Positions 1 through 64,000 of a stretch of DNA of 64,000 nt are shown here, one piece after another. The translations under genes were made by a program, and so were the position numbers. The notes beneath the pieces were generated by a model that did no database searches, was not told where the DNA came from, and worked only from the letters and a program-made list of their open reading frames with translations. Numbering within the stretch: the stretch's first letter is position 1; the number at the start of each line of letters is the position of its first letter. The stretch comes from an uncultured bacterium (GTDB lineage Bacteria > Krumholzibacteriota > Krumholzibacteriia > WVZY01 > JAKEHA01), in contig CBDUWU010000001.1 in assembly GCA_965371015.1 (NCBI GenBank), positions 1,368 to 65,367 of the forward strand. The letters run 5' to 3'.

Positions 1-621
1 ATGCGAAGTCTCGTGATCAACGATGTGAAGCGGGCGTTGTCCGACCTTCCCACGGCCGGAGAGCCGGTCGTAGAAGCGGAATTCCTGGAAGCCGGTTTCA
101 TGGATCCGGAGGGACGGGCGCCGGACGACAAACACGCGCGCAAGTTCGAGGAGGGGTTCATCCGGACTGAAGCCACGGCGTTTATCGACATCGAGGGAGT
201 TACGCCGGAGCAGGCGCTGAAGATATACGCGTCTGCGGAATTCCGCATGGACGTGTCTTCCCGGATCAAACGCATATACGACGACGGAGGCTCGAGCTGT
301 ATAGAGGTCAAGGGCGTCAAGGCGCTGCTCTCACCAGTGTTTTACTGCAATGAGGTGGTGGAGCTGGTAGAGCCGGGGCTGGCCTCGGAACATTCGCAGG
401 TGGTCTCGAATCCGGGTGACGGGGATTACCAGACGGTGTACTTCAAGGAAAGCGTGAAGACATTTGTTGCTGTGCCCGGCGGGCTTGCGTATCACTACAT
501 CAATTATATCCGCGCCGTGAAACTGGGCAGTATCAAGAAGAGTTTCGGGCGCGGCAAGATAGAGGATTCCGAGAAAGACAAGTTAACGGAACTTTACCGC
601 CGACTCTCGGATGGAAGCTGA
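1..621 (+). CDS. hypothetical protein (ORF opens at window edge, may be 5' truncated)
   Basis: 206-aa ORF from position 1; no motif recognised; its stop overlaps the next gene start by 11 bp. Confidence 0.4.
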   Translation: MRSLVINDVKRALSDLPTAGEPVVEAEFLEAGFMDPEGRAPDDKHARKFEEGFIRTEATAFIDIEGVTPEQALKIYASAEFRMDVSSRIKRIYDDGGSSCIEVKGVKALLSPVFYCNEVVELVEPGLASEHSQVVSNPGDGDYQTVYFKESVKTFVAVPGGLAYHYINYIRAVKLGSIKKSFGRGKIEDSEKDKLTELYRRLSDGS

Positions 622-2602
622 CCGCGTCAACCGCTTGTCCCGGCTTTCACTCGGGCGCGCCGACCTCGTGGCCACCGCCACACTCGCCGCGGCCGGCGTC
701 GTCATTGCCTGGCCGGTGTTGACCGGCGGGTATCTCACCTACCTCGATAACCCCGCCCACCTGGCCGAAGTGGGCGCCGCCGCGTTCGAGGCGTTCAACG
801 GCTGGTCGGAAACCGCGTTCTGCGGCTTTCCCGTGTCGACGCTGCATTCGCCCCTGTGGTACGGCGTGCTGTCGGCACTCACCCGTGCGGGCGTTTCGCC
901 CTTCACACTATATGCGTTGTTCGTGTGGCTGGGTTTTGTCGCGCCACCGCTGGCGCTGTACTCGGTGGCGCGGAGGGCGTTGCCGCCGCTCACCGCCGCC
1001 GTGTTGGCGTTTGTGCTCCTCGTGCAACGCCCCGCGATTGTCGGGATCGGATCGGCGCCGGGCGGGATGTGGACCTTCTACATCGCCGCGGCGGCGCTGG
1101 TCGTGCTGATCGATCGTCTGGCGCGTCCCTGCAGGTCGATGCGCGACGCGGCCGCGATCGCCTCGCTGGTTGGTTTCATCGTCGTCACGCACCTCTACGC
1201 CGTCGTACCACTGGCGCTTATCGCCGTGATCCACGCGTGGACGGTGTTGGGAAAGCGCAAGGGCGGGGAGCACGGGTTGACGTGGCAGGCCCTCGCCGCC
1301 GCCGCGGGAATCCCGGCTGCGGCCGTTTACTGGGCGCCGCTGTTGATGGCGAGGGGAACCTCGTGGTTCGAGCCGCAAAACCTCGCCGGGTCCATGGTGA
1401 TGGCGCGGCTGGCCGTGCCGACGCATGCGCTCGACCTGGTCCAGGGGCACACCGCCGGAATATCCCCGGGGTTGATCGCGGGCGCGCTGCCCATGCTCGC
1501 GCTGCTCGCGGCCGGTGTCGCGGGTATCGCTTTTCTGGGGCGTCGGAGCGACGACACGCCGCTGTACGGGGCTTTGACCGCGGCGGTCCTGCTCACACTC
1601 CTGGTCTTTGTCACCGGGGAGTTCGACGTCAAACTGCTGGGGCCGGGCAGCTGGCGGATGCTCTACTTTGTCCGGCTGGGACTGGCATTGGCCGCGATCC
1701 CGTATCTAGCCCACGTGTCCAGGCGGCCGGTGTTTCGAGTTCGCTTTCCGGCCTGGATGTTGCCGCTTCCGGTGGCCGTCGCGTTAATGATTGCGTTTCA
1801 GGCGGGTGCTCCGTTGCGGGCTGCCGTCCCCGACCCGGCCGGAAACGAAATGGACGAGGTTCGCGCGCTGTGGAAGTGGCTGGAGGAGAACAGGCAGGAA
1901 GGCTGGGGCAGGGTGTACGTACAGGACACCTTTGAAAAGCCGCGAGCGGGAGTCGAACTGAGCCAGTCGCACGTGCTCGCGCTGACCGCGCGTGAAACGG
2001 GCGTTCGCCAGCTCGGCGCGACGTACGGGGTCGTGCCCTATCTGACGGCGCGCTGGACTCCGAGCGAGTTTGGAACTCTGTTCCGCGGGATCGTCAGGGA
2101 CACCGGCGACGTAGTCCGCGTCATCGACTGGATGCGGCTCGCGAACGCCACCCACGTGGTGACTTCGGATACGAGTACCGCCCGCACGCTCGCCGTCTCT
2201 GGACAATTCGAGGAACTGTTCGCCGTCGGACGATTCAACGTGCTGCGCGCGAGTGCGATCGGGAGCGAGTGGGTTACGGCTGAGGGCACCGGTGTCGAGA
2301 CGCTCTGGGCGCGATTCGAGACCGGGCGTTACCGGATGCGGCTCAGGGGTGACGGATCCGGCAGTGTGGTGGTCAGGAGTTCGTACCATCCGTTCTGGCG
2401 CGTCGCCGGGCCCGACAGAATCGGTGTGAACGTCGAAGATACCGGTCTCATGCGGCTCGTCGATCTTCCCCCCGGCGAAGCCGAAGTGTCGATGACGTTC
2501 CTGCCGCCGGTGTGGCCGCTCCTGCTGTCCGCCTGCAGCTGGTTTGTCATCGCGGCCGTGTGGGTGGTTGCCGGGCCGGGACGGAAGCGCAGAAAAGCTT
2601 GA
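611..2602 (+). CDS. integral membrane protein, ~10+ predicted TM helices in N-terminal 400 aa plus ~260-aa soluble C-terminal domain (unknown family, possibly a GT-C-like glycosyltransferase)
   Basis: 663-aa ORF; long hydrophobic stretches (LVATATLAAAGVVIAWPVL, LYALFVWLGFVAPPLALYSV, others); hydrophilic C-terminal third. Confidence 0.5.
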   Translation: MEADRVNRLSRLSLGRADLVATATLAAAGVVIAWPVLTGGYLTYLDNPAHLAEVGAAAFEAFNGWSETAFCGFPVSTLHSPLWYGVLSALTRAGVSPFTLYALFVWLGFVAPPLALYSVARRALPPLTAAVLAFVLLVQRPAIVGIGSAPGGMWTFYIAAAALVVLIDRLARPCRSMRDAAAIASLVGFIVVTHLYAVVPLALIAVIHAWTVLGKRKGGEHGLTWQALAAAAGIPAAAVYWAPLLMARGTSWFEPQNLAGSMVMARLAVPTHALDLVQGHTAGISPGLIAGALPMLALLAAGVAGIAFLGRRSDDTPLYGALTAAVLLTLLVFVTGEFDVKLLGPGSWRMLYFVRLGLALAAIPYLAHVSRRPVFRVRFPAWMLPLPVAVALMIAFQAGAPLRAAVPDPAGNEMDEVRALWKWLEENRQEGWGRVYVQDTFEKPRAGVELSQSHVLALTARETGVRQLGATYGVVPYLTARWTPSEFGTLFRGIVRDTGDVVRVIDWMRLANATHVVTSDTSTARTLAVSGQFEELFAVGRFNVLRASAIGSEWVTAEGTGVETLWARFETGRYRMRLRGDGSGSVVVRSSYHPFWRVAGPDRIGVNVEDTGLMRLVDLPPGEAEVSMTFLPPVWPLLLSACSWFVIAAVWVVAGPGRKRRKA

Positions 2603-2650
2603 GATTTGGCGGGCGGATTTTGCTATCATTCGAGCTTGTGCAAATTCTCA

Positions 2651-2680
2651 TTGAAAACAAGGGAACTCATATCCTACAAT
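2651..2680 (+). promoter_or_regulatory. candidate sigma70-type promoter TTGAAA-18-TACAAT upstream of the ABC/Gld operon
   Basis: TTGAAA at 2651-2656 and TACAAT at 2675-2680 in a relatively AT-rich 170-bp intergenic region ~100 nt before the ATPase start. Confidence 0.3.
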
Positions 2681-2779
2681 CGGTGTTTGTAATCGTGTGT
2701 CCATCCTGACTGAACGCAGACGCGGCCGATTGGGGTGGACTTTTGGTATCGCTACAGGTCAGACAAAATGAGGAGAAAC

Positions 2780-3529
2780 ATGACTGACTCGTCACCCAGA
2801 ATCATGATCGAAGCGAAGGGGCTGTCGAAGTATTACGGCCCGTTCGTCGCGATCAAGGATATTACTTTTTCCATACCGGAGGGGCAGATCGTCGCGTTTC
2901 TGGGGCCCAACGGGGCTGGCAAGTCCACCACCATGAAAATCCTCAGCGGTTATCTCGCCCAGAGCGAGGGCAGCGCGAAGATCGCCGGTTTCGACGTCAC
3001 CAACCGGCGCCTCGATGCGGCCAGACACCTCGGGTACCTGCCCGAGAACGGCCCTCTATACAATGACATGACGCCGTCGGAATTGCTGAAATTCTTCGGC
3101 GAGGCCCGCGGACTTGCCGACGACCGTCTCGCCGGGAGGCTCGCCATCGTTGCCGAGCAGTGCGCTATCCGGGACGTGTGGGAAAAGCCGATCGGCAAGC
3201 TCTCGCGGGGGTACCGGCAGCGCGTCGGCCTGGCGCAGGCGCTCCTGCACGACCCCGACGTGCTGATAATGGACGAGCCCACCGCCGGTCTCGACCCCAA
3301 CCAGATCCGCGATTTCCGTAAGAACATCAGGGCCCTCGCCGTCTCCAAGACCATTCTGATTTCGACGCATATCCTTCAGGAGGTCGATGCGGTGGCGGAC
3401 CGGCTGCTGCTCGTGCACGACGGCTCGCTGCTCTTTGACGGGACACCCGACGATTTGATGGAATCGGGGTCGCTGGAAGAACCTTTCTACCGCCTCACAC
3501 ATACTGTCGAGGGGGGTGATGGGCGATGA
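2780..3529 (+). CDS. ABC transporter ATP-binding protein, GldA-like (ABC-2 type)
   Basis: Walker A GPNGAGKSTTMKIL, signature LSRGYRQRVGLAQAL, Walker B LIMDEPTAGLD; AGGAGA RBS 5 nt before ATG at 2780; stop overlaps next gene start. Confidence 0.85.
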   Translation: MTDSSPRIMIEAKGLSKYYGPFVAIKDITFSIPEGQIVAFLGPNGAGKSTTMKILSGYLAQSEGSAKIAGFDVTNRRLDAARHLGYLPENGPLYNDMTPSELLKFFGEARGLADDRLAGRLAIVAEQCAIRDVWEKPIGKLSRGYRQRVGLAQALLHDPDVLIMDEPTAGLDPNQIRDFRKNIRALAVSKTILISTHILQEVDAVADRLLLVHDGSLLFDGTPDDLMESGSLEEPFYRLTHTVEGGDGR

Positions 3530-6174
3530 AGATCAACTGGACCATCATCAAGGCGATTTCACGACGCGACCTGAGACTGTATTTCAGTAATCCCACCGGA
3601 TACGTATTTATAACGCTGTTCATCTTCCTGAGCGCGGCGGCGGCGTTCTGGCGCGAACGCTTTTTTTTGAACAACCTCGCCAACCTGGACCAGTTAAACG
3701 ATGTATTTCCCTTTCTGCTCCTGTTTTTTATCCCCGCCATTACGATGGGGGTCTGGGCGGACGAACGGCGACAGGGAACCGACGAGTTGTTACTCACGTT
3801 GCCCGCGACGAATCTGGAAGTGGTCCTCGGCAAGTATTTCTCCACGCTGGGTATTTATACGGCGGCCGTGCTGCTGTCTCTGAGCCACCTCGTGGTCCTC
3901 TTCTGGCTGGGCAAGCCCGACCTGGGGTTGATGTTGTCCAACTACATGGGATACTGGCTCATCGGCGCGGCGTTCATTTCGATCGGGATGCTGGCGTCGC
4001 TGTTGAGTTTCAATGCGACCGTGGCGTTCATTCTTGGGGCGATATTCTGTGCCGGACTCGTTTACATAGAGCCGATACTCGGCGTGTTCGGCAGAGACGC
4101 CGAGTCGATGGTCTCCAGTATCGCCGTATTTCCGCACCTCGATGACCTGACCAGGGGCGTCGTCAGCCTGAGCGCGGTCGTTTATTTTCTTTCGATTACC
4201 GGTTTGCTGCTGTATCTCAACGTGGTTCTGCTGGGACGGCGGCACTGGCCACAGGAGACGGGCAGACTTCGGATGGGTGCCCACCAGTCGGTCCGGGTGC
4301 TGGCGCTGGTCGTTGCGCTCATCGCGTTCAATACCCTTCTCGGGCGGGGAAGCGTCCGCGTCGACATGACCGCGGAGCGCCTCCACACGCTGTCCAGCGA
4401 AACCCGCACGCTGATCTCGGAGATCTCCGTCGACAGGCCCGTGTTCGTGCAGGCTTATATCAGCCCGGAAGTCCCGCGCAACTATGTACAGGCGCGGCGT
4501 GACCTCGTCGACTACCTCAAGGACATCGCCGCCGTCGGTGGAGACCGGGTGAAGCTGGTGATACACGACGTGGAGCCGTACAGTGAAGAGGCGAGAGAAG
4601 CGAGGGACAAGTTTGGAATCATGGCGATGGAGGTTCCGGGAATCGAAGGCAGCCGGGCGAACGTCTCGACCGTCTTCATGGGCGTGGCCTTCACGTGTGG
4701 AGCAGAAGAGGATATCATTCCGTTCTTCGACCGCGGCCTGCCCGTCGAATACGAGTTGGCGCGAAGCATACGGGTCGTCGCCCGGACGCAACGCAAACGG
4801 ATCGGCGTTGTGACGACGCAAGCCAATATTTTCGGCGGATTCGATTTCAACACTTTTGCCAGCAAGCCGGTGTGGTCCGTGGTAGAAGAGCTGGAGAAGC
4901 AGTACGAAGTACTGCAGATAACGGCGGCCGATTCGATGACTGAGACCCTGGACGGTCTGCTCGTCGCGCTTCCGTCGTCGCTATCCCAGGAAGAACTGGA
5001 CAATCTCCAGTCCTTCATCGAACTCGGCATGCCGACGCTGTTGCTGGTCGACCCGTTGCCCATCGTCGAGATCGGCCTCTCGCCCTCGGAGGACGCGGGG
5101 GCAAACGTCAACCCGTTCATGCGTAACCGGGGGCCGCAGCCCAAGCCGAAAGGCGACATTCAGGTTTTTCTGCAGAACCTGGGTGTTGGCTGGAACAAGG
5201 CCCAGATCATCTGGGACGCTTACAACCCCCACCCCGACCTCGCGAACGTTCGGCCCGAGATTGCGTTTATCGGCAGGGGAAACAAGAATCCCGACTCGTT
5301 CAACGACGGCTTTCCCGCCGTGGCCGGGTTGCAGGAGCTGGTGCTTCTGTTCCCGGGCACGGTGAACAAGACGCAGTCGCCCGATTTCACGTTCGAGCCG
5401 TTGGTCAGGACGAGCAAGGTGTCGGGCACGCTGCACTATAACCAGGTCGTGCAACGGTCGTTCTTTGGTGTGGGGCTGGCGCCGGGCAATATCCCGCACT
5501 ACCCGACCGGCGGTGATTACGTGCTCGCCGCCCGCGTTCACAGCGCGTCGGCCGAAGAAGGGGGAATCCATGTAATCGTCCTTGCCGATCTGGATTTCAT
5601 CTCGGAGCAGTTCTTCGAGATTCGCAAACGGGGAATCGAAAATCTCAATTTCGACAACATATCGTTTTTCCTCAATTGTATCGACGTCCTCGTCGGCGAC
5701 GACTCGTTCATCGCGCTCCGCAACCGCCGTGTCAAGCACCGCACGCTGACCACGGTGGAGGAAAAAGTCAGGGCATTCGCGGAGATACGTGCCGTCGAGG
5801 AACAGCAGGCCGAGATGGAAGCGCAGCGTGCGCTGTCTCAGGCCCAGCAACGGCTCGACAAGAATGTCGCCGAGGTAAGGATGCGCGATGATCTCGACGA
5901 GCAGACGAAGAGCATCATGGCGAGGAACCTGCAGGAGGTCGAGAACCGGCGTCTGGAGGCGGCCAAGTCGTCGATCGAATCAGAGCGAAACGTAAAGATC
6001 GAACGCAGCGAGGAAGCCATGGAAACACAGGTACGCGCGATACAGAGCAATATCAAGACGCTCGCCGGATTGCTTCCGCCAATCCCCGTGTTTGCGCTGG
6101 GCGTGCTGATTTTTCTCAAACGGCGGCGCCGCGAAAAAGAGGGCGCGGCAGCGGCAAGAAGGTTGAGGAGTTAG
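3526..6174 (+). CDS. fused ABC-2 permease (GldF-like, N-terminal ~240 aa, 6 TM) and GldG-like auxiliary domain (C-terminal ~640 aa) with coiled-coil and C-terminal TM anchor
   Basis: N-terminal hydrophobic ABC-2 permease-like region, then a large extracytoplasmic domain of GldG/ABC-type-uncharacterised-transport-system type; C-terminal coiled coil and TM (PPIPVFALGVLIFLKRRRRE). Confidence 0.75.
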   Translation: MKINWTIIKAISRRDLRLYFSNPTGYVFITLFIFLSAAAAFWRERFFLNNLANLDQLNDVFPFLLLFFIPAITMGVWADERRQGTDELLLTLPATNLEVVLGKYFSTLGIYTAAVLLSLSHLVVLFWLGKPDLGLMLSNYMGYWLIGAAFISIGMLASLLSFNATVAFILGAIFCAGLVYIEPILGVFGRDAESMVSSIAVFPHLDDLTRGVVSLSAVVYFLSITGLLLYLNVVLLGRRHWPQETGRLRMGAHQSVRVLALVVALIAFNTLLGRGSVRVDMTAERLHTLSSETRTLISEISVDRPVFVQAYISPEVPRNYVQARRDLVDYLKDIAAVGGDRVKLVIHDVEPYSEEAREARDKFGIMAMEVPGIEGSRANVSTVFMGVAFTCGAEEDIIPFFDRGLPVEYELARSIRVVARTQRKRIGVVTTQANIFGGFDFNTFASKPVWSVVEELEKQYEVLQITAADSMTETLDGLLVALPSSLSQEELDNLQSFIELGMPTLLLVDPLPIVEIGLSPSEDAGANVNPFMRNRGPQPKPKGDIQVFLQNLGVGWNKAQIIWDAYNPHPDLANVRPEIAFIGRGNKNPDSFNDGFPAVAGLQELVLLFPGTVNKTQSPDFTFEPLVRTSKVSGTLHYNQVVQRSFFGVGLAPGNIPHYPTGGDYVLAARVHSASAEEGGIHVIVLADLDFISEQFFEIRKRGIENLNFDNISFFLNCIDVLVGDDSFIALRNRRVKHRTLTTVEEKVRAFAEIRAVEEQQAEMEAQRALSQAQQRLDKNVAEVRMRDDLDEQTKSIMARNLQEVENRRLEAAKSSIESERNVKIERSEEAMETQVRAIQSNIKTLAGLLPPIPVFALGVLIFLKRRRREKEGAAAARRLRS

Positions 6175-6176
6175 CC

Positions 6177-7550
6177 ATGAGCCAGACAAGAATTACAATC
6201 GTGTTTGTCGCCGTCGCAACCGTGCTGGTACTGCTGGCCATCGTGACGGTGCCGAAGCAGGAGATGCCGGACGCGTTCTCCGACCTGGGTGAAGAGTTCT
6301 TTCCGGAGTTTACCGATCCCAACGTGGCCAGGACACTGGAAGTGATCGACTACGACGAAGAGACCGGTTCGGCTATCCCGTTCAAGGTGACGTTCCGGGA
6401 CGGGCGGTGGACGATCCCTTCCCACTACGATTACCCCGCGGACGGGGAAGACCGTCTCGCCCGCACGGCGGCCGGGCTTATCGGCATCGCCAAGGATGAT
6501 TTCCGAACCGACAACCCGGCGGACTTCGCCGCGTGCGGCGTGATCGACCCGCTGGACGAGTCCGTCGTCGAGCTGATCGGCCGCGGCAAGCGGGTGACGA
6601 TCAAGGGTGAAAATGACGTCATTCTTGCCGACCTGATCATCGGTAAATCGTACGAGGATCGCGAGAATTTCCACCTCGTGAGGGTGCCGGGACAAAAACG
6701 GGTTTACGGCTCGCTGCTCGATGTGGATATCTCGACCACTTTCAGCGACTGGATCGAATCGGACCTGTTAAAAGTCGATAAAGATGAGATTCAATCGGTG
6801 AACCTGCAGGACTATTCGATCAACGAAATCACAAAAAAGATCGAAACGCGGGACGATATGCTTTTGATCAAGCAGGACGACGACACCTGGACGGCGACCG
6901 GTATGACGGATAACCAGGAAGTAGACCGATACAAAGCGGACAACTTCCTCAAATCCCTCGATGAGCTGGCGATCGTGGGAGTGCGACCCAAGCCCGAAGG
7001 GCTGAGCGCTACGCTGCAACGAACGAGCGGCCAGGTGCAGATTACCACGAACGACCTGATGTCGCTCCAGAGCAAGGGGTTCTACTTCACCGGTGACGGC
7101 AAGCTGCGCTCGAACGAAGGCGAACTCCAGGCCACGACGTCTCAGGGGGTGAGCTACACGCTGCGGTTCGGAGAGGTGGCGTTCGGAACGGGTATCGACG
7201 TGACCGCCGGTGCGGACACGGAACGAGAGGCCGGGGGGGCGGGCGAAAACCGCTACCTGATGATCACCACGAGTTTCGACGCGGCGATGTTTCCCGAACC
7301 GCCGTTGCCCGAAAACAAGAACTACCTGCAGAAGCCGGACAGCATGTGGACGGCGAACGACCACGGGATGAAAAACATCCAGTCGCGACACGACGAGTGG
7401 GCGCGAAGCCTGGCCGAGGGACGCCGGGTGTCCGACGAACTAAACTCGAGATTCGCGCGCTGGTACTATGTGATTTCCGCCGAAAGTTACGAGAAGATCC
7501 GGCTTACCCGCGCCGATCTCATCAAGGACAAGCCCGAACCCCGCGGCTGA
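6177..7550 (+). CDS. DUF4340-like protein (commonly partnered with GldG-family proteins), N-terminal signal anchor
   Basis: 457 aa; N-terminal TM IVFVAVATVLVLLAIV; starts 3 nt after the GldFG stop; family assignment from memory of typical GldG neighbours. Confidence 0.55.
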   Translation: MSQTRITIVFVAVATVLVLLAIVTVPKQEMPDAFSDLGEEFFPEFTDPNVARTLEVIDYDEETGSAIPFKVTFRDGRWTIPSHYDYPADGEDRLARTAAGLIGIAKDDFRTDNPADFAACGVIDPLDESVVELIGRGKRVTIKGENDVILADLIIGKSYEDRENFHLVRVPGQKRVYGSLLDVDISTTFSDWIESDLLKVDKDEIQSVNLQDYSINEITKKIETRDDMLLIKQDDDTWTATGMTDNQEVDRYKADNFLKSLDELAIVGVRPKPEGLSATLQRTSGQVQITTNDLMSLQSKGFYFTGDGKLRSNEGELQATTSQGVSYTLRFGEVAFGTGIDVTAGADTEREAGGAGENRYLMITTSFDAAMFPEPPLPENKNYLQKPDSMWTANDHGMKNIQSRHDEWARSLAEGRRVSDELNSRFARWYYVISAESYEKIRLTRADLIKDKPEPRG

Positions 7551-7582
7551 GTCCCGCCCGGGCGCTGACGAGAACAAAAAAA

Positions 7583-7610
7583 GGACCGGTTCACACCGGT
7601 CCTTTTTTTT
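7583..7610. terminator. bidirectional rho-independent terminator shared by the convergent ABC operon and the ferredoxin gene
   Basis: GGACCGGT-tcac-ACCGGTCC perfect 8-bp stem followed by T8, and preceded by A7 on the other side. Confidence 0.75.
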
Positions 7611-7631
7611 GTTAATTCTTCGAGCGGTCGG

Positions 7632-7937
7632 TCAGAAGCCGAGCTCGGCCTTCCGGGCATCGGCGCCTGGATAGGGATCCTCCTTGTCCGTTATCACGGG
7701 GAGCCCAGGGGCCTTTTCGGCATTGACGGCGATCCACTTCTGCTGCTCTTCCGGCACGTCCTCTTCCGGAAAAATCGCTTCCACCGGGCACTCGGGAGCG
7801 CAAGCGTCGCAATCGATGCACGCCTCCGGGTCAATGTACATCATCGTCTCGTCGGCGTGGAAGCAATCCACCGGACACACGACGACACAATCCGTAAATC
7901 GACACCTCTCACAATTTCCTGTCACGACGTAGGCCAT
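7632..7937 (-). CDS. ferredoxin (7Fe / 2-cluster bacterial type)
   Basis: 101 aa with CERCRFTDCVVVCP and CIDCDACAPECP cysteine motifs. Confidence 0.9.
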   Translation of the reverse strand: MAYVVTGNCERCRFTDCVVVCPVDCFHADETMMYIDPEACIDCDACAPECPVEAIFPEEDVPEEQQKWIAVNAEKAPGLPVITDKEDPYPGADARKAELGF

Positions 7938-8003
7938 TTCGTACTCCTTTACCCATGATGATGATTAGTAATTGAAAGATTCTATGGTCGCGGGACCCGC
8001 CCG

Positions 8004-8444
8004 TCAAGATCGAATCGCCCGTGCCCGCCATACGAAACCGGCGAGGAGCAGGATTGCGGCTCCGCCGAGGACCATCAACTTCCGGTTCAGATTTTTCCTG
8101 GCGGCCGCTTCGGCGCGCTTGCGCTTCCTGAATATGCGTTCTGTCTCGCGGCTCTCCGCTTCCAACTTGTAGAGTTGCTTCCGGAATACTTCCGCTCTTC
8201 GCTGGTATTCGCCGGCCAACTGCATTCTCAGGGTGTCGGGGACTTCCGACATTCCTTCCATGAGGGCCCTGTATTTCAGGTTCACCTCACCAATCCGCGT
8301 GCGGACATCCTCGGCCTCGGCTTTCTGCTCGTGAAACGCGGTGTTTACTTCGCGCAGTTCGTTCCATGCCCGGTAAGAGGTCACTGCCGCAACTATCGCG
8401 GCCCCCGCCAGAATGACCAGAAGTATGCCCGTGAATATTTTCAT
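8004..8444 (-). CDS. hypothetical membrane protein: TM - coiled-coil - TM
   Basis: start taken at MKIFTGILLVILAGAAIVAAV (index 18 of the ORF); central charged coiled-coil; C-terminal TM LMVLGGAAILLLAGFVW. Confidence 0.5.
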   Translation of the reverse strand: MKIFTGILLVILAGAAIVAAVTSYRAWNELREVNTAFHEQKAEAEDVRTRIGEVNLKYRALMEGMSEVPDTLRMQLAGEYQRRAEVFRKQLYKLEAESRETERIFRKRKRAEAAARKNLNRKLMVLGGAAILLLAGFVWRARAIRS

Positions 8445-8475
8445 CGTGGTAGTCCTTGGAACAACTATACAGAAA

Positions 8476-9579
8476 TCAGGTTCCAGGTTGAATGTCAAGT
8501 CCCGTCAATTCGTCGAACAGCTTTTTGACCGGCCGCATACACTCCTGCCATTCCGCCCGGGTTTTTACCAGTTCCAGGTTGGCCCGGATCGCGCGTTCCC
8601 GGAGCGGGGTGTCTTTCCACGCCTCGATGATCGACAAGGCGAGCTGCATCGGTTGCCGGACCGGCACCAGTCGCCCGTTGACGCCGTCCTCGATCCACTC
8701 GCGGTTGGCGGGGATGTCGCTCACGATCGGAAACAAACCGCATGCCATCGCCTCGAGCAGCGATACCGACGTGGTATCGGACAGCGCTGTCGAGACGTAT
8801 ATATGGTGATCCTTCAGAAGCGCGGGCACCCGGTCGTGGTCGACGTTGCCCACGAATACGATCGCACGCCGGGCGATCGACCGTTCAGCGCACGCGGTCA
8901 GGTCCGCCCGCAGCTCTCCGTCTCCCGCAACGGTAAGCATCGCGTCGTGGAACGATTCGCGCACAGCGGAAAATGCATCGATTACCGTGGTTACACTGTA
9001 CACCGGGGCCAATTTGCGGTTACTGAGAATCCGCGGCCCCCTTTCCAGAAGATCGGTCCTCGGACCGAACTTGTCCAGGTCGACCCCGAACGGAAAAGTG
9101 ATCACGTTATCGGCCGGGACCCCCATCGCCACGATTTTTTCCGTCATCACGCGAGCGTCCGACGTGATGCGCGTCGCCCGGCGCAGGACGTGCCTGGTCC
9201 GGAAGCGGTGAAACGGGCTTTTTCCCGGATCGGTCATAATATCGCTGCCCCACGTGCTCATAACCCACGGCTTGCGTCCCGCGATCGCCGCGATCATGCC
9301 GTAGTTCGGCACAAAATGCGCGTTGATTACGTGCGGATCGAACCGGCGTATCATGTCCTTCACCGCCGGGACGGCGAGGAGATAGCGCACGAAATGCGGT
9401 AGAAAAACAGGTATGCGCAGGTGACGGATATGGCCGGGGTAGCGGTCCGGCCGCTCCAGGGAAAAAGACGCCACCTCGTACCCCGCGTCGATGAAGTACT
9501 CCGCCCAGCGCTGGAGGTGCACCTGGCGCGCGTCCCCCATCAAAAGCAGGCGCGGCTTATTAATCGCGGTCGACGGCAT
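8476..9579 (-). CDS. glycosyltransferase, GT4 (GT-B fold) family
   Basis: 367 aa; C-terminal EAMACGLFPIVSDIPANREWIEDGVNGRLV matches the GT4 EX7E sugar-donor motif region. Confidence 0.8.
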   Translation of the reverse strand: MPSTAINKPRLLLMGDARQVHLQRWAEYFIDAGYEVASFSLERPDRYPGHIRHLRIPVFLPHFVRYLLAVPAVKDMIRRFDPHVINAHFVPNYGMIAAIAGRKPWVMSTWGSDIMTDPGKSPFHRFRTRHVLRRATRITSDARVMTEKIVAMGVPADNVITFPFGVDLDKFGPRTDLLERGPRILSNRKLAPVYSVTTVIDAFSAVRESFHDAMLTVAGDGELRADLTACAERSIARRAIVFVGNVDHDRVPALLKDHHIYVSTALSDTTSVSLLEAMACGLFPIVSDIPANREWIEDGVNGRLVPVRQPMQLALSIIEAWKDTPLRERAIRANLELVKTRAEWQECMRPVKKLFDELTGLDIQPGT

Positions 9580-9678
9580 TACCGGATAGTGTATTGCGAG
9601 ATCACGCGTGTGTCAAAGATTCGTTGGGGAAGGGAGTTGTGATCGGAGGCGAAGCGGTGAAAATGCCCTTTACCGCGG

Positions 9679-9707
9679 TTGACACACGGGTACGCGGGGC
9701 GTAATCT
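9679..9707 (+). promoter_or_regulatory. candidate promoter TTGACA-17-TAATCT in the divergent intergenic region, oriented toward the lipoprotein gene
   Basis: TTGACA 9679-9684, 17-nt spacer, TAATCT 9702-9707; ~50 nt upstream of ATG 9756. Confidence 0.35.
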
Positions 9708-9755
9708 GGCCCTACGCGATCCGACCAGTACAGTACCCGGAAGGGAAGGTTTTTA

Positions 9756-10445
9756 ATGAGAAGAATGATACCTGTAATCCTGGTGATCCTCCTTGCCTGC
9801 GCGGGCCAGAAAGATCATCCGATCAGCGTCGAGGTCGAACCCGCTATGGAAGAGGGAACAATTTCGAAGATCGCCGTGTTTCCTTTTCTCAGCGCGCTGC
9901 ACGACTCGGACGATCCCGACGACCTCGCGCCCAGGATGATGGATCAGTATTTTACTCCCGCCCTGGATGCGCGTAATGACTACACGTTCATTTCGTCCGG
10001 CACCGTCCGTTTCGCCGTCGAAGGAAACGAAGCTCTCGAACCACAGTACGAGAAGTTCATGGAGGAGTACCCGAGGACGGGCAAAATAGCCCCGGAATTC
10101 ATGTCCAGTCTCGCCGAAGCACTCAACGCGGATTCGTTTCTCATTCCTGTGGTGGACGTCTGGCAGAAGGACGAGATTGATTACCAGGAGAACGGCACAG
10201 CGACGACCTACGTGGGCGCGACCATCACCGTCGTCGATGAGACCGGCCAGAATGTGCTGTTCCGGGCCACCGACGAGGATTACATCGAGGGCGCACGCAG
10301 TGAGACCAGTGACCGGGGCATTGTTTCGTCGGGCGGCATTGTTCGTTCCGATTCGGGCTCCAGGGCTTACCGGGCGCCTCCGTACGACGAAGTTGCCATC
10401 AAGGTGATCACCTCGCTCGTCGGCAGTCTGCCGGAGCGATACTAG
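9756..10445 (+). CDS. lipoprotein, possibly LpoB/CsgG/TolB-N-like fold
   Basis: signal peptide with lipobox ILLACAG; KIAVFPF...DL pattern recalls LpoB/CsgG-type lipoproteins (weak recollection only). Confidence 0.55.
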   Translation: MRRMIPVILVILLACAGQKDHPISVEVEPAMEEGTISKIAVFPFLSALHDSDDPDDLAPRMMDQYFTPALDARNDYTFISSGTVRFAVEGNEALEPQYEKFMEEYPRTGKIAPEFMSSLAEALNADSFLIPVVDVWQKDEIDYQENGTATTYVGATITVVDETGQNVLFRATDEDYIEGARSETSDRGIVSSGGIVRSDSGSRAYRAPPYDEVAIKVITSLVGSLPERY

Positions 10446-10457
10446 ACGCGGTCCGCG

Positions 10458-10913
10458 ATGCGTGACGACGTCCACTGGATGGGCAAGGCGCTCGAAGAGG
10501 CACATCGTGCGTTCGAGCTCGGTGAGGTGCCGGTGGGGGCGGTCGTGGTCCACCGGGATCGCATCGCAGGCCGGGGCCATAACCGCACCGAGAGTTCGGG
10601 GCAGCCCTTCGAACACGCCGAGGTGGTGGCGATGTGGGATGCCGTGACCAACCTCCGGCGAAAAACTCTCGAAGACTGTATCCTCTATTCGACGGTCGAG
10701 CCGTGCGTGATGTGTATCGGCGCGGTCATTCTGGCGCGCGTACCCAGGGTGATTTTCGGCGTTCGCGAGCCGCGGACGGGCGCGTGCGAAAGCGTGTTTG
10801 CGATTCCCAACGATCCATCACTCGAAAATCCGGTAGTGGTTACTGGAGGAGTCGAAGAGGAGCGCGCCAGAGAACTCATGCAGGCGTTCTTCCGCCGCCG
10901 GAGAAACCCGTAG
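10458..10913 (+). CDS. tadA: tRNA-specific adenosine deaminase
   Basis: CMP/dCMP deaminase zinc motifs HAEVVAM and EPCVMCIGA; 151 aa. Confidence 0.85.
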   Translation: MRDDVHWMGKALEEAHRAFELGEVPVGAVVVHRDRIAGRGHNRTESSGQPFEHAEVVAMWDAVTNLRRKTLEDCILYSTVEPCVMCIGAVILARVPRVIFGVREPRTGACESVFAIPNDPSLENPVVVTGGVEEERARELMQAFFRRRRNP

Positions 10914-10974
10914 GGCAGGTAGCGACGAGGATTGTGGTTGATTCCGGGCCGGATGCGTGTATCGTTACTGCTAC

Positions 10975-11065
10975 GGAGAGATGCGAGAGCTGGCTTAATC
11001 GGCACGACTGGAAATCGTGTGTATGCGGAAGTGTACCGAGGGTTCGAATCCCTCTCTCTCCGCCA
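10975..11065 (+). tRNA. tRNA-Ser (anticodon GGA), class II with long variable arm
   Basis: GGAGAGA/TCTCTCC acceptor stem, anticodon loop CTGGAAA, T-loop GGTTCGAATCC, 3' GCCA. Confidence 0.85.
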
Positions 11066-11192
11066 TCCATTTATCCCGCGAAACGCCACGCGGGGACTCA
11101 CCCCGACGTGACTCCAAACCCCTTCCGCCCGATTCAGCCGTAACCGCATTTGCGGTCTTGCCCTCCCCCGCTCGATCCGCTATCATTCCCGC

Positions 11193-11282
11193 GGAGAGAT
11201 GCCAGAGCGGTTGAATGGGGCGGTCTCGAAAACCGTTGAGTGCGCAAGTGCTCCGGGGGTTCGAATCCCCCTCTCTCCGCCA
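11193..11282 (+). tRNA. tRNA-Ser (anticodon CGA)
   Basis: near-identical to E. coli tRNA-Ser(CGA): GGAGAGATGCC...GGTCTCGAAAACC...GGGGGTTCGAATCCCCCTCTCTCCGCCA. Confidence 0.85.
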
Positions 11283-11308
11283 TTTTTTTGATATTACCGG
11301 AATACGGT

Positions 11309-11384
11309 GGGGATGTAGCTCAGTTGGGAGAGCACCTCGTTCGCAACGAGGGGGCCGGCGGTTCGAGTCCGCTCATCTCCACCA
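11309..11384 (+). tRNA. tRNA-Ala (anticodon CGC)
   Basis: GGGGATGTAGCTCAGTTGGGAGAGC; G3-U70 Ala identity pair; anticodon loop TTCGCAA; encoded CCA. Confidence 0.85.
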
Positions 11385-11410
11385 TTTGAAATCTGACGCA
11401 GAACTGTTAA

Positions 11411-11692
11411 AGAGATCGTGCTAGACGGGGTGTTAGCGGTACCCTCTTCCCGCAATCCGCTATAGCGGGGTCGAATTCCCTCCCGCGGGCGACCGGGGTC
11501 GATGTTCACGATCGTGGAAGTGGCGTCGATGGTCAGGTCCCGCGCAATGGTCACCCACGAACCCCGTCAGGACCGGAAGGTAGCAGCGGTAACTGGATCT
11601 GATCATGTGATGCGGGGTCACCTGTCCGGAGTTAACCCGCGGTCGTGTCACGGGTCCGGCGTTCAACGGTGGGTGCACGATCTCTTTTTTTT
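11411..11692 (+). ncRNA. ffs: signal recognition particle RNA, large Bacillus-type (~275 nt), with U-tract terminator
   Basis: domain IV motif GTCAGGACCGGAAGGTAGCAGCGGTAA at 11566-11592 (about 20/22 match to bacterial GUCAGGUCCGGAAGGAAGCAGC); 5' AGAGATCGTGC (11411-11421) is exactly complementary to 3' GCACGATCTCT (11675-11685), giving a terminal helix followed by T8; sits immediately upstream of dnaX as in Bacillus. Confidence 0.6.
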
Positions 11693-11716
11693 CACCTGCC
11701 ATTTGTCGGGGGCGCG

Positions 11717-13507
11717 ATGAGCTACGAGGTTCTGGCGAGAAAATGGCGTCCGCTCAAGTTCGACGATGTCGTCGGGCAGGACCACATCACGCGGACGCTC
11801 AAGAAGGCGGTCGAGACGGACCGGGTGTCGCACGCCTACATGCTGGCCGGTCCCAGGGGCTGCGGCAAGACCAGCACGGCGCGCATCCTCGCCCGGGTGA
11901 TCAACTGCGAAACGCCGCCCGGAGATGGCAACCCCTGTAACGAATGTCCGTCCTGCATCGGCGTCATCCGGGGCAACAACCTCGACGTGATGGAAATCGA
12001 CGGTGCCTCCCACACTGGCGTCAGCGAAGTCCGCGACCTGCAGGAGAGCATCGGTTACGTCCCCAGCCAGTCCCGTAACAAGATCTACATCATCGACGAA
12101 GTCCACATGCTGTCGACGCACGCGTTCAACGCGCTCTTGAAGACGCTGGAAGAACCCCCGAATCACGTCTATTTTATTTTCGCCACCACTGCGCCCAACA
12201 AGATACCCGACACGATCAAGTCCCGTTGTCAGCGGCATCACTTCAAGCGAATGGAAATAAAAGAGATAGCCGGGCAACTAAAAAAGATCTGCGACGAGGA
12301 GGGGGTGGCAAGCGACGAAGAGGGGTTGAGACTCCTCGCCCGCAAGGCGGACGGCAGCATGAGGGACGGAACGAGTCTGCTCGATCAGTGCATCACGTCG
12401 TCGGACGGAAACATCACGACCGAATCGGTTCGAGACATCCTGGGACTGATCGACCAGGAGACGGTGTTCGCGTTCATGAGGAGTATCGCGGACGGCGATT
12501 CGACCGGGGCCCTTCGGCATTTGAGCGCGTGCATCGACGAGGGACTCGACGTCCAGGAGCTGTGCGCGGCGCTGTTGGAAGGGTACCGGGACCTGATGCT
12601 GCTGGCCACCCCGGGTGATCTCAGCGACCTGCTCTTTCGCTCCCGGGATGAAATCGAATTGATGCGCGAAATGCTTTCGGTCTACGAGTTGCCGGATCTG
12701 GTTACGATCGTGGAACGGTTGTGCGATGCTGTACCCCGGCTCAAATCGGCTGCCGATCCGAGGATTCAGCTGGAGAGCTTCCTCGTCGATCTTTCGCTGC
12801 TCGACCGACAGGTAGATATCCGCCGGCTCATCACGGACCTCGAGTCGCCCACAGGGGGCAAGGCCCCCGCAGGGGAAGGGGGTGCCGTCACGGGAACAGC
12901 TTCGCCGGCGGCGAGATCACCACGGCCGGGCTCGACAAAAAGAGATGCCTCCCCGGGGGGCGACGCGGGAAGACGGGGAAATGGTGGAGTGGAGCGAGCC
13001 GACGACGGAGAAACGGCGGGGACGGCCACTGTGATGACGCGGGACGAAGGCGCCGGAGCATTCCCGGCAAAAGATGAAAACGTCGCGTCGACGGGAGAAT
13101 TATCTCTGGATACGCACAAGATGCTGGAGCTGTGGGACGGATTCGTTTCGTTCGTCCGGCAGAAGAAGCTCCGCCTGGGCGTGAGCCTGATCTCGGGGAA
13201 GATACACTCGTTCGACGGAGCGACCTTGACGCTGCGCTTTGCCCGCAGTTTCGGTCCGCAAAAGGAACAGGTGATGAAACCGGAGAGCATGGAATATCTG
13301 CGGCGCATGCTGGCGAAGTATTTCGGGCGGGAGATCGACGTGGTGTGTTTCCAGGAAGGCGAGGAACGCGAAGCCCGGCTGGACCAGAAGGTAAGGACCG
13401 CGAAGGCGCCGACCGACCGCCTCCGTGGTATTGCGGAAGAGAAAAAACCGCTGGTGAAGAAGTTGCTCGACGAGTTCGACGGCGAAATCATCCGGTACAA
13501 CCCATGA
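11717..13507 (+). CDS. dnaX: DNA polymerase III subunits gamma/tau
   Basis: MSYEVLARKWRP..., Walker A GPRGCGKTSTARI, zinc module CNECPSCIG, IIDEVHMLS; C-terminal Pro/Gly-rich tau-like extension. Confidence 0.9.
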   Translation: MSYEVLARKWRPLKFDDVVGQDHITRTLKKAVETDRVSHAYMLAGPRGCGKTSTARILARVINCETPPGDGNPCNECPSCIGVIRGNNLDVMEIDGASHTGVSEVRDLQESIGYVPSQSRNKIYIIDEVHMLSTHAFNALLKTLEEPPNHVYFIFATTAPNKIPDTIKSRCQRHHFKRMEIKEIAGQLKKICDEEGVASDEEGLRLLARKADGSMRDGTSLLDQCITSSDGNITTESVRDILGLIDQETVFAFMRSIADGDSTGALRHLSACIDEGLDVQELCAALLEGYRDLMLLATPGDLSDLLFRSRDEIELMREMLSVYELPDLVTIVERLCDAVPRLKSAADPRIQLESFLVDLSLLDRQVDIRRLITDLESPTGGKAPAGEGGAVTGTASPAARSPRPGSTKRDASPGGDAGRRGNGGVERADDGETAGTATVMTRDEGAGAFPAKDENVASTGELSLDTHKMLELWDGFVSFVRQKKLRLGVSLISGKIHSFDGATLTLRFARSFGPQKEQVMKPESMEYLRRMLAKYFGREIDVVCFQEGEEREARLDQKVRTAKAPTDRLRGIAEEKKPLVKKLLDEFDGEIIRYNP

Positions 13508-13518
13508 CGAGGTGAACG

Positions 13519-13830
13519 ATGGCGAACATTGGAAAGATGATGAAGCAGGCCCAGGAGATGCAGGCCAAGATGGCCCAGCTGCAGGAAGAGCTGGCGAAGA
13601 CTGAGTTCGAGGTCTCGAGCGGCGGCGGAATGGTGACGGTCCGGATGAACGGTCAGCAGGAAATGCTGTCGCTCAAGATCGAGGATGAGGTATTCGCCGA
13701 CGGCGACAAGGAAATGCTGGAAGACCTGATCGTCGCCGCGGTCAGCGAGGCTCGCCAGAAAGCCGCCGAGTTGGCCCAGGAGCAGATGTCCTCACTCACC
13801 GGCGGCATGAATATCCCCGGTCTTTTTTAA
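13519..13830 (+). CDS. ybaB: nucleoid-associated protein YbaB/EbfC
   Basis: 103 aa, MKQAQEMQAKMAQLQEEL...GGMNIPGLF typical YbaB. Confidence 0.9.
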   Translation: MANIGKMMKQAQEMQAKMAQLQEELAKTEFEVSSGGGMVTVRMNGQQEMLSLKIEDEVFADGDKEMLEDLIVAAVSEARQKAAELAQEQMSSLTGGMNIPGLF

Positions 13831-13950
13831 TCACAGACCCGACGTTGAATTTGGATGGGCAGGCCGACGTAATAAGAGCCGGAGGCCCCCGGTGCCGACG
13901 CCAGCAGTCGAGGCGCGGCGGCGGTTATGTCTATAAGAGAAGGAGAGAGA

Positions 13951-14550
13951 ATGGATTACGGATCCGAGACGCTGGGGGCGCTGGTCAAGGCGCTATCGAG
14001 GTTGCCTGGGATCGGTTCCAAAACGGCCCAGCGGCTCGCCCTGTTTCTGCTCAGGGGCAAAAACGAAGAGGCCGAAACCCTCGGACACCTTCTGGCGATC
14101 CTCAAGGACAAGGTCCGGTTCTGTGACACCTGTGGCAGTATTACCGAGATCCAGGAATGTGCAATTTGCACGAATCCCGCCCGGAATCAGGAGCTGATCT
14201 GCGTCGTGGAGGAACCCCAGGACGTGCTAACTATCGAAAAAACAGGACAATACAGAGGGCTTTACCACGTTCTCCACGGTGTGTTGTCTCCGATCGACGG
14301 AGTCACCCCGGATAAGCTCGGCTTCAAGGCCCTGGAGGGGCGCGTACGGGCGGGTGAGGTCAAGGAAGTCATTGTCGCTACGAATCCTACTGTTGAAGGG
14401 GACACGACGGCGCTTTACATCGCAAAATCCCTCGTGTCCGCCCCCTGCACTGTCACGAGACTTGCTAGAGGTCTCCCAATGGGCGGAACCCTCGAATTCG
14501 CCGACGATTTAACCTTGGTGAAAGCGATCGAGCGCAGGGAAAAGCTGTAG
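13951..14550 (+). CDS. recR: recombination protein RecR
   Basis: HhH LPGIGSKTAQRLA, C4 zinc finger CDTCGSITE...CAIC, Toprim domain; GGAGAGAG RBS before ATG 13951. Confidence 0.9.
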   Translation: MDYGSETLGALVKALSRLPGIGSKTAQRLALFLLRGKNEEAETLGHLLAILKDKVRFCDTCGSITEIQECAICTNPARNQELICVVEEPQDVLTIEKTGQYRGLYHVLHGVLSPIDGVTPDKLGFKALEGRVRAGEVKEVIVATNPTVEGDTTALYIAKSLVSAPCTVTRLARGLPMGGTLEFADDLTLVKAIERREKL

Positions 14551-14625
14551 CCGCAGCGAACCGTGCTTCGGCGCGTGTCGTGCCCTGTGCGACAACCGGT
14601 ACCGGATTCGGACTGGAGCGAGTGT

Positions 14626-15123
14626 ATGATAAAGGCTGACTGGACAATTTACGAAGAAGACTACTGGGCCATAAACAGTGTCCTCAAAGAACTCATCGAC
14701 AATTCCAATTCCCAGAGCGTGCTGCTGATAGACAAAACCGGGCAGCTCATCGCCAGCGTAGGCATGGAGCCCGAGTTTGATCTCATGAGCTTCGCCTCGC
14801 TGTGTGCGGCGGATTTCGAAGCCAATGCGCAACTGGCTAATTTGATCGGTGAAAAAGATTTTTCTACGCTGTACCACCAGGGCTCCGACGAGAGCATGTA
14901 CCTGTCAAGAGTGGCGCAGGCGATTATTCTTGTCGTGCTGTTCAACAAGCGTACGACTCTCGGTCTGGTCCGGCTGCGCGTCAAAAAAGCGGTCGAAGGA
15001 CTCAACACGATACTCAACGGTCTTTTCGATAAACTCGAATACGAAAACGAAGACCTCAAGGAATTCGACGCCGAATTTGCCGACGAGCTGAACAAAGAAA
15101 TCGATTCACTTTTCCAGGACTGA
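14626..15123 (+). CDS. mglB: Roadblock/LC7 domain protein, MglB-like GTPase-activating protein
   Basis: ~165 aa Roadblock-type sequence ([16 protein letters not shown]...) directly upstream of and co-oriented with mglA. Confidence 0.7.
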
Positions 15124-15139
15124 CGCAGGGAGCCGGTGC

Positions 15140-15724
15140 ATGTCGCTCATCAATTACTCGTCGCGTGAAATCAACTGCAAGATCGTGTACTACGGCGCTG
15201 GTTTGTGCGGCAAGACCACGAACATCCAGCACGTTTACAACAAGGTCGATCCCGGAACCAAGGGCAAGCTGATCACGCTGGCCACAGAGATGGACCGCAC
15301 GCTGTTCTTTGACTTTCTCCCGCTCGAACTGGGTACCGTCAAGGGATTCAAGACCCGGTTCCACCTCTACACCGTGCCCGGCCAGGTGTACTACGACGCG
15401 TCGCGCAAGCTCATCCTGCGCGGGGTCGACGGTATCGTATTCGTCGCCGACTCGCAGACCGCGCGCTTCGACGCCAATATCGAGAGCCTGTACAACCTCC
15501 ACGACAACCTCGATGAGTACAAGCTCAAGATCGAGGACATACCGTTCGTCATCCAGTACAACAAACGGGACATGCCGGACATCATCACCATGGAAGACCT
15601 CGAGCAGGAGCTCAATCCCGAAGGGTACCCCAGTTACGAGGCCGTGGCCGTCCAGGGCGACGGTGTGTTCGACACGCTCAAGGCCGTGGCCAAAGGCGTT
15701 CTCAAAAAACTTTCCCAGAACTGA
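15140..15724 (+). CDS. mglA: Ras-like small GTPase MglA
   Basis: [16 protein letters not shown]-loop, DTAG-equivalent TVPGQ, NKRD G4 motif; 194 aa. Confidence 0.85.
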
Positions 15725-15760
15725 CCCCCCACCCGCCTCTCCGACAAAAACAGGTTGAGT

Positions 15761-15787
15761 ATCCGCCCCCGGGCGGATATTTTCTTT
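15761..15787 (+). terminator. rho-independent terminator after mglA
   Basis: ATCCGCCC-CC-GGGCGGAT hairpin followed by ATTTTCTTT. Confidence 0.5.
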
Positions 15788-15828
15788 GAGCCGGGTCGCC
15801 CGGGCCTTCCGGACCCGGCGGCCTGTTA

Positions 15829-16344
15829 TTGCCCCCTATCGCTCACCCTCCCCGGGAGGCATGCTTGGACTTCTTCGTCCGGTTGATCGGCACGTTCGGG
15901 TACACCGGCTTCTTTCCGGTCGGTCCCGCGACGTTTGCATCGCTCGTATTCGTCCTGATCTACGCGTTCGTGCCCGGCGGCGAGGTCGTGGCGCACCCGA
16001 TCGTCTGCGTGGTCACGCTGGTCGTTTCGATCCCGGTGTCGACGAGGATGGAGAAATTCTACGGAAAGGACCCCGGGTGTGTCGTGATCGACGAGATCGT
16101 GGGTATGCAGGCCGTGCTCGTGGGCGCTTCCGGCGTGGGGCTGTGGGGGTTGGTGGCCGCCTTCGCGTTGTTCCGCGTCTTCGACATCGCCAAGCCTTTT
16201 CCCGCGGGCCGCTCTCAGCACCTGCCGGGCGGGTGGGGAATCGTCATCGACGACGTCGTGGCCGGTATCTACGCGCGCATATCCGTGATCCTGTTGTCCC
16301 TTTTGATCCCGTCGCTGGGCGGGTTCGTGCCCTGGGGCGGTTGA
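15829..16344 (+). CDS. pgpA: phosphatidylglycerophosphatase A
   Basis: FVRLIGTFGYTGFFPVGPATFASL aligns with E. coli PgpA LLAVGFGSGLSPIVPGTMGSL; C-terminal GGWGIVIDDVVAGIYA matches GGMGIMIDDIVAGV; exact start uncertain. Confidence 0.7.
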   Translation: MPPIAHPPREACLDFFVRLIGTFGYTGFFPVGPATFASLVFVLIYAFVPGGEVVAHPIVCVVTLVVSIPVSTRMEKFYGKDPGCVVIDEIVGMQAVLVGASGVGLWGLVAAFALFRVFDIAKPFPAGRSQHLPGGWGIVIDDVVAGIYARISVILLSLLIPSLGGFVPWGG

Positions 16345-16364
16345 ACTTCCATCGGAAAGTGGTG

Positions 16365-17621
16365 ATGATTGTGTCCAGGAGTGACGTGGAAATCCTGCTC
16401 GTCGGCGATGAACTGCTCAAGGGCGAACGAACCGACGCGCACGCGGTGTGGCTGGGTAGCCGGCTCCTCGGCCTCGGAGCGCGGGTGGCGCGAGTCTGTA
16501 CCGTCGGCGATGACGTCGGGGAAATCTCGGCCATCATCCGCGATCGGCTCGCGGCGACACGTGTTCTGATTGTGACAGGGGGGCTCGGCCCGACGCCGGA
16601 CGACGTCACCGCCGAGGCAGTCTCCTCGGCCCTCGGACTCGGCCAGGAGTTCCACGAACCTTCCTGGGAAGCTATCCAGAGAATCTTCGCAGCCCACGGC
16701 CGCCAGGCGACGGACATCAACCGCAAACAGGCGATGTTTCCCGCCGGCGCGGCGGTGCTTCCAAACGAACTGGGAACGGCGCCCGGATTCACCGTCGATG
16801 CCCACGGAGCGACGATCTTCGTGCTGCCGGGACCGCCCGTGGAGGTGCACCGAATGTTCGAGAACGACGTGCTCCCGCGTTTGAGTGCGATCTTCGGGAA
16901 TGAACCGGTACGGGTCGAAACGTATCGCACCATCGGAGTCGGCGAGTCGTCGCTGCGCGAACTCATCGGGGACAAACTCGATGCCTTGTCCGCATACAAT
17001 GTGTCGTCGCTTCCTTCCCGGATCAGCGTCGACATCATCCTGACGGAAAAGCCGGACCTCACCGACAGAAATGTTCTCGAGGAAGAGGCCAACCGTTTCG
17101 AGCGCGACCTTCGTCAAAAGATCGGCAACTATTTCTTTGAGCGCGGCCCTCGTTCACTGTTCAACGTCGTCCACGACCGGCTCATACAGAGCGGCGAAAC
17201 GCTGGCCGTCGCCGAGTCCCTGACCGGCGGATGGATCGGCAAGCAGTTCACCGACCTCCCCGGAAGCAGCGCCTACCTCCTGTCCGATGTGGTGGCCTAC
17301 GCCGACCGGGCAAAAGCCGAATTCCTGGGCGTGCAGCCGGAAACGATCGAAAAGTACGGCGCTGTCAGCGAGGAAACGTGCACCGAAATGGCCCACGGCG
17401 CCCGGCACAAGAGCGGCGCCACCTGGGGGCTGGCGACAACCGGGATTGCCGGTCCGGACGGGGGTACGCCCAGAAAGCCCGTGGGGTTGACCTATCTCGG
17501 CATCTCCTGGGACGGAGGATGCCTGGTCAAACGCCAGGTGTACGCGGGCACCCGTGACGACGTGCGGCGGCGGGCAAGCGCCGGCGTTGTGTGGATGTTG
17601 TTCGACCGGCTGAATTCGTGA
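16365..17621 (+). CDS. cinA: competence/damage-inducible protein CinA (MoeA-like N-domain + NMN deamidase C-domain)
   Basis: VEILLVGDELLKG N-terminus, C-terminal CinA motif LAVAESLTGGWIGKQFTDLPGSS; the long 15786 ORF is read-through in the same frame, true start ATG 16365. Confidence 0.85.
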   Translation: MIVSRSDVEILLVGDELLKGERTDAHAVWLGSRLLGLGARVARVCTVGDDVGEISAIIRDRLAATRVLIVTGGLGPTPDDVTAEAVSSALGLGQEFHEPSWEAIQRIFAAHGRQATDINRKQAMFPAGAAVLPNELGTAPGFTVDAHGATIFVLPGPPVEVHRMFENDVLPRLSAIFGNEPVRVETYRTIGVGESSLRELIGDKLDALSAYNVSSLPSRISVDIILTEKPDLTDRNVLEEEANRFERDLRQKIGNYFFERGPRSLFNVVHDRLIQSGETLAVAESLTGGWIGKQFTDLPGSSAYLLSDVVAYADRAKAEFLGVQPETIEKYGAVSEETCTEMAHGARHKSGATWGLATTGIAGPDGGTPRKPVGLTYLGISWDGGCLVKRQVYAGTRDDVRRRASAGVVWMLFDRLNS

Positions 17622-18193
17622 TGGGACTTCGACTCTTCATCGCCGTTAATCTCGATTCCCGCGTCCGGGACAAAATTGCCTCGGCCATCGACGGGTTTCC
17701 CGTCGATCGCCCGCCCTGGAGGTGGACCCGGCCGGTGACCTGGCACGTGACCCTCAAGTTTCTCGGCGACACACCCGACACCGACGTCGCAACCATTTCA
17801 CGCTGTCTCGAGGGCGTGGCGGCTCGCCACCGCGCTTTCGACCTCGAGCTGCGTGATTTCGGCGGTTTCCCCTCGCTGAAAAGGCCGCGCGTCCTGTTTT
17901 TCAGCGCCGACCGGGGTGCCGGGGCGCTCCGTGGCCTCGCCGCCGACGTCGACGAAACGCTCGCCGACGTCATGGGGCTGGCGCCTGAGGCGCGGCGGTT
18001 CCACGCTCATGTCACCGTCGCCCGCGTGAAGTCCCGGATTCCGTCCGACCTGGCGGGCCGTCTGGAGGCGGTTCCGGGGTTGGCAGGGGCTGTGCAGACC
18101 GTCGCCTCCCTCGACCTGGTAAAGAGCGAATTACACCGCGAGGGGGCCAGATACGAGTGCCTTAAAGCATTTGCACTGCCCCCTGCGCCGTGA
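17621..18193 (+). CDS. thpR: RNA 2',3'-cyclic phosphodiesterase (2H phosphoesterase, ThpR/LigT)
   Basis: two H-x-T-x motifs HVTLKFLG and HAHVTVAR; ATGA start/stop overlap with cinA. Confidence 0.8.
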   Translation: MGLRLFIAVNLDSRVRDKIASAIDGFPVDRPPWRWTRPVTWHVTLKFLGDTPDTDVATISRCLEGVAARHRAFDLELRDFGGFPSLKRPRVLFFSADRGAGALRGLAADVDETLADVMGLAPEARRFHAHVTVARVKSRIPSDLAGRLEAVPGLAGAVQTVASLDLVKSELHREGARYECLKAFALPPAP

Positions 18194-18321
18194 TACTATT
18201 TCCGCGCTGACAAGGCGTTATGTGCTTTCGCCCGACCCCTTGGGACTGGCTGGTTGGGGAGGCGGCGGAAGGTGGGTAGGTGGGTGTAACCAGCCGGTAC
18301 TGTTTCAGAAAGGGGTTTTCA

Positions 18322-19515
18322 ATGTCCAGGAAGAACGCCGAAGACGAAAGGGCCAAATCACTCGAGCTGGCCATCGCAAAAATTGAAAAGCAATACGGCC
18401 AGGGGGCGATCATGCGGTTGGGTGACGGTGGCAGCATCGTTCCCGTCGAAGTTATTCCGACCGGCAGTCTCGCTCTCGACATCGCGCTCGGTGTCGGTGG
18501 TGTGCCGATGGGCCGGATCATCGAAGTGTTCGGGCCGGAAGGGTCCGGCAAGACGACGCTGACGAGTTCGATCGTCGCGCAGGCGCAGAAGAAAGGCGGC
18601 ACGGCCGCATTCGTCGACGCCGAGCACGCGTTCGACATGGCCTACGCCAAAAGAATCGGCGTAGACGTCGACAACCTGCTCATTTCCCAACCCGACACCG
18701 GCGAACAGGCCCTCGAGATCACCGAGATGCTGATTCGCAGTGGCGCGCTCGATGTCATCGTGATCGATTCGGTCGCCGCCCTGGTGCCCGCCGCCGAGAT
18801 CAACGGTGAAATGGGTGACGCACACGTGGGCTTGCAGGCGCGGTTGATGTCGCAGGCCCTCCGCAAACTGACGGGTACGGTGAGCAAGACCAAGACGTGC
18901 CTGATCTTTACCAACCAGATCCGGATGAAGATCGGCGTGATGTTCGGCAGCCCGGAAACCACGTCGGGCGGCAAAGCGCTCAAGTTCTATTCGACGGTGC
19001 GAATGGACATCCGGCGTATCGGCGCGATCAAGGACGGGGACGTCATTACGGGCAACCGGACCAAGGTCAAGGTCGTCAAGAACAAGGTCGCACCGCCGTT
19101 CAAGGTGAGCGAGTTCGACATTATTTACGGAGAGGGCATCAGCTATGAAGGTGACGTCCTGGATATCGGAGCGGACATGGAAGTGGTGAAGAAGAGCGGG
19201 ACCTGGTATTCGTACGGTGACGTCCGTCTCGGTCAGGGCAAGGAAGCCTCCCGGCGGTTCCTCAGGGAAAACACCGACATCACCGAAGAGATCGCGTCCA
19301 GGATCCGCGCGGAGCACGGATTGAACGAGCCCGGCGCAGAAGCCGAGTCCAGGGCTACGCAGGCCCCGGAGGCTACGCAGTCCCCGGATGCGGCGCAGGC
19401 CCCGGAGGCGGCGCAGTCTTCGGAGGCGGCGCAGGCCCCGGATGCGGCGCAGGCCCCGGAAGTTACGCCGCCGTCGAAGAAACGCCCCGGCGCCGCCCGG
19501 ATGAGCAAGCGTTAG
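18322..19515 (+). CDS. recA: recombinase RecA with extended repetitive C-terminal tail
   Basis: [10 protein letters not shown] Walker A, IDSVAAL, full RecA core; AAAGGGG RBS; tail of 6 x (A/T)QAPE(A/D)A. Confidence 0.95.
19357..19464 (+). repeat. 6 x 18-bp imperfect tandem repeat inside recA 3' end
   Basis: acgcaggccccggaggct / acgcagtccccggatgcg / gcgcaggccccggaggcg / gcgcagtcttcggaggcg / gcgcaggccccggatgcg / gcgcaggccccggaagtt. Confidence 0.9.
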
Positions 19516-20157
19516 ATGCCCGATAACGTCATCGAGTTGAAACCGCGCCCCCGGGGACGGGTCACCGTCAAACTCGCCGGGGGGCGGTTTTTTACCATAC
19601 CGCAGGACGCCGTGACGTTCACCGTCGCCGCGGTGGTGTCGGACGAAGACGTATCCAGGTTCGACCGGATGGACCAGTACTTTCGTGGAAAAGACAAGGC
19701 GCACCTTTTGATTTCGCGGCGGATGCGGACGCGGAAACAGGTCGCCGACGCGCTCGACAAGCTGGCCATAGAGGCATCGATACGAAACGGCATCCTGACC
19801 GAGCTCGAAGAAACGGGACTCATCGACGATCTCCGTTTTGCCGGCGAATACGTCCGGATCAAGAGGGACGTAAGGCGGCACGGGCCTTACCGGTTGCGTC
19901 ACGATCTCGGACGCATGGGGGTGACGGGGTCGATCGTCGAGCGCGTTCTGGAAGAGACGTTCGACGTCCCGACACAGGAATCGATGGCACGGGAGCTGGC
20001 CGAGACGCGCGCCGCCGGCTGCCCCGTCGACGAAAAGGCCGCGCGGCGTATCGGCGATTTTCTCAGGCGCAGGGGTTTCGATTACGAGGTCGTGAATAAC
20101 GTGGTCTACGACCTTCTCCACCATTCAAACGTTTCGGACAATGACTACGAATCCTGA
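19516..20157 (+). CDS. recX: regulatory protein RecX
   Basis: immediately follows recA (stop/start abut); 213 aa, helical repeat protein in the conserved recA-recX-alaS arrangement. Confidence 0.75.
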   Translation: MPDNVIELKPRPRGRVTVKLAGGRFFTIPQDAVTFTVAAVVSDEDVSRFDRMDQYFRGKDKAHLLISRRMRTRKQVADALDKLAIEASIRNGILTELEETGLIDDLRFAGEYVRIKRDVRRHGPYRLRHDLGRMGVTGSIVERVLEETFDVPTQESMARELAETRAAGCPVDEKAARRIGDFLRRRGFDYEVVNNVVYDLLHHSNVSDNDYES

Positions 20158-22846
20158 CAATAAGCAAACGGGTGCCGGGCGATTCGCCGTCGACCGGCTG
20201 GTGAAGGACTATCTCGAATTTTTCCGCGCGCGGAAACACGAAGTCGTTTCCAGTGCACCTCTTCTGCCCGAAGATCCCACGCTGCTTTTCACCGCGGCCG
20301 GGATGGTGCCCTTCAAGTCGTTCTACAGCGCCCCCGACAAAGCCCCGTATCGGCGCGCCGCTTCTGTGCAGAAGTGCCTTCGCGCTGGCGGGAAGCAGAG
20401 CGATCTCGAGAACGTCGGCCGGACACTGCGGCATCACACGTTTTTCGAGATGCTGGGCAACTTCAGCTTCGGCGACTATTTCAAGAAGGAAGCGATCGAG
20501 TGGGGGTGGGAACTCTCCGTAGACGTGTGGGGGCTCGACGTCGAGCGTATGTGGATCAGCGTGTTCCAGGACGACGACGAAGCGTTCGACCTGTGGGCGA
20601 AACATATCGGCTTTCCCGCCGATCGCATCGTGCGCATGGGCAGGGAAGACAATTTCTGGGGCCCGGTAGGTGACACCGGCGTCTGCGGCCCGTCGTCGGA
20701 GATGTACTACGACACCGGCCGCGGGGGCGAAGACGGCTCCCGGCTCGGTGACCCCGGGACCGAAGACCGTTTCATCGAGTACTGGAATCTGGTTTTTCCG
20801 CAGTTTTTCTACACGGAATCGGGTAGCTACGACGACCTGCCGCGGCCCGGTATCGACACGGGACTCGGCCTCGAACGCACGGCGTTCATTCTCCAGGAAG
20901 CGCCCGACAGCTATCACACCGATGAATTCCTCCCGATCCGCGACGCGGTCGCGCGAGCGCTGCCCGACGAGGTGACCCGGGAAAAGGCGGGACTCGCCCT
21001 CAACGTGGCTTCCGATCACGTTCGCGCGCTGACTTTCGCCCTGTCCGAAGGCATCATGCCGTCCAACGAGGGACGCGGGTACGTCCTGCGCCGTCTCCTT
21101 CGCCGCGCGCTCACCAAGATGCAGCCGTTCGGAGTCAAGGAACCGTTTCTCGCCCCCGCCGTGGACGTCGTGATCGGGAAGATGGGTGGACGGTATCCCG
21201 AGCTTCTGGGACGCGGTGACTTTATCAAGGAGATCATCACCGCCGAGGAAGAACGATTTCTGTCGACACTCGAGCAGGGTATGAGCAAGCTCGGATCGGT
21301 CCTCGACAAGGCGGCGGGCAAAGGGGGGGGGCGAGTCGACGGCGGCGACGCATTCGTGCTCTACGACACGTTCGGGTTTCCCCTCGAACTCACCGAAGAA
21401 CTGGCCGAAGACAGGGGGCTCGCCGTCGAGCGTGCCGGATTCGAGGCGGCCATGGCGAAGCAGAAAGAACGCGCGCGCCGCAGCAGTTTTCATTCCGCGT
21501 CACCGGAAATCGACACGGAGTTTGTCGAGTTCGACACCCCCGGGGGGGGGCCGACTGTGTTCGAAGGATACGAAAACGTGTCCTGCGAAGCGACGTTGTG
21601 TGCGTATCGCGTGCAAGACGACGCGGAAAACGGCGATGCGTGCAGGGTGGATCTCATCACCGACCGCACCGTGTTCTACGCCGAGAGCGGCGGTCAGGTC
21701 GGGGACACCGGCACGGCGGAAATCGGCGGCAAGCGACTCGACGTCGTCGATGCGCGCCACGATGGCGACCGGGTGGTGCACTCGGTGGTCTGGCCGCGAA
21801 GCGACAAAGCCGGGCCCGGCGACATTGCTGCGTTCCTCGGTGACAACCGCAACGTCTCGCTGTCCGTGGACGTCGAAATGCGCCTGGCGACGATGAGAAA
21901 CCATACGGCGACGCACCTGCTGCACGCGGCGCTGCGAACGGTTCTCGGAGATCACGTTGCCCAGGCAGGGTCGCTGGTCGCGCCCGACCGCCTGCGGTTC
22001 GATTTTCACCACTACCAGGCGATGACGGACGATCAGGTCTCAGAGGTGGAACGTATCGTGAACGACGCTGTCATGGCCGACATGGACGTCAGCCGCAGAA
22101 CCATGTCGTACAAGGACGCGGTCGCCGCCGGGGCGATGGCGCTCTTCGGCGAGAAGTATGGAGATGCCGTCCGCGTGGTGTCGGTTGATGATTTTTCCAT
22201 GGAGCTATGCGGCGGCACTCATCTCGACCGCACGGGCGAGATCGGGTCCTTTCTCATAAGGCAGGAATCCGCCGTCGGCGCCGGCATCCGCCGCGTCGAG
22301 GCGCTGAGCGGCCGGGGCGCCCTCGACTACACCAAGGGCGTATTGAACGATCGCCGCCGCGTCGCCGACCTGCTGCGAGTCGGTCCCGACGAGGTGGCGA
22401 ACAAGGTTCGTGCGCTGGTCGAGGAGTCCGAGTCACTACAGCGCCAGCTCAAAAAAGACGCAGCCCGCCGTGCCAGGGACGAGGCGGCCGAGGCCGTCGA
22501 AGGGGCCACACAAGCCGGGGGAGTGACATTCGTGGCCACCATCGTAGACGCGCCGGACGTGGACAGCCTGCGCAAATATGGAGACGAGTTGCGCAACAAG
22601 ATCGGCGACGGAATAGCGCTCGTGTGCCAGGATAAACGCGAAAAGCCGGTGGTACTGATCGTTGTCTCCGATGGCGTTATCAAGAACCGGTCGATCGACG
22701 CATCGGAAATCACGAAGTGGATCGCCGGCGAATTTTCGTATCGTGGTGGCGGCAAGCCCCACATGGCCCAGGTCGGAATTCCGGATAAGGAAGCTTTTGC
22801 CGGACTCCGCGACTTTGTGAAGAGCCGGCTCGAGAGCCAGACCTGA
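20141..22846 (+). CDS. alaS: alanine--tRNA ligase
   Basis: 901 aa; class II aaRS core (FTAAGMVPFK, FEMLGNFSFGDYFK), editing-domain motif HTATHLLHAAL and CGGTH, C-terminal DHHA1-like domain. Confidence 0.95.
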   Translation: MTTNPDNKQTGAGRFAVDRLVKDYLEFFRARKHEVVSSAPLLPEDPTLLFTAAGMVPFKSFYSAPDKAPYRRAASVQKCLRAGGKQSDLENVGRTLRHHTFFEMLGNFSFGDYFKKEAIEWGWELSVDVWGLDVERMWISVFQDDDEAFDLWAKHIGFPADRIVRMGREDNFWGPVGDTGVCGPSSEMYYDTGRGGEDGSRLGDPGTEDRFIEYWNLVFPQFFYTESGSYDDLPRPGIDTGLGLERTAFILQEAPDSYHTDEFLPIRDAVARALPDEVTREKAGLALNVASDHVRALTFALSEGIMPSNEGRGYVLRRLLRRALTKMQPFGVKEPFLAPAVDVVIGKMGGRYPELLGRGDFIKEIITAEEERFLSTLEQGMSKLGSVLDKAAGKGGGRVDGGDAFVLYDTFGFPLELTEELAEDRGLAVERAGFEAAMAKQKERARRSSFHSASPEIDTEFVEFDTPGGGPTVFEGYENVSCEATLCAYRVQDDAENGDACRVDLITDRTVFYAESGGQVGDTGTAEIGGKRLDVVDARHDGDRVVHSVVWPRSDKAGPGDIAAFLGDNRNVSLSVDVEMRLATMRNHTATHLLHAALRTVLGDHVAQAGSLVAPDRLRFDFHHYQAMTDDQVSEVERIVNDAVMADMDVSRRTMSYKDAVAAGAMALFGEKYGDAVRVVSVDDFSMELCGGTHLDRTGEIGSFLIRQESAVGAGIRRVEALSGRGALDYTKGVLNDRRRVADLLRVGPDEVANKVRALVEESESLQRQLKKDAARRARDEAAEAVEGATQAGGVTFVATIVDAPDVDSLRKYGDELRNKIGDGIALVCQDKREKPVVLIVVSDGVIKNRSIDASEITKWIAGEFSYRGGGKPHMAQVGIPDKEAFAGLRDFVKSRLESQT

Positions 22847-22892
22847 TTATTGTCCCCTGCGTTTTGCCGGGGAGTGAAGGACAGAATTTATC

Positions 22893-24395
22893 ATGTTTCG
22901 CTTTACGATTTTGATCATCACCGCCGCCGTGTTTGTTTCGGCAGCCGTGGCGCCACTCGCCGCGCAGCGGTCGCGGGACCGCTCGACGACGGCGAGCCGC
23001 AAAGCCGACACCGACGCCGAAGAGCTCATAGACCAGCAGCAGGATCTGCTCGAGCAGCAGGCCGCGCGGCTGCAGCCGGAGGGACTCGACGCACCGGTCG
23101 ACCCGGACACCTACGTGATTGGACCGGGCGACCAGTTCATTCTGGTACTGCGCGGTCAGGATCGGCGTGAGCTGAAGCTCCAGGTGCTGCCGGAGGGCAC
23201 GATCCTGCTTCCTAACTACGGCGCATTTATGGTGGCGGGAATGACGATCACCGAACTGCGAAACCGGCTCGGCGAATCATTGAAGAAATATTACAAAAAC
23301 ATCGAGTTCGACCTGCAGCTGGTTGTGCCCAGGGCGTTCGTCGTTTACGTTCTCGGCGAAGTGGAGATTCCGGGCGCGGTCCGTCTGCATGCGCCCTTTC
23401 GGGTGAGCTCGGCCATCGAAGCGGCCGGCGGCGTCAAGCGCAGGGGAAGCCGCCGGTTCATCGAAATCGTGGAAGACGGCGAGGCCGTTCGCCTGGTCGA
23501 CCTGGTCTCGTTTCTCAGCCTGGGGGACATCGAGGCCAATCCCGCGCTGAAAGAAAAGCAATCCGTTTATGTGCCGCCGATGCAGGCGTTCGCCCAGATC
23601 CACGGCGAAGTGTGGAACCGGGGTCCCTACGAGGTCAGGCCCGGAGAGACCATTGCCGACGTGATCCGCCTGGCTGGCGGGACGACGAGTTTTGCCGATC
23701 TCGACCGTGTCATCCTCGAGCGTCACAGCCCGACCGGATGGGCATCGATCGAACACTATACCTCGGCGGACCTCGACACCGTCGTCGTCGTCGACCGCGA
23801 CCAGATCGTGATACCCGACGCGCGTACGTTCGGCAGCGGCGACTACGTGCTCATCAGTGGCGGTGGGGGACGCGAGGGGAAGGTCTATATCGAAGAGGGG
23901 GAGACCATCGCCGATTTCACGCCGCGATTCTACCGGCTCATGGAAAATCACGACATCAGCCGCGCCGTCATTGAGCGGAGTTCGGATGACGGCACAGTCG
24001 AATACATAAAAGTCGATCTCGAGAAGGTCATCTCGGGCGAGGCGGACGGAAACATACTCCTCGAGGACCGGGACATCATCAGCATACCGAAGGCGGAATA
24101 TTTTGTGTACGTTGCCGGTGAGGTGACCGATCCGGGAGCGATCCCGTTTCAACGCGGCATGCCGGCGGAACGGTATATCGCCATGGCCGGCGGGCCGTCC
24201 CGCAACGGGAGTATGAACAAGCTGACAATTTTTGGCAAAGAAGGCACCAGCCGCAGCGGAGATCGCAACAGCACCGTTTACCGGGGTGACACGATTCTGC
24301 TCGAGCGAACCCTGACCAGCTACGTGGGACCAATATTCATCGGGCTGACCTCTCTCACAAGTCTGGTTCTTTCGGTTATCGCGGTGTCGAGGTAG
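22893..24395 (+). CDS. polysaccharide export protein, Wza/KpsD-like (Poly_export + SLBB domains) with C-terminal TM
   Basis: signal peptide; DTYVIGPGDQFILVL Poly_export motif; repeated beta-grasp SLBB-like segments; C-terminal hydrophobic helix. Confidence 0.75.
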   Translation: MFRFTILIITAAVFVSAAVAPLAAQRSRDRSTTASRKADTDAEELIDQQQDLLEQQAARLQPEGLDAPVDPDTYVIGPGDQFILVLRGQDRRELKLQVLPEGTILLPNYGAFMVAGMTITELRNRLGESLKKYYKNIEFDLQLVVPRAFVVYVLGEVEIPGAVRLHAPFRVSSAIEAAGGVKRRGSRRFIEIVEDGEAVRLVDLVSFLSLGDIEANPALKEKQSVYVPPMQAFAQIHGEVWNRGPYEVRPGETIADVIRLAGGTTSFADLDRVILERHSPTGWASIEHYTSADLDTVVVVDRDQIVIPDARTFGSGDYVLISGGGGREGKVYIEEGETIADFTPRFYRLMENHDISRAVIERSSDDGTVEYIKVDLEKVISGEADGNILLEDRDIISIPKAEYFVYVAGEVTDPGAIPFQRGMPAERYIAMAGGPSRNGSMNKLTIFGKEGTSRSGDRNSTVYRGDTILLERTLTSYVGPIFIGLTSLTSLVLSVIAVSR

Positions 24396-24423
24396 CATCA
24401 ACGAAGAAGGGATGTGATCGGTC

Positions 24424-25491
24424 ATCAAAGCGCTGATACTGGCAGGGGGTAAGGGCACCCGGCTGCGCCCGATCACGCACACGAGCGCCAAGCAGCTCGT
24501 ACCGGTGGCGAACAAACCGATACTGTTCTACGGCATCGAGGCGATACGCGACGCGGGAATCTCCGACATCGGTATCGTCGTCGGAGACACGGCACCGGAG
24601 GTAATGGACGCCGTCGGCGACGGATCCCGTTTCGGAGTCAGGGTGAAATACATACCACAGGAAGCACCGCTGGGATTGGCGCACGCAGTCAAGATATCGC
24701 GGGATTTCTTACTGGAAGATCCATTCGTCATGTATCTCGGCGACAACCTGCTCAGCGGCGGCATCAAGAGTTTTGTCGAGGACTTCGACCGGGGCGACTA
24801 CGACTCGCAGATCCTGCTGGCCCGGGTCAAGAACCCCAACGAATTCGGCGTCGCCGAGCTCGACGGAGGCCGTGTAGTCGGGTTGGAAGAAAAGCCCAAA
24901 AAGCCGAAGAGCGACTACGCGCTGGTCGGTGTGTACATGTTCACTTCCCGGATCTTCGAAGCGACCGCGAAAATCAAACCGAGCTGGCGCAACGAACTCG
25001 AAATCACCGACGCCATTCAATATTTGATCGACCAGAACTACGTCGTCAATTCACACGTCGTCGAGGGGTGGTGGAAGGATACCGGAAAGCTCGAAGACAT
25101 GCTCGACGCCAATCGTATGATTCTCACGGCGGCGCGGGCGACCAAGGTGGAGAGCGAGCAGTTCGAGGATTCGGAGTTTCACGGGCAGGTGCAGCTCGAC
25201 GAAGGGGTCACGGTGAAGAGGAGCGTGCTGCGCGGTCCCTGTATTGTCGGCGCCGGTTCGACAATCGTCGATTCGTACGTAGGGCCGTTCACCAGCGTCG
25301 GTCCCAGGACGCGAATCGAGAGCAGCGAGATCGAAAACAGTATCGTGATGGAAAACTGCACGATCACCGATATCAGCAGCCGCATCGGAGGAAGCCTGAT
25401 AGGAAAGAATGTAACGATCAATCGTTGCGTAAAGCCGCCGCGTAACTACGGTTTTATGGTCGGGGACAACAGCGAGATTACCGTCCTGTGA
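24424..25491 (+). CDS. sugar-1-phosphate nucleotidylyltransferase, long-form RmlA-like with C-terminal left-handed beta-helix; canonical start codon missing
   Basis: homology (KALILAGGKGTRLRPITHTSAKQLVPVANKP) begins at 24427, upstream of the first ATG (24505); in-frame TGA at 24415 leaves only ATC/CTG as possible starts; RBS GAAGGG at 24406. Confidence 0.65.
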   Translation: MKALILAGGKGTRLRPITHTSAKQLVPVANKPILFYGIEAIRDAGISDIGIVVGDTAPEVMDAVGDGSRFGVRVKYIPQEAPLGLAHAVKISRDFLLEDPFVMYLGDNLLSGGIKSFVEDFDRGDYDSQILLARVKNPNEFGVAELDGGRVVGLEEKPKKPKSDYALVGVYMFTSRIFEATAKIKPSWRNELEITDAIQYLIDQNYVVNSHVVEGWWKDTGKLEDMLDANRMILTAARATKVESEQFEDSEFHGQVQLDEGVTVKRSVLRGPCIVGAGSTIVDSYVGPFTSVGPRTRIESSEIENSIVMENCTITDISSRIGGSLIGKNVTINRCVKPPRNYGFMVGDNSEITVL

Positions 25492-25499
25492 GGTGAAGC

Positions 25500-26099
25500 T
25501 TGAACAGTATCGAAGACATTGACCTCAAAGCGCTCATCCTGTCGCGAAAGCGGCTGCTGGATTTCCTGAGCGAGGACGGCGCCGGGAATATCCGCGCCAT
25601 TGCGGCTGCGATGGCCCGGTGCCTCGACGATGGCGGCACCATATATGCCTGCGGCAACGGGGGGAGCGCGTCCCAGGCCGAGCATTTTTCCGCCGAACTG
25701 GTCGGGAGATTCTACCAGGACCGGCGCTCGCTGCCCGTTTACTCGCTGGCGGAAAACGGCGCCGTGTTGAGTTCGTTGGCCAACGACTATTCGTTCGAAC
25801 ACGTTTTTGCCCACCAGATTGCTGGTGTGGGCAGCGAGGGCGACTGCCTGCTCGCCCTGTCGACGAGCGGTAACTCCGAGAACGTCGTTCGGGCCTGCCG
25901 GGAGGCGAAGAAAAAAGGTATGCACGTTTTTTCGCTCACCGGTGAGGGGGGCGGTCGTGTCGCTCCCGAATCCGACATCGTCATCGCGGTTCCCGACACC
26001 GACACCGCAAGCGTCCAGGAGATTCACCTCCTCGTCGTCCACCTCATCTGCCAGCTGGTCGAGACGGCACTGTTTCGCGCGAAGGATGGAAAGCAGTAA
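25500..26099 (+). CDS. gmhA: D-sedoheptulose-7-phosphate isomerase (SIS domain)
   Basis: 199 aa; CGNGGSASQAEHF, ALSTSGNSENV SIS motifs typical of GmhA. Confidence 0.8.
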   Translation: MNSIEDIDLKALILSRKRLLDFLSEDGAGNIRAIAAAMARCLDDGGTIYACGNGGSASQAEHFSAELVGRFYQDRRSLPVYSLAENGAVLSSLANDYSFEHVFAHQIAGVGSEGDCLLALSTSGNSENVVRACREAKKKGMHVFSLTGEGGGRVAPESDIVIAVPDTDTASVQEIHLLVVHLICQLVETALFRAKDGKQ

Positions 26100-27234
26100 A
26101 CGCCCCAGATTGCTGTATCTCGTAACAGAGGACTGGTACTTCTGCTCGCACCGGCTCGCCCTCGGCCGTGCTGCCGTGCGGGCCGGTTACGACGTGACGG
26201 TCGCCACCCGTGTCCACAAGCACGCGCCGGCTATTACCGAAGCTGGAATGAACGTCGTGGCCCTGCCATGGAGCCGCCGGTCGACCCTCCCCTGGAACGA
26301 GCTCCGCACGCTGGCCTCGCTGTACAAACTTTACAGGAATTTCCGACCCGACCTGGTGCACCACGTTGCGCTCAAGCCGGTGTTCTACGGCTCGATGATT
26401 GCGCGAATCGCCCGCACCAGGCGGGTGATAAACGCCGTCGCCGGATTCGGATACAGCTTTGTCGCCTCCGGGGCGCGGGCGGCCTTGGCGCGCGGGATCC
26501 TCGACACGACTTTCCGGGTCCTCTGCAACCGTCCAGGCGCAAGAGTGCTGGTCCAGAACCCCGACGACGAGCGCGTTCTCGTGGAAGACGGCACGGTCGC
26601 CGCCGGCCGGGTGGTGGTCATCCCGGGGTCGGGGGTGGACACGGACCGGTTCGCGCCGGCCCCGGATGGTATGCCGGACGGCAGGGTGCGGGTTACGCTG
26701 GTGTCGCGCATGTTATGGTCGAAGGGAGTTGGCGAGTTCGTCGATGCGGCGCGGATCCTGCGCCGCCGGGGAATAGATTTCGAAGCGGTGCTCGTTGGAA
26801 GCCCGGATCCGGAAAACCCGCAGGCGATTCCGGAGGAAACGTTGCGGGGCTGGCGCGACGAAGGTGTCGTGGGCTGGCTTGGACACGTCGACGACGTTCC
26901 CTCGGTATGGGCCCGCTCGCACGTCGCCGTCCTTCCCAGTCACCGCGAGGGGTTGCCCAGAACACTCCTCGAAGCGGCCGCCTGCGGTGTGCCGATGGTC
27001 GCCACGGACGTCCCCGGTTGCCGTGAGGTCGTCGTCGACGACCGCAGCGGATTACTCGTGCCGGCGCGGGACGCTTCCGCCCTGGCCGACGCGATCGAAC
27101 GGCTCATATCAGAGCCCGCAACGCGGCGGGAGATGGGCCGGGCGGCTAGAGCCGATGCGGTAGAAAAATTCTCGGAGCCGGTCGTGATCGAAAAAATGCT
27201 GGCACTTTACCGCTCGATGCTGGAGGACGCGTGA
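26086..27234 (+). CDS. glycosyltransferase GT4 family
   Basis: PSHREGLPRTLLEAAACGVPMVATDVPGCREVVVDDRSGLLV (EX7E region); 383 aa; overlaps gmhA stop by 14 nt. Confidence 0.8.
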   Translation: MESSKRPRLLYLVTEDWYFCSHRLALGRAAVRAGYDVTVATRVHKHAPAITEAGMNVVALPWSRRSTLPWNELRTLASLYKLYRNFRPDLVHHVALKPVFYGSMIARIARTRRVINAVAGFGYSFVASGARAALARGILDTTFRVLCNRPGARVLVQNPDDERVLVEDGTVAAGRVVVIPGSGVDTDRFAPAPDGMPDGRVRVTLVSRMLWSKGVGEFVDAARILRRRGIDFEAVLVGSPDPENPQAIPEETLRGWRDEGVVGWLGHVDDVPSVWARSHVAVLPSHREGLPRTLLEAAACGVPMVATDVPGCREVVVDDRSGLLVPARDASALADAIERLISEPATRREMGRAARADAVEKFSEPVVIEKMLALYRSMLEDA

Positions 27235-28241
27235 ATGACGCCGCGGTCAAAACTAGTTTCTATGTCACCGGGGCATCCGGTTTTCTCGGCCGCCGTGTCT
27301 GCTCGAGGCTGGCGGCGCACGGGACGGTGCGGGCACTGATGAGGTCGGCGGTCGACGGGCCGTGGGACGCCGTCGACATGGTCGACCTGGCCAAAGACCC
27401 ACCACCGCCGGGCGCGCTCGCGGGCGTCGAAACCGTCATCCATCTGGCAGCACGCACGCACGCGGTCGATGAATCCGGCGATACCGAGGGACTGTACCGC
27501 GCTATCAACGTGGACGGCACCCGCCGCCTGCTCGAGGCCGCGAAGAGCGCCGGGGTCCGCCGATTCGTGTTTGTCAGCAGCGTCAAGGCGATGGGTGAGG
27601 GCGGGGACGGGGTGCAGGACGAGACGGCGACGCCGGTTCCCGCGACCTGGTACGGAAAGACCAAGCGCGCCGCCGAGACGATGGTGATGGACGGCTCCTG
27701 GCCCCACGAGGCCGTCGTGCTGAGGCCGGCATTGATGTACGGGAAAGGAGTGGCCGGGAACGTGGGACGGATGATCGAAGCGGTGCGGGCCGGGCGGTTT
27801 CCGCCGGTACCCGAGGTGGGCAATTCGCGCTCGATGGTTCATGGCGACGACGCGGCCCACGCCATCGTTCTCGCGGCGACCGGCGCGCGCGCCGCCGGCC
27901 GGTTGTTCATCGTAACCGATGGCCGGCCGTGTTCGACGCGGGAGATGTACGAATGGATATGCAAGGCGCTGGGGCAGACACCGCGGAGGCGGACACCGCC
28001 TCTGTCGATGTATCGCGGCCTGGCGAAAGTGGGCGACGTTCTGGGACGGCTCCGGGGCAGGCGCTGGATATTCGATTCGGAAGCGTTTGGCAAGCTCTTC
28101 GGGTCGGCCGCCTACGATTCGTCGGCGATCTGCCGCGAACTGGGTTTCGAGCCGAAGTGGACGTTCCGGACGGCTTTGCCGGAAATGGTTTCGGGCGCGA
28201 CGGAATCCGCTGCGACGGATTCTGCGGGACAAAGGGGGTAA
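27231..28241 (+). CDS. NAD-dependent epimerase/dehydratase (SDR family)
   Basis: VTGASGFLGRRV Rossmann motif, YGKTK catalytic Y-x3-K. Confidence 0.8.
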   Translation: MNDAAVKTSFYVTGASGFLGRRVCSRLAAHGTVRALMRSAVDGPWDAVDMVDLAKDPPPPGALAGVETVIHLAARTHAVDESGDTEGLYRAINVDGTRRLLEAAKSAGVRRFVFVSSVKAMGEGGDGVQDETATPVPATWYGKTKRAAETMVMDGSWPHEAVVLRPALMYGKGVAGNVGRMIEAVRAGRFPPVPEVGNSRSMVHGDDAAHAIVLAATGARAAGRLFIVTDGRPCSTREMYEWICKALGQTPRRRTPPLSMYRGLAKVGDVLGRLRGRRWIFDSEAFGKLFGSAAYDSSAICRELGFEPKWTFRTALPEMVSGATESAATDSAGQRG

Positions 28242-28247
28242 CCGGAA

Positions 28248-30149
28248 GTGTGCGGGATCGCCGGTATCGTCGTTCGTGAGGGATCGGTCGAGCCCTACCT
28301 CGAAAACCTCGACGATGCGGCGGCGAGGTTCGTCCATCGGGGACCCGACCACGGAGGGCGGTTCGTCGGGGGGCGCGCCGCGCTGGCGCACCGCAGGCTG
28401 GCCATCATCGACACGTCGCCGGCGGGTAACCAGCCGATGTCGGACGAGTCGGGGCGTTACACGATCGTTTACAACGGCGAGTTGTACAATTTTCGCGAAC
28501 TGCGGAATCAGTTGGCCGGTGAGGGCGTTGTGTTCGGGTCGGATTCGGATTCGGAAGTAATGCTCAAGCTGTTCATCGCCCGGGGGGCGGCGGCGCTCGA
28601 CGACGCAAACGGATTTTTCGCGTTTGCCGTATTCGATTCTGAGCGCCAGTCGCTGTTCGTTGCCCGCGACAGGTTCGGGATCAAACCGCTCTACTACTGT
28701 TCCACCGACTACGGTTTTATATTCGCCTCGGAACTCAGGTCTTTGCTCGCGTTCCCCGTCGAACGGCGGATCGACGACGTTTCGCTCTACCAGTACCTTC
28801 AGCTGAGCTATATTCCGGCCCCGCACACGATACTGAAAAACGTAAACAAGCTCGAACCAGGGTGCTGGCTCGAAACCGATGGCTCGGTACCGGAAATCCG
28901 GCGATACTATAGGCTCCCGCGCGACGGCGCGGCGGCGGCCGGTCCCGCCGTCACGTCTTACGACGACGCCGTCGCCCGAGTGCGATCGACGCTCGACGAT
29001 GCCGTAGGCATGCGGCTCGTCTCCGACGTCCCGCTGGGTGCCTTTCTCAGCGGCGGTATCGACTCGACGGTGATCGCCGCGCTGGCCGCGCGGCACACCG
29101 ACCGCCTCAAGACCTTTTCGATCGGATTCAGGGATAACGAGTTTTACGACGAAACGCCCGACGCCCTCGCGGCGGCGCGCGCGATCGACACCGACCATAC
29201 CGCGTTCCGGTTGACTTCGCAGAACCTGTTCGACCACCTGTACGACACTCTCGATCATCTCGACGAACCGTTCGCCGACTCGTCGGCGCTGGCGGTCAAC
29301 ATCCTCTCGATGCGCACGAGGGAGCACGTCAAGGTGGCTCTGTCCGGCGACGGCGCAGACGAACTGCTCGGTGGCTACAACAAACACTACGCTGATTACC
29401 GTGCGCGCCGGGGCGGGGCCGCGGTCGCGCTCGTGAAGGCGCTTTCGCCGTTGTGGAGCTTTTTGCCCGCGTCGCGCGACTCCGTCTTTTCGAACCGTGT
29501 CCGGCAACTCCGCCGTTTTTCGCAATCGGCCGGGTTGCCCGCCGGACGCCGGTACTGGGAGTGGTGCAAATTCACGTCGGGGGAACAGGCGCTCCGGGTT
29601 ATGACGGGCGAATCCGCTGCGACCGGCATGGACTACCGTCGCCGCGTCGAAGCTGCCGTTGAGGGGATTCGCGACGACGGCACTCTCAACGACGTGTTCC
29701 GTGCCGACGTCAGTCTGGTGCTGGCGAACGACATGTTGCGAAAGGTCGACTCTATGTCGATGGCGAATAGTCTGGAAGTCCGGGTTCCTTACCTCGACCA
29801 CCGTTTCGTAGAGCTGTGTTTCTCGCTGCCCGCCGGGTACAAGATCGGCGCGGGAGTGCGCAAGAAGATATTACGCGACGCCTTCGCCTCGATCATTCCC
29901 GCCCGGGCACTCGAAAAACCGAAACACGGGTTCGAGGTACCTCTTCTGCACTGGTTCAGGACGGGTCTGCGGCCGTTGATCGAGGACGACCTGCTTTCCG
30001 ACGATTTCGTCGCCGGCCAGGGCGTATTTGACCCCGCCGGCGTGGCGGCCCTCAGAAAGAGGCTGTTTTCGGCCCGGCCTGGCGACGTCGCACCGTTGGT
30101 GTGGGCACTGGTCGTATTCCAGCACTGGTGGCGAAAGTACATGGATTGA
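28248..30149 (+). CDS. asnB: asparagine synthase (glutamine-hydrolysing)-type amidotransferase, as found in O-antigen/EPS loci
   Basis: MCGIAG N-terminal nucleophile, SGGIDS PP-loop; 633 aa. Confidence 0.8.
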   Translation: MCGIAGIVVREGSVEPYLENLDDAAARFVHRGPDHGGRFVGGRAALAHRRLAIIDTSPAGNQPMSDESGRYTIVYNGELYNFRELRNQLAGEGVVFGSDSDSEVMLKLFIARGAAALDDANGFFAFAVFDSERQSLFVARDRFGIKPLYYCSTDYGFIFASELRSLLAFPVERRIDDVSLYQYLQLSYIPAPHTILKNVNKLEPGCWLETDGSVPEIRRYYRLPRDGAAAAGPAVTSYDDAVARVRSTLDDAVGMRLVSDVPLGAFLSGGIDSTVIAALAARHTDRLKTFSIGFRDNEFYDETPDALAAARAIDTDHTAFRLTSQNLFDHLYDTLDHLDEPFADSSALAVNILSMRTREHVKVALSGDGADELLGGYNKHYADYRARRGGAAVALVKALSPLWSFLPASRDSVFSNRVRQLRRFSQSAGLPAGRRYWEWCKFTSGEQALRVMTGESAATGMDYRRRVEAAVEGIRDDGTLNDVFRADVSLVLANDMLRKVDSMSMANSLEVRVPYLDHRFVELCFSLPAGYKIGAGVRKKILRDAFASIIPARALEKPKHGFEVPLLHWFRTGLRPLIEDDLLSDDFVAGQGVFDPAGVAALRKRLFSARPGDVAPLVWALVVFQHWWRKYMD

Positions 30150-30239
30150 GGCCGGTTGTGGTCCGTGCCGCCTCCGGAGAGTGATTTATTTTCTTGTCTT
30201 ACCGGCTGTGTCTACATATCCTGAAACATCCTCTGACGA

Positions 30240-30260
30240 CGCGGGAATACCGCGGGAATA
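30240..30260 (+). repeat. tandem direct repeat CGCGGGAATA(c)CGCGGGAATA upstream of the phosphotransferase fusion gene
   Basis: two 10-bp units spaced by 1 nt, 26 nt upstream of the GTG start at 30286. Confidence 0.5.
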
Positions 30261-30285
30261 TTAATGAAACCGAGGGACTGACGAC

Positions 30286-33123
30286 GTGACCGCACTGGTT
30301 TGCTTTCTGATCGCTTTCGGAGTGTCGTATCTGGGCACCCTCGGGCTGCTGCGCATCCCCATGGTGAGGGGCTTTATCGACGTTCCCAACGAGCGAAGTT
30401 CGCACGAGGCGCCCAAATCCAGGATCGGCGGCGTTGCCATCGTGGTCTCGTTCTACGCGGCGCTCGTGTGGTTGTGGGTGTCACAACCGGAGACTCGGGT
30501 ATTTATGCCGCTGGCCGTCGGGTCCGCGATGCTGTTTCTCACCGGCCTGATCGATGACTGGCGCGGGCTCGGCGTAAAAATCAAGTTTGCCATGCAGATC
30601 GTCGCGGCGATTACGGTAGTGTCGTTCGGGGTCTCGATCGACCACATATACATACCGGCCGCCGGGAGCGTGGAACTGGGCTGGACCGGTATTCCGATCA
30701 CCGTTCTGTTCATCGTCGGAAGCATTAACTTCTACAACTTCATAGACGGTATCGACGGGCTGGCCGCGGGCAGCGCGTTTATCGCGGCGGGGTTTCTGGC
30801 GCTGATCTCCATGACGCTGGGGCACTCGGCACTCGCGCTGGTACTTGTCGCGGCAGCCGGCAGTTCCATCGGCTTTTTACAGTTCAATTTTCCCCCGTCA
30901 AAATTGTTCATGGGTGACAGCGGAAGCACATTTCTCGGCTTCTTTTTTGCGTATACCGCCGTCGCGGCCAACGGGCTGACGCCCGAGCTTCCGGTGTTCA
31001 TTCCGGTTCTGATCCTGTCGTCGCTCTACCTCGACGCGGGGTTGACCCTGTTCAACCGCCTGATCAAGCGTGAAAACATATTCAAAGCGCACCATACTCA
31101 CTATTACCAGAGGCTCCTCTCGCTCGGGTTGAATCACAAACAGGTCACGCTGCTCGAGTACCTGGTGCTCATCCTTCTTGGTGTAAGCGCTGTCGTTTAC
31201 TTCAAGGCGGGCGAGTATTTTCCCGTGTTTATAAGCGCGTGCTGGATCACGCTTTTTACGCTGGCCATTTTGAAGATCCGTGGCCTGGAACGCGGCGACA
31301 AGCTGTTCTGGGAAAAGCGCACTTTGTTCGTCATCGGCCTCGATCTGGTACTGATCACGGTGGCGTACCTGGGTGCGTATTTCATGAGGATGAATTTCCG
31401 CTTCACCGATCCGGAAGGCACGGCGGTTCTGCGCGCGCTTCCGATCGTGCTGATCGTTCGAAGCGCCGTGTTCCACAAACTGGGCTTGTACCGGAGCGTG
31501 TACAAGTACACGAGCACGGCGGACATCGTGCGAATACTCAAGGCGGTCACGATGGGGTCGGCCATCATTCTGACCACCGTTGTCCTGCTCTACCGTTTTG
31601 TCTCGTTTCCGAGAACGCTGTTCATAATCGAATTTTTTCTGCTGACGCTGCTCATCCTCGGGTCGAGATTCTCTTTCCGCCTGTTCCACGAGATCGGCAA
31701 GGAAGCGCACGGCGCCAACGTGAAGCGATACGGGATTGTCGGCGCTGGAGACTTCGGAGAACGGGTCGCGCGCGAGCTGCGTAACGACAGCACCCGGACG
31801 ACAGTGGTGTCCTGTTTTATCGACGACGCCCCGGGCAAGATCGGGATGACGCTGCACGGAGCGCCGATCGTGGGGCCGGTCGACACCCTGGAGGCGATCG
31901 TGGCGAAGTACAAACTGGACGCGATCGTCGTGGGAATCGCCCGTCTCGACCAATACAGGATGGAACAGATTGCCGGGGCTGCCCGGGCCGCGGGGGTGGC
32001 GCTGGAGGGCCGTCAGAGCTCGTTGAAAAAGGATCCCGTTCGACCGGACGAGTTGTTCGAGAAGCTCGCACACGGGATCGGAAGGACCCGCGCCTGCGAC
32101 GTGGGGACGCCGTCCCGCGTATTTTATCGCGGCAAACGTGTGCTGCTCACCGGCGGCGGCGGACCATCCGGCCCGGCGTTAGCCCGCAAGCTGTCTGAAC
32201 TCGGCGCGGTGGTAACCGTGCAGACCGATTCGCCTCACGACGCCAGCAGATTCAACGCGGACCTGCGGAAGGACGTGTTCGTCCACATGGGACCGCCGGT
32301 GGGACCCGAAGGCTGGAAGAGCCTCTTCGACTCCGCCCGGCCCGACGTGGTGTTCTACTGCCTTGCCCTCGAAGTGCCGGCCGACTCGTACTCGGAGTCC
32401 TTCCTGTGGCACGCTTCGGTTTCGACGACGGTGGACCTGATGTCCGCCGTTGCCGGCTCGAGCGTATCTTCACTCGTGATGGTTTCGAATCGTGGAGCTG
32501 GGGCGCAACGAACCGCCGCGGATGCGGCTGCGGTCGCCGAAGCCATATTGCTCAACGGTGTGCTCCCGGACACTGTCGTACCACAGGTGATCCGATTGCC
32601 CCGGGTACTGGATTCGGGCGATCTCCTCGACGTGTTCAACGCGTGGTCGGGCGCAGCGCCGGGCCCAGACACCGGATACGACGTGCTCGAGCCCGAAGCA
32701 GTGGCGGTCGTGCTTGACACCGCGGCTTCCGGCCCGGGTCGCGTCATTGTCGTGCCCCAGTGGAGCGGTTCGTTTTCGGCGGTGGACGCGGAATCGATCC
32801 TCAACGGCAGGCCGGGCCCCGGAAGGACGGATCAATGGGATCGCATCGATCGCAACGCAGGCCCGTTGTATCCGGCTGAAGCCATCGCGGGGCCCCCGAC
32901 ACCGGGTGCGATACGATCGGTCGCCGGGGTCGCCGTCGTGACCCCCCTCTGTCCCGCCGATGAAACCGTCGCGGCCGCCCTGGCCAGCGACCCGCCCGAC
33001 GCCACCGGGGACGAGCGGATCAGGTGGATGGAAGCGGCGACTGCGTCGCTGTATCGTGACTCGGCCTCCGGCGCTGATACCGCCCCTGAGGCGGACTCCA
33101 CCCGCGAGAAGGAGCGGTTGTGA
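30286..33123 (+). CDS. fusion protein: polyprenyl-phosphate sugar-1-phosphate transferase (WecA/MraY GT4 family) + CapD/WbpM-like membrane/Rossmann region with degenerate SDR domain + Ala/Pro-rich C-terminal tail
   Basis: aa 1-330 carry the MraY/WecA motifs DDWRGL, NFIDGIDGLA, MGDSGSTFLGF; aa 340-470 have four more TM helices followed by YGIVGAGDFGERVAREL, as in CapD/PglF; aa 560-760 contain VLLTGGGGPSGPALARKL but no clear Y-x3-K catalytic motif. Confidence 0.75.
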   Translation: MTALVCFLIAFGVSYLGTLGLLRIPMVRGFIDVPNERSSHEAPKSRIGGVAIVVSFYAALVWLWVSQPETRVFMPLAVGSAMLFLTGLIDDWRGLGVKIKFAMQIVAAITVVSFGVSIDHIYIPAAGSVELGWTGIPITVLFIVGSINFYNFIDGIDGLAAGSAFIAAGFLALISMTLGHSALALVLVAAAGSSIGFLQFNFPPSKLFMGDSGSTFLGFFFAYTAVAANGLTPELPVFIPVLILSSLYLDAGLTLFNRLIKRENIFKAHHTHYYQRLLSLGLNHKQVTLLEYLVLILLGVSAVVYFKAGEYFPVFISACWITLFTLAILKIRGLERGDKLFWEKRTLFVIGLDLVLITVAYLGAYFMRMNFRFTDPEGTAVLRALPIVLIVRSAVFHKLGLYRSVYKYTSTADIVRILKAVTMGSAIILTTVVLLYRFVSFPRTLFIIEFFLLTLLILGSRFSFRLFHEIGKEAHGANVKRYGIVGAGDFGERVARELRNDSTRTTVVSCFIDDAPGKIGMTLHGAPIVGPVDTLEAIVAKYKLDAIVVGIARLDQYRMEQIAGAARAAGVALEGRQSSLKKDPVRPDELFEKLAHGIGRTRACDVGTPSRVFYRGKRVLLTGGGGPSGPALARKLSELGAVVTVQTDSPHDASRFNADLRKDVFVHMGPPVGPEGWKSLFDSARPDVVFYCLALEVPADSYSESFLWHASVSTTVDLMSAVAGSSVSSLVMVSNRGAGAQRTAADAAAVAEAILLNGVLPDTVVPQVIRLPRVLDSGDLLDVFNAWSGAAPGPDTGYDVLEPEAVAVVLDTAASGPGRVIVVPQWSGSFSAVDAESILNGRPGPGRTDQWDRIDRNAGPLYPAEAIAGPPTPGAIRSVAGVAVVTPLCPADETVAAALASDPPDATGDERIRWMEAATASLYRDSASGADTAPEADSTREKERL

Positions 33124-34013
33124 AACAGTTCTTCTTTGTACTTCAGTCGATGCGGCCCGGCCAGTGGACCAAAAACCTCGTGGTGTTTGCCGGACTCGTC
33201 TTCTCGCAAAACCTTTTTGATCGCCAGCTCGCCGCCAAGAGCGTCGAAGCTTTTGTCGTGTTCTGCCTGTTGTCGGGGATGATCTATCTCGTCAACGACA
33301 TAGCCGATATCGAGCGTGACAAGCTCCACGCCCGCAAGAAGCACCGTGCGCTGCCCTCCGGGCGCCTCAAACTATCGACGGCGGTGGTTGCGTCGATCGT
33401 CGGAACACTGGCCGGCCTCTATCTCGCCTGGCTGGTTGGGCGCGAGTTTTTTGTCGTCGCCGTCGTGTTCTTTGCGTTGAACATGCTATACTCGTTCGTC
33501 ATCAAGCGTATTGTGCTTCTCGACGTGATGAGCATTTCGATCAGTTTCATACTGCGCGCGATCGGGGGAGTGGAAGCCCTGCGCAGTCTGGAGCCGTCGA
33601 TCGAGATATCGCCTTGGCTCTTGATCTGCACCCTGTTCCTTTCCCTGTTTCTCGGGTTCTGCAAACGACGGCACGAGCTGGTCACCCTGTCCAACGCCCA
33701 CCAGCACCGGCGGTCTCTGCGGGAATATTCGCCGGCGCTGCTCGACCAACTCGTTGGAATCACCGCAGGCGGGTCAGTGCTCGCGTACGCGATATACACA
33801 ATCTGGCCCGACACCGTGGACAATTTCGGCTCGACGGACCTGGTTTATACAGTGCCGCTGGTTCTGCTCGGCGTCATGCGCTACCTTTACCTGGTCTACA
33901 CCCAGCAGAAGGGCGGAAGCCCCTCCGAGCTCCTCCTCCACGAGAAATTCCTGCTGGTCACGGTTGTCACGTGGGGCGCTCTGGTGATTGTGTTGTTGGG
34001 TGGATTCAGGTAA
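33120..34013 (+). CDS. UbiA-family prenyltransferase, decaprenyl-phosphate phosphoribosyltransferase (DPPR synthase)-like
   Basis: RPGQWTKNLVVFAGLVFS and YLVNDIADIERDKLHARKKHRALPSG resemble Rv3806c-type DPPR synthases (from memory); 8-9 TM helices. Confidence 0.7.
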   Translation: MKQFFFVLQSMRPGQWTKNLVVFAGLVFSQNLFDRQLAAKSVEAFVVFCLLSGMIYLVNDIADIERDKLHARKKHRALPSGRLKLSTAVVASIVGTLAGLYLAWLVGREFFVVAVVFFALNMLYSFVIKRIVLLDVMSISISFILRAIGGVEALRSLEPSIEISPWLLICTLFLSLFLGFCKRRHELVTLSNAHQHRRSLREYSPALLDQLVGITAGGSVLAYAIYTIWPDTVDNFGSTDLVYTVPLVLLGVMRYLYLVYTQQKGGSPSELLLHEKFLLVTVVTWGALVIVLLGGFR

Positions 34014-34021
34014 AATCATCA

Positions 34022-34038
34022 CCCCCCCCCCGGGGGGG
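34022..34038. repeat. C10-G7 homopolymer pair (self-complementary) in the UbiA-DUF362 intergenic region
   Basis: atcaCCCCCCCCCCGGGGGGGattcac located 9 nt after the UbiA stop and ~25 nt before the DUF362 RBS. Confidence 0.9.
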
Positions 34039-34072
34039 ATTCACACCATCTTGTAAACGAGCGAGGAGATCA

Positions 34073-35179
34073 ATGGCATCCAGAGTAGCCGTTTTGTTCA
34101 CGACTCCCGAGACCGTCCTTGCGGACTACCAGAAAGTAATGGAGCTGGCGTGCTGGACAGAGACGCTCACGGGGGAGAGGGAACTACTCCTTAAGTTGAA
34201 CCTCTCCTGGACAAAGTATTTCCCCTCGTGTTCCAGTCAGCCGTGGCAGGTGGAAGGCGTCGTAAAGACGCTTCTGGAGGGGCACTACACGCCGGAGACG
34301 GTGATTCCCGTCGAGAACAAAACCGTAGTGACCAATCCCCGAAAGGGGGCCAGGAACAACCTGTGGATGCCCGTGCTGGACGAGTACGGGTGCCGTTTCC
34401 AACCGCTGACAGAGATCGAGTGGAAGGTTCACCGCTTCGAGGCGGATCTACTGAAACTCAATGACATCTTTCCCGAGGGCATCGAGATCCCGTCGATCTA
34501 CGAGGGCAGAGACATTCTGCACCTGCCGACGGTGAAGACCCACGGACATTCCATCACCACAGGCGCGATCAAGAACGCGTTCGGGGGATTACTCAAGGAA
34601 GTGCGGCACTACGCCCACAAATATATTCACGAATTAATGGTCGAGCTGCTGCTGCTGCCGCGCGAGCTTCAGCCCACCGTGGTCGCCTTTAGGGCCGGCA
34701 CGGGGGCCGGCGCCGGCGCCGGGCCCCGGACGATGATCCCGAGGATTCAGAATGTCATCCTGGCCAGTTCCGACTCGGTTGCGATCGACGCGGTGGCGGC
34801 GAAAATGATGGGGTACGACCCGTTGGAAATTCCGTATCTGCGCATGGCAACGGAGATGGGTCTGGGTGAAGGCCGAATCGGGCACATCGAGATCGCGGGG
34901 GAACCGATCGACAATATCAACTTTCACTTCCAGACCCGGAAAAGTCTGGTGATCTGGGGCGACCAGATGTTGCGTCTGGGCCCGCTGCGGTTCCTGGAGA
35001 AGTTGTTACTCCACTCACCGCTCATGGTGTGGGCGCCTTTCGCGTCGAACGTGTATCACGACTACATGTGGTACCCGACGGTCGGCGCCAGACGCATCCG
35101 GGAGTTCTCACGCACCCCCTGGGGCGAGTTGTTCGAACGGTATAAGAAATTACCACGAAACGAACCGGACGGCGGTTGA
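34073..35179 (+). CDS. DUF362-like protein (uncharacterised, Fe-S-cluster-associated family)
   Basis: 368 aa; GGAG RBS 5 nt upstream; family call from memory of DUF362; internal low-complexity AGTGAGAGAGP. Confidence 0.5.
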   Translation: MASRVAVLFTTPETVLADYQKVMELACWTETLTGERELLLKLNLSWTKYFPSCSSQPWQVEGVVKTLLEGHYTPETVIPVENKTVVTNPRKGARNNLWMPVLDEYGCRFQPLTEIEWKVHRFEADLLKLNDIFPEGIEIPSIYEGRDILHLPTVKTHGHSITTGAIKNAFGGLLKEVRHYAHKYIHELMVELLLLPRELQPTVVAFRAGTGAGAGAGPRTMIPRIQNVILASSDSVAIDAVAAKMMGYDPLEIPYLRMATEMGLGEGRIGHIEIAGEPIDNINFHFQTRKSLVIWGDQMLRLGPLRFLEKLLLHSPLMVWAPFASNVYHDYMWYPTVGARRIREFSRTPWGELFERYKKLPRNEPDGG

Positions 35180-35182
35180 GTC

Positions 35183-36091
35183 ATGCCCCTGAACGCCTCA
35201 CGAGCTCGAAACGTACGCGCCATAACGCGGGCGAAGGTCAACCTTTCTCTCGAGGTCATCCGGCGCCGGGGCGACGGCTTCCACGAGATCGAAACGATCT
35301 TCCAGTCGATCAGTATGGCGGACGAACTTGATATCAAGTGGAACGGCGATGGAGTGATCGAGATTTCGTGCTCCGATCCGGGCATTCCGGTCGATGCGAC
35401 TAACCTCTGCCACCGGGCCATAGCGGCGATGCGCCGTCACGCCGGGGAGGATCTCGGAGCGCGGATCCACATAGAAAAGCGGATTCCGTCTTCGGCCGGC
35501 CTCGGGGGCGGCAGCGCCAACGCCGCCGGAGTGATTCTCGCCGTGGACCAGGCGCTGAAACTGCGGCTCCCCGTGGGGAAACTCGAGGCCGTGGCAGCAG
35601 GGCTCGGTAGTGATATTCCATTTATGCTCCACGGAGGGACAATGCTCGGGCGTGGCAGGGGCGAAATACTGACCCGGCTCGACGAAATGAAAGAGTGTTA
35701 TTTCACTATAGTGAAACCCCCGGTAAGTATTTCGACAGCTTGGGTTTATGAGAATATCAATTTGGCGTTGACAAAGCACAAGCCGCGGATTAACCTGAGA
35801 ACGGTAAATGCCGTTCTGGCAAGGTTTCCCGGGGTTACTGCGTCGTTCCGGAACGCGTTGGAAGATGTTGTTTGCCCGACCCATCCGGTCGTCTCCGGGA
35901 TCCTGGACGAATTGCTGGCGACGCGGCCGAGTTTTGCCTCGATGTCGGGAAGCGGCTCTGCTCTGTACGCCATTTATGACAACGAAGCGCAAGCAGTCGA
36001 GACAGCTGAGCGGTTTTCGGTGAAAGAGTTCTTTTGCTCTGTAGCCACTCCAGCGAAGCGAGCGGTAGAAATCTCTGAATTAGAGGGATGA
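35183..36091 (+). CDS. ispE: 4-diphosphocytidyl-2-C-methyl-D-erythritol kinase
   Basis: KVNLSLEV N-terminal motif, GHMP kinase motif IPSSAGLGGGSANAA. Confidence 0.85.
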   Translation: MPLNASRARNVRAITRAKVNLSLEVIRRRGDGFHEIETIFQSISMADELDIKWNGDGVIEISCSDPGIPVDATNLCHRAIAAMRRHAGEDLGARIHIEKRIPSSAGLGGGSANAAGVILAVDQALKLRLPVGKLEAVAAGLGSDIPFMLHGGTMLGRGRGEILTRLDEMKECYFTIVKPPVSISTAWVYENINLALTKHKPRINLRTVNAVLARFPGVTASFRNALEDVVCPTHPVVSGILDELLATRPSFASMSGSGSALYAIYDNEAQAVETAERFSVKEFFCSVATPAKRAVEISELEG

Positions 36092-36126
36092 GTTCGCGGA
36101 CGAGGACGCTCAAAAGGGGGAGCTCG

Positions 36127-36414
36127 ATGAATATCACCGAAGTAAGGATTTCTCTCAGAGACGACGCCAAGCTCAAGGCGTTCGCGAGTATCACGCTGGA
36201 CAACTGCTTTGTTGTCCGCGGGCTCAAGATTATCGAAGGAAAAACCGGCACTTTCATTGCCATGCCGAGTCGCAAGCGCAAGGATGGCGAGTACCAGGAT
36301 ATCGCCCATCCGATCAATAACGACGCCCGGGCGGTCATGGAGAGGGTCATCCTCAAGGCCTACAGGGAGGAAGTCGAGAGTAGCGCGGTAACACAACCTC
36401 CCGACGCCGAATGA
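36127..36414 (+). CDS. spoVG: septation protein SpoVG
   Basis: MNITEVRISLRDDAKLKAFASITLDNCFVVRGLKIIEGKTGTFIAMPSRK highly SpoVG-like; 95 aa. Confidence 0.85.
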   Translation: MNITEVRISLRDDAKLKAFASITLDNCFVVRGLKIIEGKTGTFIAMPSRKRKDGEYQDIAHPINNDARAVMERVILKAYREEVESSAVTQPPDAE

Positions 36415-36470
36415 CGTCGAACTGACGATGGATAGCTCGTCCCTTTTCGGGGCGTTGCAACAGTTCTTAG

Positions 36471-36544
36471 TGGGGCGTCGACAAGTGGTAAGTCACAGGG
36501 TTTTGGTCCCTGCATCGGGGGTTCGAATCCTCCCGCCCCAACCA
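36471..36544 (+). tRNA. tRNA-Gln (anticodon TTG)
   Basis: U1-A72 acceptor pair (TGGGGCG/CGCCCCA), anticodon loop TTTTGGT, T-loop GGTTCGAATCC, encoded CCA. Confidence 0.8.
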
Positions 36545-36564
36545 ACAAGAGGGAACAATATAGG

Positions 36565-36606
36565 TAGGCACCGATCTCGGACGGGTGGTTGCCTATCTTT
36601 TTTTTT
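36565..36606 (+). terminator. rho-independent terminator after tRNA-Gln, before prs
   Basis: TAGGCA...TGCCTA stem enclosing GC-rich loop followed by T9. Confidence 0.55.
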
Positions 36607-36620
36607 CAGGAGTCGCACCG

Positions 36621-37553
36621 ATGGACGGATTGAAAATTATCTCCGGTAATGCGAACAGGCCGCTGGCGGAAAAGGTGGGCGAACACCTCGGTCTCGAAAT
36701 GTGTGACGTGACGCTGGATCGATTTGCCGACGGCGAGATCAGGTGCAAGATCAACGAGAACATCCGAGGTGTCGACGTGTTTATCGTCCAGTCGACACAA
36801 CCGCCGGCGGAGAACCTGATGGAGCTCCTCATCCTGATCGATGCGTGCTTTCTAGCGTCGGCGGAACGGATTACCGTGGTGATTCCTTACTACGGTTACG
36901 CCCGACAGGACCGCAAAGACCAGGCGCGGGTCCCCCTGACGGCCAAGCTGGTGGCCAAGCTGGTGGAGGTGGCGGGAACCAACCGCGTGTTGACGCTCGA
37001 CCTCCACAGCGCTCAGATCCAGGGATTTTTCAATATTCAGGCGGATAATCTTTTTGCGGCGCCCGTGATGCTTGAATATATTAGGTCTTTGCAGTCCGAC
37101 AACCTGATGATCGTTGCGCCCGATGTGGGAAGCACCAAGATGGTGCGGGCTTTCGCCAAGCGGCTCAACGTCGAGATGGCCGTGGTCGACAAGCGCCGCC
37201 ATGCGGTAGACCAGACCCAGGTCATGAACATCATCGGTGACGTCAGCGGCAAGGACGTTGTGATCCTCGACGATATGGTTTCCACGGCGGGGACGCTCGT
37301 GAACGGCGCCATAGCGATTGCCGAGGCCGGGGCCCGGTCTATCACGGCGTGCGCGACTCACCCCGTGTTTGCGGGAGAAGCGTGCAAGCGTATCATGGAG
37401 TCGCCTATCAAGGACGTCGTTGTCACCAACTCGGTGCCGTTCGACCGGATGATGCAGTGCCCCAAAGTCAAGGTTCTCGACGTTTCGGAGCTGATCGCGG
37501 AAGCAATCAAGAGAATTCATTACAACGAATCAGTCAGTACGTTATTTGTTTGA
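36621..37553 (+). CDS. prs: ribose-phosphate pyrophosphokinase
   Basis: MDGLKIISGNANRPLAEKV..., PRPP-binding motif VVILDDMVSTAGT. Confidence 0.9.
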   Translation: MDGLKIISGNANRPLAEKVGEHLGLEMCDVTLDRFADGEIRCKINENIRGVDVFIVQSTQPPAENLMELLILIDACFLASAERITVVIPYYGYARQDRKDQARVPLTAKLVAKLVEVAGTNRVLTLDLHSAQIQGFFNIQADNLFAAPVMLEYIRSLQSDNLMIVAPDVGSTKMVRAFAKRLNVEMAVVDKRRHAVDQTQVMNIIGDVSGKDVVILDDMVSTAGTLVNGAIAIAEAGARSITACATHPVFAGEACKRIMESPIKDVVVTNSVPFDRMMQCPKVKVLDVSELIAEAIKRIHYNESVSTLFV

Positions 37554-37621
37554 ATCGACGCAATATTGCCGGCGGCCCCGCGGAGACGGGGGAGTCGGCG
37601 CGGAACAAAAGGTGATGCAAC

Positions 37622-38302
37622 ATGGAGATATTTAAACTGGAAACGACGATCCGGACGGACTCGGGTAAGGGGTTCACACGCAAGTTGCGCTCGACCGGGC
37701 GGATTCCAGCGATACTATACGGCCAGAAACAAGACGCCATCAGCCTGGAGATAGATGAGGCTGAGATCCGGACTGTTCTCCATCAGACATCCGAAAGCGC
37801 GATCATCGATCTGGTCGTCGAGGGCGACGAGTCCGGCGAGCCGGTCAACGTGATCATACGCGACGTCCAGCGCCACCCGGCGACGGGCAGATTGTTGCAC
37901 ATCGATTTCCAGAGGATCAAATACGGAGAGAAGATCCGCGTCGAAATCAAGGTCATACTGAACGGGGTGCCCGCCGGCGTCAAGGAACAGGGCGGCATTC
38001 TCGAACACGGTATGCGCTTGTTGCAGATGAACTGCCTCCCGAGCAAGATCCCCGAGTCCATAGAAATCGATGTATCCGGGCTGATGATCGGCGACGCGAT
38101 CAAGCTGAAGCAAATCGACGAAAGCTATCCGGATTTCGATTTCCTCGATGACGCTGAATCGACTATGGTCGGCGTTATTCCGCCGATCGTCGAGGCGAAA
38201 CCCGCCGAAGAAGAAGTTGAAGAGATCGAGGGAGAACCGGAACTGGTCGACAAGGAAGGCGAGAAAGGTCCGGAGGAAGAGGCGGAGAGCAAGGAGTCCT
38301 AG
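37622..38302 (+). CDS. rplY: 50S ribosomal protein L25 / general stress protein Ctc
   Basis: L25/Ctc N-terminal RTDSGKGFTRKLRSTGRIPAILYGQ and beta-barrel C-domain; acidic C-terminal tail. Confidence 0.85.
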   Translation: MEIFKLETTIRTDSGKGFTRKLRSTGRIPAILYGQKQDAISLEIDEAEIRTVLHQTSESAIIDLVVEGDESGEPVNVIIRDVQRHPATGRLLHIDFQRIKYGEKIRVEIKVILNGVPAGVKEQGGILEHGMRLLQMNCLPSKIPESIEIDVSGLMIGDAIKLKQIDESYPDFDFLDDAESTMVGVIPPIVEAKPAEEEVEEIEGEPELVDKEGEKGPEEEAESKES

Positions 38303-38350
38303 CGGTGGGGGACGGACTCGAGAGCCCGCAGGAACGATCACGCATACCCG

Positions 38351-38971
38351 ATGGGCACCAACCGCATCATCTGCGGCCTGGGAAATCCGGGCCCGGAATA
38401 CGCTGATACCCCCCACAATCTGGGGTTCTGGGTTGTCGATCTGCTCTGCGAGCGGTTCGGCGGCCGGTGGAAACGTCCGTCTGGTGACACCCTGGCCAGC
38501 CGGTTTTCGGTCGGCCGGGTGCCGGTCATACTCCTGCAACCGCTCACTTATATGAATCTCTCGGGTCGGGCCGTGGAGTGGTTCATCCCGGACCCTGACG
38601 GGGACTTCGATACCACGACAATTCTGGTGATTTGTGACGATACGGCGCTGCCGCTGGGGCGTCTCCGATTGCGCCAGAAGGGTAGCGACGGCGGGCACAA
38701 CGGTCTCGCGTCGATCATAGAAGCCCTTGGCACCACACGATTTCCGAGGCTCAGGCTGGGAGTGGGGCCGGTCCCGGAAGGGGAGGACCAGGCGGAATTC
38801 GTGCTGGATCCTTTTTCAAGCGCCGACACGAAAACGGCACGGCGCATGGCCCGGCGCGCGGCCGACTGCGCGGAGATGTGGGTGCGCGAAGGCCTGGATC
38901 CGGCGATGACCCGGTTCAATACCCGCGACAGTGACTCCCCGGGCGGGGGAGGCGACCGAGAAGGGGATTGA
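38351..38971 (+). CDS. pth: peptidyl-tRNA hydrolase
   Basis: IICGLGNPGPEYADTPHNLGF, YMNLSGRAV, GSDGGHNGLASI motifs. Confidence 0.9.
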   Translation: MGTNRIICGLGNPGPEYADTPHNLGFWVVDLLCERFGGRWKRPSGDTLASRFSVGRVPVILLQPLTYMNLSGRAVEWFIPDPDGDFDTTTILVICDDTALPLGRLRLRQKGSDGGHNGLASIIEALGTTRFPRLRLGVGPVPEGEDQAEFVLDPFSSADTKTARRMARRAADCAEMWVREGLDPAMTRFNTRDSDSPGGGGDREGD

Positions 38972-39115
38972 CGGGATTTCACAACTGCGTTATATTACGA
39001 CATCTATGCCGCTGGCCCGCGCGGGTCGGCGGCAACATTTTCAATCCAAGGCTCTCTACCTTCCGGCTGCTCCCGGCGGTGCGGAAGGTCATAGTCCGAA
39101 GGGAGGCAGATATTC

Positions 39116-39475
39116 GTGACAAGTTACGAATGTGCTATCGTGTTCTACCCGAATCTCGGTGACGACGGTGTCAAGGCGGGCACTCAGAAGTACGCCCGCG
39201 TTATCCACGAAGGCGGCGGCGAGTTGACCGCCCTGGAAACGTGGGGGCAGCGAAAGCTCGCCTACGAGATCAATCACCAGTCCGAGGGTGTCTATTTCTT
39301 TTACCGTTTCAGGGGTAACAACGAAATCCTTCTGGAACTCGGCCGCCAACTCCGGATCGATGAATCCGTACTGCGGCACCTGGTCGTCAAGGACGATCTG
39401 GCCAAGGGCAACGAGCCCAAGGTCGAACTGGAGGCCCTGGAAACCGTCGCTGGCGGACCGAAGGAGGGATTCTAG
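39116..39475 (+). CDS. rpsF: 30S ribosomal protein S6 (GTG start)
   Basis: [13 protein letters not shown]...[10 protein letters not shown]; GGGAGG RBS 9 nt before GTG 39116. Confidence 0.9.
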
Positions 39476-39477
39476 TC

Positions 39478-39738
39478 GTGGGAAAGCCGAGGAAGAAAAA
39501 GGAAAAGAAAGACAAGCGCAATTTCAGAGCCCGCAAGCGGAAGCCGTTTCTCGATGAGGTAACTTTCATCGATTACAAGGACATTCGCCTGTTGAGAAGG
39601 TTTATGACGGACCGGGGGAAGATCACTCCCAGGCGCATCACCGGTGCGACGGCGAAACAGCAGCGAATGGTTGCAAGCGCGGTCAAACGGGCGCGGATCC
39701 TCGCGCTGGTGCCGTTCGTCAAGGAATACTACCGATAG
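39478..39738 (+). CDS. rpsR: 30S ribosomal protein S18
   Basis: [34 protein letters not shown]. Confidence 0.9.
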
Positions 39739-39759
39739 TTCAAACCCAGGGAGGAAATC

Positions 39760-40203
39760 GTGGAAGTAATTCTGTTGGATACGGTGCCTTCGCTGGGTGA
39801 CCGCGGTGAGACCGTCAAGGTCAAGCCGGGGTATGCTCGGAATTTTCTCTTTCCGAGAAAACTTGCCCTCCCCGCCACTACGTCGAGCCGGCGGGTGTTC
39901 AGCGAAGAAGAAAAAGTTCTCACCAAGCGCGACGAACTGGCCAAGCACACGGCCCAGGCCGCTGCCGGGAAACTCAACGGCGTATCGTGTACCATTCCCG
40001 TGCAGGTGGGCGATGAAGACAAATTGTACGGTTCGGTGACGGCCGGCGATATTTCCAAGGTTCTCAAGGACCAGGGCTACGACATCGACAAAAAGCAGAT
40101 AATGCTCGAGGAGCCGATCAAGCAGCTCGGTGTGTACACCATCGACGTCAAGCTGCACCGCGACGTCAACGCTCCTGTCAAGGTGTGGGTGGTCAAGGAA
40201 TAG
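39760..40203 (+). CDS. rplI: 50S ribosomal protein L9
   Basis: MEVILLDTVPSLGDRGETVKVKPGYARNFLFPRKLA. Confidence 0.9.
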   Translation: MEVILLDTVPSLGDRGETVKVKPGYARNFLFPRKLALPATTSSRRVFSEEEKVLTKRDELAKHTAQAAAGKLNGVSCTIPVQVGDEDKLYGSVTAGDISKVLKDQGYDIDKKQIMLEEPIKQLGVYTIDVKLHRDVNAPVKVWVVKE

Positions 40204-40261
40204 CCGGAGGCGCCGGCCTCTGTATCCGGCCGGTGCGCAAATTCAGCCTGGGGGTAAAACC

Positions 40262-41335
40262 GTGCTGACAGTAATCATGGCCGGTGGCGTCGGTGAGAGG
40301 TTCTGGCCCTGGAGCCGGCGGAAACGCCCGAAACAGCTCCTCGACCTGACCGGGCGGGGTAGCATGATCGACCTGACCGTTGATCGTCTCGAAGGGCTGT
40401 CCTCACCCGATGAAATCCTGATTGTCACCAACGTCGAGCAGCGGGACTCGATCCTGGCCGAGGTCTCCGGAAGGGTGCCGCCGGAAAACGTCATCGGCGA
40501 ACCGGTCGGGAAGAATACGGCGCCCTGTATCGGGCTGGCGGCTCTGCTTCTCCGCCGCAAGCACGGGAATCAACCGATGCTCGTGCTCCCTGCCGACCAT
40601 CTGGTCGAACCGATCGAAAATTTCAGGGAACTCGTGCAGTCGGCCGCGGCCTACGTCGCCGATCACGGAGCCCTGCTCACCTTCGGTATCAAGCCGACCA
40701 GACCGGAAACTGGTTACGGATATATCCACGCGGGCGAAGCCCTGACCGATAGCGGTGGTGCTCCGGTTTTCCGGACGCTGGAATTTCTCGAAAAACCGGA
40801 CGTCCCCACGGCACGGAAATTCGTCGAGTCGGGAGACTATTTCTGGAACAGCGGCATGTTCATGTGGACGGCGGACGTGATCCTCGACGAGATCTCCGCC
40901 CACCTTCCGGACCTCGCCGCAGTGCTCGACCGGATCGAAGCCGAATCGGGAACGCGCCAGCTGCCCGAGGTGTTAAAAGAACAATACCCCCAGGCCCCAT
41001 CCATTTCGATAGATTACGGCATCATGGAAAAAGCGGCCGACGTCGTGGTAATGAAAGCGGAATTCGACTGGAATGACGTCGGAAGCTGGGAATTCATTCG
41101 CGATGTTCACGACGCCGACTCCGACGGAAACGTGACCGTGGGAGACACCGTAATGATCGATGCCGGGGGCAACACTGTGGTGTCGCCGGACCGGATGGTG
41201 GCGATACTGGGTGTCGACGATATCGTTGTCGTCGACGGGGGAGATTCGATACTGGTCTGCAAACGCGATCGCGTTCAGGAAGTCAAAAAGATCGTTCAGG
41301 CCCTTCACGAAAAAAAGTACAAAAACCTGGTCTGA
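40262..41335 (+). CDS. mannose-1-phosphate guanylyltransferase-like nucleotidyltransferase (GTG start)
   Basis: VIMAGGVGERFWPWSRRKRPKQLL N-terminal NTP-transferase motif, ~357 aa, YFWNSGMFMW. Confidence 0.75.
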   Translation: MLTVIMAGGVGERFWPWSRRKRPKQLLDLTGRGSMIDLTVDRLEGLSSPDEILIVTNVEQRDSILAEVSGRVPPENVIGEPVGKNTAPCIGLAALLLRRKHGNQPMLVLPADHLVEPIENFRELVQSAAAYVADHGALLTFGIKPTRPETGYGYIHAGEALTDSGGAPVFRTLEFLEKPDVPTARKFVESGDYFWNSGMFMWTADVILDEISAHLPDLAAVLDRIEAESGTRQLPEVLKEQYPQAPSISIDYGIMEKAADVVVMKAEFDWNDVGSWEFIRDVHDADSDGNVTVGDTVMIDAGGNTVVSPDRMVAILGVDDIVVVDGGDSILVCKRDRVQEVKKIVQALHEKKYKNLV

Positions 41336-41357
41336 ACCGGTATGGAGGTTACAAGAT

Positions 41358-42557
41358 ATGAAACGACCTGTGCTATGGATTTGCGTTGTTCTTCTGGCGG
41401 GAGCTCTCGTCGAGGGGTGCGGCGGCTCGGACGAATCATACGTTGACAACGAAGACGCGCTTGCCGCGAAGGTGGAGGATTGGACGCTGACCAAAGAGTT
41501 TCTGTACGATTTCATCGAGCAATTGCCCGATGCGCAGAAAGTCAAGTATGATACGCCGCAGGGCCGGGCGTCGCTCACCGACCAGCTCATGGGGGAAGAA
41601 TTGTTCTACCGCGAAGCTCTGAACGGCGACTACGAGAATAAGGAAGAAGTCAATAAGCAGATCGAGGAAGTGACACGCCGGATACTCATCCAGGCCTATT
41701 ATCGCGAAGTGGTCGAGAACCGGGCGCGGCCGACCGAAGAAGAAATGGTCGAATGGTACGATTCCCACAGGGACGTTTATACGGCGCTGCCGGTGATCAA
41801 AGCGCAGCACATATTCTCGAAGAACAAGGAAAAACTCGAAGAACTCAAAATCCGGATACTGGAGGGTGGCGAGAAAATGACAACGCTGGCCCACAAGTAC
41901 TCGGAAGACAAGCTGACCCAGCCCGATGGCGGAGACCTGGGTTATTTCAACCCGGGTGGCTACATCCGCGGGGTGGGATTCTCGGACGAGTTCAGCGACG
42001 CGGTGGCCGAGATGGAGCCCCGCACCTTGTACGGACCCATCAAGTGGGGAAAAGGGTATTCGCTCGTTCGCGTCAACGAGAAGCGCGTCGCCGAAGCCAA
42101 ACCGTTTCCCGAGGTCCGGCAGGAAATATCGGACCAGTTGATGCGCCAGAAGATCGAACGGGTGAAAACAGAAGTAGTGCGTGAAATTCGCGAAAACTAC
42201 GACTGGCGCAACTACATGGACGAGTACTTCCGCTCGATCCAGAGGTCACCCGCGGAGCTGTTCCAATACGCCCAGACCACCGAAGACTCGTGGGAACGAC
42301 TGAGGGCTTTCGAGGAAATTCTTGAGAAGTTTCCCGAGTCCGAGCACGCGCCCCAGGCGATGTTCATGATCGGTTTCGTCTATCTGGAGGAACTGCAGGA
42401 CAAAGTCTCGGCGGAACGTTCATTCGCAAGGCTGCTCGCCCGCTATCCCGACAGCGACGTCGCCGATTCCGCCCGGTGGATGGTCGATAACATGGACAAG
42501 CCGATGCCCGATTTCGAGAGCATCGAGGAACTCAACGAGAAGCTGTCGGACGGCTAG
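41358..42557 (+). CDS. parvulin-type peptidyl-prolyl isomerase lipoprotein (SurA/PrsA-like) with C-terminal TPR-like segment
   Basis: signal peptide with Cys (LVEGCGG); rotamase motif GGDLGYFNPGG; GGAGG RBS. Confidence 0.7.
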   Translation: MKRPVLWICVVLLAGALVEGCGGSDESYVDNEDALAAKVEDWTLTKEFLYDFIEQLPDAQKVKYDTPQGRASLTDQLMGEELFYREALNGDYENKEEVNKQIEEVTRRILIQAYYREVVENRARPTEEEMVEWYDSHRDVYTALPVIKAQHIFSKNKEKLEELKIRILEGGEKMTTLAHKYSEDKLTQPDGGDLGYFNPGGYIRGVGFSDEFSDAVAEMEPRTLYGPIKWGKGYSLVRVNEKRVAEAKPFPEVRQEISDQLMRQKIERVKTEVVREIRENYDWRNYMDEYFRSIQRSPAELFQYAQTTEDSWERLRAFEEILEKFPESEHAPQAMFMIGFVYLEELQDKVSAERSFARLLARYPDSDVADSARWMVDNMDKPMPDFESIEELNEKLSDG

Positions 42558-42592
42558 GACCCGGGCCGGGGGCGGCCCCGGGAGGCGTTGCC

Positions 42593-43087
42593 ATGGCGAA
42601 TGCCGGATCGGATTTCGTAAGAGTTTCCATCGGCGGGCTGGTCAAAGACCAGCGCGACAATCCGGTGGTTCTTCTGCGGCGGGAAGACGGAGACGAAGTG
42701 CTTCCGATCTGGATCGGTCAGTCGGAAGCGCTTGCCATCGAACTCCAGTTGCGGGGAGAAGTTTTTGAAAGACCTTTGACCCACGATCTGCTGAAGACGT
42801 CGGTCGAGAGTCTGGGGGCGTCGGTGGTCAAGGTCGCCATCACGGAGTTGAAGGACAATACTTTTTTTGCCAAACTCTATCTCCAGCGGGACAACGAGAT
42901 ATACGCCATCGACGCGCGCCCCAGTGACTCGATCGCCCTCGCCCTGAAGGCGAGCGCCGACATATACGTTGCCCGTGACGTGTTCAAAAACCACAATCGT
43001 CTCATGCAGAGAGATCAGCTGCCCAGCGACAGTCCGGATGAAGCACTGAGAAAGTACTTACGCGACCTGGATCCGGGCGATTTTTAA
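42593..43087 (+). CDS. bifunctional nuclease (BFN/DUF151) domain protein
   Basis: VLPIWIGQSEALAIELQLRGEVFERPLTHDLL typical BFN core; 164 aa. Confidence 0.6.
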   Translation: MANAGSDFVRVSIGGLVKDQRDNPVVLLRREDGDEVLPIWIGQSEALAIELQLRGEVFERPLTHDLLKTSVESLGASVVKVAITELKDNTFFAKLYLQRDNEIYAIDARPSDSIALALKASADIYVARDVFKNHNRLMQRDQLPSDSPDEALRKYLRDLDPGDF

Positions 43088-43102
43088 CCCCTGGTTCTCA
43101 AG

Positions 43103-44902
43103 ATGAAATCAACGATCCGCCTTCTTGTTCCGGTCATCGCGGCGGTCCTCGTCGCTCTTCTCTTCGGCGCATGTTCGACGGCGAACAAGAGCGCCGCTAC
43201 CCTCGATGAAGAATCCCGTACCCATGCGGCCAACCTGTTCGCCCGGGTGAAGACCGAGAAGGCGGCGGGGAACCTCGACGCGGCGGCGGCTTCCGCGCAG
43301 GAGCTGATAAACAACTACCCGGGGTTCGCCCGTGCGGACGAAGCGATCTATCTGGCCGGGGAGGTCGCATTTGAGGGTGGACAGTACGACCAGGCGGCCT
43401 CTTACTTCGACGCGGTCGCCGAAAAATACCCGCTGAGTGCATACCGGGCGCCATCGGACCTGTCGGCCGCCCGCGCGTACGCGCGTCTGGAGATGTACGC
43501 CAGGAGCGCGGAGATTCTGGTTCGTCTTCTCGATTCTCCAATCGATGAGGAAATGCGCGCGGCCGCTGAAACGGAATTAGCGGAACTGGTCGCGCGACGG
43601 TTGAGCCCGACGGAAATGGAAGCGCTCGCGAAAAACTACCCCTCTTCGCCGGTCAACCGCGATATTGCCGTGTCGCTCGCCAGATTCGAATACGCCAACG
43701 CCAATTACGATGCCGCGTACGATCTGCTCGCGGAGTTCCTCTACCGGTTTCCCGAGCAGACTGATGTGGCCGAGGCGAGGCGCCTGCTCAAACTCGCCGC
43801 GGAGAAGAGGCAACCGCCCGCCGGCGTGGAAGACGGTGCCGGCCCCCCCCCCGGAATCGTCGAGCCGAACACGATCGGCGCGATTCTGCCGGTGACGGGA
43901 CCGGGACAGATGTCTCTGTTTGCCCGGTATTTCGGTGACGGGTGCCGAAAGGCCGTCGATGAATTCAACGAAACGAGCAGCCGCAAGGTCTCGCTGGTAA
44001 CGGCGGACACGAAGGGATCCGCCGTTGGGGCGGTCAAGTCGGTCAGAAAGCTCGTCCTCGAGGACGGGGCTATCGCCCTCATCGGCGCGGTATTCACCAT
44101 GCCTACCATCACGGCGGCTATCGAGGCCAACGCATGGCAGGTGCCGATGCTCTCGCCGCTCGTCTCGACGGACGACCTGCTCGAGATTGGACCGTGGATC
44201 TTCGAGACAAAAGTGCCCCGTGCGGTCGAGGTGTCGGCCGTTGCCGATCTGGCAGTTTCGCGGTTGCTGTTCGAGAGGATCGCCGTTGTATCGCCCGACG
44301 CCGGACGCTACCGCGACGCCGCCGACCTGTTCGCCGACGAGGTGGTTCGTCTCGGTGCCGAGGTGATTGAGCGCACGCATTACGAGAGCGGAGCAACCGA
44401 CTTCCGCGAACAGCTCGAGGCGGTACGCGACGCTGCCCCCGACGCGATTTTCATCAGCGGAGATTATAAGGAGCTGCTCAATTTGTTGCCGCAGGTCAAG
44501 TTCTACGATCTGCAGGTACAGCTGCTCGGGCTGAGCAACTGGAACAACGATAACTTGCTGAGGCTGTTCAGGGGAGAGCTGGAAGGGGCGTTGTTCCCTC
44601 TGGAAACTTACCGTGGCAAAGACCCGGAGGTGTACGACCGCCTGAAGATGTCGCTCGGGAAAGAAGAAAAAAGCGAGGTCAACTCCGTGATAGTCGCTGG
44701 TTATTTCGGTATGCGTCTGCTGCTCGAATCACTCGGAGCCGGTGCGTCCGATCGCGGAGAGGTCCGCGAGTATCTCGACGGCGTGCTCAGCCAGAAGGCC
44801 GAAAATCGCATGGCCGAGGCTGCAGCGCTCACGATACTCACCGTCCGGTCGGGGAAGGCGGTGGAGTTCACGCCTCCCCCGCGTCCCGGGACCGATTTTT
44901 GA
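43103..44902 (+). CDS. lipoprotein with N-terminal TPR region and C-terminal periplasmic-binding-protein type I (LivJ-like) domain; LpoA-like architecture
   Basis: lipobox LLFGACS; TPR-like helical N-half; C-half IGAILPVTGPG...LIGAVFTMP resembles type I PBP fold; matches domain order of PBP1A activator LpoA. Confidence 0.55.
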   Translation: MKSTIRLLVPVIAAVLVALLFGACSTANKSAATLDEESRTHAANLFARVKTEKAAGNLDAAAASAQELINNYPGFARADEAIYLAGEVAFEGGQYDQAASYFDAVAEKYPLSAYRAPSDLSAARAYARLEMYARSAEILVRLLDSPIDEEMRAAAETELAELVARRLSPTEMEALAKNYPSSPVNRDIAVSLARFEYANANYDAAYDLLAEFLYRFPEQTDVAEARRLLKLAAEKRQPPAGVEDGAGPPPGIVEPNTIGAILPVTGPGQMSLFARYFGDGCRKAVDEFNETSSRKVSLVTADTKGSAVGAVKSVRKLVLEDGAIALIGAVFTMPTITAAIEANAWQVPMLSPLVSTDDLLEIGPWIFETKVPRAVEVSAVADLAVSRLLFERIAVVSPDAGRYRDAADLFADEVVRLGAEVIERTHYESGATDFREQLEAVRDAAPDAIFISGDYKELLNLLPQVKFYDLQVQLLGLSNWNNDNLLRLFRGELEGALFPLETYRGKDPEVYDRLKMSLGKEEKSEVNSVIVAGYFGMRLLLESLGAGASDRGEVREYLDGVLSQKAENRMAEAAALTILTVRSGKAVEFTPPPRPGTDF

Positions 44903-44904
44903 TC

Positions 44905-45630
44905 TCACTGGTATATCCGGAACTTGATCAGAAATTTGATCCACATCGATATCGGCTCGTCTCCCCTTCTGGGAGGCTGAAAGACGAACTGCTTCACGGC
45001 TTCGATAGACGATTTCTCAAAACTCTTCGGACCGATAGACGACAGCACCGCCGCCATTTCCACGCGTCCGCGTTCATTCACGAACAATTCTACCGTGACG
45101 CTTCCCTCGGTTCCATTGGTCAATTCGTAGATCGGATACTCGGGCTGGACCATTTTCAGAAGTATGTAAGACTCTGAGTAGGGGACATCGCGATTGCTGG
45201 GGCGCGTTGTGACGTTCAGCAGGTCGTCGAACGAAATTTCCGGCATTTCGGTTTCGTCCGGAGATGGGTCGTTGAGCAGGTTGGGCTTGTCGAAATCAGG
45301 CCCCTCGACGATGTCGAGGTCCAGGCTGGTCAGCAATTTCAGTTTATGCTGGTTTTCGATCGCCGTGAACGGGTCGTCGTCGGGCATGATGGAGATCTCG
45401 GAGAGGAGTTGCATTTCGCCCTTGAACCCGACGTGCTTCTCCAGTTCATCGACGGAAACCTGGTCGGATGTGACGAACAGGAATGCGACGACCATGAACG
45501 CGAGGGGAACGATTCGCAGCAGACGCTTGTGGTAGGCACGGTCGCGTGCCCACACGCGCCGGTTTTCCGGTACGCCGCTCATAACCATAAAATAGTCAAG
45601 AAGTTGGGTGAGGTCAACCCGGCTGAACAA
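44905..45630 (-). CDS. TonB C-terminal domain protein
   Basis: single N-terminal TM, Pro/Asp/Glu-rich linker, C-terminal VQPEYPIYELTNGTEGSVTVELFVNERGRVEMAAVLSSIGPKSFEKSSIEAVKQFVFQP matches TonB_C. Confidence 0.6.
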   Translation of the reverse strand: MFSRVDLTQLLDYFMVMSGVPENRRVWARDRAYHKRLLRIVPLAFMVVAFLFVTSDQVSVDELEKHVGFKGEMQLLSEISIMPDDDPFTAIENQHKLKLLTSLDLDIVEGPDFDKPNLLNDPSPDETEMPEISFDDLLNVTTRPSNRDVPYSESYILLKMVQPEYPIYELTNGTEGSVTVELFVNERGRVEMAAVLSSIGPKSFEKSSIEAVKQFVFQPPRRGDEPISMWIKFLIKFRIYQ

Positions 45631-45697
45631 TGACTTCGGTCTCGGTGCTCATCGCCGTGGCGCGCCGGTTTCCGGATACGTCTCCCGCCGTCTCGCG

Positions 45698-48046
45698 TCA
45701 CCGGTGCGTTTCGTCCCCGGTGCCGGCGTCGAAGCGGACGGCGGCCCGCTCGCCCGGCGACAGCTGTATAACGTCCCCGAACGAACGCCCCGATTTGACG
45801 GCGTGGAGACGGTACTCGCCGGGGGCGAGTTTGCCGAAGCGGACCATACCCCGGGGGCCGGTCACGAGCGTCCAGGTCCCGTCGATTGTCACCCGCCAGC
45901 CCGCCGCGTCGTCGGCGTGGATTTCGACGGCGACCTCGCCCGAATCGGACACCTCGTAGTGGTCGAGGACGCCGGTAAAGACCGCGTACGCCTGATCGCG
46001 CTGATACCACGATTCGGCCAGCCTCAACTCCTCTTCCACCGTGCCGATCGAGGGCGGCGCGACAACGATCGCCGGGCACGCCGTCTGCTGGAGCGGATAG
46101 GTCACGGTATCGAACGGGCCCCGCGGCGGGACGTCGAGGCGGGAGGACATCGCGGCGAGCACGCTGGCCGCCATTCGTGACCCCGTGGAACTCCCGGGAA
46201 AGTAATACGTCGTGGCCACCAGCGGACTGTCCACCGGCGCCGTCCGGTGGCGGATTTCGATGTAGCGATTGGCGCCGAACCCGTTGGTCATGCGGGCGAT
46301 GTCTTCCGGCGTTCGCACCTCGTCGTTCGTCCGTGTGAGCTTGACCGCGGCCCCGGCGGACCTCAGGTATCCGGCCAGGTAGCGCGCCACCTGGAGGTTG
46401 GCGTGGGCGCCGGACAGGCCCAGCTTCCCGATTCCCGTCGTGGAGGCCTTTCCGCCCTCGGGATCGAGTACGAATCTCAGCCCGGTGAGGGCGCCCCCGA
46501 ACCACGGGATCAGGTCGACCGTGTCGGGTGGAGAGTCGCCCGCGACGAAGAGAGGGATGTATCCCGGCGCTTCGATCGAAAGGAACGATTCGGCCGAATC
46601 GGCGGTCCCGGCGTTCGACGGGTCTTTGCGCCGGTAGATGAACTCGCCCGCTTGTGAGACGTTCGTTCCGGTCCCGCCGTCGCGCCGGATGACGGCAACG
46701 GTCACCGGTTGTCCCGTCACCGCGTTCCGCACAATCCCCGCCCGGGTTTCCGGGCCGGATTCGGATTCGCGGGTGAGAGAGTGCGCGAACGATTTTCCGC
46801 GGCACTCGACACGGATGGTGGCCGCGTCGCCGCCGGGTTCGGTATGGACGATCACGTCGATCGATCCGGCCGCCACCACCGTCTCGACGGTATCCGCCGC
46901 CGCGACGATACGTACCCCGGTACCGTCCGCTACGGGCAGTCCCCGGCGGTCGAGCAGCCGGACCCTCGCCCGCACGGCGCCGGCGCCGGCGGGAGCCATG
47001 GGCGGCTGGACGTCGAAAGCGGCAAATTCGGGTTCGAAATCGATCGCAAATCGCGTGGAGAGCAGGGGGCTCGTGTTGCCGCCGGTGTTCCTCGCCGAAA
47101 CGGTCGCCTCATACGCACCGTTGGGGAGGTCCCACGGCGGGTTCCAGGCCGCCCGCTGTGCCAGCAGGTCGACGCGGGGCAGAACGGGGCGTCCATTGAG
47201 CGTCATGGTGATGCCGTCGGGATCGATACCGGCGCCCCCGTCGTCTTCGAGCGAATACACGAGTTCGGGCACTGTCTCGTGGAGCGAGTCGACCGGCGAC
47301 AGGCAAGTTACACGGGGAATCCCGCGGCCGAAATACTCGAGGAGGCCGAGGAAGTAGGCTTCGGCCTCCAGTTTCTGTGCCTCCGAGAGCTTGATTTTTT
47401 CTTCCACCCCCGGGTTGGTCAGGTAGCTGGATTCGCCCAGCACGGCGGGCGCGCCGGATTCGCGCAGGATCAGGTAATTGCCCTGCCGGACGATGCCGTT
47501 CTCGATGCCGAGATTCCGCATGAGGTGGCGGTGGACGGCGAACGCCAGATCCAGCGATGCCGGGTCGCCGGCCCGGTAGTAAGTTTCAACCGAGTTCTTC
47601 GCCGGATCTCTCTTTGGCTGGGCGTTGTGGTGGATCGAAATGAGTACGTCGGGGCGGATCGAATCCGCCATCGCCACGCGGGTCCGGAGGTCCGAAGCGA
47701 GCGACGAATCCTCTTCGGTGAGAAAGTCGCGGTCGACCGAACGGGTCATGAAGGCGTCGGCGCCGGCCTCCCGGAGCAGGCCCCACAGGTAGAGCGATAC
47801 ACCGAGGTTGACGCTCGCTTCTTCGAGGCCGTCGCGCCCGACGGTGCCCCGGAAATGCCCCCCGTGACCGGCGTCGATGAGAATCCGGCGGCCCTTCAGC
47901 GCTGAGGGATCGATTCGTGGGAGCGGTTCCGACAGACCGCGGTATAATCGGTCGATGGAATACTGCTTCGGGGGCGCCCCGCACGAGGCGGCGATGCCGG
48001 CCAGAACGGCCAGGAGCGCTAGCGGGATTTGAAGGCGTTGTTTCAT
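45698..48046 (-). CDS. lipoprotein N-acetylmuramoyl-L-alanine amidase with two Amidase_3-like domains, the second apparently degenerate
   Basis: lipobox LAGIAASCG; first domain RILIDAGHGGHFRG...LISIHHNA...YYRAG; second domain (aa ~515-700) LRFVLDPEGGKAST...YIEIRHR with Zn-ligand His positions replaced. Confidence 0.75.
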   Translation of the reverse strand: MKQRLQIPLALLAVLAGIAASCGAPPKQYSIDRLYRGLSEPLPRIDPSALKGRRILIDAGHGGHFRGTVGRDGLEEASVNLGVSLYLWGLLREAGADAFMTRSVDRDFLTEEDSSLASDLRTRVAMADSIRPDVLISIHHNAQPKRDPAKNSVETYYRAGDPASLDLAFAVHRHLMRNLGIENGIVRQGNYLILRESGAPAVLGESSYLTNPGVEEKIKLSEAQKLEAEAYFLGLLEYFGRGIPRVTCLSPVDSLHETVPELVYSLEDDGGAGIDPDGITMTLNGRPVLPRVDLLAQRAAWNPPWDLPNGAYEATVSARNTGGNTSPLLSTRFAIDFEPEFAAFDVQPPMAPAGAGAVRARVRLLDRRGLPVADGTGVRIVAAADTVETVVAAGSIDVIVHTEPGGDAATIRVECRGKSFAHSLTRESESGPETRAGIVRNAVTGQPVTVAVIRRDGGTGTNVSQAGEFIYRRKDPSNAGTADSAESFLSIEAPGYIPLFVAGDSPPDTVDLIPWFGGALTGLRFVLDPEGGKASTTGIGKLGLSGAHANLQVARYLAGYLRSAGAAVKLTRTNDEVRTPEDIARMTNGFGANRYIEIRHRTAPVDSPLVATTYYFPGSSTGSRMAASVLAAMSSRLDVPPRGPFDTVTYPLQQTACPAIVVAPPSIGTVEEELRLAESWYQRDQAYAVFTGVLDHYEVSDSGEVAVEIHADDAAGWRVTIDGTWTLVTGPRGMVRFGKLAPGEYRLHAVKSGRSFGDVIQLSPGERAAVRFDAGTGDETHR

Positions 48047-48130
48047 TACCCCTGCGATAGCAGAAATCGTCGGGTCCATCAAGGACTTTGGCCGGGAAGC
48101 GGGGCACCAAAAGGTTGGAATTAATAACGA

Positions 48131-48167
48131 TTGACGGTCAAAACAGGGCTGTGCTAGTTACTAGCAC
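48131..48167. promoter_or_regulatory. two perfect palindromes (TTGACgGTCAA and GTGCTAGTtACTAGCAC) in the amidase/selA divergent region; putative operator overlapping a promoter
   Basis: 11-bp palindrome at 48131-48141 (contains TTGACG -35-like hexamer) and 17-bp palindrome at 48151-48167 (contains extended -10-like TGcTAGTTA), 19 nt upstream of selA ATG. Confidence 0.4.
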
Positions 48168-48185
48168 GTCATCCGGACAGCAAAC

Positions 48186-49610
48186 ATGAGCGATAAAAAC
48201 AGCAAAGAGGCGCTGCGGGCGATTCCGCCCGTGGACGATATCCTGGCCGACGAGCGGCTCTCCGGTCCCAGGAAACAGCATCCGCGGTTTCCCTGGACCC
48301 GGCTGGTGAGGTCCGTCGTCACGGAGTATCGCGATCTGGGCAAGACGCCGACCGGTGTCGACCCCGCGTCCCGGGATTCTGTGCGGGACTGGGTCGTCAC
48401 TCGGGTGGGGCAGGCTTGCGGTGAACTGGAGCACGGGGGGCAGCGTCGCGTGATCAACGGGACCGGCGTGATCCTCCACACGAATCTGGGCCGCGCCGTT
48501 ATCGGCGCTGGTGCGCGCCGGGCCGTCGATGAAGCGCTTGCGCACTATATGAGCCTCGAGGTGGACCTCGAGAGCGGGCGGCGCAGCGAGCGGGCAACTA
48601 CGTTGAACCGCCTCGCGGCGCTGGCGACGGGGGCCGAAGACGCAATGGTTGTGAACAACAACGCGGCCGCCGTCTATCTCGTGCTCGGAGCGTTTTCTCC
48701 CCCGGGGCGGGTCATCGTGTCGCGCGGAGAACTGGTGGAAATCGGCGGCAGCTTCCGTCTGCCGGAAATCCTCCGGCACGCTTCTTCGGAGGTCATCGAG
48801 GTCGGGACGACCAACCGCACCTACGCCGAGGACTACGAAAAAGTCGCGGTGGAGGGGGACGTCCTGCTCAAGGTCCACAAGAGCAACTATGCCATCGAAG
48901 GGTTCGTCAGCGAGGCGTCTCACGTGGACCTGGTACGCGTCGCGGCCGCCAGGAACTGCCGGCTTGTTTACGACCTGGGAAGCGGCGCGGTGTTCGATTA
49001 TCGCGGGGCCGGAATCGGTGGCGATGAACCTGTCGCCGGCATAGTAGATGCCGGCGTGGATTGTGTGACCATGAGCGGCGACAAGCTGCTCGGGGGAGTG
49101 CAGGCCGGCATTATCGCCGGCAAGAAGGAAGTCCTCGCGTCGGTTCGGAACAACCCGCTGCGCCGGGCGGTGCGGATCGACAAGGTCACCGTCGCGGCTC
49201 TCCAGGATGTCCTGAGACAGTATCTGTTCGGACCGGGACCGGAATCCGGAGTACCCGTACTCGGGCAGGTCCTTGCCGGCCTGGATGTGGTCCGGGAACG
49301 GGCACGCAAGGTGGCTGAGGCCGTGGTCCGGAATCTGGGCGCGGGCGGCGGTCCGGACGTTTCCGCCGTCGACGATGACGCGGCCGTGGGTGGGGGGAGC
49401 TGGAGCTCGGAGTCGGTCGCTTCGGCCGCCGTCTGCATACGCTGCGACGGCGAAAAGGAAGCGGTCCGGCTGGCGCGCCGCCTGAGGTTGAATGACCCGC
49501 CCGTCGTTCCGCGGGTCAGGGGCGCCGAAGTTCGCATTAATATGAGATCGGTGATGCCGTACGAGGATGGGGAGCTCGGTGACGTTCTCGCCTCTGTGCT
49601 GGCGTTGTAA
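48186..49610 (+). CDS. selA: L-seryl-tRNA(Sec) selenium transferase
   Basis: VINGTGVILHTNLGRA, VNNNAAAVYLVL, SRGELVEIGGSFRLPE, PLP-lysine motif SGDKLLGGVQAGII - close to E. coli SelA throughout. Confidence 0.85.
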   Translation: MSDKNSKEALRAIPPVDDILADERLSGPRKQHPRFPWTRLVRSVVTEYRDLGKTPTGVDPASRDSVRDWVVTRVGQACGELEHGGQRRVINGTGVILHTNLGRAVIGAGARRAVDEALAHYMSLEVDLESGRRSERATTLNRLAALATGAEDAMVVNNNAAAVYLVLGAFSPPGRVIVSRGELVEIGGSFRLPEILRHASSEVIEVGTTNRTYAEDYEKVAVEGDVLLKVHKSNYAIEGFVSEASHVDLVRVAAARNCRLVYDLGSGAVFDYRGAGIGGDEPVAGIVDAGVDCVTMSGDKLLGGVQAGIIAGKKEVLASVRNNPLRRAVRIDKVTVAALQDVLRQYLFGPGPESGVPVLGQVLAGLDVVRERARKVAEAVVRNLGAGGGPDVSAVDDDAAVGGGSWSSESVASAAVCIRCDGEKEAVRLARRLRLNDPPVVPRVRGAEVRINMRSVMPYEDGELGDVLASVLAL

Positions 49611-49616
49611 CCATGA

Positions 49617-51161
49617 TTGACCGTTAGATTCGAAAGACGAGTCATGGAAAAGATATCTTCTTATAATATAGCAGTTTCTGTTGATACCTTAAGGGAAGGC
49701 TTTAATTCCGGCCAACTGGTGCCCGCGCTGCACGGGCCGCTGCAGTCTCTGCTGCCGCGGGTAACGCGCGCCGCTGCCGAAGCGCCGGCGTCCGTCTACC
49801 TGTTCTCCGCGGGAGATGGCGCCGAGGTCCGGGATCTGTTCGGATTTGCGCTTGTCGCCGCGCTGTCGCAGCAGATCCCGACGGCGTTGCTCGTCGATTG
49901 CGGATTTCTGGCGGTCGGCCTCAGCGGAGTCGTGCCGCAGAAAGACGCGCTCGGATTCCTCGACCTCCTGCTCTACGGGAGTTCGCTCGGCGTTATCACC
50001 CAGAAAACGAACGGCGGTGTCCACGTGGTGGGGGCGGGGTCCTTTCCGGTAACCAAGAATATGCCGTTCGTACTCAACGCTTTTGAGGAGGCGTCGCGCC
50101 GTCTCGTGTCGCAGTGTCGCTGCGCGGTCTTCTGCGGCCCCCTGTATAACGACGAAGGAGCACTCCACCCGCTGATCGGAGCCGTCGACGTACCGATTAT
50201 GGTGAGACTCGCCGGAACCGGGGGCTCCATCGTCGATCCTATCGAAGAGCAGATCTCCTCGAAGTGGGACTCGGAGTTGCTCAGCGTAAGAGTCACGCCC
50301 CGCGATGCCGCCGCCGCGCCGCCGCCAGCAACCGTGGCTACCGGAGTGGTCGACGAGAAACCCGTCGTCCCTGCGACTCCGGCGGCCGCGCCTCCATCGC
50401 AACATGAATTCGAGGAGATAGTCCCGCCCGCGCCACCGAGACCCGCCCGGGTCGAGACACCGAAACCCGCCCCGGCCCGGACACCGAAACCCGCCCCGGC
50501 CGAGGTTGCCCCGGTCGCTGATGTCGAATTCGAAGAGGAATCAACCGCGTCGCAGTACAAAGAGAAGAAATACTCATCGTTGGTTCCAAAAATCGCAACT
50601 GCTGTTGTCGCAACGGTTGTAGTCGTTTTCCTCGTGTGGTGGTTCAATGAGGAACGGACCGGCGGAGGCGGATCGGAACCTCCGCAGACGACAGGCTCGT
50701 CCGCTGTTTCGGATGTGGATGACGCCGGAGCCGAAACACCGACGGTGGTGGTGGTGGACAGCACGGTGGTGGACAGCACGGTGGTGGACGGCACGGCGGC
50801 GGTTGCCGTTGCCGCGGACACGACGGCCGCGCAGCCGGAACCGGAGCCGACCGGCGCGGCCGGCGCGGTCTCTTCCGACGACATACTCGTGATGGATGAC
50901 CTCGAAAACAACTGGGGTGGACAATACCTCATCCACATCAGTTCGTTCCGCGATTCGGGGAAAGCCCGAACCGAGGTCGGACAATTGACGTCCCGCGGAT
51001 TTTCGGTGTTCATCGTGTACCTGAATCTTGGTGCCAAAGGTTCGTGGTACCGCGTTTACGCCGGTCCCGTAGCGACACGCGAGGACGCGCGAAACATGAA
51101 AAAACTTCTGGACGATACGCCGGGGGTGCGTTTTACTCGCATATCGCAAATCGCGAATTAG
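49617..51161 (+). CDS. SPOR-domain protein with N-terminal degenerate ParA/MinD-like domain, proline-rich repeat linker and TM segment
   Basis: C-terminal YLIHISSFRDSGKARTEVGQLTSRGFSVFIVYLNLGAKGSWYRVYAGPVATREDARNMKKLLDD is SPOR-like; N-domain resembles ParA/MinD fold but with SAGDGAEV in place of Walker A; TM ATAVVATVVVVFLVWWF; start codon uncertain (49617 or 49644). Confidence 0.6.
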   Translation: MTVRFERRVMEKISSYNIAVSVDTLREGFNSGQLVPALHGPLQSLLPRVTRAAAEAPASVYLFSAGDGAEVRDLFGFALVAALSQQIPTALLVDCGFLAVGLSGVVPQKDALGFLDLLLYGSSLGVITQKTNGGVHVVGAGSFPVTKNMPFVLNAFEEASRRLVSQCRCAVFCGPLYNDEGALHPLIGAVDVPIMVRLAGTGGSIVDPIEEQISSKWDSELLSVRVTPRDAAAAPPPATVATGVVDEKPVVPATPAAAPPSQHEFEEIVPPAPPRPARVETPKPAPARTPKPAPAEVAPVADVEFEEESTASQYKEKKYSSLVPKIATAVVATVVVVFLVWWFNEERTGGGGSEPPQTTGSSAVSDVDDAGAETPTVVVVDSTVVDSTVVDGTAAVAVAADTTAAQPEPEPTGAAGAVSSDDILVMDDLENNWGGQYLIHISSFRDSGKARTEVGQLTSRGFSVFIVYLNLGAKGSWYRVYAGPVATREDARNMKKLLDDTPGVRFTRISQIAN

Positions 51162-51260
51162 CCGTACGCCGTTCTTCGCATGCCCGCGCGGGTTTCCGGC
51201 GCGGGCGGCGTGGAAATACGCATAGCGGCGCCTTTCAGTGTTAGCCTGGAGGACCAGCAT

Positions 51261-54200
51261 TTGAATCTCCGCAAGCTACAGATATTCGGGTTCAAGTCTT
51301 TTATGTCCCGCCTGGAACTCGATTTTTCACCCGGGATCACAGCTATCCTCGGACCCAACGGGTGCGGCAAGTCGAACGTTGTCGACGCCATCCGCTGGGT
51401 GCTCGGCGAACAGCGCACCCGTCTGCTGCGTAATACCAAGATGGAAAACGTCCTGTTCAACGGCACGCGTCTCCGCAAGCCGCTGGGTATGGCCGAGGTC
51501 TACATGACGCTTTCCAACGAGGACCACGGTCTTTCGGTCGATTACGAGGAAGTGACGATCGGCCGCAAGTTGTACCGGAGCGGAGTCAGCGAATACACGC
51601 TGAACAACGAGCCCACCCGGCTCAAGACGATTAAAAACCTGCTTGTCGACACAGGGTTGGGCAACAACGCCTACGCGATCATCGAGCGCGATATGGTGGA
51701 CAAGGTTCTCAGCGAGAAGGAACAGGAAAAACGCAATCTGCTGGAAGAAGCCGCGGGTGTGATGCGGTACCGGATCCAGCGGGAAGAAGCTGAGCGCAAG
51801 ATCAAGTTGACCGAGCAGGACCTCCTCCGTCTCGGTGATATCATACAGGAACTCGACAAGGAGATCCGGTCGCTGAAATACCAGATGGCCAAGGCCCGCC
51901 GTTACGTACGGCTGAGGGACAAGTCCAACGAAATGGAAGCGGTACTCCTCAAGGCGACGCTTTACGACCTGCTCATACGCGAGGACGAACTGAACAAGGA
52001 ACGCGAGCGGCACGAGGGAATCCGCCTCGCCGACGACAACGAAATCTCCACGCGCGAAAACAGGCTGCAGGAAAGGCGGATTGAGTCATCGGAGCAGGAA
52101 CACTCGCTTCAGGGGCTGCGTGAGACCCGGTACAACGTCAGCAGTAACCTCCAGCAGCACGAGGAAAAGATCGCCGTTCACACGGAGAGGGTCAACAGCA
52201 GCCGCGGCCGGATTGTCGAGGATCGCGCCGAAATCGACCGGGCGCGCGAGAAGCTCCACAATCTGGCCAGCGACCTCGAACGCTACAACAACGAAGTGGG
52301 CGGGCGCGGAAACCGGCTCGAGACCCTTCGCGAGGAACTCTCAACGCAAGAGGAATCATTGCGCTCGGTGTCCAGGCGTCTCGACGAAGCCCGAAAGGAC
52401 TTGCGGGAGAAGAAACAACTGGCTCTGAATCTGGTCGAGGCGAAGGCCAGGGAGGAAGGGCTCGTCGAGCATCTCGAGTCGACGCTGACCGAGCTGGAGG
52501 GCAAACGCGAGTCGATCGAGAATCAAGTCTCGGACCTGTCGGAGGAAGAATCCCGAAGGGTATCGGAACTCGGCGAGGTGGAACACAGGTTCAACGAAGC
52601 CGGCCGGCAGCTCGACAGCAGGCGTGATGATTCGAGAAAATTCACCTCGGAGCTGGACCGCCTGGCGGAAGAAACTGCGTCCTGCGAGAAAGCGCTTTCC
52701 GAAGCAGTTCGCAACCAGACCAAACTACGCGAAAAAAAGGAATTCCTGGACAAAATCAAGCGGGAACACACCCGCTGGTCTGACGATACTCTGGGAGCGC
52801 ACGAAGGGTTGAGCGGAGTCCTCTCGGACTTCGTGCACGTGGACAAGGAATACCGCAAGTGTTTCGAAGCCTGTCTCGCGCCCGTGCTCAACGGCGTCGT
52901 GGCCCGCTCCCGCGAAGACGCCGTCGTGTGCATTCGTGAATTCGTCGCCGCCGACAGCGGTCGTGTCCAGATACTGATTTCCCTGTCGGATCCGGACGCC
53001 GCCCCCCCGGGGGGCGAGACGGTCAGCGGCGAGGGGATCGTCGGGCCCGCTTCGTCGCTCGCCAGGTTCGACAAAAGCATCGAAGCCTATATGCGTTCGT
53101 ATCTGTCCGGCGTGGTGGTGGTGGAGGACACCGACGCGGCGCTCGATGTGATCGAGAGCGGCCGGGTGGCGCGAGTCGTAACGCTCGACGGTGTGTTTTT
53201 CGACGGACCGGCGCGTATTATCGTCGCCGGCTCGGATGACGTGGAAACCACGCTTCTCGATTACGACGCCAAACTGACCGAACTCTCGGCGGGCCTCGAG
53301 CACCTCGAAGGCGCGGGGCGTGAGTTGGAGCAGCTGCGCGACTCCCTCGCCCGTGACCGCGAGAGAGTTCAACGGGATGTCGCCGAGGCGCGCACGACGA
53401 TCGCCGCGCAGGAGCAGGCGGTCGAGTCGTTGCGCGGTACGCGGCGCGACCGGGAGTTGGCCGTCGTTCGGGTCAAGGAAAAGATCACGTCGGCCGAATC
53501 CGCTCTGGCGGAAAACGGGGAATCGGTATCAGCCGTAAAAATCCGGCTGGAGGCCACGACGAATCGTCCGAACAGCGGTGCTGCCGCGAATGCGGGCGCC
53601 GGCGACGTGGATGACGTAGATGTGGCGCGGACCGAAGAACTGACCCTCGACCTCGAACGCGAAAAGGAATTGCTGGCCGAGTCGGTCGGAAGGCTGAAGC
53701 TCGAGAACGTCTCGGTGTCGGGAGAAGTGGACACGCTTCAGACCAAGATTCGCAACGCGGAAAAACTCGACGAGGAGCTCAAGCAGTTGATGCAGGCGCG
53801 GAAAGAAGACGAAACGCGGTGCCAGGAACAGATCACGGTGAGCGAAGAGGACGTTGCGAGTCTCCGGTCGGGCATTTCGGGCCTCCACGCGGAAAAAGAA
53901 ACGGTCGAGCGGGAGATCGAACAGATCAGCGAAGCCCACGAGGAAACCAAACGAGAGTGCGACGAACTGGAAAAAGAGCTTAAGCAGATGAAAGACCAGC
54001 GCGACGCCAAACGCGAGAACCTCGAACGAGTCAGCGTCGAGACGGCGTCGCTGGAAACCCGAGTCTCCGGTCTGCTGGAAAAAGCCGAGGAGAATTTCGA
54101 TCAGGACCTTCGGCCATACCTGAAGAACCGGGAGTTGTTCGACCCCTCAGAATGGGAAAACTTCAACCGCGAGGCGCTGTCGCAGCTCAAGGCCAAGGTC

Positions 54201-54878
54201 GAGAACTTTGGACCTGTCAACATGCTCGCTCTCGATGAATACAACGAGAAGAATGAACGGTTCGAGTTTCTCAGCAAGCAGAAGGCCGATCTGGAGGAAG
54301 CGAAGAACTCGCTCACCCTGGCGATCAGGAGAATCAACAAGGAAGCGCGCCGGTTGCTGCGGGAGACTTTCGAACAAGTCCGCCAGAATTTCAAGCAGAC
54401 GTTTCTCACTCTGTTCGACGGTGGTGAGGTCGACCTGTTGTTCGTAGATTCGGACGATCCGCTGGAAGCCAATATCAAAATCGTCGCCAACCCCAAGGGT
54501 AAAAAGCTCCACGATATCGCGAGCCTCTCGAGTGGCGAGCGCGCGCTGGTCGCGTTGTCGCTCCTCTTCGGGATCTATCTGGTCAAGCCGAGCCCCTTCT
54601 GCGTGTTCGACGAAGTCGACGCTCCGCTCGATGACGCGAACATCGCCCGTTTCGTCAGGCTGCTCAAGTCGTTTACGGATCGCACCCAGTTCATCGTAAT
54701 CACGCACAACAAGAAGACGATGGAAGCGGCGGACAACCTTTACGGCGTCACCATGGAAGAGCCGGGGATTTCCAAGCTGGTATCCATCCGCCTCGACGAG
54801 GCGGAACGGTTCCGGCACCACCGCACAGGGACGAATCAGTCGGACGACGCACCTTCGGCGGCGGCGCCGGCGGCCTGA
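51261..54878 (+). CDS. smc: chromosome segregation protein SMC (TTG start)
   Basis: N-terminal Walker A [21 protein letters not shown], long coiled-coils with central hinge, C-terminal [42 protein letters not shown] RBS 7 nt before TTG 51261. Confidence 0.9.
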   Translation: [1205 protein letters not shown]

Positions 54879-54918
54879 CCGCAAGCCCCCCGACACGCCG
54901 GCACTGGCACCCGCAAGT

Positions 54919-55803
54919 ATGTTCAACCTCAAGGAAAAGCTGCAAAAGACGAGAGAGAATTTCGTCAATCCTCTGAAAAGGATATTTCAACGCGGTGGGG
55001 AGCTGAGCGATGACGACGAGTACGAGCTCGAGGAGTTGCTGCTCAGCGCGGACATCGGGGTGGACGCGTGTGACCGTATCGTGGAAGTACTGCGCGAGAG
55101 CGGCCACGAAAGCGACTACCGCGAGTGTTTGCGTCGCGAATTTCTGGACCTGCTCGGTGACGGGGAAGACGCGCGCCGAGACAATGTGACGGGCACCCGC
55201 GCCATCGTGGTCATCGGCGTGAACGGTGTCGGCAAAACGACGAGTATCGCCAAGTTGGCCAACTTCTTCAAGGAACGTGGGGAGTCGGTGGTACTGGCGG
55301 CGTGCGACACCTTCCGGGCGGCGGCGGTGGACCAGCTGCGTGTCTGGGCCGACCGGGTGGGCGTCGACTTGATCCAGCACCAGGAAGGTGGTGACCCGGG
55401 CGCCGTCGCATTCGACGCGTGCAAAGCGGCGAAAGCCCGAGGGACGGATGTGGTCGTCATCGATACAGCGGGCCGCCTGCACACTCGCGTCAATCTGATG
55501 GAAGAACTGAAAAAGATCAAACGCGTCTGCGAAAAGGTGCTGGGCCCGGATTCGGTGGAAACCCTCCTCGTTCTCGACGCCAACCTGGGGCAGAACAGCC
55601 TCATCCAGGCGTCCGAGTTCACGAAAGCTCTGGGCACCGACGGCATCATACTCACAAAGCTGGACAGCACAGCCAAGGGCGGCATTGTCATTGCGATCAA
55701 GCAGTCCCTGGGAATTCCCGTGCGCTACATCGGGGTCGGTGAACAGATCGGCGACTTCGACTCCTTCTCCGCCGACACATTTGTCGAAGCCCTCCTCGGA
55801 TGA
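54919..55803 (+). CDS. ftsY: signal recognition particle receptor FtsY (NG-domain-only form)
   Basis: VIGVNGVGKTTSIAKLA, DTAGRL, TKLDSTAKGG SRP GTPase motifs; 294 aa. Confidence 0.9.
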   Translation: MFNLKEKLQKTRENFVNPLKRIFQRGGELSDDDEYELEELLLSADIGVDACDRIVEVLRESGHESDYRECLRREFLDLLGDGEDARRDNVTGTRAIVVIGVNGVGKTTSIAKLANFFKERGESVVLAACDTFRAAAVDQLRVWADRVGVDLIQHQEGGDPGAVAFDACKAAKARGTDVVVIDTAGRLHTRVNLMEELKKIKRVCEKVLGPDSVETLLVLDANLGQNSLIQASEFTKALGTDGIILTKLDSTAKGGIVIAIKQSLGIPVRYIGVGEQIGDFDSFSADTFVEALLG

Positions 55804-55902
55804 ATGCCCCGGGTCCGGTACTGTCGTCCCCCTCGGCACCGGTGGCTGGGCCGGGTGGCGTAGGGAGTTAGTATAAAAGTAGTTATGGGTTGTGTAGGTC
55901 CT

Positions 55903-55931
55903 TGACATTCCCTTCACAAAGGCGTATCGTC
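55903..55931 (+). promoter_or_regulatory. candidate promoter TTGACA-17-TATCGT for the riboflavin operon
   Basis: TTGACA 55903-55908, TATCGT 55926-55931, ~8 nt before riboswitch P1. Confidence 0.3.
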
Positions 55932-55939
55932 ATCATATG

Positions 55940-56059
<120 letters not shown>

Positions 56060-56234
56060 TCATGGCAGGCGTACACGGCGCGCCCCTTTCCGGGGGCGGT
56101 GCAGGTTGACGTCCCCTCGGGGATGTCCGCCGGCTTATATATCCCTGTATTCTCCCTCGATTTCCCCCGATCGTTACCGGTAAAAGCCGCACAACTTGTA
56201 ATACGACCACGCGCCGGCCCCGACGCCGGCCGAT

Positions 56235-57404
56235 TTGAACATGGAGTATCAACCCGAAATCACCACGGGCAACGCCGGCACCACGTCGGGACGCGTCGAC
56301 GACGTGTTCATGACGAGGGCGCTCGAGCTCGCCTGGCAGGCCGCCGGGAAAACCAATCCCAACCCCCTCGTCGGTGCGGTCGTCGTCAAGGAAGGCACGG
56401 TCGTCGGCGAAGGATTTCATCACCGCTGCGGTGAGGCGCACGCCGAGATAGAGGCGTTGTTGCAGGCGGGTGAGGGAGCGAGGGACGCGACCATGTACGT
56501 CACCCTCGAGCCATGCGCCCACCATGGCCGGACCCCGCCGTGCGCCGGGCAACTGGTGGCGGCGGGAATACGCCGTGTCGTAATGCCGACAAGCGACCCC
56601 GATCCGAAGGTTCGCGGACGGGGCGTCGAAGTGCTTCGGTCAGCGGGGATTCGAGTCGACACCGGGTGCGCCGAGGCGGCCGCCATTGCCACCAATATCG
56701 CTTATTACAAGCAGCGCCTGGGGCTCGGTGCCACCGTTGTACTCAAGATGGCGGTCACGATCGACGGGAAGATCGCTTCCGCGCCCGGTCGGCGGGACCG
56801 GGTCAGTTCGGATGCGTCTCATCAATACGTCCACCGGTTGCGCGCGAACAGCGATGGTATCGCCGTCGGGATCAATACCGTGAAGACAGATGACCCCCGG
56901 CTCGACTGCCGTCTGATCGATTGCGGCGCCGCTCCGGTGCCCGTCGTCCTGGACGGGAATCTCGATCTGCCCGCCGACAACCGGTGGGCGAGGGAAGGAC
57001 GCCCCTTTGTGGTCGTCGGTGACGCTGCCGCCGGCGCCGCCGGCGCCAGAGCCGATGCCTTGCGCAAGGGCGGGGGGCGTGTGCTCTCGTGCGCGTCGGA
57101 CGGAGAAGGCCGGGTGGATGTCGCCCTGGCGACGCAGTTGTTGTCCGGCGCCGGCTTCGAGAGGATTCTGGTCGAGGGTGGAGGGCAGTTGTTTACGAGT
57201 TTTCTTCGCGCCGGATTATGGGATGCCATGTTTCTTTTCCATGCGCCGAGGGCATTCGGGAGCGGTGGGGTCCCGGTCTTCACGGACTCCGACCCGGTCG
57301 ATCCGGACACGGTCACCGTCGACGCGGTCCGGCTCGAAGGCGACTTTCTGCACAGGCATGTCAACCGCCGTACGTACGGTGAAATCGTTGCGAAATTGAA
57401 ATAA
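56235..57404 (+). CDS. ribD: bifunctional riboflavin biosynthesis protein RibD (deaminase/reductase); start uncertain (56235, 56241 or 56310)
   Basis: deaminase HAEIEAL and LEPCAHHGRTPPC; C-terminal RibD reductase domain ...VEGGGQL. Confidence 0.85.
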   Translation: MNMEYQPEITTGNAGTTSGRVDDVFMTRALELAWQAAGKTNPNPLVGAVVVKEGTVVGEGFHHRCGEAHAEIEALLQAGEGARDATMYVTLEPCAHHGRTPPCAGQLVAAGIRRVVMPTSDPDPKVRGRGVEVLRSAGIRVDTGCAEAAAIATNIAYYKQRLGLGATVVLKMAVTIDGKIASAPGRRDRVSSDASHQYVHRLRANSDGIAVGINTVKTDDPRLDCRLIDCGAAPVPVVLDGNLDLPADNRWAREGRPFVVVGDAAAGAAGARADALRKGGGRVLSCASDGEGRVDVALATQLLSGAGFERILVEGGGQLFTSFLRAGLWDAMFLFHAPRAFGSGGVPVFTDSDPVDPDTVTVDAVRLEGDFLHRHVNRRTYGEIVAKLK

Positions 57405-57419
57405 GAAAAAGGCTATGAA

Positions 57420-58028
57420 GTGTTCACCGGCATTATAGAAACCATCGGATCAATCGAATCCACGAAGCGCACGGCGGACGGCACCGCTGTTACCGTCGCG
57501 GCCGCCGGGTTCACCGATACCATACGGCTCGGTGACAGCGTTGCCGTTAACGGCGTCTGCCTGACAGCGGAACGGTGCGGCGGTGGTACGTTCACAGCGA
57601 CGGCCGTGGGCGAAACCCTGGCGCGCACGACCCTCGGCAACGCCCGCTCCGGTGACAGGGTCAACCTCGAGCAGGCCGCCACGCTCGATACGGCGCTCGG
57701 CGGGCACCTGGTGCAGGGACACGTCGACGGTGTCGGCAGGGTCAAATCGTTCGTCCGTACGGGAGGAAAGGCGGGGGGCGATCGCCTGCTGTCCATCGAG
57801 TTACCCGAAGACGTCTACAGTTACGTCGTGTCCAAGGGATCGATTGCGATCGACGGAATCAGCCTGACGGTCGTGGACAGGAAGCCGGGACGAATCATCA
57901 CAATTACGGTGATTCCGTTCACCATCGAGCGCACCATCGCGGACTCGTATACCCCGGGAGTCCAGGTCAATATCGAAGCAGACATTATCGGCAAATACGT
58001 AAAAGAATATCTAGACAGACTGAAATAA
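57420..58028 (+). CDS. ribE: riboflavin synthase alpha subunit (GTG start)
   Basis: (M)[11 protein letters not shown] and the repeated lumazine-binding half GHVDGVG...[14 protein letters not shown]. Confidence 0.85.
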
Positions 58029-58078
58029 GTTCGAATCATCACGTCACGGTGTCTGACGCCGAACACGGGAGACGACAA

Positions 58079-59359
58079 ATGGGTGTTTTTGCCACAATAG
58101 AAGAAGCGATCGATGAAATAAGAAGCGGCAGTATCGTGATTGTGGTCGACGACGAAGACCGCGAAAACGAAGGCGACATGGTGCTGGCCGCCGACAAAGT
58201 GACCGTCGAAAAGGTCAATTTTCTCACCAAGCACGCGCGGGGCCTGATCTGTGTGCCGGTCACACCCGAGCGATCCCACGAGCTGGACCTCCAGCCGATG
58301 GTGCAGCACAATACCTGCCAGTACGGGACGGCTTTCACGGTATCCGTCGATGTCACGAAAGGCACCACCACCGGGATCAGCGCGTTCGACCGCGCAGCCA
58401 CGATCGGGGCGCTCGTCGACCCCGCGGTGAGGGCGGCGGATTTCACGCGGCCGGGGCATATCTTTCCGCTGACGGCGTCAGCCGGAGGTGTTTTACGCCG
58501 CGCCGGTCACACCGAGGCGTCCGTGGACCTCGCCCGCCTGGCCGGATTGACGCCGGCGGGCGTTTTGTGCGAGATTCTCGATGACGATGGTTCGATGGCG
58601 AGACTGCCCCGTTTGAAACGGGTCGCGGAGGAGCACAATCTGAAGATCATCACGATCAGCGACTTGATCAAGTACCGGCGCAAGACGGAAAAGTTCGTCG
58701 AGATGGTGGAAGATGTGAAGTTCCCGACCGAATTCGGGAAGTTCAGCCTGCGGCTGTACAAGAGTTCGATCAGCGGCAATCTGCATTTTGCTCTCGTCAA
58801 GGGAACGGTTGGCGGCAGTGAACCAACGCTGGTGCGCGTCCATTCGCAGTGCTTTACCGGTGACGTGCTCGGTTCGCTTCGATGCGACTGCGGTCCCCAG
58901 TTGCACCGCTCGTTGATGCAGATCGAAAAGGTGGGGAGTGGTGTGTTGCTCTACATGAGGCAGGAGGGCCGTGGAATCGGGCTCGAGAACAAGATCAAGG
59001 CGTATGCGCTCCAGGAGCAGGGACTGGATACCGTCGAAGCCAACGCCTCACTCGGTTTTCCGCCGGATCTCCGCGACTACGGCGTTGGAGCGCAGATACT
59101 GTCCGATCTGGGCGTGAGCAAGATCAGGCTGTTGACCAACAATCCCAGAAAGGTTGTGGGGCTTTCGGCGTACGGACTGGAGATAGTGGAACGGGTCTCG
59201 ATCGAGATACCGGCGAACGAGAACAACCGCCGCTATCTGTCGACCAAGCACCACAAGCTGGGACACATGCTGACCCAGTTCGCGGATGCGGAACAGGAAT
59301 CAAATACGGATCAGAATCTGGATGAAACGGAAGGAAGAGGGGCAACCCATGCCAAGTGA
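58079..59359 (+). CDS. ribBA: bifunctional 3,4-dihydroxy-2-butanone-4-phosphate synthase / GTP cyclohydrolase II
   Basis: [12 protein letters not shown] (RibB) and CDCGPQL...RQEGRGIGL (RibA zinc site); GGGAG RBS before ATG 58079. Confidence 0.9.
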
Positions 59360-59831
59360 ACACCAGGCGATTCTCGACGCGAGGGACAAGCGCGTCGCCA
59401 TCGTGGTCAGTCGTTTCAATGAGCACATAACCCGGAAACTCGTCGACGGAGCCGTCGACTGCCTCGTCCGCCACGGCGCCGACGAGTCTAATATCGACGT
59501 GTACTGGGTGTCGGGGGCGTTCGAACTGCCGCAGGCGACGGCCAGGATTTTGAAGAAAAACGGCAATGTGGATGGAGCGCTTTGCCTCGGCGCGCTGATA
59601 CGCGGCGAAACCAGCCATTTCGACATCCTCGCGTCTACGGTGGCGCGCTCGATCGACTCGCTGGCCACGGGCGGCGATACTCCGATTGCGTTCGGTGTGA
59701 TTACAGCCGATACTGTGGAACAGGCCGTCGACCGTGCGGGCGGGAAGCACGGCAATCAGGGCTGGCACAGCGCGTTGGCGCTCATCGATCTGATGAATCT
59801 CTGGTGCGGCACCAGCGGTTCAAAAGGCTGA
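59349..59831 (+). CDS. ribH: 6,7-dimethyl-8-ribityllumazine synthase
   Basis: [28 protein letters not shown] motifs. Confidence 0.9.
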
Positions 59832-59842
59832 GAGCCGTAAGA

Positions 59843-60259
59843 ATGGGAAAACGACGCAAAGCGAGGGAAATTGTGCTCCAGGCGCTCTACGAGGCCGAGT
59901 TCTCGGAGAAGACGCGCGAGCAGATCTTTGCAGAGCAGATCGAGCGTCGCGGACCCGCGGCCGATACGGCCGAGCACGCGCGCAATCTGTTCTATGCGAC
60001 TATGGAGCACGTGTCTGACCTCGACGACCGGATAGAAGCGTCGCTGGAAAACTGGGACATGAAGAGGATCTCGCTGGTGGACAAAAACATATTGCGATTT
60101 GCGTTGACCGAGATATTGTACTTCGAAGAGATTCCGTCAAAGGTCATTATCAACGAGGCGATCGAGATTGCGCACCGCTATAGCTCGGCGGACGCGGGCC
60201 GGTTCATCAATGGCCTCCTCGACCGTTTCGTGAGGGAGTTCCGGAGAGGCGTCGTTTGA
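59843..60259 (+). CDS. nusB: transcription antitermination factor NusB
   Basis: REIVLQALYEAEF...ILRFALTEIL...ADAGRFINGLLD typical NusB; follows ribH as in many bacteria. Confidence 0.85.
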   Translation: MGKRRKAREIVLQALYEAEFSEKTREQIFAEQIERRGPAADTAEHARNLFYATMEHVSDLDDRIEASLENWDMKRISLVDKNILRFALTEILYFEEIPSKVIINEAIEIAHRYSSADAGRFINGLLDRFVREFRRGVV

Positions 60260-60987
60260 AACACCTCGTCTTTTCAGATGTTCACGGCAACCTCGAAGCC
60301 CTCGATGCGGTCCTTGCCCGCGGCGAAGAGGCGGGCGTGGAGTTTCACGTGTGTCTCGGCGATATTGTCGGCTATGGAGCCGATCCCAACGCGTGCATCG
60401 AAACGATTCGGTCGCTGCCCGCTTTCGCGTGCGTCAAAGGTAACCACGACGCCGCCGTGATCGACCCCGGCGAACGGTCGTTTTTCCACTCGGTGGCCCT
60501 GGAGGGTGTGCACTTCACCGAGGCGACGTTGACCGACGAGAACAAGCAGTTCTTAGCGACACTACCGTATACTTATACCTCGGACGGCCTTTTCGTCGCG
60601 GTCCACGCGTCTCCGTTCCGGCCGGAATCCTGGGAATACGTACTCGACCAGGGGGGAGCAAAGCGGGCGTTTGGCGCGATGCGGCACCAGCTTGCGTTCA
60701 TTGGCCACTCCCACACACCGGTGGTGTTCAGGGACGACGGCCGCGCGGAACGATGTCTCCCCGGGGACCGTCTCGAGATAGAGGACGGAATCAGGTACGT
60801 GGTCAACGTCGGGAGTGTCGGGCAGCCGCGCGACGGCAACCCGGATGCGTCGTTCGTTGTCTTCGACGACGAGACGCGCACGGCGGAGATCCTTCGCGTG
60901 GAATACGACAGAAAAACGGCGGCGGAAAAGATACTGAAAGCAGGCCTCCCGCCGGTGCTCGCGGAACGACTCCTTGTAGGTTATTAA
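60256..60987 (+). CDS. metallophosphoesterase (calcineurin-like, YfcE/MJ0936 family)
   Basis: FSDVHGN, GDIVGYG, GNHD, GHSH metal-ligand motifs. Confidence 0.7.
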   Translation: MKHLVFSDVHGNLEALDAVLARGEEAGVEFHVCLGDIVGYGADPNACIETIRSLPAFACVKGNHDAAVIDPGERSFFHSVALEGVHFTEATLTDENKQFLATLPYTYTSDGLFVAVHASPFRPESWEYVLDQGGAKRAFGAMRHQLAFIGHSHTPVVFRDDGRAERCLPGDRLEIEDGIRYVVNVGSVGQPRDGNPDASFVVFDDETRTAEILRVEYDRKTAAEKILKAGLPPVLAERLLVGY

Positions 60988-60995
60988 CGCAATCG

Positions 60996-61760
60996 ATGGC
61001 CAAGACATCCGAAAAGAAGCATTGGGACGAGTTCTGGGCGTCGTCCCGGGACCTCGAAGAGGTCTACGCGAACGACGACCGGATCATCGAGAACCTGGTG
61101 TCCGTGATCGACCTCGAGGGTAAGCGAATCCTCGAAGTGGGGGCGGGGACCGGGCGAGACAGCGAGACGCTCTCGTCGAAGGGCGCCGAGGTCTGGACGC
61201 TGGACTACAGCGAAGAATCGCTGCGGTTGATGGCGAACAACATCGAGCAGCCGGTCCGAATCGTGTGCGGTGACGCTTTCGCTCTTCCGTTCGCGTCGGA
61301 TTCTTTCGACGTCGTTTTTCACCAGGGACTGCTGGAACACTTCACGAATCCCGGTCCCGGAGACATCCTCGCCGAAAACCATCGTGTCCTCAAACCGGGC
61401 GGTCACGTGCTGGCCGACGTCCCCCAGCGTTTCCACTATTACACGCTTGCCAAACACGTGCTGATGTTTTTTGACAAGTGGTTCGCCGGCTGGGAAACGG
61501 AGTTCTCTCCGAAGGAAATCGAATCGATGGTCGAGGACGCCGGGTTCGAGATCGTCTCCACCTACGGTCACAATTTGTATCCGCCCATCTGGTACCGGGG
61601 TGTCCGCAAAGTGCTGGCACGCAAGAGTATTAAAATGCCGATGTACCCGTTCGATTCGCCGGGGTTTAGCTACGCGCGCCGCGGTTTCAAGCGGGCGTTG
61701 CCTCACCGCGCCGTTCTCAATACGTCGATGGTCGTCGGCTGTATCGGCCGGAAGCGTTAG
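60996..61760 (+). CDS. class I SAM-dependent methyltransferase
   Basis: motif I LEVGAGTGRDS, motif post-II LKPGGHVL. Confidence 0.7.
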   Translation: MAKTSEKKHWDEFWASSRDLEEVYANDDRIIENLVSVIDLEGKRILEVGAGTGRDSETLSSKGAEVWTLDYSEESLRLMANNIEQPVRIVCGDAFALPFASDSFDVVFHQGLLEHFTNPGPGDILAENHRVLKPGGHVLADVPQRFHYYTLAKHVLMFFDKWFAGWETEFSPKEIESMVEDAGFEIVSTYGHNLYPPIWYRGVRKVLARKSIKMPMYPFDSPGFSYARRGFKRALPHRAVLNTSMVVGCIGRKR

Positions 61761-61779
61761 AGGAAGGAAGCCGGTAACA

Positions 61780-62901
61780 GTGAATCTCGTGGCGGTCAAC
61801 TGGCGCGATCTCCGCGACCCCGACGGGGGTGGTGCGGAAATTCATCTCTACGAAATTCTGCGGCGCATGGCGCACCGTGGACACCGGGTGACATGGTTTT
61901 CGTGCAGGTTTCCCGGCGCGGCTGAACGCGATTCGTACGACGGTATCGACGTCGTTCGCAAGGGCACCTGGTACAACGCCAACTTCGTCATTCCCCGGGC
62001 GGTCAAGGCGTTCCTGCGCAGGGAAAAGGTCGATCTCGTGGTCGAGGATATCAACAAGATCCCGTTCTATATGCCCTGGTATGTCGACGTTCCGGTGATG
62101 CCGGTAATTCCGCACCTGTTCGGCAAGACCGTTTTTCGCGAGACGAATCCCCTTTTCGCGTCGTACGTCTACGCGTGGGAGCAGTTGATACCCCGCGTCT
62201 TTCGCGACTGCCGTTTTGGCGTGATCAGCCCGAGTACCAGGGACGATCTGGTGTCACGGGGGGTGCCGGAAAAGAACGTGAATGTTGTCCTGTGCGGCCT
62301 CGACCACGACCGTTTCCGGGTCGTCGACGGACTCTCGCGGTTCGACAATCCGACGATCGTTCACTTCGGCCGCGTTCGCAAGTACAAGGCGATCGACGTT
62401 GTTATCGAGGCGTTCGCGCTGATCCGCCGGAAGCTGCCCGAAGCCCGGCTGGTAATTATCGGAGACGGTCCGGCGTTGCCGGCGCTGGAGTCGCTCGCCG
62501 GTAAGCTGGGGCTGAGAGATGCCGTTGAGTTTACCGGCCGTCTCGAGACCGCAAAGATGGTCGAAGTGCTGAACAGGAGCCATCTGTTCATGAACGCCAG
62601 CCCCAAGGAGGGTTGGGGGCTGACGGTACTCGAGGCCAACGCGTGCGGTGTCCCCGTGGTGGGGAGCGACCGTCCCGGCCTCAAGGATTCGATTCTCCAC
62701 GAGAAAACAGGGTTCCTCGTCGAGTATGGCGACGCGCGGGCTTTTGCCGCCAGGGGGCTGGAGCTGCTTACCGATACAGCATTATGGGATCGTATGAGCC
62801 GGGCCGGCCTGGAGTGGGCGCGGTCTTTGACGTGGGACCGGACCGCCAACGAGATGGAGCAGTTGTTTCTGCGCGAAGCCGGGGAGCGGCCGCCGGCATG
62901 A
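61780..62901 (+). CDS. glycosyltransferase GT4 family (GTG start)
   Basis: NASPKEGWGLTVLEANACGVPVVGSDRPGLKDSILHEKTGFLV (EX7E region). Confidence 0.8.
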   Translation: MNLVAVNWRDLRDPDGGGAEIHLYEILRRMAHRGHRVTWFSCRFPGAAERDSYDGIDVVRKGTWYNANFVIPRAVKAFLRREKVDLVVEDINKIPFYMPWYVDVPVMPVIPHLFGKTVFRETNPLFASYVYAWEQLIPRVFRDCRFGVISPSTRDDLVSRGVPEKNVNVVLCGLDHDRFRVVDGLSRFDNPTIVHFGRVRKYKAIDVVIEAFALIRRKLPEARLVIIGDGPALPALESLAGKLGLRDAVEFTGRLETAKMVEVLNRSHLFMNASPKEGWGLTVLEANACGVPVVGSDRPGLKDSILHEKTGFLVEYGDARAFAARGLELLTDTALWDRMSRAGLEWARSLTWDRTANEMEQLFLREAGERPPA

Positions 62902-63875
62902 GAAACATCCTGTCACGGCACAAAACCACGCTGAAAATCGTCGTCAGCACGGCGCTGATGGCGTTTCTGATCAACAAGATATCAGTCGGGGAGTTCGTTC
63001 GCCTCGTGGCGGCCATCGATCCCGGCGTGTTCGCTGCCGGAGTGGGGTGCTTATTTCTCAGCAACCTGATGGGGGCATACCAGTGGCACCAGCTGCTCGG
63101 CGCGAGTGGCGTTTCGCTGACTTTCAAACAGACCTTTCGCTTCTACTTCGTGGGGTTGTTTTTCAACAATTTCATGCCGGCGAACATAGGCGGGGACGCT
63201 GTCAAGGTGTATGACCTCACCCGGGTCGGCAGCAGCGTCTACCAGGTCATCGCCGTCACCCTCCTCGACCGCGTGCTGGGTATCTTCAGCCTCTGTGTGC
63301 TCGCCGTCGCCGCGACCGTTTACCTGGCGCGAGCGGATGTCGGCGGACCGTACGCGATATACCTGGTCGTATTTGTGGCCTGCATGATTCCGGCGCTGGG
63401 ATTCTACTTCTTCAAGCCGCTGGGTAACTTGCTGCGACGGCTGGTCGGGCTGATCCGCCCGCTGTCGCTCGATACAAGGATTGCATCTATACTGGACTAC
63501 CTGGGCGAGTTCAAGGGGCGCAAGCCGCTGGTATCGCGCCTCGTGGGGCTCTCGCTCGTCATCCAGACACTCCGCGTATTAACCCACGTACTCATCGGCC
63601 TGTCCCTCGGTATCACGCTGGATTTCACCGTCTTATGCCAGTTTTTTGTCTTTGTGCCGCTGTTGAGCCTTGCTATGATTCCGCCGGTCACCATCAACGG
63701 TCTCGGCATCAGGGAGGGGCTCGGCATCCTGCTGTTCGCCAACGCTGGTCTGGGAGAGACGGACGCCTTTACCATGGAATTTCTGACCTACATGGTGTCA
63801 GTTGTGGTCAGCCTGGTCGGGTTTTTGTTTTTCGTCTCGCGGCGGAATGGAACAAACGACGATGCCGGACGTTAA
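62898..63875 (+). CDS. lysylphosphatidylglycerol-synthase-TM-like / flippase-like (UPF0104) membrane protein
   Basis: 8 predicted TM helices; GGDAVKVY and PxTINGLGIREG-like motifs recalled from LPG_synthase_TM family; ATGA overlap with preceding GT. Confidence 0.6.
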   Translation: MRNILSRHKTTLKIVVSTALMAFLINKISVGEFVRLVAAIDPGVFAAGVGCLFLSNLMGAYQWHQLLGASGVSLTFKQTFRFYFVGLFFNNFMPANIGGDAVKVYDLTRVGSSVYQVIAVTLLDRVLGIFSLCVLAVAATVYLARADVGGPYAIYLVVFVACMIPALGFYFFKPLGNLLRRLVGLIRPLSLDTRIASILDYLGEFKGRKPLVSRLVGLSLVIQTLRVLTHVLIGLSLGITLDFTVLCQFFVFVPLLSLAMIPPVTINGLGIREGLGILLFANAGLGETDAFTMEFLTYMVSVVVSLVGFLFFVSRRNGTNDDAGR

Positions 63876-63905
63876 AGTAGCAATGCTAAGGGTTTAAACG
63901 AACAA

Positions 63906-64000
63906 TGGCAAAAGTACCTACCCATAATCAGCCCCCTGAATCGTCGAGTCCGGCGCCGGCAAGTGCCTTTGGCGCGACGCCCGAAAACGGCACCCGTTGG
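63906..64000 (+). CDS. hypothetical protein, 5' fragment running off the window
   Basis: ATG at 63906 (MAKVPTHNQPPESSSPAPASAFGATPENGTRW...) open to the window end. Confidence 0.25.

Follow-up and report, generated by a model that had tools for sequence, protein, structure and literature searches.

A WecA/WbpL-like sugar-1-phosphate transferase fused to a degenerate PglF/WbpM-type module in an uncultured phylum

Introduction

Polytopic enzymes of the WecA/WbpL type transfer sugar-1-phosphate from a UDP-sugar onto polyprenyl phosphate, releasing UMP. Within the 64-kb stretch of DNA considered here (the window), a reading based on the sequence alone proposed that such an enzyme is fused to a PglF/CapD-like module with a degenerate dehydratase domain, followed by an Ala/Pro-rich tail and preceded by an operator-like direct repeat. 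The locus raises the question of whether this fusion is real and, if so, why a cell would keep a dehydratase module that no longer works as one. The question touches a wider one, as a 2024 structural study of the transferase WbaP left open why the unrelated dehydratase PglF has the same four-helix bundle and nucleotide-binding domain, and listed polytopic transferases in its table as "PGT only", with no accessory domains (PMC10942596).

Results

A single gene conserved at full length

The fusion is encoded on the forward strand by a single unbroken open reading frame that opens with a GTG codon and specifies 945 amino acids. Its parts are the following:

30286..33123, + strand: coding sequence of the 945-aa fusion, stop included; homologues align from residue 1
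30286..31290, + strand: residues 1-335, WecA/WbpL-like polyprenyl-phosphate sugar-1-phosphate transferase (polytopic PGT, 11 TM)
31291..31710, + strand: residues 336-475, four-helix transmembrane bundle, the most conserved part; N-terminal half of TIGR03025/TIGR03023, four helices in the model
31711..32010, + strand: residues 476-575, cytosolic Rossmann-like domain (PF13727, the "DUF" of WbaP and PglF; E 1e-9)
32011..32130, + strand: residues 576-615, weakly conserved linker (23% mean identity, dN/dS 0.40, low pLDDT at 577-583)
32131..33060, + strand: residues 616-925, predicted PglF/WbpM-type dehydratase fold without catalytic residues (pseudo-dehydratase), supposed tail included
33061..33120, + strand: residues 926-945, true disordered tail by prediction (pLDDT 37, 10% identity, dN/dS 0.84)

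The identical protein and near-identical cluster members of 944-945 aa are recorded from NCBI, ENA, JGI and Logan, and more than 100 full-length relatives share 44-69% identity at 95-100% coverage; all of those for which the source gives an organism name are Krumholzibacteriota or Latescibacterota. A second clade, of about 830 aa, has its parts in the same order, and retains a C-terminus that nevertheless gives no Pfam match. An artefact of assembly or gene calling, in which a missed stop codon or a frameshift would have joined two genes, is practically out of the question: no point in its support was found, independent assemblies contain the same continuous frame, as do more than 100 relatives of 900-980 aa, and the topology of this inner-membrane protein of 15 TM helices is consistent through the junction. 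It was rejected on the conservation of full-length frames, which are kept phylum-wide, and the WecA/MraY-family transferase and the PglF/CapD-like module are genuinely fused, as proposed. The 945-aa protein is thus real, and joins an apparently intact initiating transferase, at its cytosolic C-terminus, to a complete but catalytically dead copy of a dehydratase.

The transferase domain keeps its catalytic motifs

PF00953 matches residues 75-227 with 137.3 bits against a curated cut-off of 27 (E 6e-40), and the DDWRGL, NFIDGIDGLA and MGDSGSTFLGF motifs by which the transferase had been recognised are all present. The catalytic motifs DD (Mg2+), NxxNxxDGxDGL, MGDxGS and HHxH (His-rich loop) align to those of MraY and are invariant, with D90/D91, N148/N151/D154/D157, D211 and H269/H272 unchanged in 63 sequences. 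The model shows a fold of 10-11 TM helices that resembles the solved MraY and GPT structures and places all of these motifs in cytosolic loops. Judged by these motifs, the transferase is apparently intact. The WecA equivalog model TIGR02380 gave 102 bits, below its cut-off of 326, and the sugar specificity of WecA was therefore not assigned to it.

A bundle and nucleotide-binding domain shared with WbaP

The four-helix bundle shows a mean identity of 70% and a dN/dS of 0.04. The PF13727 match (residues 399-563, E 1e-9) covers the four-TM plus YGIVGAGDFG region; in the PF13727 domain G486, C510, D513, G520, G525 and G530 are invariant, as are its GxGxxG-like and DDD motifs across the family. 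This region had been taken as characteristic of CapD/PglF dehydratases, and although its presence was confirmed its specificity was not, as it is common to WbaP-type transferases (PMC10942596). The bundle and PF13727 module has been described in PglF, and WbaP uses the same bundle and domain as its dimer interface; the WbaP domain, homologous to the PF13727 domain, binds UMP, which stabilised the isolated domain and inhibits WbaP with an IC50 of 4.1 uM (PMC10942596). In the predicted structure the packing of the domains is uncertain (pTM 0.51), so that any contact between the dead domain and the transferase is putative.

The C-terminal domain is a predicted pseudo-dehydratase

The C-terminal domain adopts an extended-SDR dehydratase fold in the model, and its next-best structure matches are also UDP-GlcNAc 4,6-dehydratases (3PVZ, Mg534 and FlaA1). 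Profile searches with the window protein gave no match to PF02719, even at E <= 1, and a match to PF01370 over its first 114 positions only (E 2e-4). Catalytic residues for comparison were taken from a review, in which the PglF/WbpM class is defined by a T-D-K ... M-x3-K signature (PMC8987622), and from PDB variant entries. The absence of Y-x3-K from the SDR-like domain, noted in the sequence-only reading, was borne out, and the T-D-K ... M-x3-K signature of PglF/WbpM is missing as well. No intact T-D/E-K triad was found among 120 family members, none of which has T/S-D-K or the lysine of Mx3K either. The TDK position reads SNRG in the window protein (N735-R736-G737) and S-F-W-G in the family, with a Trp newly fixed at the D396-equivalent position in 101 of the 120 members, and the signature Met and Lys positions are Ala in the window protein.

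The nucleotide-sugar motifs have eroded too: RFGNV has become RLPRV (RFGNVLGSxGSV to RLPRVLDS-GDL) and RYFM has become GYDV in the window protein, and only the Arg (R770) of the RFGNVLGSxGSV/RYFM motifs is kept across the family. The TGxxGxxG glycine motif, kept as TGGGGPSG in the window protein, has H or N at its first Gly in 86 of 120 members and E or D at its second in 58; as the window copy is intact, the window member itself may bind NAD(P). Taken together, these replacements indicate that the dehydratase-fold domain is a pseudoenzyme which has lost all catalytic and most cofactor and substrate motifs, as had been proposed for the degenerate domain of the PglF/CapD-like module.

The domain appears to be functional still, given the purifying selection on it: measured against a close relative, dN/dS is 0.19 over residues 616-840 and 0.14 over residues 841-925. 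E752, R770, E802/E804 and E865 are invariant or nearly so, and are homologous to conserved positions in live enzymes. This selection extends into what had been described as an Ala/Pro/Asp-rich tail of about 170 residues. The composition was confirmed (A 17%, D 10%, P 10%), but the low-complexity tail was rejected, since the model of residues 776-925 is for the most part of high confidence and these residues evolve under purifying selection and can be aligned with the RPGEK and PT.HP motifs found in intact dehydratases; they form the C-terminal third of the dehydratase fold, and only residues ~926-945 look disordered and neutral.

A conserved promoter and a strain-specific duplication in the leader

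Upstream of the gene the following elements were located:

30194..30199, + strand: -35-like hexamer TTGTCT of the conserved promoter, invariant in the alignment with loci L081 and L082
30217..30222, + strand: -10-like hexamer TATCCT, 17 nt beyond the -35; CATATCCTG is the same in the window, L081 and L082
30240..30260, + strand: CGCGGGAATA-C-CGCGGGAATA, strain-specific 11-bp tandem duplication in the predicted 5' leader, two exact copies
30272..30277, + strand: Shine-Dalgarno-like GAGGGA, 8 nt ahead of the GTG, read from the sequence and conserved in L081

A consensus promoter scan found nothing; the predicted promoter, TTGTC-N17-TATCCT, emerged on comparing 21 loci; it had escaped the scan because it agrees with the consensus at 8 of 12 positions only. 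The pattern TTG(T/C/A)(C/G/T)-N16-20-TA(T/G)NNT, defined post hoc, occurs within 140 nt upstream in 18 of 21 loci, compared with a frequency of 2.5% among random windows of 140 nt. The leader neither matches an Rfam family nor folds significantly as RNA (z -0.26).

The tandem repeat exists as described (30240-30249 and 30251-30260, period 11 nt), but its proposed role as an operator for a response regulator or another direct-repeat-binding factor controlling the fusion gene is highly unlikely. Two exact 10-mers one helical turn apart, between promoter and start codon, would suit such a factor, and such a repeat seldom arises by chance. However, CGCGGGAATA occurs exactly once in L081 (90% protein identity), so that the second copy is a recent 11-bp duplication, and was not found in L082 (67% protein identity) or 20 other loci, the motif being missing upstream of the gene in 21 other loci. 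Further copies elsewhere, searched for in the 64-kb window, yielded no exact ones; one-mismatch copies number 12 against 6.1 expected, about twice chance, a count of 12 being attained in 4 of 100 shuffles. The adjacent genes include no regulator. With one copy in the 90% relative, none in the 67% relative and a position in the leader, downstream of the phylum-conserved promoter, the operator has no comparative support and was rejected on these grounds. Short tandem duplications of this sort number three in the 64 kb, this repeat among them.

The gene lies in a conserved locus

The full-length relatives are always found in one and the same core locus. The gene order around the fusion is conserved in 23 loci, where the surrounding genes encode Wza, RmlA, a GT1 glycosyltransferase, an SDR epimerase/reductase and a polyprenyl-phosphate phosphoribosyltransferase. 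In the window, the fusion has an SDR epimerase/reductase and an AsnB-type amidotransferase beside it. The next gene is:

33120..34013, + strand: polyprenyl-phosphate phosphoribosyltransferase (UbiA family); its GTG start overlaps the TGA stop of the fusion

This assignment rests on NCBIfam NF008977 (258.6 bits against a cut-off of 234), and the gene lies downstream of the fusion in 18 of the 23 loci, that is, in all those whose DNA reaches past the fusion gene. The fusion is probably a core envelope enzyme of this uncultured phylum.

Fusions with an intact dehydratase occur in other phyla

A pattern-based genome scan outside the phylum returned only stand-alone transferases of ~340 aa and one GT4-GT1 fusion (Phycisphaera). 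The resulting impression that the fusion is restricted to one phylum was overturned by an exhaustive profile search, which found the same domain order, with the dehydratase intact, in other phyla. Such GT4 + PF13727 + PF02719 fusions, ~980-1010 aa long, are common in Acidobacteriota and Chloroflexota, P0141 and P0133 being examples, and their alignment to the family profile runs unbroken through positions 5-840. They are ~29-38% identical to the window protein, match PF02719 with E 1e-100 to 1e-120, and keep TGAGGSIG, STDKA, MGxxKR, RFGNVLGSxGSV and RYFM; one of them heads a Wzy-type cluster (GT2/Wzy_C/GT1/epimerase). Forms of ~600 aa also exist, with transferase, bundle and PF13727 and no dehydratase. 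By per-domain BLAST, the transferase domain is equally close to stand-alone and fused enzymes, and the bundle-plus-domain region is ~29-30% identical both to intact fusions and to stand-alone PglF-like dehydratases, a result as compatible with descent from an intact fusion as with an independent fusion. A literature search found no description of a PF00953 transferase fused to a PF13727/PF02719 (WbpL/WbpM-type) module. The fusion is annotated in databases but unstudied, and the window protein is a degenerate variant of it.

Discussion

Possible functions of the retained module

We favour, with moderate confidence, an initiating transferase that carries a complete but pseudoenzymatic PglF/WbpM-type module kept for dimerising and UMP sensing, a role that the analogy with WbaP makes likely. 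In a conserved pathway for an envelope glycan or exopolysaccharide, the transferase would start the lipid-linked chain; the retained bundle and PF13727 domain would hold a dimer, as reported for WbaP, and would sense UMP, the by-product of the transferase itself, so throttling the use of polyprenyl phosphate. In this scheme the dead dehydratase domain would survive because it supports the module structurally or as a ligand-binding partner. For the PF13727 domain of the window protein, UMP binding is an extrapolation from a single protein, which belongs to the other transferase superfamily, and might hold here.

The same dehydratase-like domain could instead be a pure docking or oligomerisation scaffold that binds no nucleotide, has no part in feedback and recruits soluble pathway enzymes, an account that we consider possible but rather doubtful. 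The enzymes brought to the initiating transferase would be the SDR epimerase/reductase, the amidotransferase and the glycosyltransferase. Pathway genes always adjoin, the cofactor glycine motif is not conserved across the family, purifying selection acts where no ligand motif is recognisable, and the second clade keeps its C-terminus even though that part has no Pfam match. On the other hand, the invariant GxGxxG-like and DDD motifs of PF13727 argue for ligand binding somewhere in the module, and so do the (nearly) invariant E752, R770, E802/E804 and E865 argue against a mere scaffold, lying as they do at positions conserved in live enzymes. Still less probable is an enzyme with non-canonical residues that performs a different reaction on a UDP-sugar or the lipid-linked product, although PglF itself departs from the canonical Tyr mechanism (PMC8987622), TGGGGPSG is intact in the window protein and the domain is under purifying selection. 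At the active-site positions, where the family has F, W and G/D/E and the window protein N, R and G, conserved acid/base candidates are missing, as is the lysine in 120 of 120 members; neither RFGNVLGSxGSV nor RYFM, the nucleotide-sugar motifs, survives, and about half of the family has Glu or Asp in the glycine motif.

Beyond the favoured dimerising and UMP-sensing role, we tentatively suggest that the bundle and PF13727 might form a portable control and dimerisation cassette serving the initial membrane step in glycan assembly, which evolution would have linked to the two unrelated transferase superfamilies and to the dehydratase supplying them. In Krumholzibacteriota/Latescibacterota the dead domain retained alongside it would be an allosteric sensor gating a core envelope pathway. 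The ligand sensed could be a UDP-sugar, UMP or a dinucleotide. The phylum-wide pathway would also use polyprenyl-phospho-ribose-derived donors. If true, the occurrence of one module in both WbaP and the PglF-type dehydratases would have an explanation. The present family runs counter to the listing of polytopic transferases as "PGT only". It also offers a natural three-step series, in which polytopic transferases carry a live dehydratase module, a dead one or no more than the bundle and domain. The series implies that selection acts mainly on the bundle and domain and that the module is tied to the transferase step; its members are natural constructs for UMP feedback and dimerisation. As automatic annotation already recognises the architecture, the protein, known here from sequence and models, is a useful variant and not a new kind of system.

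Comparison with known systems

NmrA-like non-catalytic SDR-fold proteins show no specific sequence relationship to the window protein, and the dinucleotide binding that defines them is doubtful for most members of its family. The large monotopic transferases of the WbaP type have the bundle and PF13727 in common with it, the N-terminal halves of TIGR03025/TIGR03023 matching residues 352-572 (72 bits against cut-offs of 296-411, N-terminal halves only). In contrast, their catalytic domain is a monotopic PF02397 located C-terminal to the module, whereas that of the window protein is an unrelated polytopic PF00953 at the N-terminus, and PF02397 gave no match on the window protein. The N-terminal four-helix bundle and PF13727 are also those of Campylobacter jejuni PglF (PDB 5BJU), CapD/Cap5D and the Vibrio fischeri protein 3PVZ; compared with this group, the window protein has other residues in place of T395, D396, K397 and K409, lacks RFGNV and RYFM and gives no PF02719 match, so that it is not expected to have dehydratase activity.

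A parallel in terms of parts is that of WbpL, a WecA-family initiating transferase, and WbpM, a membrane UDP-GlcNAc 4,6-dehydratase, which act in the same O-antigen pathway of Pseudomonas aeruginosa. Some wbp clusters also have an adjoining SDR epimerase/reductase and AsnB-type amidotransferase. The two halves of the window protein correspond to WbpL and WbpM in the same order, and in WbpM, too, an SDR dehydratase domain comes after the same membrane region (PMC8987622). Given that WbpL and WbpM share a pathway and that live fusions exist in Acidobacteriota and Chloroflexota, we infer that the Krumholzibacteriota/Latescibacterota protein descends from a live-dehydratase fusion, or arose by a parallel one, and that it lost dehydration and kept the module. 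WbpL and WbpM are separate proteins of a variable serotype cluster, whereas the window protein is one polypeptide of a conserved core locus, whose WbpM-like half, unlike WbpM, is without TDK...Mx3K and the substrate motifs.

The fusion gene and its relatives

The fusion protein is encoded by a single open reading frame of 945 codons with a GTG start, with the following features:

30286-33123, +, coding sequence of the fusion
8 nt upstream of the GTG start, +, GAGGGA (read from the sequence)

A search of 5.8 billion proteins returned 316 relatives, more than 100 of which are 900-980 aa long and share 44-69% identity with the fusion at 95-100% query coverage; the source-given organism names among these long relatives were all Candidatus Krumholzibacteriota or Latescibacteria. 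An identical copy and 944-945-aa members of the 90% cluster are on record (NCBI, ENA, JGI, Logan), and residue 1 coincides with the start of the homologues in a 63-sequence alignment. The full-length relatives, together with the copies across sources, rule out an artefactual fusion. When one genome per species was scanned, full-length copies (loci L001-L013) came from that lineage only, and a second, more diverged clade of about 830 aa (L017-L023, one from a UBP1 genome) carried the parts in the same order.

An intact transferase joined to a complete PglF/WbpM-type fold

PF00953 (Glycos_transf_4) matched residues 75-227 (Pfam, E 6e-40). The best NCBIfam model was WecA, yet its 102 bits fall short of the cut-off of 326. 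Residues D90, D91, N148, N151, D154, G155, D157, G158, L159, D211, H269 and H272 were invariant in the 63-sequence alignment and line up with the DD, NxxNxxDGxDGL, MGDxGS and His-rich motifs of solved MraY structures. Hydropathy and the structure model of the fusion predicted 11 membrane segments followed by 4 more, with all the catalytic motifs and the entire C-terminal half on the K/R-rich cytosolic side, a modeled topology that fits an 11-TM WecA-type enzyme with a cytosolic extension. Motif invariance and topology together show the transferase half to be intact at the level of sequence.

The remainder of the chain comprises a four-helix transmembrane bundle, a PF13727 domain and a dehydratase-fold domain.

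Parts of the fusion protein, with dN/dS by region against the relative of 90% protein identity (dS about 0.3)
Residues; part; dN/dS
1-335; transferase; 0.11
336-475; four-helix bundle; 0.04
399-563; PF13727 (CoA_binding_3) match, Pfam E 1e-9
476-575; PF13727 domain; 0.23
576-615; linker; 0.40
616-840; SDR-like domain; 0.19
~616-925; extended SDR fold (model)
841-925; C-terminal part; 0.14
926-945; last 20 residues; 0.84

The dehydratase region was barely recognized by Pfam: PF01370 aligned over only the first 114 of its 240 model positions (residues 619-734, E 2e-4), and PF02719 (Polysacc_synt_2) gave no match on the fusion even at E <= 1. Residues 352-572 matched the N-terminal halves of WbaP/WcaJ-type NCBIfam models. 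The sequence-only reading had described the transferase motifs, a four-TM plus Rossmann region and a weak SDR region, all of which are present in these Pfam and NCBIfam searches. The best PDB match of the whole model was the PglF dehydratase 5BJU (Foldseek, E 4e-7, TM-score 0.59-0.61 on the target), and PglF again ranked first (E 9e-10) with a profile built on the C-terminal regions of 13 genomes, the next SDR following at 3.8e-5. Together these results show the C-terminal half to be an entire protein of PglF/WbpM type, complete in fold.

Loss of the catalytic residues

The defining signature of the PglF/WbpM class is T-D-K ... M-x3-K, in which Thr395 and Asp396 take the C4-OH proton and Lys397 works in dehydration (PMC8987622); the PglF variants T395V, T395S, D396N/K397A and M405Y were among the PDB entries matched by the profile. 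In the profile alignment, where PglF has S-T-D-K the family reads S-F-W-(G/D/E) and the window protein S734-N735-R736-G737, and both the Met and the Lys of M-x3-K are replaced by Ala. When 120 family members were aligned with PglF and three intact fusions, none of the 120 had T/S-D-K and none had the lysine of Mx3K, RFGNV had become RLPRV or similar, and RYFM had become GYDL, GYDV or similar. The TGxxGxxG motif is also eroded, its first Gly being His or Asn in 86/120 members and its second Glu or Asp in 58/120; the window protein, unlike much of the family, retains TGGGGPSG. The position equivalent to Asp396 (residue 736, window 32491-32493) is Trp in 101/120 members, a new residue that has become fixed where the active site once was, and Arg in 8/120, the window protein among them. 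The alignment bears out the earlier suggestion of a non-catalytic dehydratase domain, and judged by its residues the domain is a "dead" pseudoenzyme.

The sequence-only reading had also set apart an Ala/Pro/Asp-rich C-terminal tail. Its composition was described correctly (residues 776-945 are 17% A, 10% D and 10% P), but its status as a tail does not survive. Model confidence is mostly high as far as residue ~925, with low pLDDT only in two short stretches within 841-880 and in 927-945; G859-P-L-Y-P-A-E865 and T886-P-L-C-P890 line up with the G-L-R-P-G-E-K and P-T-x-H-P motifs of intact fusions, respectively, and the last helix aligns to theirs. Selection gives the same picture: purifying selection acts on the PglF-type module, most strongly on the bundle, and the dN/dS values of 616-840 and 841-925 indicate that selection keeps the dead domain in place. 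The last ~20 residues alone act as a neutral tail.

A wider family with live, dead and absent dehydratases

Scoring 1.84 billion representative proteins with a profile built from the 63 sequences brought out three groups beyond the family itself: intact fusions, other degenerate fusions and short forms. The intact fusions (930-1010 aa) matched profile positions ~5-840 in one stretch; all 8 scanned carried PF00953, PF13727 and PF02719, the last at E 1e-100 to 1e-120 in 6 of them. STDKA, MGxxKR and RFGNVLGSxGSV are kept in about 23 of the 34 long representatives, and most of these 23 keep RYFM too. About 10 long representatives from other lineages show degeneration of different kinds (STNKA, STSKA, SSIKA and others). 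The short forms number more than 80 (P0151-P0160 among them), span 540-780 aa and have the transferase, bundle and PF13727 domain without the SDR domain. The six short forms inspected read NAFNLIDNMDGL, in which Asn takes the place of the Gly in the DG.DG motif.

Relatives of an intact fusion were named from Acidobacteriota and Chloroflexota (Anaerolineae, Ardenticatenaceae), and one intact fusion heads a cluster of GT2, Wzy_C, GT1, epimerase and GT2. Since NCBI names such relatives "polysaccharide biosynthesis protein" and JGI also annotates them, the fusion as such is already visible in databases; a literature search found no paper describing this architecture. A 2024 study of WbaP tabulates polytopic transferases as "PGT only" (PMC10942596), a view of these enzymes as lacking accessory domains that the short class contradicts. 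The bundle-plus-PF13727 region of the family shares ~29-30% identity with intact fusions and with stand-alone PglF-like enzymes alike, and its transferase domain is equally close to stand-alone and fused enzymes, values that favor descent from an intact fusion no more than an independent fusion. The fusion protein is the degenerate form, found throughout its phylum, of a kind of fusion that elsewhere occurs with a live dehydratase.

Other combinations were also seen. Two metagenomic proteins of ~1225 aa (P0316, P0328) carry PF00953, PF02397, PF13727 and an intact PF02719 in a single chain, and hence both phosphoglycosyl transferase superfamilies, polytopic and monotopic. A different fusion in Phycisphaera sp. 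(locus L027, 6001-8754, 918 aa) joins a PF00953 transferase to a GT1-family glycosyltransferase, and the homology list of the intact fusion P0141 includes PF00953 fused to DUF218 (PF02698), methyltransferase, UDP-glucose dehydrogenase, heparinase II/III-like and DegT aminotransferase domains.

Gene neighborhood

Gene order around the fusion was kept in 23/23 loci, as far as each contig extends: AlaRS, a Wza-type exporter, long-form RmlA, a GT1 glycosyltransferase, an SDR epimerase/reductase and (in some loci) an AsnB-type amidotransferase precede it, and a UbiA-family gene, DUF362, IspE and PRPP synthetase follow. The outer flanks are housekeeping genes (DnaX, RecR, RecA and RecX upstream; L25, Pth and SMC downstream), so that the neighborhood appears to be a core locus and not a variable serotype island.

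28248-30149, +, AsnB-type amidotransferase
33120-34013, +, UbiA-family gene matching decaprenyl-phosphate phosphoribosyltransferase (NCBIfam, 258.6 bits, cut-off 234)
36585-37553, PRPP synthetase, 2.5 kb downstream of the phosphoribosyltransferase gene

The amidotransferase passes the general asparagine synthase model and misses the cut-off of the XrtA/PEP-CTERM amidotransferase model by a wide margin; where its gene is missing from this position, the SDR epimerase/reductase gene lies right next to the fusion. The GTG start of the phosphoribosyltransferase gene overlaps the stop codon of the fusion, and the order fusion, phosphoribosyltransferase, (DUF362), IspE, PRPP synthetase was held in all related loci reaching that far. 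The product of PRPP synthetase is the substrate of the phosphoribosyltransferase. The arrangement suggests that two enzymes of one pathway act on polyprenyl phosphate, in loose resemblance to mycobacterial arabinogalactan priming. In the ~830-aa clade (L017, L019, L021-L023), a gap of ~1.2-1.5 kb separates the fusion and phosphoribosyltransferase genes; in L019 it holds an ORF of ~340 aa (8710-9735) without a Pfam match.

A conserved promoter-like pair and a private repeat

Three short elements lie upstream of the fusion gene:

30194-30199, TTGTCT, promoter-like -35 part, conserved
30217-30222, TATCCT, promoter-like -10 part, conserved, 17 nt after TTGTCT
30240-30260, two copies of CGCGGGAATA, 11 nt apart

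The direct repeat had been proposed as an operator, a claim that falls on comparison: L081, the relative of 90% protein identity, has exactly one copy in otherwise near-identical flanks, and the motif is absent upstream in the 67% relative and 20 other loci. The window holds no further exact copies of CGCGGGAATA. The repeat is one of three short tandem duplications of 10 or more exact bases in the 64 kb (composition-matched shuffles gave none in 15 of 20 trials), and recent duplication by slippage is its best explanation from sequence comparison. The other two lie inside genes, at 36941 (12-nt period, GGCCAAGCTG, PRPP synthetase) and at 50750 (15-nt period, GGTGGTGGAC, a SPOR-domain gene). The conserved element is instead the promoter-like pair, a degenerate form of which occurs upstream of the fusion gene in 18/21 loci and in 2.5% of random 140-nt windows, a contrast somewhat inflated by deriving the pattern from the same sequences in which it was counted. 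As the pair lies just upstream of the repeat, the repeat falls within the predicted 5' leader, which had no Rfam match and no unusual fold; transcription is predicted to begin near 30229. A scan for consensus promoters missed the TTGTC-N17-TATCCT pair of the window. Throughout the phylum (L001-L023, L081, L082), pairs of this type precede the fusion gene by 43-128 nt; the second clade has TATCAT for TATCCT, and an A/T-rich GATAAAT often precedes the pair.

Possible roles of the dead domain and comparison with WbaP

The central claim of the sequence-only reading, an initiating transferase joined in one chain to a PglF/CapD-like module whose dehydratase domain is non-catalytic, holds and is strengthened. 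The dead domain may be kept as a structural partner of the bundle and PF13727 module or, alternatively, may provide a putative binding site for a nucleotide or UDP-sugar. E752, R770, E802, E804 and E865 are invariant or nearly so in the family, at positions conserved in live enzymes too. The main alternative is a pure docking scaffold. Residual non-canonical catalysis is unlikely.

The interest of the family lies in its natural series, in which the dehydratase domain is live, dead or absent. The series suggests that what selection keeps is the bundle and PF13727 domain, and it bears on why dehydratases and transferases have this module in common. Bundle and PF13727 domain are common to WbaP and the fusion protein as well. 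Polytopic transferases also release UMP, so the feedback logic proposed for WbaP would carry over to the fusion. In WbaP, the bundle and PF13727-type domain make the dimer interface, the isolated domain is stabilized by UMP and the enzyme is inhibited by it (IC50 4.1 uM); its authors propose that UMP feedback guards the undecaprenyl-phosphate pool and suggest the same regulation for PglF-like dehydratases (PMC10942596). By analogy, the bundle and PF13727 domain of the fusion would mediate dimerization, as in WbaP, and the kind of UMP feedback proposed there.

Follow-up and report, generated by a model that had tools for sequence, protein, structure and literature searches.

A C10G7 stem-loop at the predicted start of a DUF362-ispE-spoVG transcript, next to a conserved promoter motif at the UbiA stop codon

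In 1992 Emory, Bouvet & Belasco, and Bouvet & Belasco, reportedly found that 5′-terminal base pairing protects mRNA. Among the closest described systems are the leaders of ompA and papA in E. coli and of aprE and ermC in B. subtilis, each with a stable hairpin near the 5′ end, a Shine-Dalgarno sequence downstream of it and a promoter of its own. This mode of protection is now established (review, PMC3997798). The locus described here is predicted to have the same layout, between the genes for a UbiA-family prenyltransferase and a DUF362 protein. It differs from those leaders in that its start site is predicted, its stem consists purely of a C homopolymer paired with a G homopolymer, and it is confined to one shallow clade.

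The tract and its gene row

Positions 34010-34075 of the window (the whole 64-kb stretch of DNA that was analysed; all features below are on its + strand) read GTAAAATCATCA-C10-G7-ATTCACACC...GAGGAGATCAATG. The tract occupies 34022-34038, with the C run at 34022-34031 and the G run at 34032-34038. It folds at -15.5 kcal/mol into seven G-C pairs (5′ arm 34022-34028, 3′ arm 34032-34038) closed by a CCC loop (34029-34031). The tract goes beyond chance: a C7-N3-G7 pattern with at most one mismatch is expected 0.04 times in the 64-kb window, as judged from dinucleotide-preserving shuffles. The folding z-score of the 101-nt tract region is an unremarkable 0.38; such shuffles preserve the CC and GG content, so the significance of the tract rests on the pattern test and on conservation. 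The stem begins only 8 nt after the UbiA stop, and no T-run follows it on the + strand, the 3′ flank being ATTCACACCATC. Folding gave no competing (antiterminator) structure around the tract, and an Rfam search of 33800-34300 at permissive thresholds returned sub-threshold noise only. No other intergenic C10G7-like copy occurs in the 64-kb window, where the remaining CnGm tracts fall in coding sequence or in the recA terminator; a REP-like repeated intergenic palindrome therefore finds no support within the window. The stem-loop, made of G and C only, is thus real but of an ordinary kind.

Two further candidates were discarded. A terminator scan listed the site on the minus strand only, but no minus-strand gene enters it, and what the scan took for a T-tract is the -10 box described below, read on the opposite strand. 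Chimeric assembly at the tract is contradicted by synteny and flanks, which agree with relatives on either side.

The upstream gene (33120-34013, PF01040; stop codon TAA at 34011-34013) encodes a UbiA-family prenyltransferase of the DPPR-synthase type. Its product scores 258.6 bits against NCBIfam NF008977 (decaprenyl-phosphate phosphoribosyltransferase), above the equivalog cut-off of 234, and is a predicted DPPR synthase. It closes an 11-kb polysaccharide cluster of co-directional genes, whose members are Wza-like, NTP-transferase, GT1, epimerase, AsnB, WecA/CapD and UbiA. Downstream of the tract lies the Shine-Dalgarno sequence GAGGAG (34063-34068), read from the sequence and belonging to a region where an AACGAG(C)GAGGA block is kept among relatives. 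It is followed by the gene for a 368-aa DUF362-family protein (34073-35179, PF04015), ispE (35183-36091, Pfam GHMP kinase match) and spoVG (36088-36414, Pfam SpoVG match). The order DUF362-ispE-spoVG recurs in loci L002-L009, L161 and L164. In the window prs, the PRPP supplier, is found 2.5 kb downstream. The genes are closely packed, with a 4-nt overlap both between WecA/CapD and UbiA and between ispE and spoVG, and a gap of 3 nt between DUF362 and ispE. The spacer that holds the tract is the only sizeable gap in this row.

A preliminary description of this DNA had reported a C10-G7 tract between the UbiA stop and the DUF362 ribosome-binding site, its ability to form a highly stable hairpin that lacks a U-tract, and an otherwise tightly packed row of genes, and all of this is confirmed; the DUF362 ATG, however, is at 34073 rather than 34074.

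A promoter motif at the UbiA stop codon

The last codons of UbiA and its stop contain a predicted sigma-70-type promoter, TTGTGT-N17-TAAAAT. The predicted -35 (TTGTGT, 33988-33993) lies within Ile-Val codons of UbiA, and the predicted -10 (TAAAAT, 34011-34016) starts with the stop codon itself. The window's -35 has three of the six consensus positions, and the promoter is absent from the output of a consensus promoter scan. Of 23 distinct Latescibacterota junctions, 22 carry TTGnnn-N17/18-TAnnnT with its -10 at or shortly past the end of UbiA, against a background expectation of 0.007 per site. TAnnnT begins at the stop or 3-4 nt past it, again in 22/23 junctions, within spacers that are otherwise unalignable, and the -35/-10 spacing is constant even where the stop has shifted by 3 nt. 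The codon that supplies the TT of the -35 is always ATT or GTT, whose shares in the window are 19% (Ile) and 14% (Val), so that the synonymous T completing the TTG is retained against codon bias. Both hexamers thus lie at orthologous positions within the 16-18 nt spacing of a putative sigma-70-type promoter.

The start site was predicted by taking +1 as 7 nt past the -10. This rule was checked on an FMN riboswitch (55937) and a tRNA (11193) of the same genome, where tool-predicted TTGACA-like promoters stop exactly 7 nt short of the RNA; promoters of this kind are thus in use in this genome. It places +1 at about 34023, the second C of the run, and the hairpin begins at 34022. Because the conserved promoter overlaps the UbiA stop, the hairpin sits at the predicted transcript start and not in mid-transcript.

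The reading we favour, with a probability of roughly 40%, is that the tract is the 5′-terminal stem-loop of the DUF362-ispE-spoVG transcript. The internal promoter would start an mRNA carrying these three genes and perhaps also tRNA-Gln, prs, L25 and pth, and their expression would be independent of the upstream polysaccharide cluster. If transcription begins near the predicted site, a short all-G/C stem-loop would form the extreme 5′ end of this mRNA, with few or no unpaired 5′ nucleotides, and would shield it from 5′-end-dependent decay by the RppH / RNase E / RNase J route. The combination of spacer, promoter and hairpin is a Latescibacterota arrangement, since other phyla couple UbiA and DUF362 translationally and without a spacer: of 67 distinct junctions from outside Latescibacterota, 41 have an ATG no further than -4 to +4 nt from the stop codon of UbiA. 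Within Latescibacterota the spacer arrangement occurs where housekeeping genes come after DUF362.

The same geometry bears on the attenuator that the preliminary description had proposed. Intrinsic terminators and leader attenuators also place a GC-rich stem-loop a few nucleotides past a stop codon, but the tract differs from them in lacking a coding-strand U-tract and an antiterminator and in lying downstream of a promoter -10, at the predicted start; this genome, moreover, uses canonical terminators with hairpin and T-tract. An attenuator is therefore unlikely.

Hairpins in relatives and competing explanations

Within the clade of at least 90% identity there are three further haplotypes, each with a hairpin at the same site: C5-GCC-G5 (L001/L173/L174), C4-GCC-G4 (L166-169) and C6G6 (L170-172/175). 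Arm lengths over the four haplotypes, the window's first, are 7/7, 5/5, 4/4 and 6/6; the total spacer is 57-59 nt, and in all four the hairpin starts 5-10 nt past the -10. The arms match in every haplotype and have therefore changed together. This is co-variation of arm length only, over four haplotypes; all stem pairs are C-G, so base-level covariation is absent. Relatives of 72-86% identity lack this hairpin; they retain the promoter motif, and several (L164, L165, L003, L081) have no 5′ hairpin at all. About half of the Latescibacterota leaders have a 5′ hairpin, and the fold energies of predicted leaders are never better than those of shuffles, so 5′ hairpins are no general rule in the phylum and the hairpin is dispensable for the arrangement. 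One relative (L088) has a hairpin and a T-run after its -10 motif, which a simple stabiliser model does not accommodate. The comparison of junctions suggested in the preliminary description thus gives a mixed answer, close relatives keeping a shorter hairpin and more distant ones doing without.

The length of the tract in the window needs caution. About 600 nt downstream on the same contig, at 34634-34726, is a patch of 12 private transversions in 93 nt (A>C five times, T>G three times, C>G, G>C, and G>T twice), which cause 12 amino-acid changes in the DUF362 family's invariant motif. The residues affected are invariant in every relative, and an independent assembly (P0130) agrees with the window's DUF362 protein at the other 356 residues. 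A diversity-generating retroelement was considered as the source of the patch and rejected: A and T are altered on both strands, together with G and C, and the changes fall in a catalytic-looking core and not in a C-terminal variable region. The patch looks error-like. The exact C10/G7 length is doubtful, because a single contig supports it and that contig holds the patch. Exact-sequence look-ups with the window's UbiA and DUF362, P0001 and P0130 found no matching contig on record. Each of the three shorter haplotypes, by comparison, is identical across 2-4 independent assemblies, so the hairpin itself is real even if its length here is wrong.

These observations give some room, though a minority share, to the view that the tract has no dedicated function and is a lineage-specific GC palindrome drifting in a non-critical part of the leader, its length in this contig inflated by an error of assembly or base calling. 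The tract might in truth read G-C6-GCC-G7 or something like it: two G>C changes turn this sequence, which follows the family pattern G-Cn-GCC-Gn, into exactly C10G7. Illumina sequencing is known to give sequence-specific miscalls at inverted repeats and GGC motifs (PMC3141275), the error-like patch lies on the same contig, and the more distant relatives manage without a hairpin. Against this view, a perfect hairpin is present in four of four clade haplotypes, three of them reproduced as above, and the arms are equal in every case, an outcome not expected from drift alone.

It is also conceivable, if rather unlikely, that the hairpin acts on read-through transcripts from UbiA, as an intercistronic 3′-end element of the upstream polysaccharide operon. 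It would then be a weak, U-less terminator or pause site, or a barrier against 3′ exonucleases after processing, and would uncouple mRNA levels of the UbiA cluster from those of DUF362-ispE, much as REP-type elements or those of "selective RNA processing and stabilisation" do. There are documented cases of intergenic stem-loops setting the stoichiometry of an operon (PMC4423207). The position directly 3′ of the last polysaccharide-cluster gene and the high stability of the fold suit this role, and several relatives have other GC-rich hairpins in the spacer, among them the one with a T-run in L088. Yet the clear terminators of the window (7576-7609, and 19574-19593 after recA) have the U-tract that is missing here, the hairpin is lacking in several relatives with the same gene order, and it has no second intergenic copy in the window. 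An efficient terminator would, in addition, halt the internal promoter's own transcripts, because the hairpin is downstream of the conserved -10. A 3′-end role is compatible with the 5′-terminal stem-loop, as one hairpin could serve two transcripts.

The preliminary description had also proposed a phase-variable spacer. Poly-C and poly-G contingency loci of Neisseria, Haemophilus and Campylobacter likewise have homopolymers about 10 nt long close to where a gene for surface polysaccharide synthesis begins, and here replication slippage in C10, or CTP-sensitive reiterative transcription by RNA polymerase slipping on the C run at the start site, would switch or tune DUF362-ispE expression. The C run as assembled, its length uncertain, does reach the slippage-prone range of about 8 nt or more, as had been claimed, and tract lengths differ among haplotypes (17, 13, 12 and 11 nt). 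Reiterative transcription is mechanistically possible if +1 falls within the C run, and the operon includes ispE, whose substrate is presumably made with CTP. The tract differs from contingency loci, however, in lying neither in an open reading frame nor in the -35/-10 spacer; since it lies between the -10 and the Shine-Dalgarno sequence, its length alters neither reading frame nor promoter spacing and has no obvious on/off effect. The same genome has comparable runs, undisturbed, inside essential genes, with G9 in alaS and C10 in another ORF of the same window. The haplotypes differ largely by substitutions at a steady spacer length, the C runs of relatives are 4-6 nt and begin 2-5 nt past the predicted +1, and no length polymorphism was seen between assemblies of one haplotype (three shorter haplotypes, 2-4 assemblies each). 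Slippage is thus very improbable, and a phase-variation switch, like the attenuator, unlikely. We give equally little credence to an operator at which a dimeric repressor of the internal promoter would bind: the tract overlaps the predicted start, and the versions of the window and of L170 (C6G6) are palindromic, but the Cn-GCC-Gn forms of L001 and L166 lose true symmetry at the centre, half-site length ranges from 4 to 7, and no regulator gene is adjacent.

By itself the tract is a hairpin of a routine kind, in a leader or between cistrons, and its striking homopolymer look may owe something to sequencing error; it is therefore not worth pursuing as a switch. The promoter motif is of wider interest, as a well-supported case, from an uncultured phylum, of a predicted promoter inside the 3′ end of a coding gene that would split an apparent single operon.

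The UbiA-DUF362 partnership

The preliminary description had taken the link between UbiA and DUF362 as a functional clue, and the clue proves stronger than was claimed. The two genes stand side by side at 101 of 166 loci, drawn from many phyla, and in most cases the stop codon of one abuts or overlaps the start codon of the other. Homologues 60-92% identical to the DUF362 protein occur in Latescibacterota, Acidobacteriota, Rokubacteriota, Armatimonadota, Planctomycetota and others. DUF362 belongs to the same Pfam clan as the N-domain of the LarA racemase (PMC11770544). The best Foldseek matches of our DUF362 model in the PDB are also LarA racemases, although these matches are weak (E 2e-3, TM about 0.3, model pLDDT 65), and PDB sequence searches with the protein and its profile gave no matches.

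The nearest described pathway is that of mycobacterial decaprenyl-phospho-arabinose (UbiA/Rv3806c), which the locus resembles in having a UbiA over the DPPR synthase cut-off and prs nearby. The mycobacterial pathway has the Rv3807c phosphatase and the DprE1/DprE2 epimerase; here neither DprE1/DprE2 genes nor a PAP2 phosphatase gene was seen adjoining the UbiA-DUF362 pair, and a conserved DUF362 partner stands there instead. As a speculation to which we attach a low probability, this DUF362 subfamily could be an unrecognised enzymatic partner of UbiA that modifies the latter's polyprenyl-phospho-pentose product, possibly as a LarA-like single-protein 2′-epimerase replacing DprE1/DprE2. If so, many uncultured phyla would rely on DUF362 for a lipid-linked arabinose-type donor used in envelope polysaccharides, and the tract would matter only within the rewiring of DUF362 to a housekeeping promoter in Latescibacterota. 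The phylum-spanning link between UbiA and DUF362 gives a domain of unknown function a testable context, in lipid-linked pentose or envelope glycan synthesis.

The UbiA-DUF362 junction and its hairpin

The + strand gene row runs through alaS, a Wza-like exporter, a sugar nucleotidyltransferase, GT1, an NAD-epimerase, an AsnB-like protein, a WecA/CapD fusion and UbiA (33120-34013), and past the spacer continues with DUF362 (34073-35179), ispE, spoVG, tRNA-Gln, prs, L25, pth and S6; homologue names place the organism within the Latescibacterota / Krumholzibacteria. The tRNA-Gln (anticodon TTG, 36471-36544) lies in the 170-nt spoVG-prs gap, the rest of the ispE-spoVG-prs-L25-pth row being protein-coding. 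The two gene identities of the preliminary description hold: UbiA scores 258.6 bits against the NCBIfam equivalog model NF008977 (decaprenyl-phosphate phosphoribosyltransferase), above its cut-off of 234, and the next protein is PF04015, DUF362.

The junction reads GGTAAAATCATCA-CCCCCCCCCC-GGGGGGG-ATTCACACCATCTTGTAAACGAGCGAGGAGATCAATG on the + strand, with the UbiA stop TAA at 34011-34013, the C10 run at 34022-34031, the G7 run at 34032-34038, the Shine-Dalgarno (SD) sequence GAGGAG at 34063-34068 and the DUF362 ATG at 34073 (not 34074, which is out of frame). The tract RNA folds (-15.5 kcal/mol) into a stem of seven G-C pairs capped by a CCC loop, and its 3′ flank is not U-rich; the previously described C10G7 tract and stable hairpin lacking a U-tract are thus both borne out, with a caveat on the exact run lengths. 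Shuffling the window with dinucleotides preserved gives an expectation of 0.04 occurrences for a C7-N3-G7 pattern with at most one mismatch. This is the only long C/G run of the window located in a spacer. The others, G9 at 21323 and C5G9 at 21537 (both inside alaS), C10 at 43843 (encoding GPPPG) and C7G6 at 53002 (encoding APPGGE), leave their ORFs intact; hence the genome's essential genes can carry runs of this length, which do not by themselves constitute switches. At least four Cs followed by at least four Gs occur at nine sites (1464, 12951, 19548, 21537, 34022, 45849, 48699, 53002 and 60759), most of them coding (Pro-Gly), and the reverse order at one site only (32889).

We collected 175 loci (L001-L175) from genome and metagenome scans, plus look-ups of close cluster members. 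The clade of at least 90% identity yields four junction haplotypes: that of the window (TAAAAT-CATCA-C10G7-ATTCAC, spacer from UbiA stop to DUF362 ATG 59 nt), that of L001, L173 and L174 (TAAAAT-AATCAG-C5-GCC-G5-ATTCAC, 57 nt), that of L166-L169 (TAAAAT-CATCAGTCAA-C4-GCC-G4-ATTCGC, 58 nt) and that of L170, L171, L172 and L175 (TAAAAT-CATCAGCT-C6G6-TAACCAC, 58 nt). Each of the four folds into a perfect hairpin of G-C pairs only, with arms matched in length (7/7, 5/5, 4/4 and 6/6, respectively) at constant spacer length, and each of the three relatives' versions was reproduced identically in 2-4 independent samples or assemblies; the hairpin is thus a genuine, inherited trait of this shallow clade, its arm lengths having shifted jointly. 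The earlier suggestion to compare this junction in related genomes has a divided outcome: the hairpin is kept within the clade, whereas at 72-86% identity gene order is retained and the tract is absent. Some of these more distant relatives have unrelated GC hairpins (e.g., CCGGCCG-GGTGG-CGGCCGG in L161), no hairpin was found in the spacers of L164, L165, L003 and L081, and the predicted leaders fold no better than shuffles. Among Latescibacterota relatives, long, GC-rich, strongly structured leaders past the -10 motif occur in L088, L084, L086, L087 and L009 (UbiA-DUF362 spacers 96-212 nt), with a hairpin then TTTTT in L088; they may act in regulation or derive from palindromic insertions.

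A promoter motif at the end of the UbiA gene

The last UbiA codons contain a predicted -35 element, TTGTGT (33988-33993, + strand), and the predicted -10, TAAAAT (34011-34016, + strand), starts with the stop codon. We compared window positions 33988-34016 with orthologous sites in L001-L009, L081-L091 and L161-L175. Of 23 distinct Latescibacterota junctions, 22 have TTGnnn 17-18 nt upstream of TAnnnT (the sole exception has TATAAC), the TAnnnT starting with the UbiA stop codon or 3-4 nt past it; from background, 0.007 such pairs would be expected at this position. The motif is further supported by downstream spacers that are otherwise unalignable, by a -35/-10 distance preserved even with the stop displaced one codon, and by the -35 TT, supplied in every sequence by an Ile or Val codon, ATT or GTT. 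ATT accounts for 19% of Ile codons and GTT for 14% of Val codons in the window, so that the synonymous-site T is retained against codon bias.

The genome clearly employs sigma-70-type promoters, judging by two tool-predicted sites that finish exactly 7 nt ahead of the first bases of an FMN riboswitch (55937) and a tRNA (11193). These sites are TTGACA-N17-TATCGT and TTGCCC-N17-TATCAT, respectively; the riboswitch match (RF00050, 117 bits) and its promoter-like site lie within 55902-56062. The 10975-11680 region holds a tRNA gene (10975-11062), then three more in a row and, behind them, an SRP RNA of the large bacterial type (RF01854, 195 bits). By the 7-nt rule, the predicted +1 would be the second C of the run, near position 34023; the hairpins of the three related haplotypes start 0-4 nt past their predicted +1.

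Readings of the hairpin

From the observed promoter motif and hairpin we infer promoter activity, a start site and a stabilising effect: the internal sigma-70-type promoter would start a DUF362-ispE-spoVG transcript, and the stem-loop would form its 5′ terminus and shield it from 5′-end-dependent decay. We give this protective reading a probability of about 0.4. Such protection by a 5′-terminal stem-loop is established in principle for ompA and papA (reviewed in PMC3997798).

A functionless, drifting palindrome, its length here inflated by error, is unlikely, yet it leads the alternatives; the inheritance of the hairpin within the clade speaks against it, and sequence quality near the tract for it. 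The window DUF362 has 12 amino-acid changes (including D208A and D214A) within residues 188-214, the most conserved stretch of the family (...HKYIHEVMVDLLLMQRELHPNVFAVMDGTVAGDGAGPRTM...), which does not vary among the other cluster members or the relatives at 73-86% identity; P0130, a near-identical protein from an independent assembly, matches it at the other 356 residues. The DNA patch (34634-34726) has 12 private substitutions in 93 nt, all transversions (five A>C, three T>G, two G>T, one C>G and one G>C); of the 28 other private substitutions across the 5.1 kb of the comparison, most are transitions, and control sequences have at most three per 60 columns throughout. Loss-of-signal errors of two-colour chemistry (A>C, T>G, C>G) would fit most of these changes. 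The patch probably stems from faulty base calls or assembly where the sequence is rich in GGC; if real, the window's DUF362 copy is likely crippled. Illumina sequence-specific miscalls are documented at GGC motifs and inverted repeats (PMC3141275); the tract belongs to the latter class. The family architecture G-C6-GCC-G7 with two G>C changes gives exactly C10G7. The hairpin is secure; the run lengths of 10 and 7 are not.

Rather improbable also, though compatible with the 5′-stem-loop reading, is a 3′-end barrier or weak terminator on read-through transcripts of the polysaccharide cluster. Genuine terminators of the window have a U-tract (AAAAAAAGGACCGG...CCGGTCCTTTTTTT at 7576-7609; a hairpin with TTTTTT after recA, 19574-19593), so the genome uses canonical U-tract terminators. 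The former has flanks of A7 and T7 and is bidirectional; the whole of the latter (19548-19593) ends in T6. The tract has no U-tract, no alternative structure and no match in an Rfam search of its region, and lies downstream of the predicted promoter; on these grounds the attenuator proposed earlier is not supported. A - strand terminator prediction here is an artefact, the complement of the -10 box. The proposed phase-variable spacer is likewise unsupported: the tract lies between the -10 and the SD, where its length affects neither reading frame nor promoter spacing, substitutions account for most differences between haplotypes while spacer length stays constant, and assemblies of the shorter haplotypes showed no length heterogeneity. 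A slippage or reiterative-transcription switch is accordingly very improbable, and just as improbable is an operator bound by a repressor dimer. As a GC stem-loop of a leader or between cistrons, the tract is of a known kind and ordinary.

Association of DUF362 with UbiA

In 101 of 166 loci the gene immediately ahead of this DUF362 subfamily is UbiA; by record title, they include Latescibacterota, Acidobacteriota (Vicinamibacterales, Aminicenantes, Polarisedimenticolia), 'Deltaproteobacteria'/Binatia, Rokubacteriota/Methylomirabilota and Armatimonadota. Outside Latescibacterota (L012-L080, L092-L160), the DUF362 ATG falls -4 to +4 nt from the UbiA stop in 41 of 67 distinct junctions (TAAATG, TGATG and ATGA types), an abutting or overlapping arrangement that amounts to translational coupling. 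Where UbiA is not adjacent, in Zixibacteria-type loci, DUF362 stands beside a CpsD-like kinase of chain length and a polysaccharide deacetylase; by both kinds of neighborhood, the subfamily is consistently tied to envelope-polysaccharide genes. The functional clue seen earlier in its place beside a lipid-linked sugar pathway is thereby supported and extended. Conservation of the subfamily is unusual (60-68% identity between phyla). DUF362 shares a Pfam clan with the LarA racemase N-domain (PMC11770544). The best PDB structure matches of its AlphaFold model (pLDDT 65, pTM 0.72) are LarA-family racemases, though weak (E 2e-3, TM about 0.3), and sequence-level PDB searches found no match. We speculate that DUF362 modifies the polyprenyl-phospho-pentose product of UbiA, perhaps by epimerisation. 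The chief yield from study of the tract is the predicted embedded promoter and the UbiA-DUF362 link.

What the first reader, a model, noticed from the sequence alone, without database searches (positions are those of the whole stretch)
48083..48185. Perfect 17-bp and 11-bp palindromes overlapping a promoter-like sequence between divergent amidase and selA genes
GTGCTAGTtACTAGCAC (48151-48167) is a perfect 8-1-8 palindrome 19 nt upstream of the selA ATG. It overlaps an extended -10-like TGcTAGTTA. The palindrome TTGACgGTCAA (48131-48141), 20 nt further upstream, contains a TTGACG -35-like hexamer. This is the geometry of a dimeric repressor operator occluding the promoter. Selenium metabolism and envelope hydrolase genes are both commonly under tight control, but no regulator gene is adjacent.
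Basis: seen in the sequence. Interest (0 to 1): 0.55.

Follow-up and report, generated by a model that had tools for sequence, protein, structure and literature searches.

The report
Conserved selA promoter with incidental palindromes
The two palindromes are really there, but comparison with 15 related genomes shows that what evolution preserves is an ordinary bacterial promoter (-35 box, TG-extended -10 box, start site) for the selA-SPOR-smc-ftsY gene cluster, and that the palindromic symmetry is a recent, unconserved by-product of it.

Summary
Both palindromes are at the stated coordinates, between a divergent amidase gene and selA, in an uncultured bacterium related to Latescibacterota. The promoter reading holds. 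In 16 lineages (SelA identity 53-100%) the invariant features are TTGAC[G/C], a 17-18 bp spacer, TRTG at -17 to -14, and TA at -12/-11. This is the sigma-70-type '-35/TGn' architecture, and the genome's riboswitch and tRNA promoters look alike. The operator reading is not supported. The 11-bp palindrome is symmetric only in relatives at 71% identity or above. The 17-bp palindrome is perfect only in the window's own species group, 5-7/8 in the near clade and 0-2/8 in the far clade. Every arm substitution is one-sided. No second copy exists in about 158 kb of clade DNA, and three relatives' genomes in a truncated 596-Gb scan matched only at selA. No regulator lies within 5 kb. The 17-mer maps onto extended -10, -10 hexamer, discriminator and a YRY start element. 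A clade-specific repressor site is not excluded (about 0.2), because the near clade keeps a 7/8 dyad. This is an ordinary feature of low interest. The intergenic region also holds a conserved promoter that appears to give a leaderless amidase mRNA.

The parts
48120..48130 (+). A/T-rich block (ATTAATAACGA) directly upstream of the -35 hexamer; UP-element-like
   Evidence: Largely conserved in the near clade, and A/T-rich (TATAAA/TATAGA) in the far clade. The UP-element role is inferred from position and composition (PMC2613000).
48131..48136 (+). -35 hexamer TTGACG (5/6 match to TTGACA) of the selA promoter
   Evidence: TTGAC[G/C] is invariant in all 16 lineages. The genome's FMN-riboswitch promoter has TTGACA.
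48131..48141 (.). 11-bp palindrome TTGACGGTCAA: the -35 hexamer plus a fortuitously complementary start of the spacer
   Evidence: Symmetry is 5/5 only in relatives with 71% SelA identity or more, and 0-2/5 in all others (TTGACGTGTAA, TTGACGATATA, TTGACCGGTTT and so on). Its occurrence is at chance level.
48137..48154 (+). 18-bp spacer whose 3' end carries TGTG (48150-48153, positions -17 to -14), the TRTG/TGn extended -10 motif
   Evidence: The spacer sequence varies and its length is 17 or 18 bp. TGTG (TATG in L008) is invariant in 16 lineages. The motif definition is in PMC2613000 and bioRxiv 10.1101/2025.01.23.634641.
48155..48160 (+). -10 hexamer TAGTTA: T-12 and A-11 present, T-7 absent (a weak -10)
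   Evidence: TA is invariant. The third base is G in 15 of 16 lineages and A in L210. The last two bases vary (TA, AA, AC, CG, AG).
48151..48167 (.). 17-bp perfect palindrome GTGCTAGTTACTAGCAC, spanning about -16 to +1 of the promoter
   Evidence: Symmetry per lineage is 8,8,7,6,5,6,6,7,7,7,7 (near clade) and 0,2,1,0,0 (far clade). Every arm substitution is one-sided. It is unique in the window.
48165..48169 (+). CACGT: predicted transcription start region with overlapping YRY 'start' triplets, 6-8 nt after the -10 hexamer
   Evidence: cACg is conserved in the near clade. The YRY start element and a start centred 7 bp after the -10 are described in bioRxiv 10.1101/2025.01.23.634641. The start site itself is inferred, not measured.
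48186..49610 (+). selA (L-seryl-tRNA(Sec) selenium transferase), first gene of the cluster
   Evidence: Pfam SelA 1.5e-110 and Se-cys_synth_N. The N-terminus is conserved in orthologues.
49617..55803 (+). Downstream co-oriented genes: SPOR-domain protein (49617-51161), smc (51180-54878), ftsY (54919-55803); probable operon with selA
   Evidence: Pfam. The gaps are 6, 18 and 40 nt, and the scan found no convincing + strand terminator between genes. Synteny is conserved in near and far clades. Co-transcription is inferred.
45698..48046 (-). Divergent N-acetylmuramoyl-L-alanine amidase gene, start reassigned to the ATG at 48046
   Evidence: Pfam Amidase_3 1.5e-49. It has a lipoprotein-type signal peptide from 48046. 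The CAT is invariant, and the DNA upstream of it is invariant at every position, which is unlike coding sequence.
48054..48082 (-). Amidase promoter on the minus strand: TTGATG (48082-48077), 17-bp spacer ending in TGC (48062-48060), -10 TATCGC (48059-48054), and exactly 7 nt to the ATG, which predicts a leaderless mRNA
   Evidence: CTsCGATAsCAGAA and CAAG are invariant in 9 near-clade sequences. The 7-nt distance from the -10 to the ATG is the same in window, L087, L089, L090, L158 and L176. It resembles the genome's TATCGT -10 boxes.
48091..48115 (.). Non-conserved filler between the two divergent promoters
   Evidence: Deleted in all relatives at 74% SelA identity or below, and the most variable stretch among close strains.

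Best explanation
The region is the core promoter of a selA-SPOR-smc-ftsY gene cluster, set back-to-back with the promoter of the divergent amidase gene. It is a sigma-70-type promoter of the '-35/TGn' kind. It has an A/T-rich upstream block, a near-consensus -35 (TTGACG), an 18-bp spacer ending in the extended -10 motif T-17 G-16 T-15 G-14, and a weak -10 hexamer (TAGTTA, lacking T-7). A CACG start region lies 6-8 nt downstream, giving a leader of about 18-20 nt with no obvious Shine-Dalgarno sequence. The strong -35 and the TG extension compensate for the weak -10. Both palindromes are by-products. The 11-mer is the -35 hexamer plus five spacer bases that happen to be complementary in one sub-lineage. 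The 17-mer arises because the extended -10 (GTGnTAGT) is mirrored by the last -10 base, the discriminator and the start triplet (ACTAsCAC), and a single recent substitution made the symmetry perfect. What is shown: the sequence, the conservation pattern and the similarity to other promoters of the same genome. What is inferred: RNA polymerase binding, the start site and co-transcription of the four genes.
For: (1) In 16 lineages with SelA identity of 53-100% and the same gene order, TTGAC[G/C], TRTG and TA of the -10 are invariant at a 17/18-bp spacing, while the spacer sequence and the leader diverge freely. (2) The genome's constrained promoters have the same architecture: FMN riboswitch TTGACA-17-TATCGT and tRNA-Ser TTGCCC-17-TATCAT. 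(3) Symmetry decays with distance (8/8 to 5-7/8 to 0-2/8). Every substitution in the arms is one-sided, including C to A at -13 and G to A in the hexamer in strains sharing about 90% DNA identity. (4) The 11-mer's right half is not conserved below 71% identity. (5) There is no second copy in the window or in 158 kb of clade DNA beyond the chance expectation of 1.65. (6) Every part of the 17-mer maps to a described promoter element: TRTG and the -35/TGn class (PMC2613000), and the YRY start element about 7 bp after the -10 (bioRxiv 10.1101/2025.01.23.634641). (7) The neighbouring amidase promoter has the same TGn-plus-weak-hexamer design.
Against: The -10 hexamer lacks the normally near-invariant T at -7 in all 16 lineages, so the consensus scanner does not call it. 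The G at the third hexamer position and the near-clade block ACTAsCACG are more conserved than RNA polymerase contacts alone would usually demand. A 7/8 dyad in the near-clade ancestor is unlikely by chance at a fixed position (about 4e-4 per register), although the site was picked out because it is palindromic. Two CTAGs 7 bp apart are unusual in a CTAG-depleted genome. Two relatives (L007, L015) lack a recognisable copy of the motif. No transcription start data exist.
Confidence: 0.72

Rival explanations
1. The region is a promoter plus an operator. In the near clade (SelA identity 63% or more), a dimeric helix-turn-helix repressor of unknown family binds the dyad GTGnTAGT-N-ACTAsCAC. The dyad covers -16 to +1, so binding would occlude the -10 and repress selA-SPOR-smc-ftsY. 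The window's lineage would merely have the best version of the site.
For: The dyad is 7/8 symmetric in L001, L089, L090, L158 and L176 and 8/8 in the window and L212. Arm positions 1-3, 5 and 8 are invariant in 11 near-clade lineages although the spacer and the distal leader diverge. The geometry is the classical one for repression by occlusion. Protein operators do not require compensatory changes, so one-sided changes at positions 4 and 14 are compatible with degenerate positions. The CTAG pair is statistically unusual.
Against: Each conserved base is also explained by a promoter element (TRTG, TA, YRY start). L003 (5/8), L006 (6/8), L087 (6/8) and L210 (6/8) have degraded symmetry while keeping the promoter elements. 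The far clade, with the same gene order, has no dyad (0-2/8). Among strains sharing about 90% DNA identity, 2 of the 4 substitutions in the 75-nt core promoter fall in the left arm. No second site was found in the window or in 158 kb of clade DNA. The clade genomes reached by the truncated GTDB scan match only at selA. No regulator gene lies within about 5 kb. Conservation of the right arm continues into the leader (GTCA...GGAC.AG.AAA.ATG), so it does not stop at the dyad boundary.
Confidence: 0.2
2. The 17-mer acts as an RNA hairpin in the selA leader (a stability, attenuation or translational element) or as a DNA cruciform.
For: As RNA it would fold into a 7-bp stem with a 3-nt loop inside the minimum-free-energy structure.
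Against: The predicted start lies at the 3' end of the palindrome, so most of it would not be transcribed from this promoter. There are no compensatory double changes and at least five one-sided, pair-breaking changes. The folding energy is not unusual (z = -0.87; 30 of 200 shuffles fold as well). No Rfam family matches: the only hit at E of 1 or below is a sub-threshold match on the other strand at 47985-48083, at 21.7 bits against a gathering score of 52. The element is absent from the far clade.
Confidence: 0.03
3. The site has no function. Both palindromes and the promoter-like hexamers are chance features of a short A/T-richer intergenic region, conserved only because the relatives are close.
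For: Palindromes with 8-base arms occur at about 9 per 64 kb by chance. The simple consensus scan finds no promoter here.
Against: The hexamers are invariant at SelA identities down to 53%, while the intervening spacer, the leader and the inter-promoter filler are scrambled or deleted. That pattern is the signature of selection on those bases.
Confidence: 0.05

Closest known systems
Sigma-70 '-35/TGn' promoters (for example E. coli gapA P1 and phage T4 Pminor) and the Gram-positive -16 region TRTG promoters
   Same: A good -35 hexamer, a 17-18 bp spacer, TG at -15/-14 (here the full TRTG at -17 to -14), and a -10 hexamer that matches the consensus poorly and is compensated by the other elements (PMC2613000).
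   Different: The element is found in an uncultured relative of Latescibacterota with no experimental data. The hexamer is TAGTTA, with T-7 missing in every lineage. The unusual third-position G is conserved across deep divergence.
Promoter-occluding palindromic operators of dimeric repressors (LacI, LexA, TrpR type)
   Same: There is dyad symmetry of 17 bp, and it overlaps the -10 and the start site, which is the textbook geometry for repression by steric occlusion.
   Different: Symmetry is not conserved beyond one species-level group. There is no cognate regulator nearby, no second site, and no experimental binding.
E. coli trp operator (GTACTAGTTAACTAGTAC; recalled from memory, not tested here)
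   Same: It is a CTAG-containing dyad overlapping the -10 region of a promoter with a TTGAC-type -35. The half-site GTGCTAGT resembles GTACTAGT in 7 of 8 bases.
   Different: The right-hand CTAG is absent from most relatives (ACTACCAC). No TrpR gene was looked for, and a link between tryptophan and selA has no rationale.
Leaderless bacterial mRNAs (for the neighbouring amidase promoter)
   Same: The -10 hexamer ends exactly 7 nt before the ATG in six lineages, so the predicted start coincides with the start codon.
   Different: This is predicted from spacing only. No 5'-end data exist.

Membership tests
Sigma-70-type promoter with extended -10 (-35/TGn class) | A -35 hexamer close to TTGACA | tested here: met
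   TTGACG (5/6) at 48131-48136. TTGAC[G/C] is invariant in 16 lineages.
Sigma-70-type promoter with extended -10 (-35/TGn class) | Spacer of 16-18 (up to 19) bp between the hexamers, tolerant of sequence change but not of length change | tested here: met
   The spacer is 18 bp in 13 lineages and 17 bp in 3. Its sequence is unconserved apart from the 3' TRTGn.
Sigma-70-type promoter with extended -10 (-35/TGn class) | TG at -15/-14 (TRTG at -17 to -14) | tested here: met
   TGTG at 48150-48153. TGTG occurs in 15 lineages and TATG in 1. The motif definition is in PMC2613000.
Sigma-70-type promoter with extended -10 (-35/TGn class) | A -10 hexamer with T-12 and A-11 | tested here: met
   TA is invariant in 16 lineages.
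Sigma-70-type promoter with extended -10 (-35/TGn class) | A -10 hexamer with T at -7 | tested here: not met
   Position 6 is A, C or G in all lineages, so the consensus scan does not call the promoter. Weak hexamers are characteristic of the -35/TGn class (PMC2613000), so this lowers the match to the canonical -10 but not to that class.
Sigma-70-type promoter with extended -10 (-35/TGn class) | The same architecture is used by other promoters of the same genome | tested here: met
   FMN riboswitch TTGACA-17-TATCGT, tRNA-Ser TTGCCC-17-TATCAT and TTGATT-16-TATCGT, amidase TTGATG-17(TGC)-TATCGC.
Sigma-70-type promoter with extended -10 (-35/TGn class) | A transcript 5' end 6-8 nt downstream of the -10 | not testable with these tools
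   No transcript data are available. A conserved CACG with YRY triplets lies at the expected place.
Palindromic operator of a dimeric repressor | Dyad symmetry at the site | tested here: met
   8/8 arms in the window.
Palindromic operator of a dimeric repressor | Both half-sites conserved in orthologous promoters | tested here: inconclusive
   Symmetry is 5-7/8 in near-clade lineages and 0-2/8 in far-clade lineages. All changes are one-sided. The conserved bases coincide with promoter elements.
Palindromic operator of a dimeric repressor | Further sites in the genome (a regulon), or a cognate regulator gene next to the site | tested here: not met
   There is one site in the 64-kb window with 3 mismatches allowed. 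There is nothing beyond chance in 158 kb of clade DNA, which is mostly the orthologous region. The clade genomes in the truncated GTDB scan match only at selA. The neighbours are a periplasmic binding/TPR protein, TonB_C, amidase, SelA, SPOR, SMC and FtsY. Whole genomes of the clade were not available, so the test is partial.
Palindromic operator of a dimeric repressor | Binding by a protein and regulation of the promoter | not testable with these tools
   This needs a footprint, a pull-down or genetics.
TrpR-type (CTAG) operator | Two CTAG-centred half-sites at the trpO spacing (8 bp, from memory) | tested here: not met
   The CTAGs are at 48154 and 48161, 7 bp apart. The right-hand CTAG is missing in L003, L006, L087, L089, L090, L158 and L176.
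Cis-regulatory RNA hairpin | Base pairs maintained by compensatory changes, and unusual stability | tested here: not met
   There are 0 double changes and at least 5 one-sided, pair-breaking changes. The z-score is -0.87. No Rfam match reaches threshold.

The most novel reading that the evidence does not exclude
In one clade of uncultured relatives of Latescibacterota, the dyad GTGnTAGT-N-ACTAsCAC is the operator of an unidentified repressor encoded elsewhere. It would control a conserved operon that joins selenocysteine synthesis (selA) to cell-division and chromosome functions (SPOR protein, SMC, FtsY), through a CTAG-containing site in a genome that otherwise avoids CTAG.
Probability: 0.15. 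Interest if true: 0.4.

Novelty: new member of a known kind. Interest (0 to 1): 0.15.

Why it matters
The finding matters only modestly. It gives a well-footprinted pair of divergent core promoters in a phylum-level lineage with no cultured members and no promoter data. It shows that classical sigma-70 elements (TTGACA-like -35, TRTG extended -10, YRY start) apply there. It corrects the amidase start codon and predicts a leaderless mRNA. It is also a cautionary example: a perfect palindrome overlapping a promoter can be produced by the promoter's own elements, and comparison with orthologues separates the two. If the residual operator hypothesis were true, it would point to regulation of a selA-smc-ftsY operon, which is not known anywhere.

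Tried and rejected
(1) Regulon search. The 17-mer was searched in the window with 3 mismatches allowed, and in all near- and far-clade loci. Only the orthologous selA sites were found, plus one 3-mismatch hit, against a chance expectation of 1.65.

(2) Genome-collection scan for GTGNTAGTTACTANCAC. It was useful mainly for retrieving two more orthologous promoters (L158, L176). L157 ('FCB group bacterium') lies inside a methyltransferase-like ORF and was discarded.

(3) The idea that this 17-mer type is the operator of one widespread regulator family. Perfect palindromes are over-represented among the hits (41 of 73 on one strand and 19 of 46 on the other, against 25% expected). However, the neighbouring genes are heterogeneous (integrases in Planctomycetota, an NTP transferase, DUF5802, oxidoreductases) and no regulator emerged, so it gave no lead for the selA site.

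(4) Literature search for six exact palindrome variants: no paper.

(5) A shared bidirectional -35. The reverse strand of the 11-mer reads TTGACC, but there is no -10-like hexamer 16-18 bp further on. The amidase promoter is a separate conserved block.

(6) Sigma-54 (GG-N10-GC), CRP/FNR (TGTGA-N6-TCACA) and parS readings were considered by eye and rejected on spacing.

(7) RNA readings: Rfam at gathering and permissive thresholds and folding gave nothing.

(8) An exact look-up of the window's SelA failed, and two look-ups returned gene maps without DNA.

(10) The metagenome scan returned mostly distant SelA loci at 45% identity or below, from other phyla, which were not informative for footprinting.

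Full report
OBSERVATION. The sequence is as described. TTGACGGTCAA lies at 48131-48141, GTGCTAGTTACTAGCAC at 48151-48167, and the selA ATG at 48186. The flanking genes are SelA (Pfam PF03841, E 1.5e-110, plus the Se-cys_synth_N domain) on the + strand and an Amidase_3 protein on the - strand. One detail needs correcting. The amidase ORF listed from the TTG at 48082 almost certainly starts at the ATG at 48046. That start gives a lipoprotein-type signal peptide (MKQRLQIPLALLAVLAGIAASC). The CAT is invariant in relatives. The 36 nt upstream of it are conserved at every position, which is unlike coding sequence.

The statistics are mixed. Perfect palindromes with arms of 8 or more occur 16 times in the window against 9.0 +/- 3.2 in shuffles, so a palindrome of this size is not remarkable. 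The 11-mer is at chance level. On the other hand, CTAG is about 16-fold depleted (14 observed against 226 expected from composition), and the only two CTAGs within 12 nt of each other are the pair in this palindrome. The 17-mer is unique in the window with up to 3 mismatches. Sequence statistics alone therefore cannot decide the matter, and comparative data are needed.

ORGANISM AND CONTEXT. The closest named SelA homologues are from Latescibacterota and Krumholzibacteria MAGs at about 55% identity. No name is attached to the source itself. The gene order is conserved in every relative examined, down to 50-55% SelA identity. In order, it is a periplasmic-binding/TPR protein, then TonB_C and the amidase on the minus strand, then selA, a SPOR-domain protein and smc on the plus strand. 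In the window, ftsY follows smc. The short gaps (6, 18 and 40 nt) and the lack of a convincing terminator suggest one operon, selA-SPOR-smc-ftsY. It ends before the FMN-riboswitch promoter at 55902. No regulator gene lies within about 5 kb on either side.

PHYLOGENETIC FOOTPRINT. I collected the amidase-selA intergenic region from 16 lineages that carry the motif.
- The near clade has 11 lineages: window, L212, L001, L210, L003, L006, L087, L089, L176, L158 and L090, with SelA identity of about 63-100%.
- The far clade has 5 lineages: L008, L009, L013, L012 and L014, at 53-55%.

Anchored on the conserved blocks, the invariant features in all 16 are TTGAC[G/C], a 17- or 18-bp interval, TGTG (TATG once), one free base, and TA[G/A]T. 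The spacer sequence, the leader and the stretch between the two divergent promoters are scrambled or deleted. Conserved hexamers at a constrained distance, with free sequence in between, are the signature of a promoter.

Numbering TAGTTA (48155-48160) as -12 to -7 puts TGTG at exactly -17 to -14. That is the TRTG form of the extended -10 element (PMC2613000; bioRxiv 10.1101/2025.01.23.634641). It also puts TTGACG 18 bp upstream. The hexamer lacks T at -7 in every lineage, so the simple scanner misses it. The review describes a class of '-35/TGn' promoters in which a good -35 and the TG extension compensate for a poor -10. The genome's own promoters whose starts are constrained use the same architecture: TTGACA-17-TATCGT before the FMN riboswitch, and TTGCCC-17-TATCAT and TTGATT-16-TATCGT before the tRNA-Ser genes.

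THE PALINDROMES. The 11-mer is symmetric (5/5) only in relatives at 71% SelA identity or above. Elsewhere the bases after the -35 hexamer are TGTAA, ATATA, GCGGT, GGTTT, GATTT or CTTTT, giving 0-2/5. It is the -35 hexamer plus a fortuitous continuation.

The 17-mer scores 8/8 in the window and in the near-identical strains L212-L214. It scores 7/8 in L001, 6/8 in L210, 5/8 in L003, 6/8 in L006 and L087, 7/8 in L089, L176, L158 and L090, and 0-2/8 in the far clade. Every substitution within the arms is one-sided and lowers symmetry:
- Pair 4/14 reads CG, AG, AC, CC or TC.
- Pair 6/12 goes from AT to AA.
- Pair 7/11 goes from GC to AC or GA.
- Pair 3/15 goes from GC to GG.

There is no double change. 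In L210/L211, which share about 90% DNA identity with the window, two of the four substitutions in the 75-nt core promoter fall in the left arm. Both leave the TG and TA of the promoter intact.

The right arm is fairly well conserved in the near clade (ActAsCACg), but that conservation runs on into the leader (GTCA..GGAC.AG.AAA.ATG) and does not stop at the dyad boundary. Its outer CAC coincides with the expected start site. The preprint reports that starts are centred 7 bp after the -10 and are marked by a YRY/YRR 'start' triplet. Here CAC and CGT lie 6-8 nt after the hexamer. Every part of the 17-mer is therefore accounted for by a promoter element: G-16 T-15 G-14, n, T-12 A-11 G T T A-7, the discriminator CTA(G), and the start CAC.

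REGULON TEST. There is no second site in the window. There is none in about 158 kb of clade DNA beyond one 3-mismatch hit, against 1.65 expected, although this DNA is largely the orthologous region. The three clade genomes it reached (L131, L158, L176) were hit only at the selA promoter. The test is partial, because only exact matches were found, the scan was truncated, and no whole clade genomes were available. It gives no support for a regulon.

RNA ALTERNATIVES. No Rfam family matches, either at gathering thresholds or permissively. The only hit at E of 1 or below is a sub-threshold match on the other strand, inside the amidase 5' end. The RNA fold is not unusual (z = -0.87), and there are no compensatory changes. 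The predicted start lies at the 3' edge of the palindrome, so it would mostly not be transcribed.

THE OTHER HALF OF THE INTERGENIC REGION. The invariant block next to the amidase start reads, on the minus strand, as follows:
- TTGATG (48082-48077)
- a 17-bp spacer ending in TGC (48062-48060)
- TATCGC (48059-48054)
- exactly 7 nt to the ATG at 48046

That 7-nt distance is the same in window, L087, L089, L090, L158 and L176. This is a second TGn-type promoter and it predicts a leaderless amidase mRNA. The 25 nt between the two promoters (48091-48115) are deleted in the relatives at 74% identity or below.

VERDICT. The added interpretation, two operators for a dimeric repressor, is not supported. 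The symmetry is young, unconserved and unaccompanied by other sites or a regulator, and it is explained by the promoter's own elements. A residual possibility (about 0.2) is that the near clade's 7/8 dyad also serves as a repressor site. That would need whole-genome motif scans of the clade or binding experiments. Two relatives (L007 and L015) lack a recognisable copy of the motif, which shows that the promoter has been remodelled in some lineages. Overall this is an ordinary, well-conserved core promoter in an unstudied lineage. Interest is low, and it is a new member of a known kind.

Noticed in passing
window 48046-48082 (- strand): A conserved TGn-type promoter (TTGATG-17-TATCGC) ends exactly 7 nt before the amidase ATG in six lineages. 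It predicts a leaderless mRNA and moves the amidase start from the TTG at 48082 to the ATG at 48046.
   Followed up: partly
L092, L118, L121, L124, L133, L137, L138, L147, L148, L156, L169, L184, L189 (Planctomycetota loci): A perfect palindrome GTGGTAGT(T/A)ACTACCAC with conserved flanks, including an outer GTGCGG...CCGCAC inverted repeat, lies about 20-25 nt upstream of a tyrosine-recombinase (Phage_integrase) gene of about 360 aa. It may be a recombination or regulatory site of a mobile-element family.
   Followed up: partly
loci L091-L209 (one search hits): Among exact matches to GTGNTAGTTACTANCAC across all phyla, the two free positions are complementary far more often than the 25% expected (41 of 73 and 19 of 46). 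The excess is only partly explained by the homologous Planctomycetota copies. Archaeal loci L117 and L167, and actinobacterial L145 and L164, show tandem or adjacent copies.
   Followed up: partly
window, whole: CTAG is about 16-fold under-represented (14 observed in 64 kb, against 226 expected from base composition and 26 from a trinucleotide model), while TCGA and CCGG are in excess.
   Followed up: no
window 55902-56062: An FMN riboswitch (Rfam RF00050, 117 bits) lies ahead of a rib operon (ribD, lumazine-binding, ribBA in the orthologous L210). Its promoter, TTGACA-17-TATCGT, lies immediately upstream.
   Followed up: partly
window 7576-7609: The longest perfect inverted repeat in the window (15-bp arms, 4-nt loop, AAAAAAAGGACCGGT TCAC ACCGGTCCTTTTTTT) has the form of a bidirectional intrinsic terminator.
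   Followed up: no
window 10975-11680: A cluster of tRNA-Ser(GGA), tRNA-Ser(CGA) and tRNA-Ala(CGC) is followed directly by a large-type bacterial SRP RNA (RF01854, 195 bits).
   Followed up: no
L090 3570-3650; L003 and L006 around 3950-4001: The selA leader length varies widely between lineages: about 10 nt from the -10 to the ATG in L090 (nearly leaderless; the gene caller over-extended the ORF to 533 aa), 25 nt in most lineages, and 45-65 nt in L003 and L006.
   Followed up: no
L007 1-142; L015 2740-3001: Two relatives (59% and 50-52% SelA identity) lack a recognisable TTGACS-N-TGnTAGT motif. L007 looks like a deletion that fuses the upstream block to TGTG-TTAC. L015 has a leader of about 170 nt and a different A/T-rich promoter-like stretch.
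   Followed up: no
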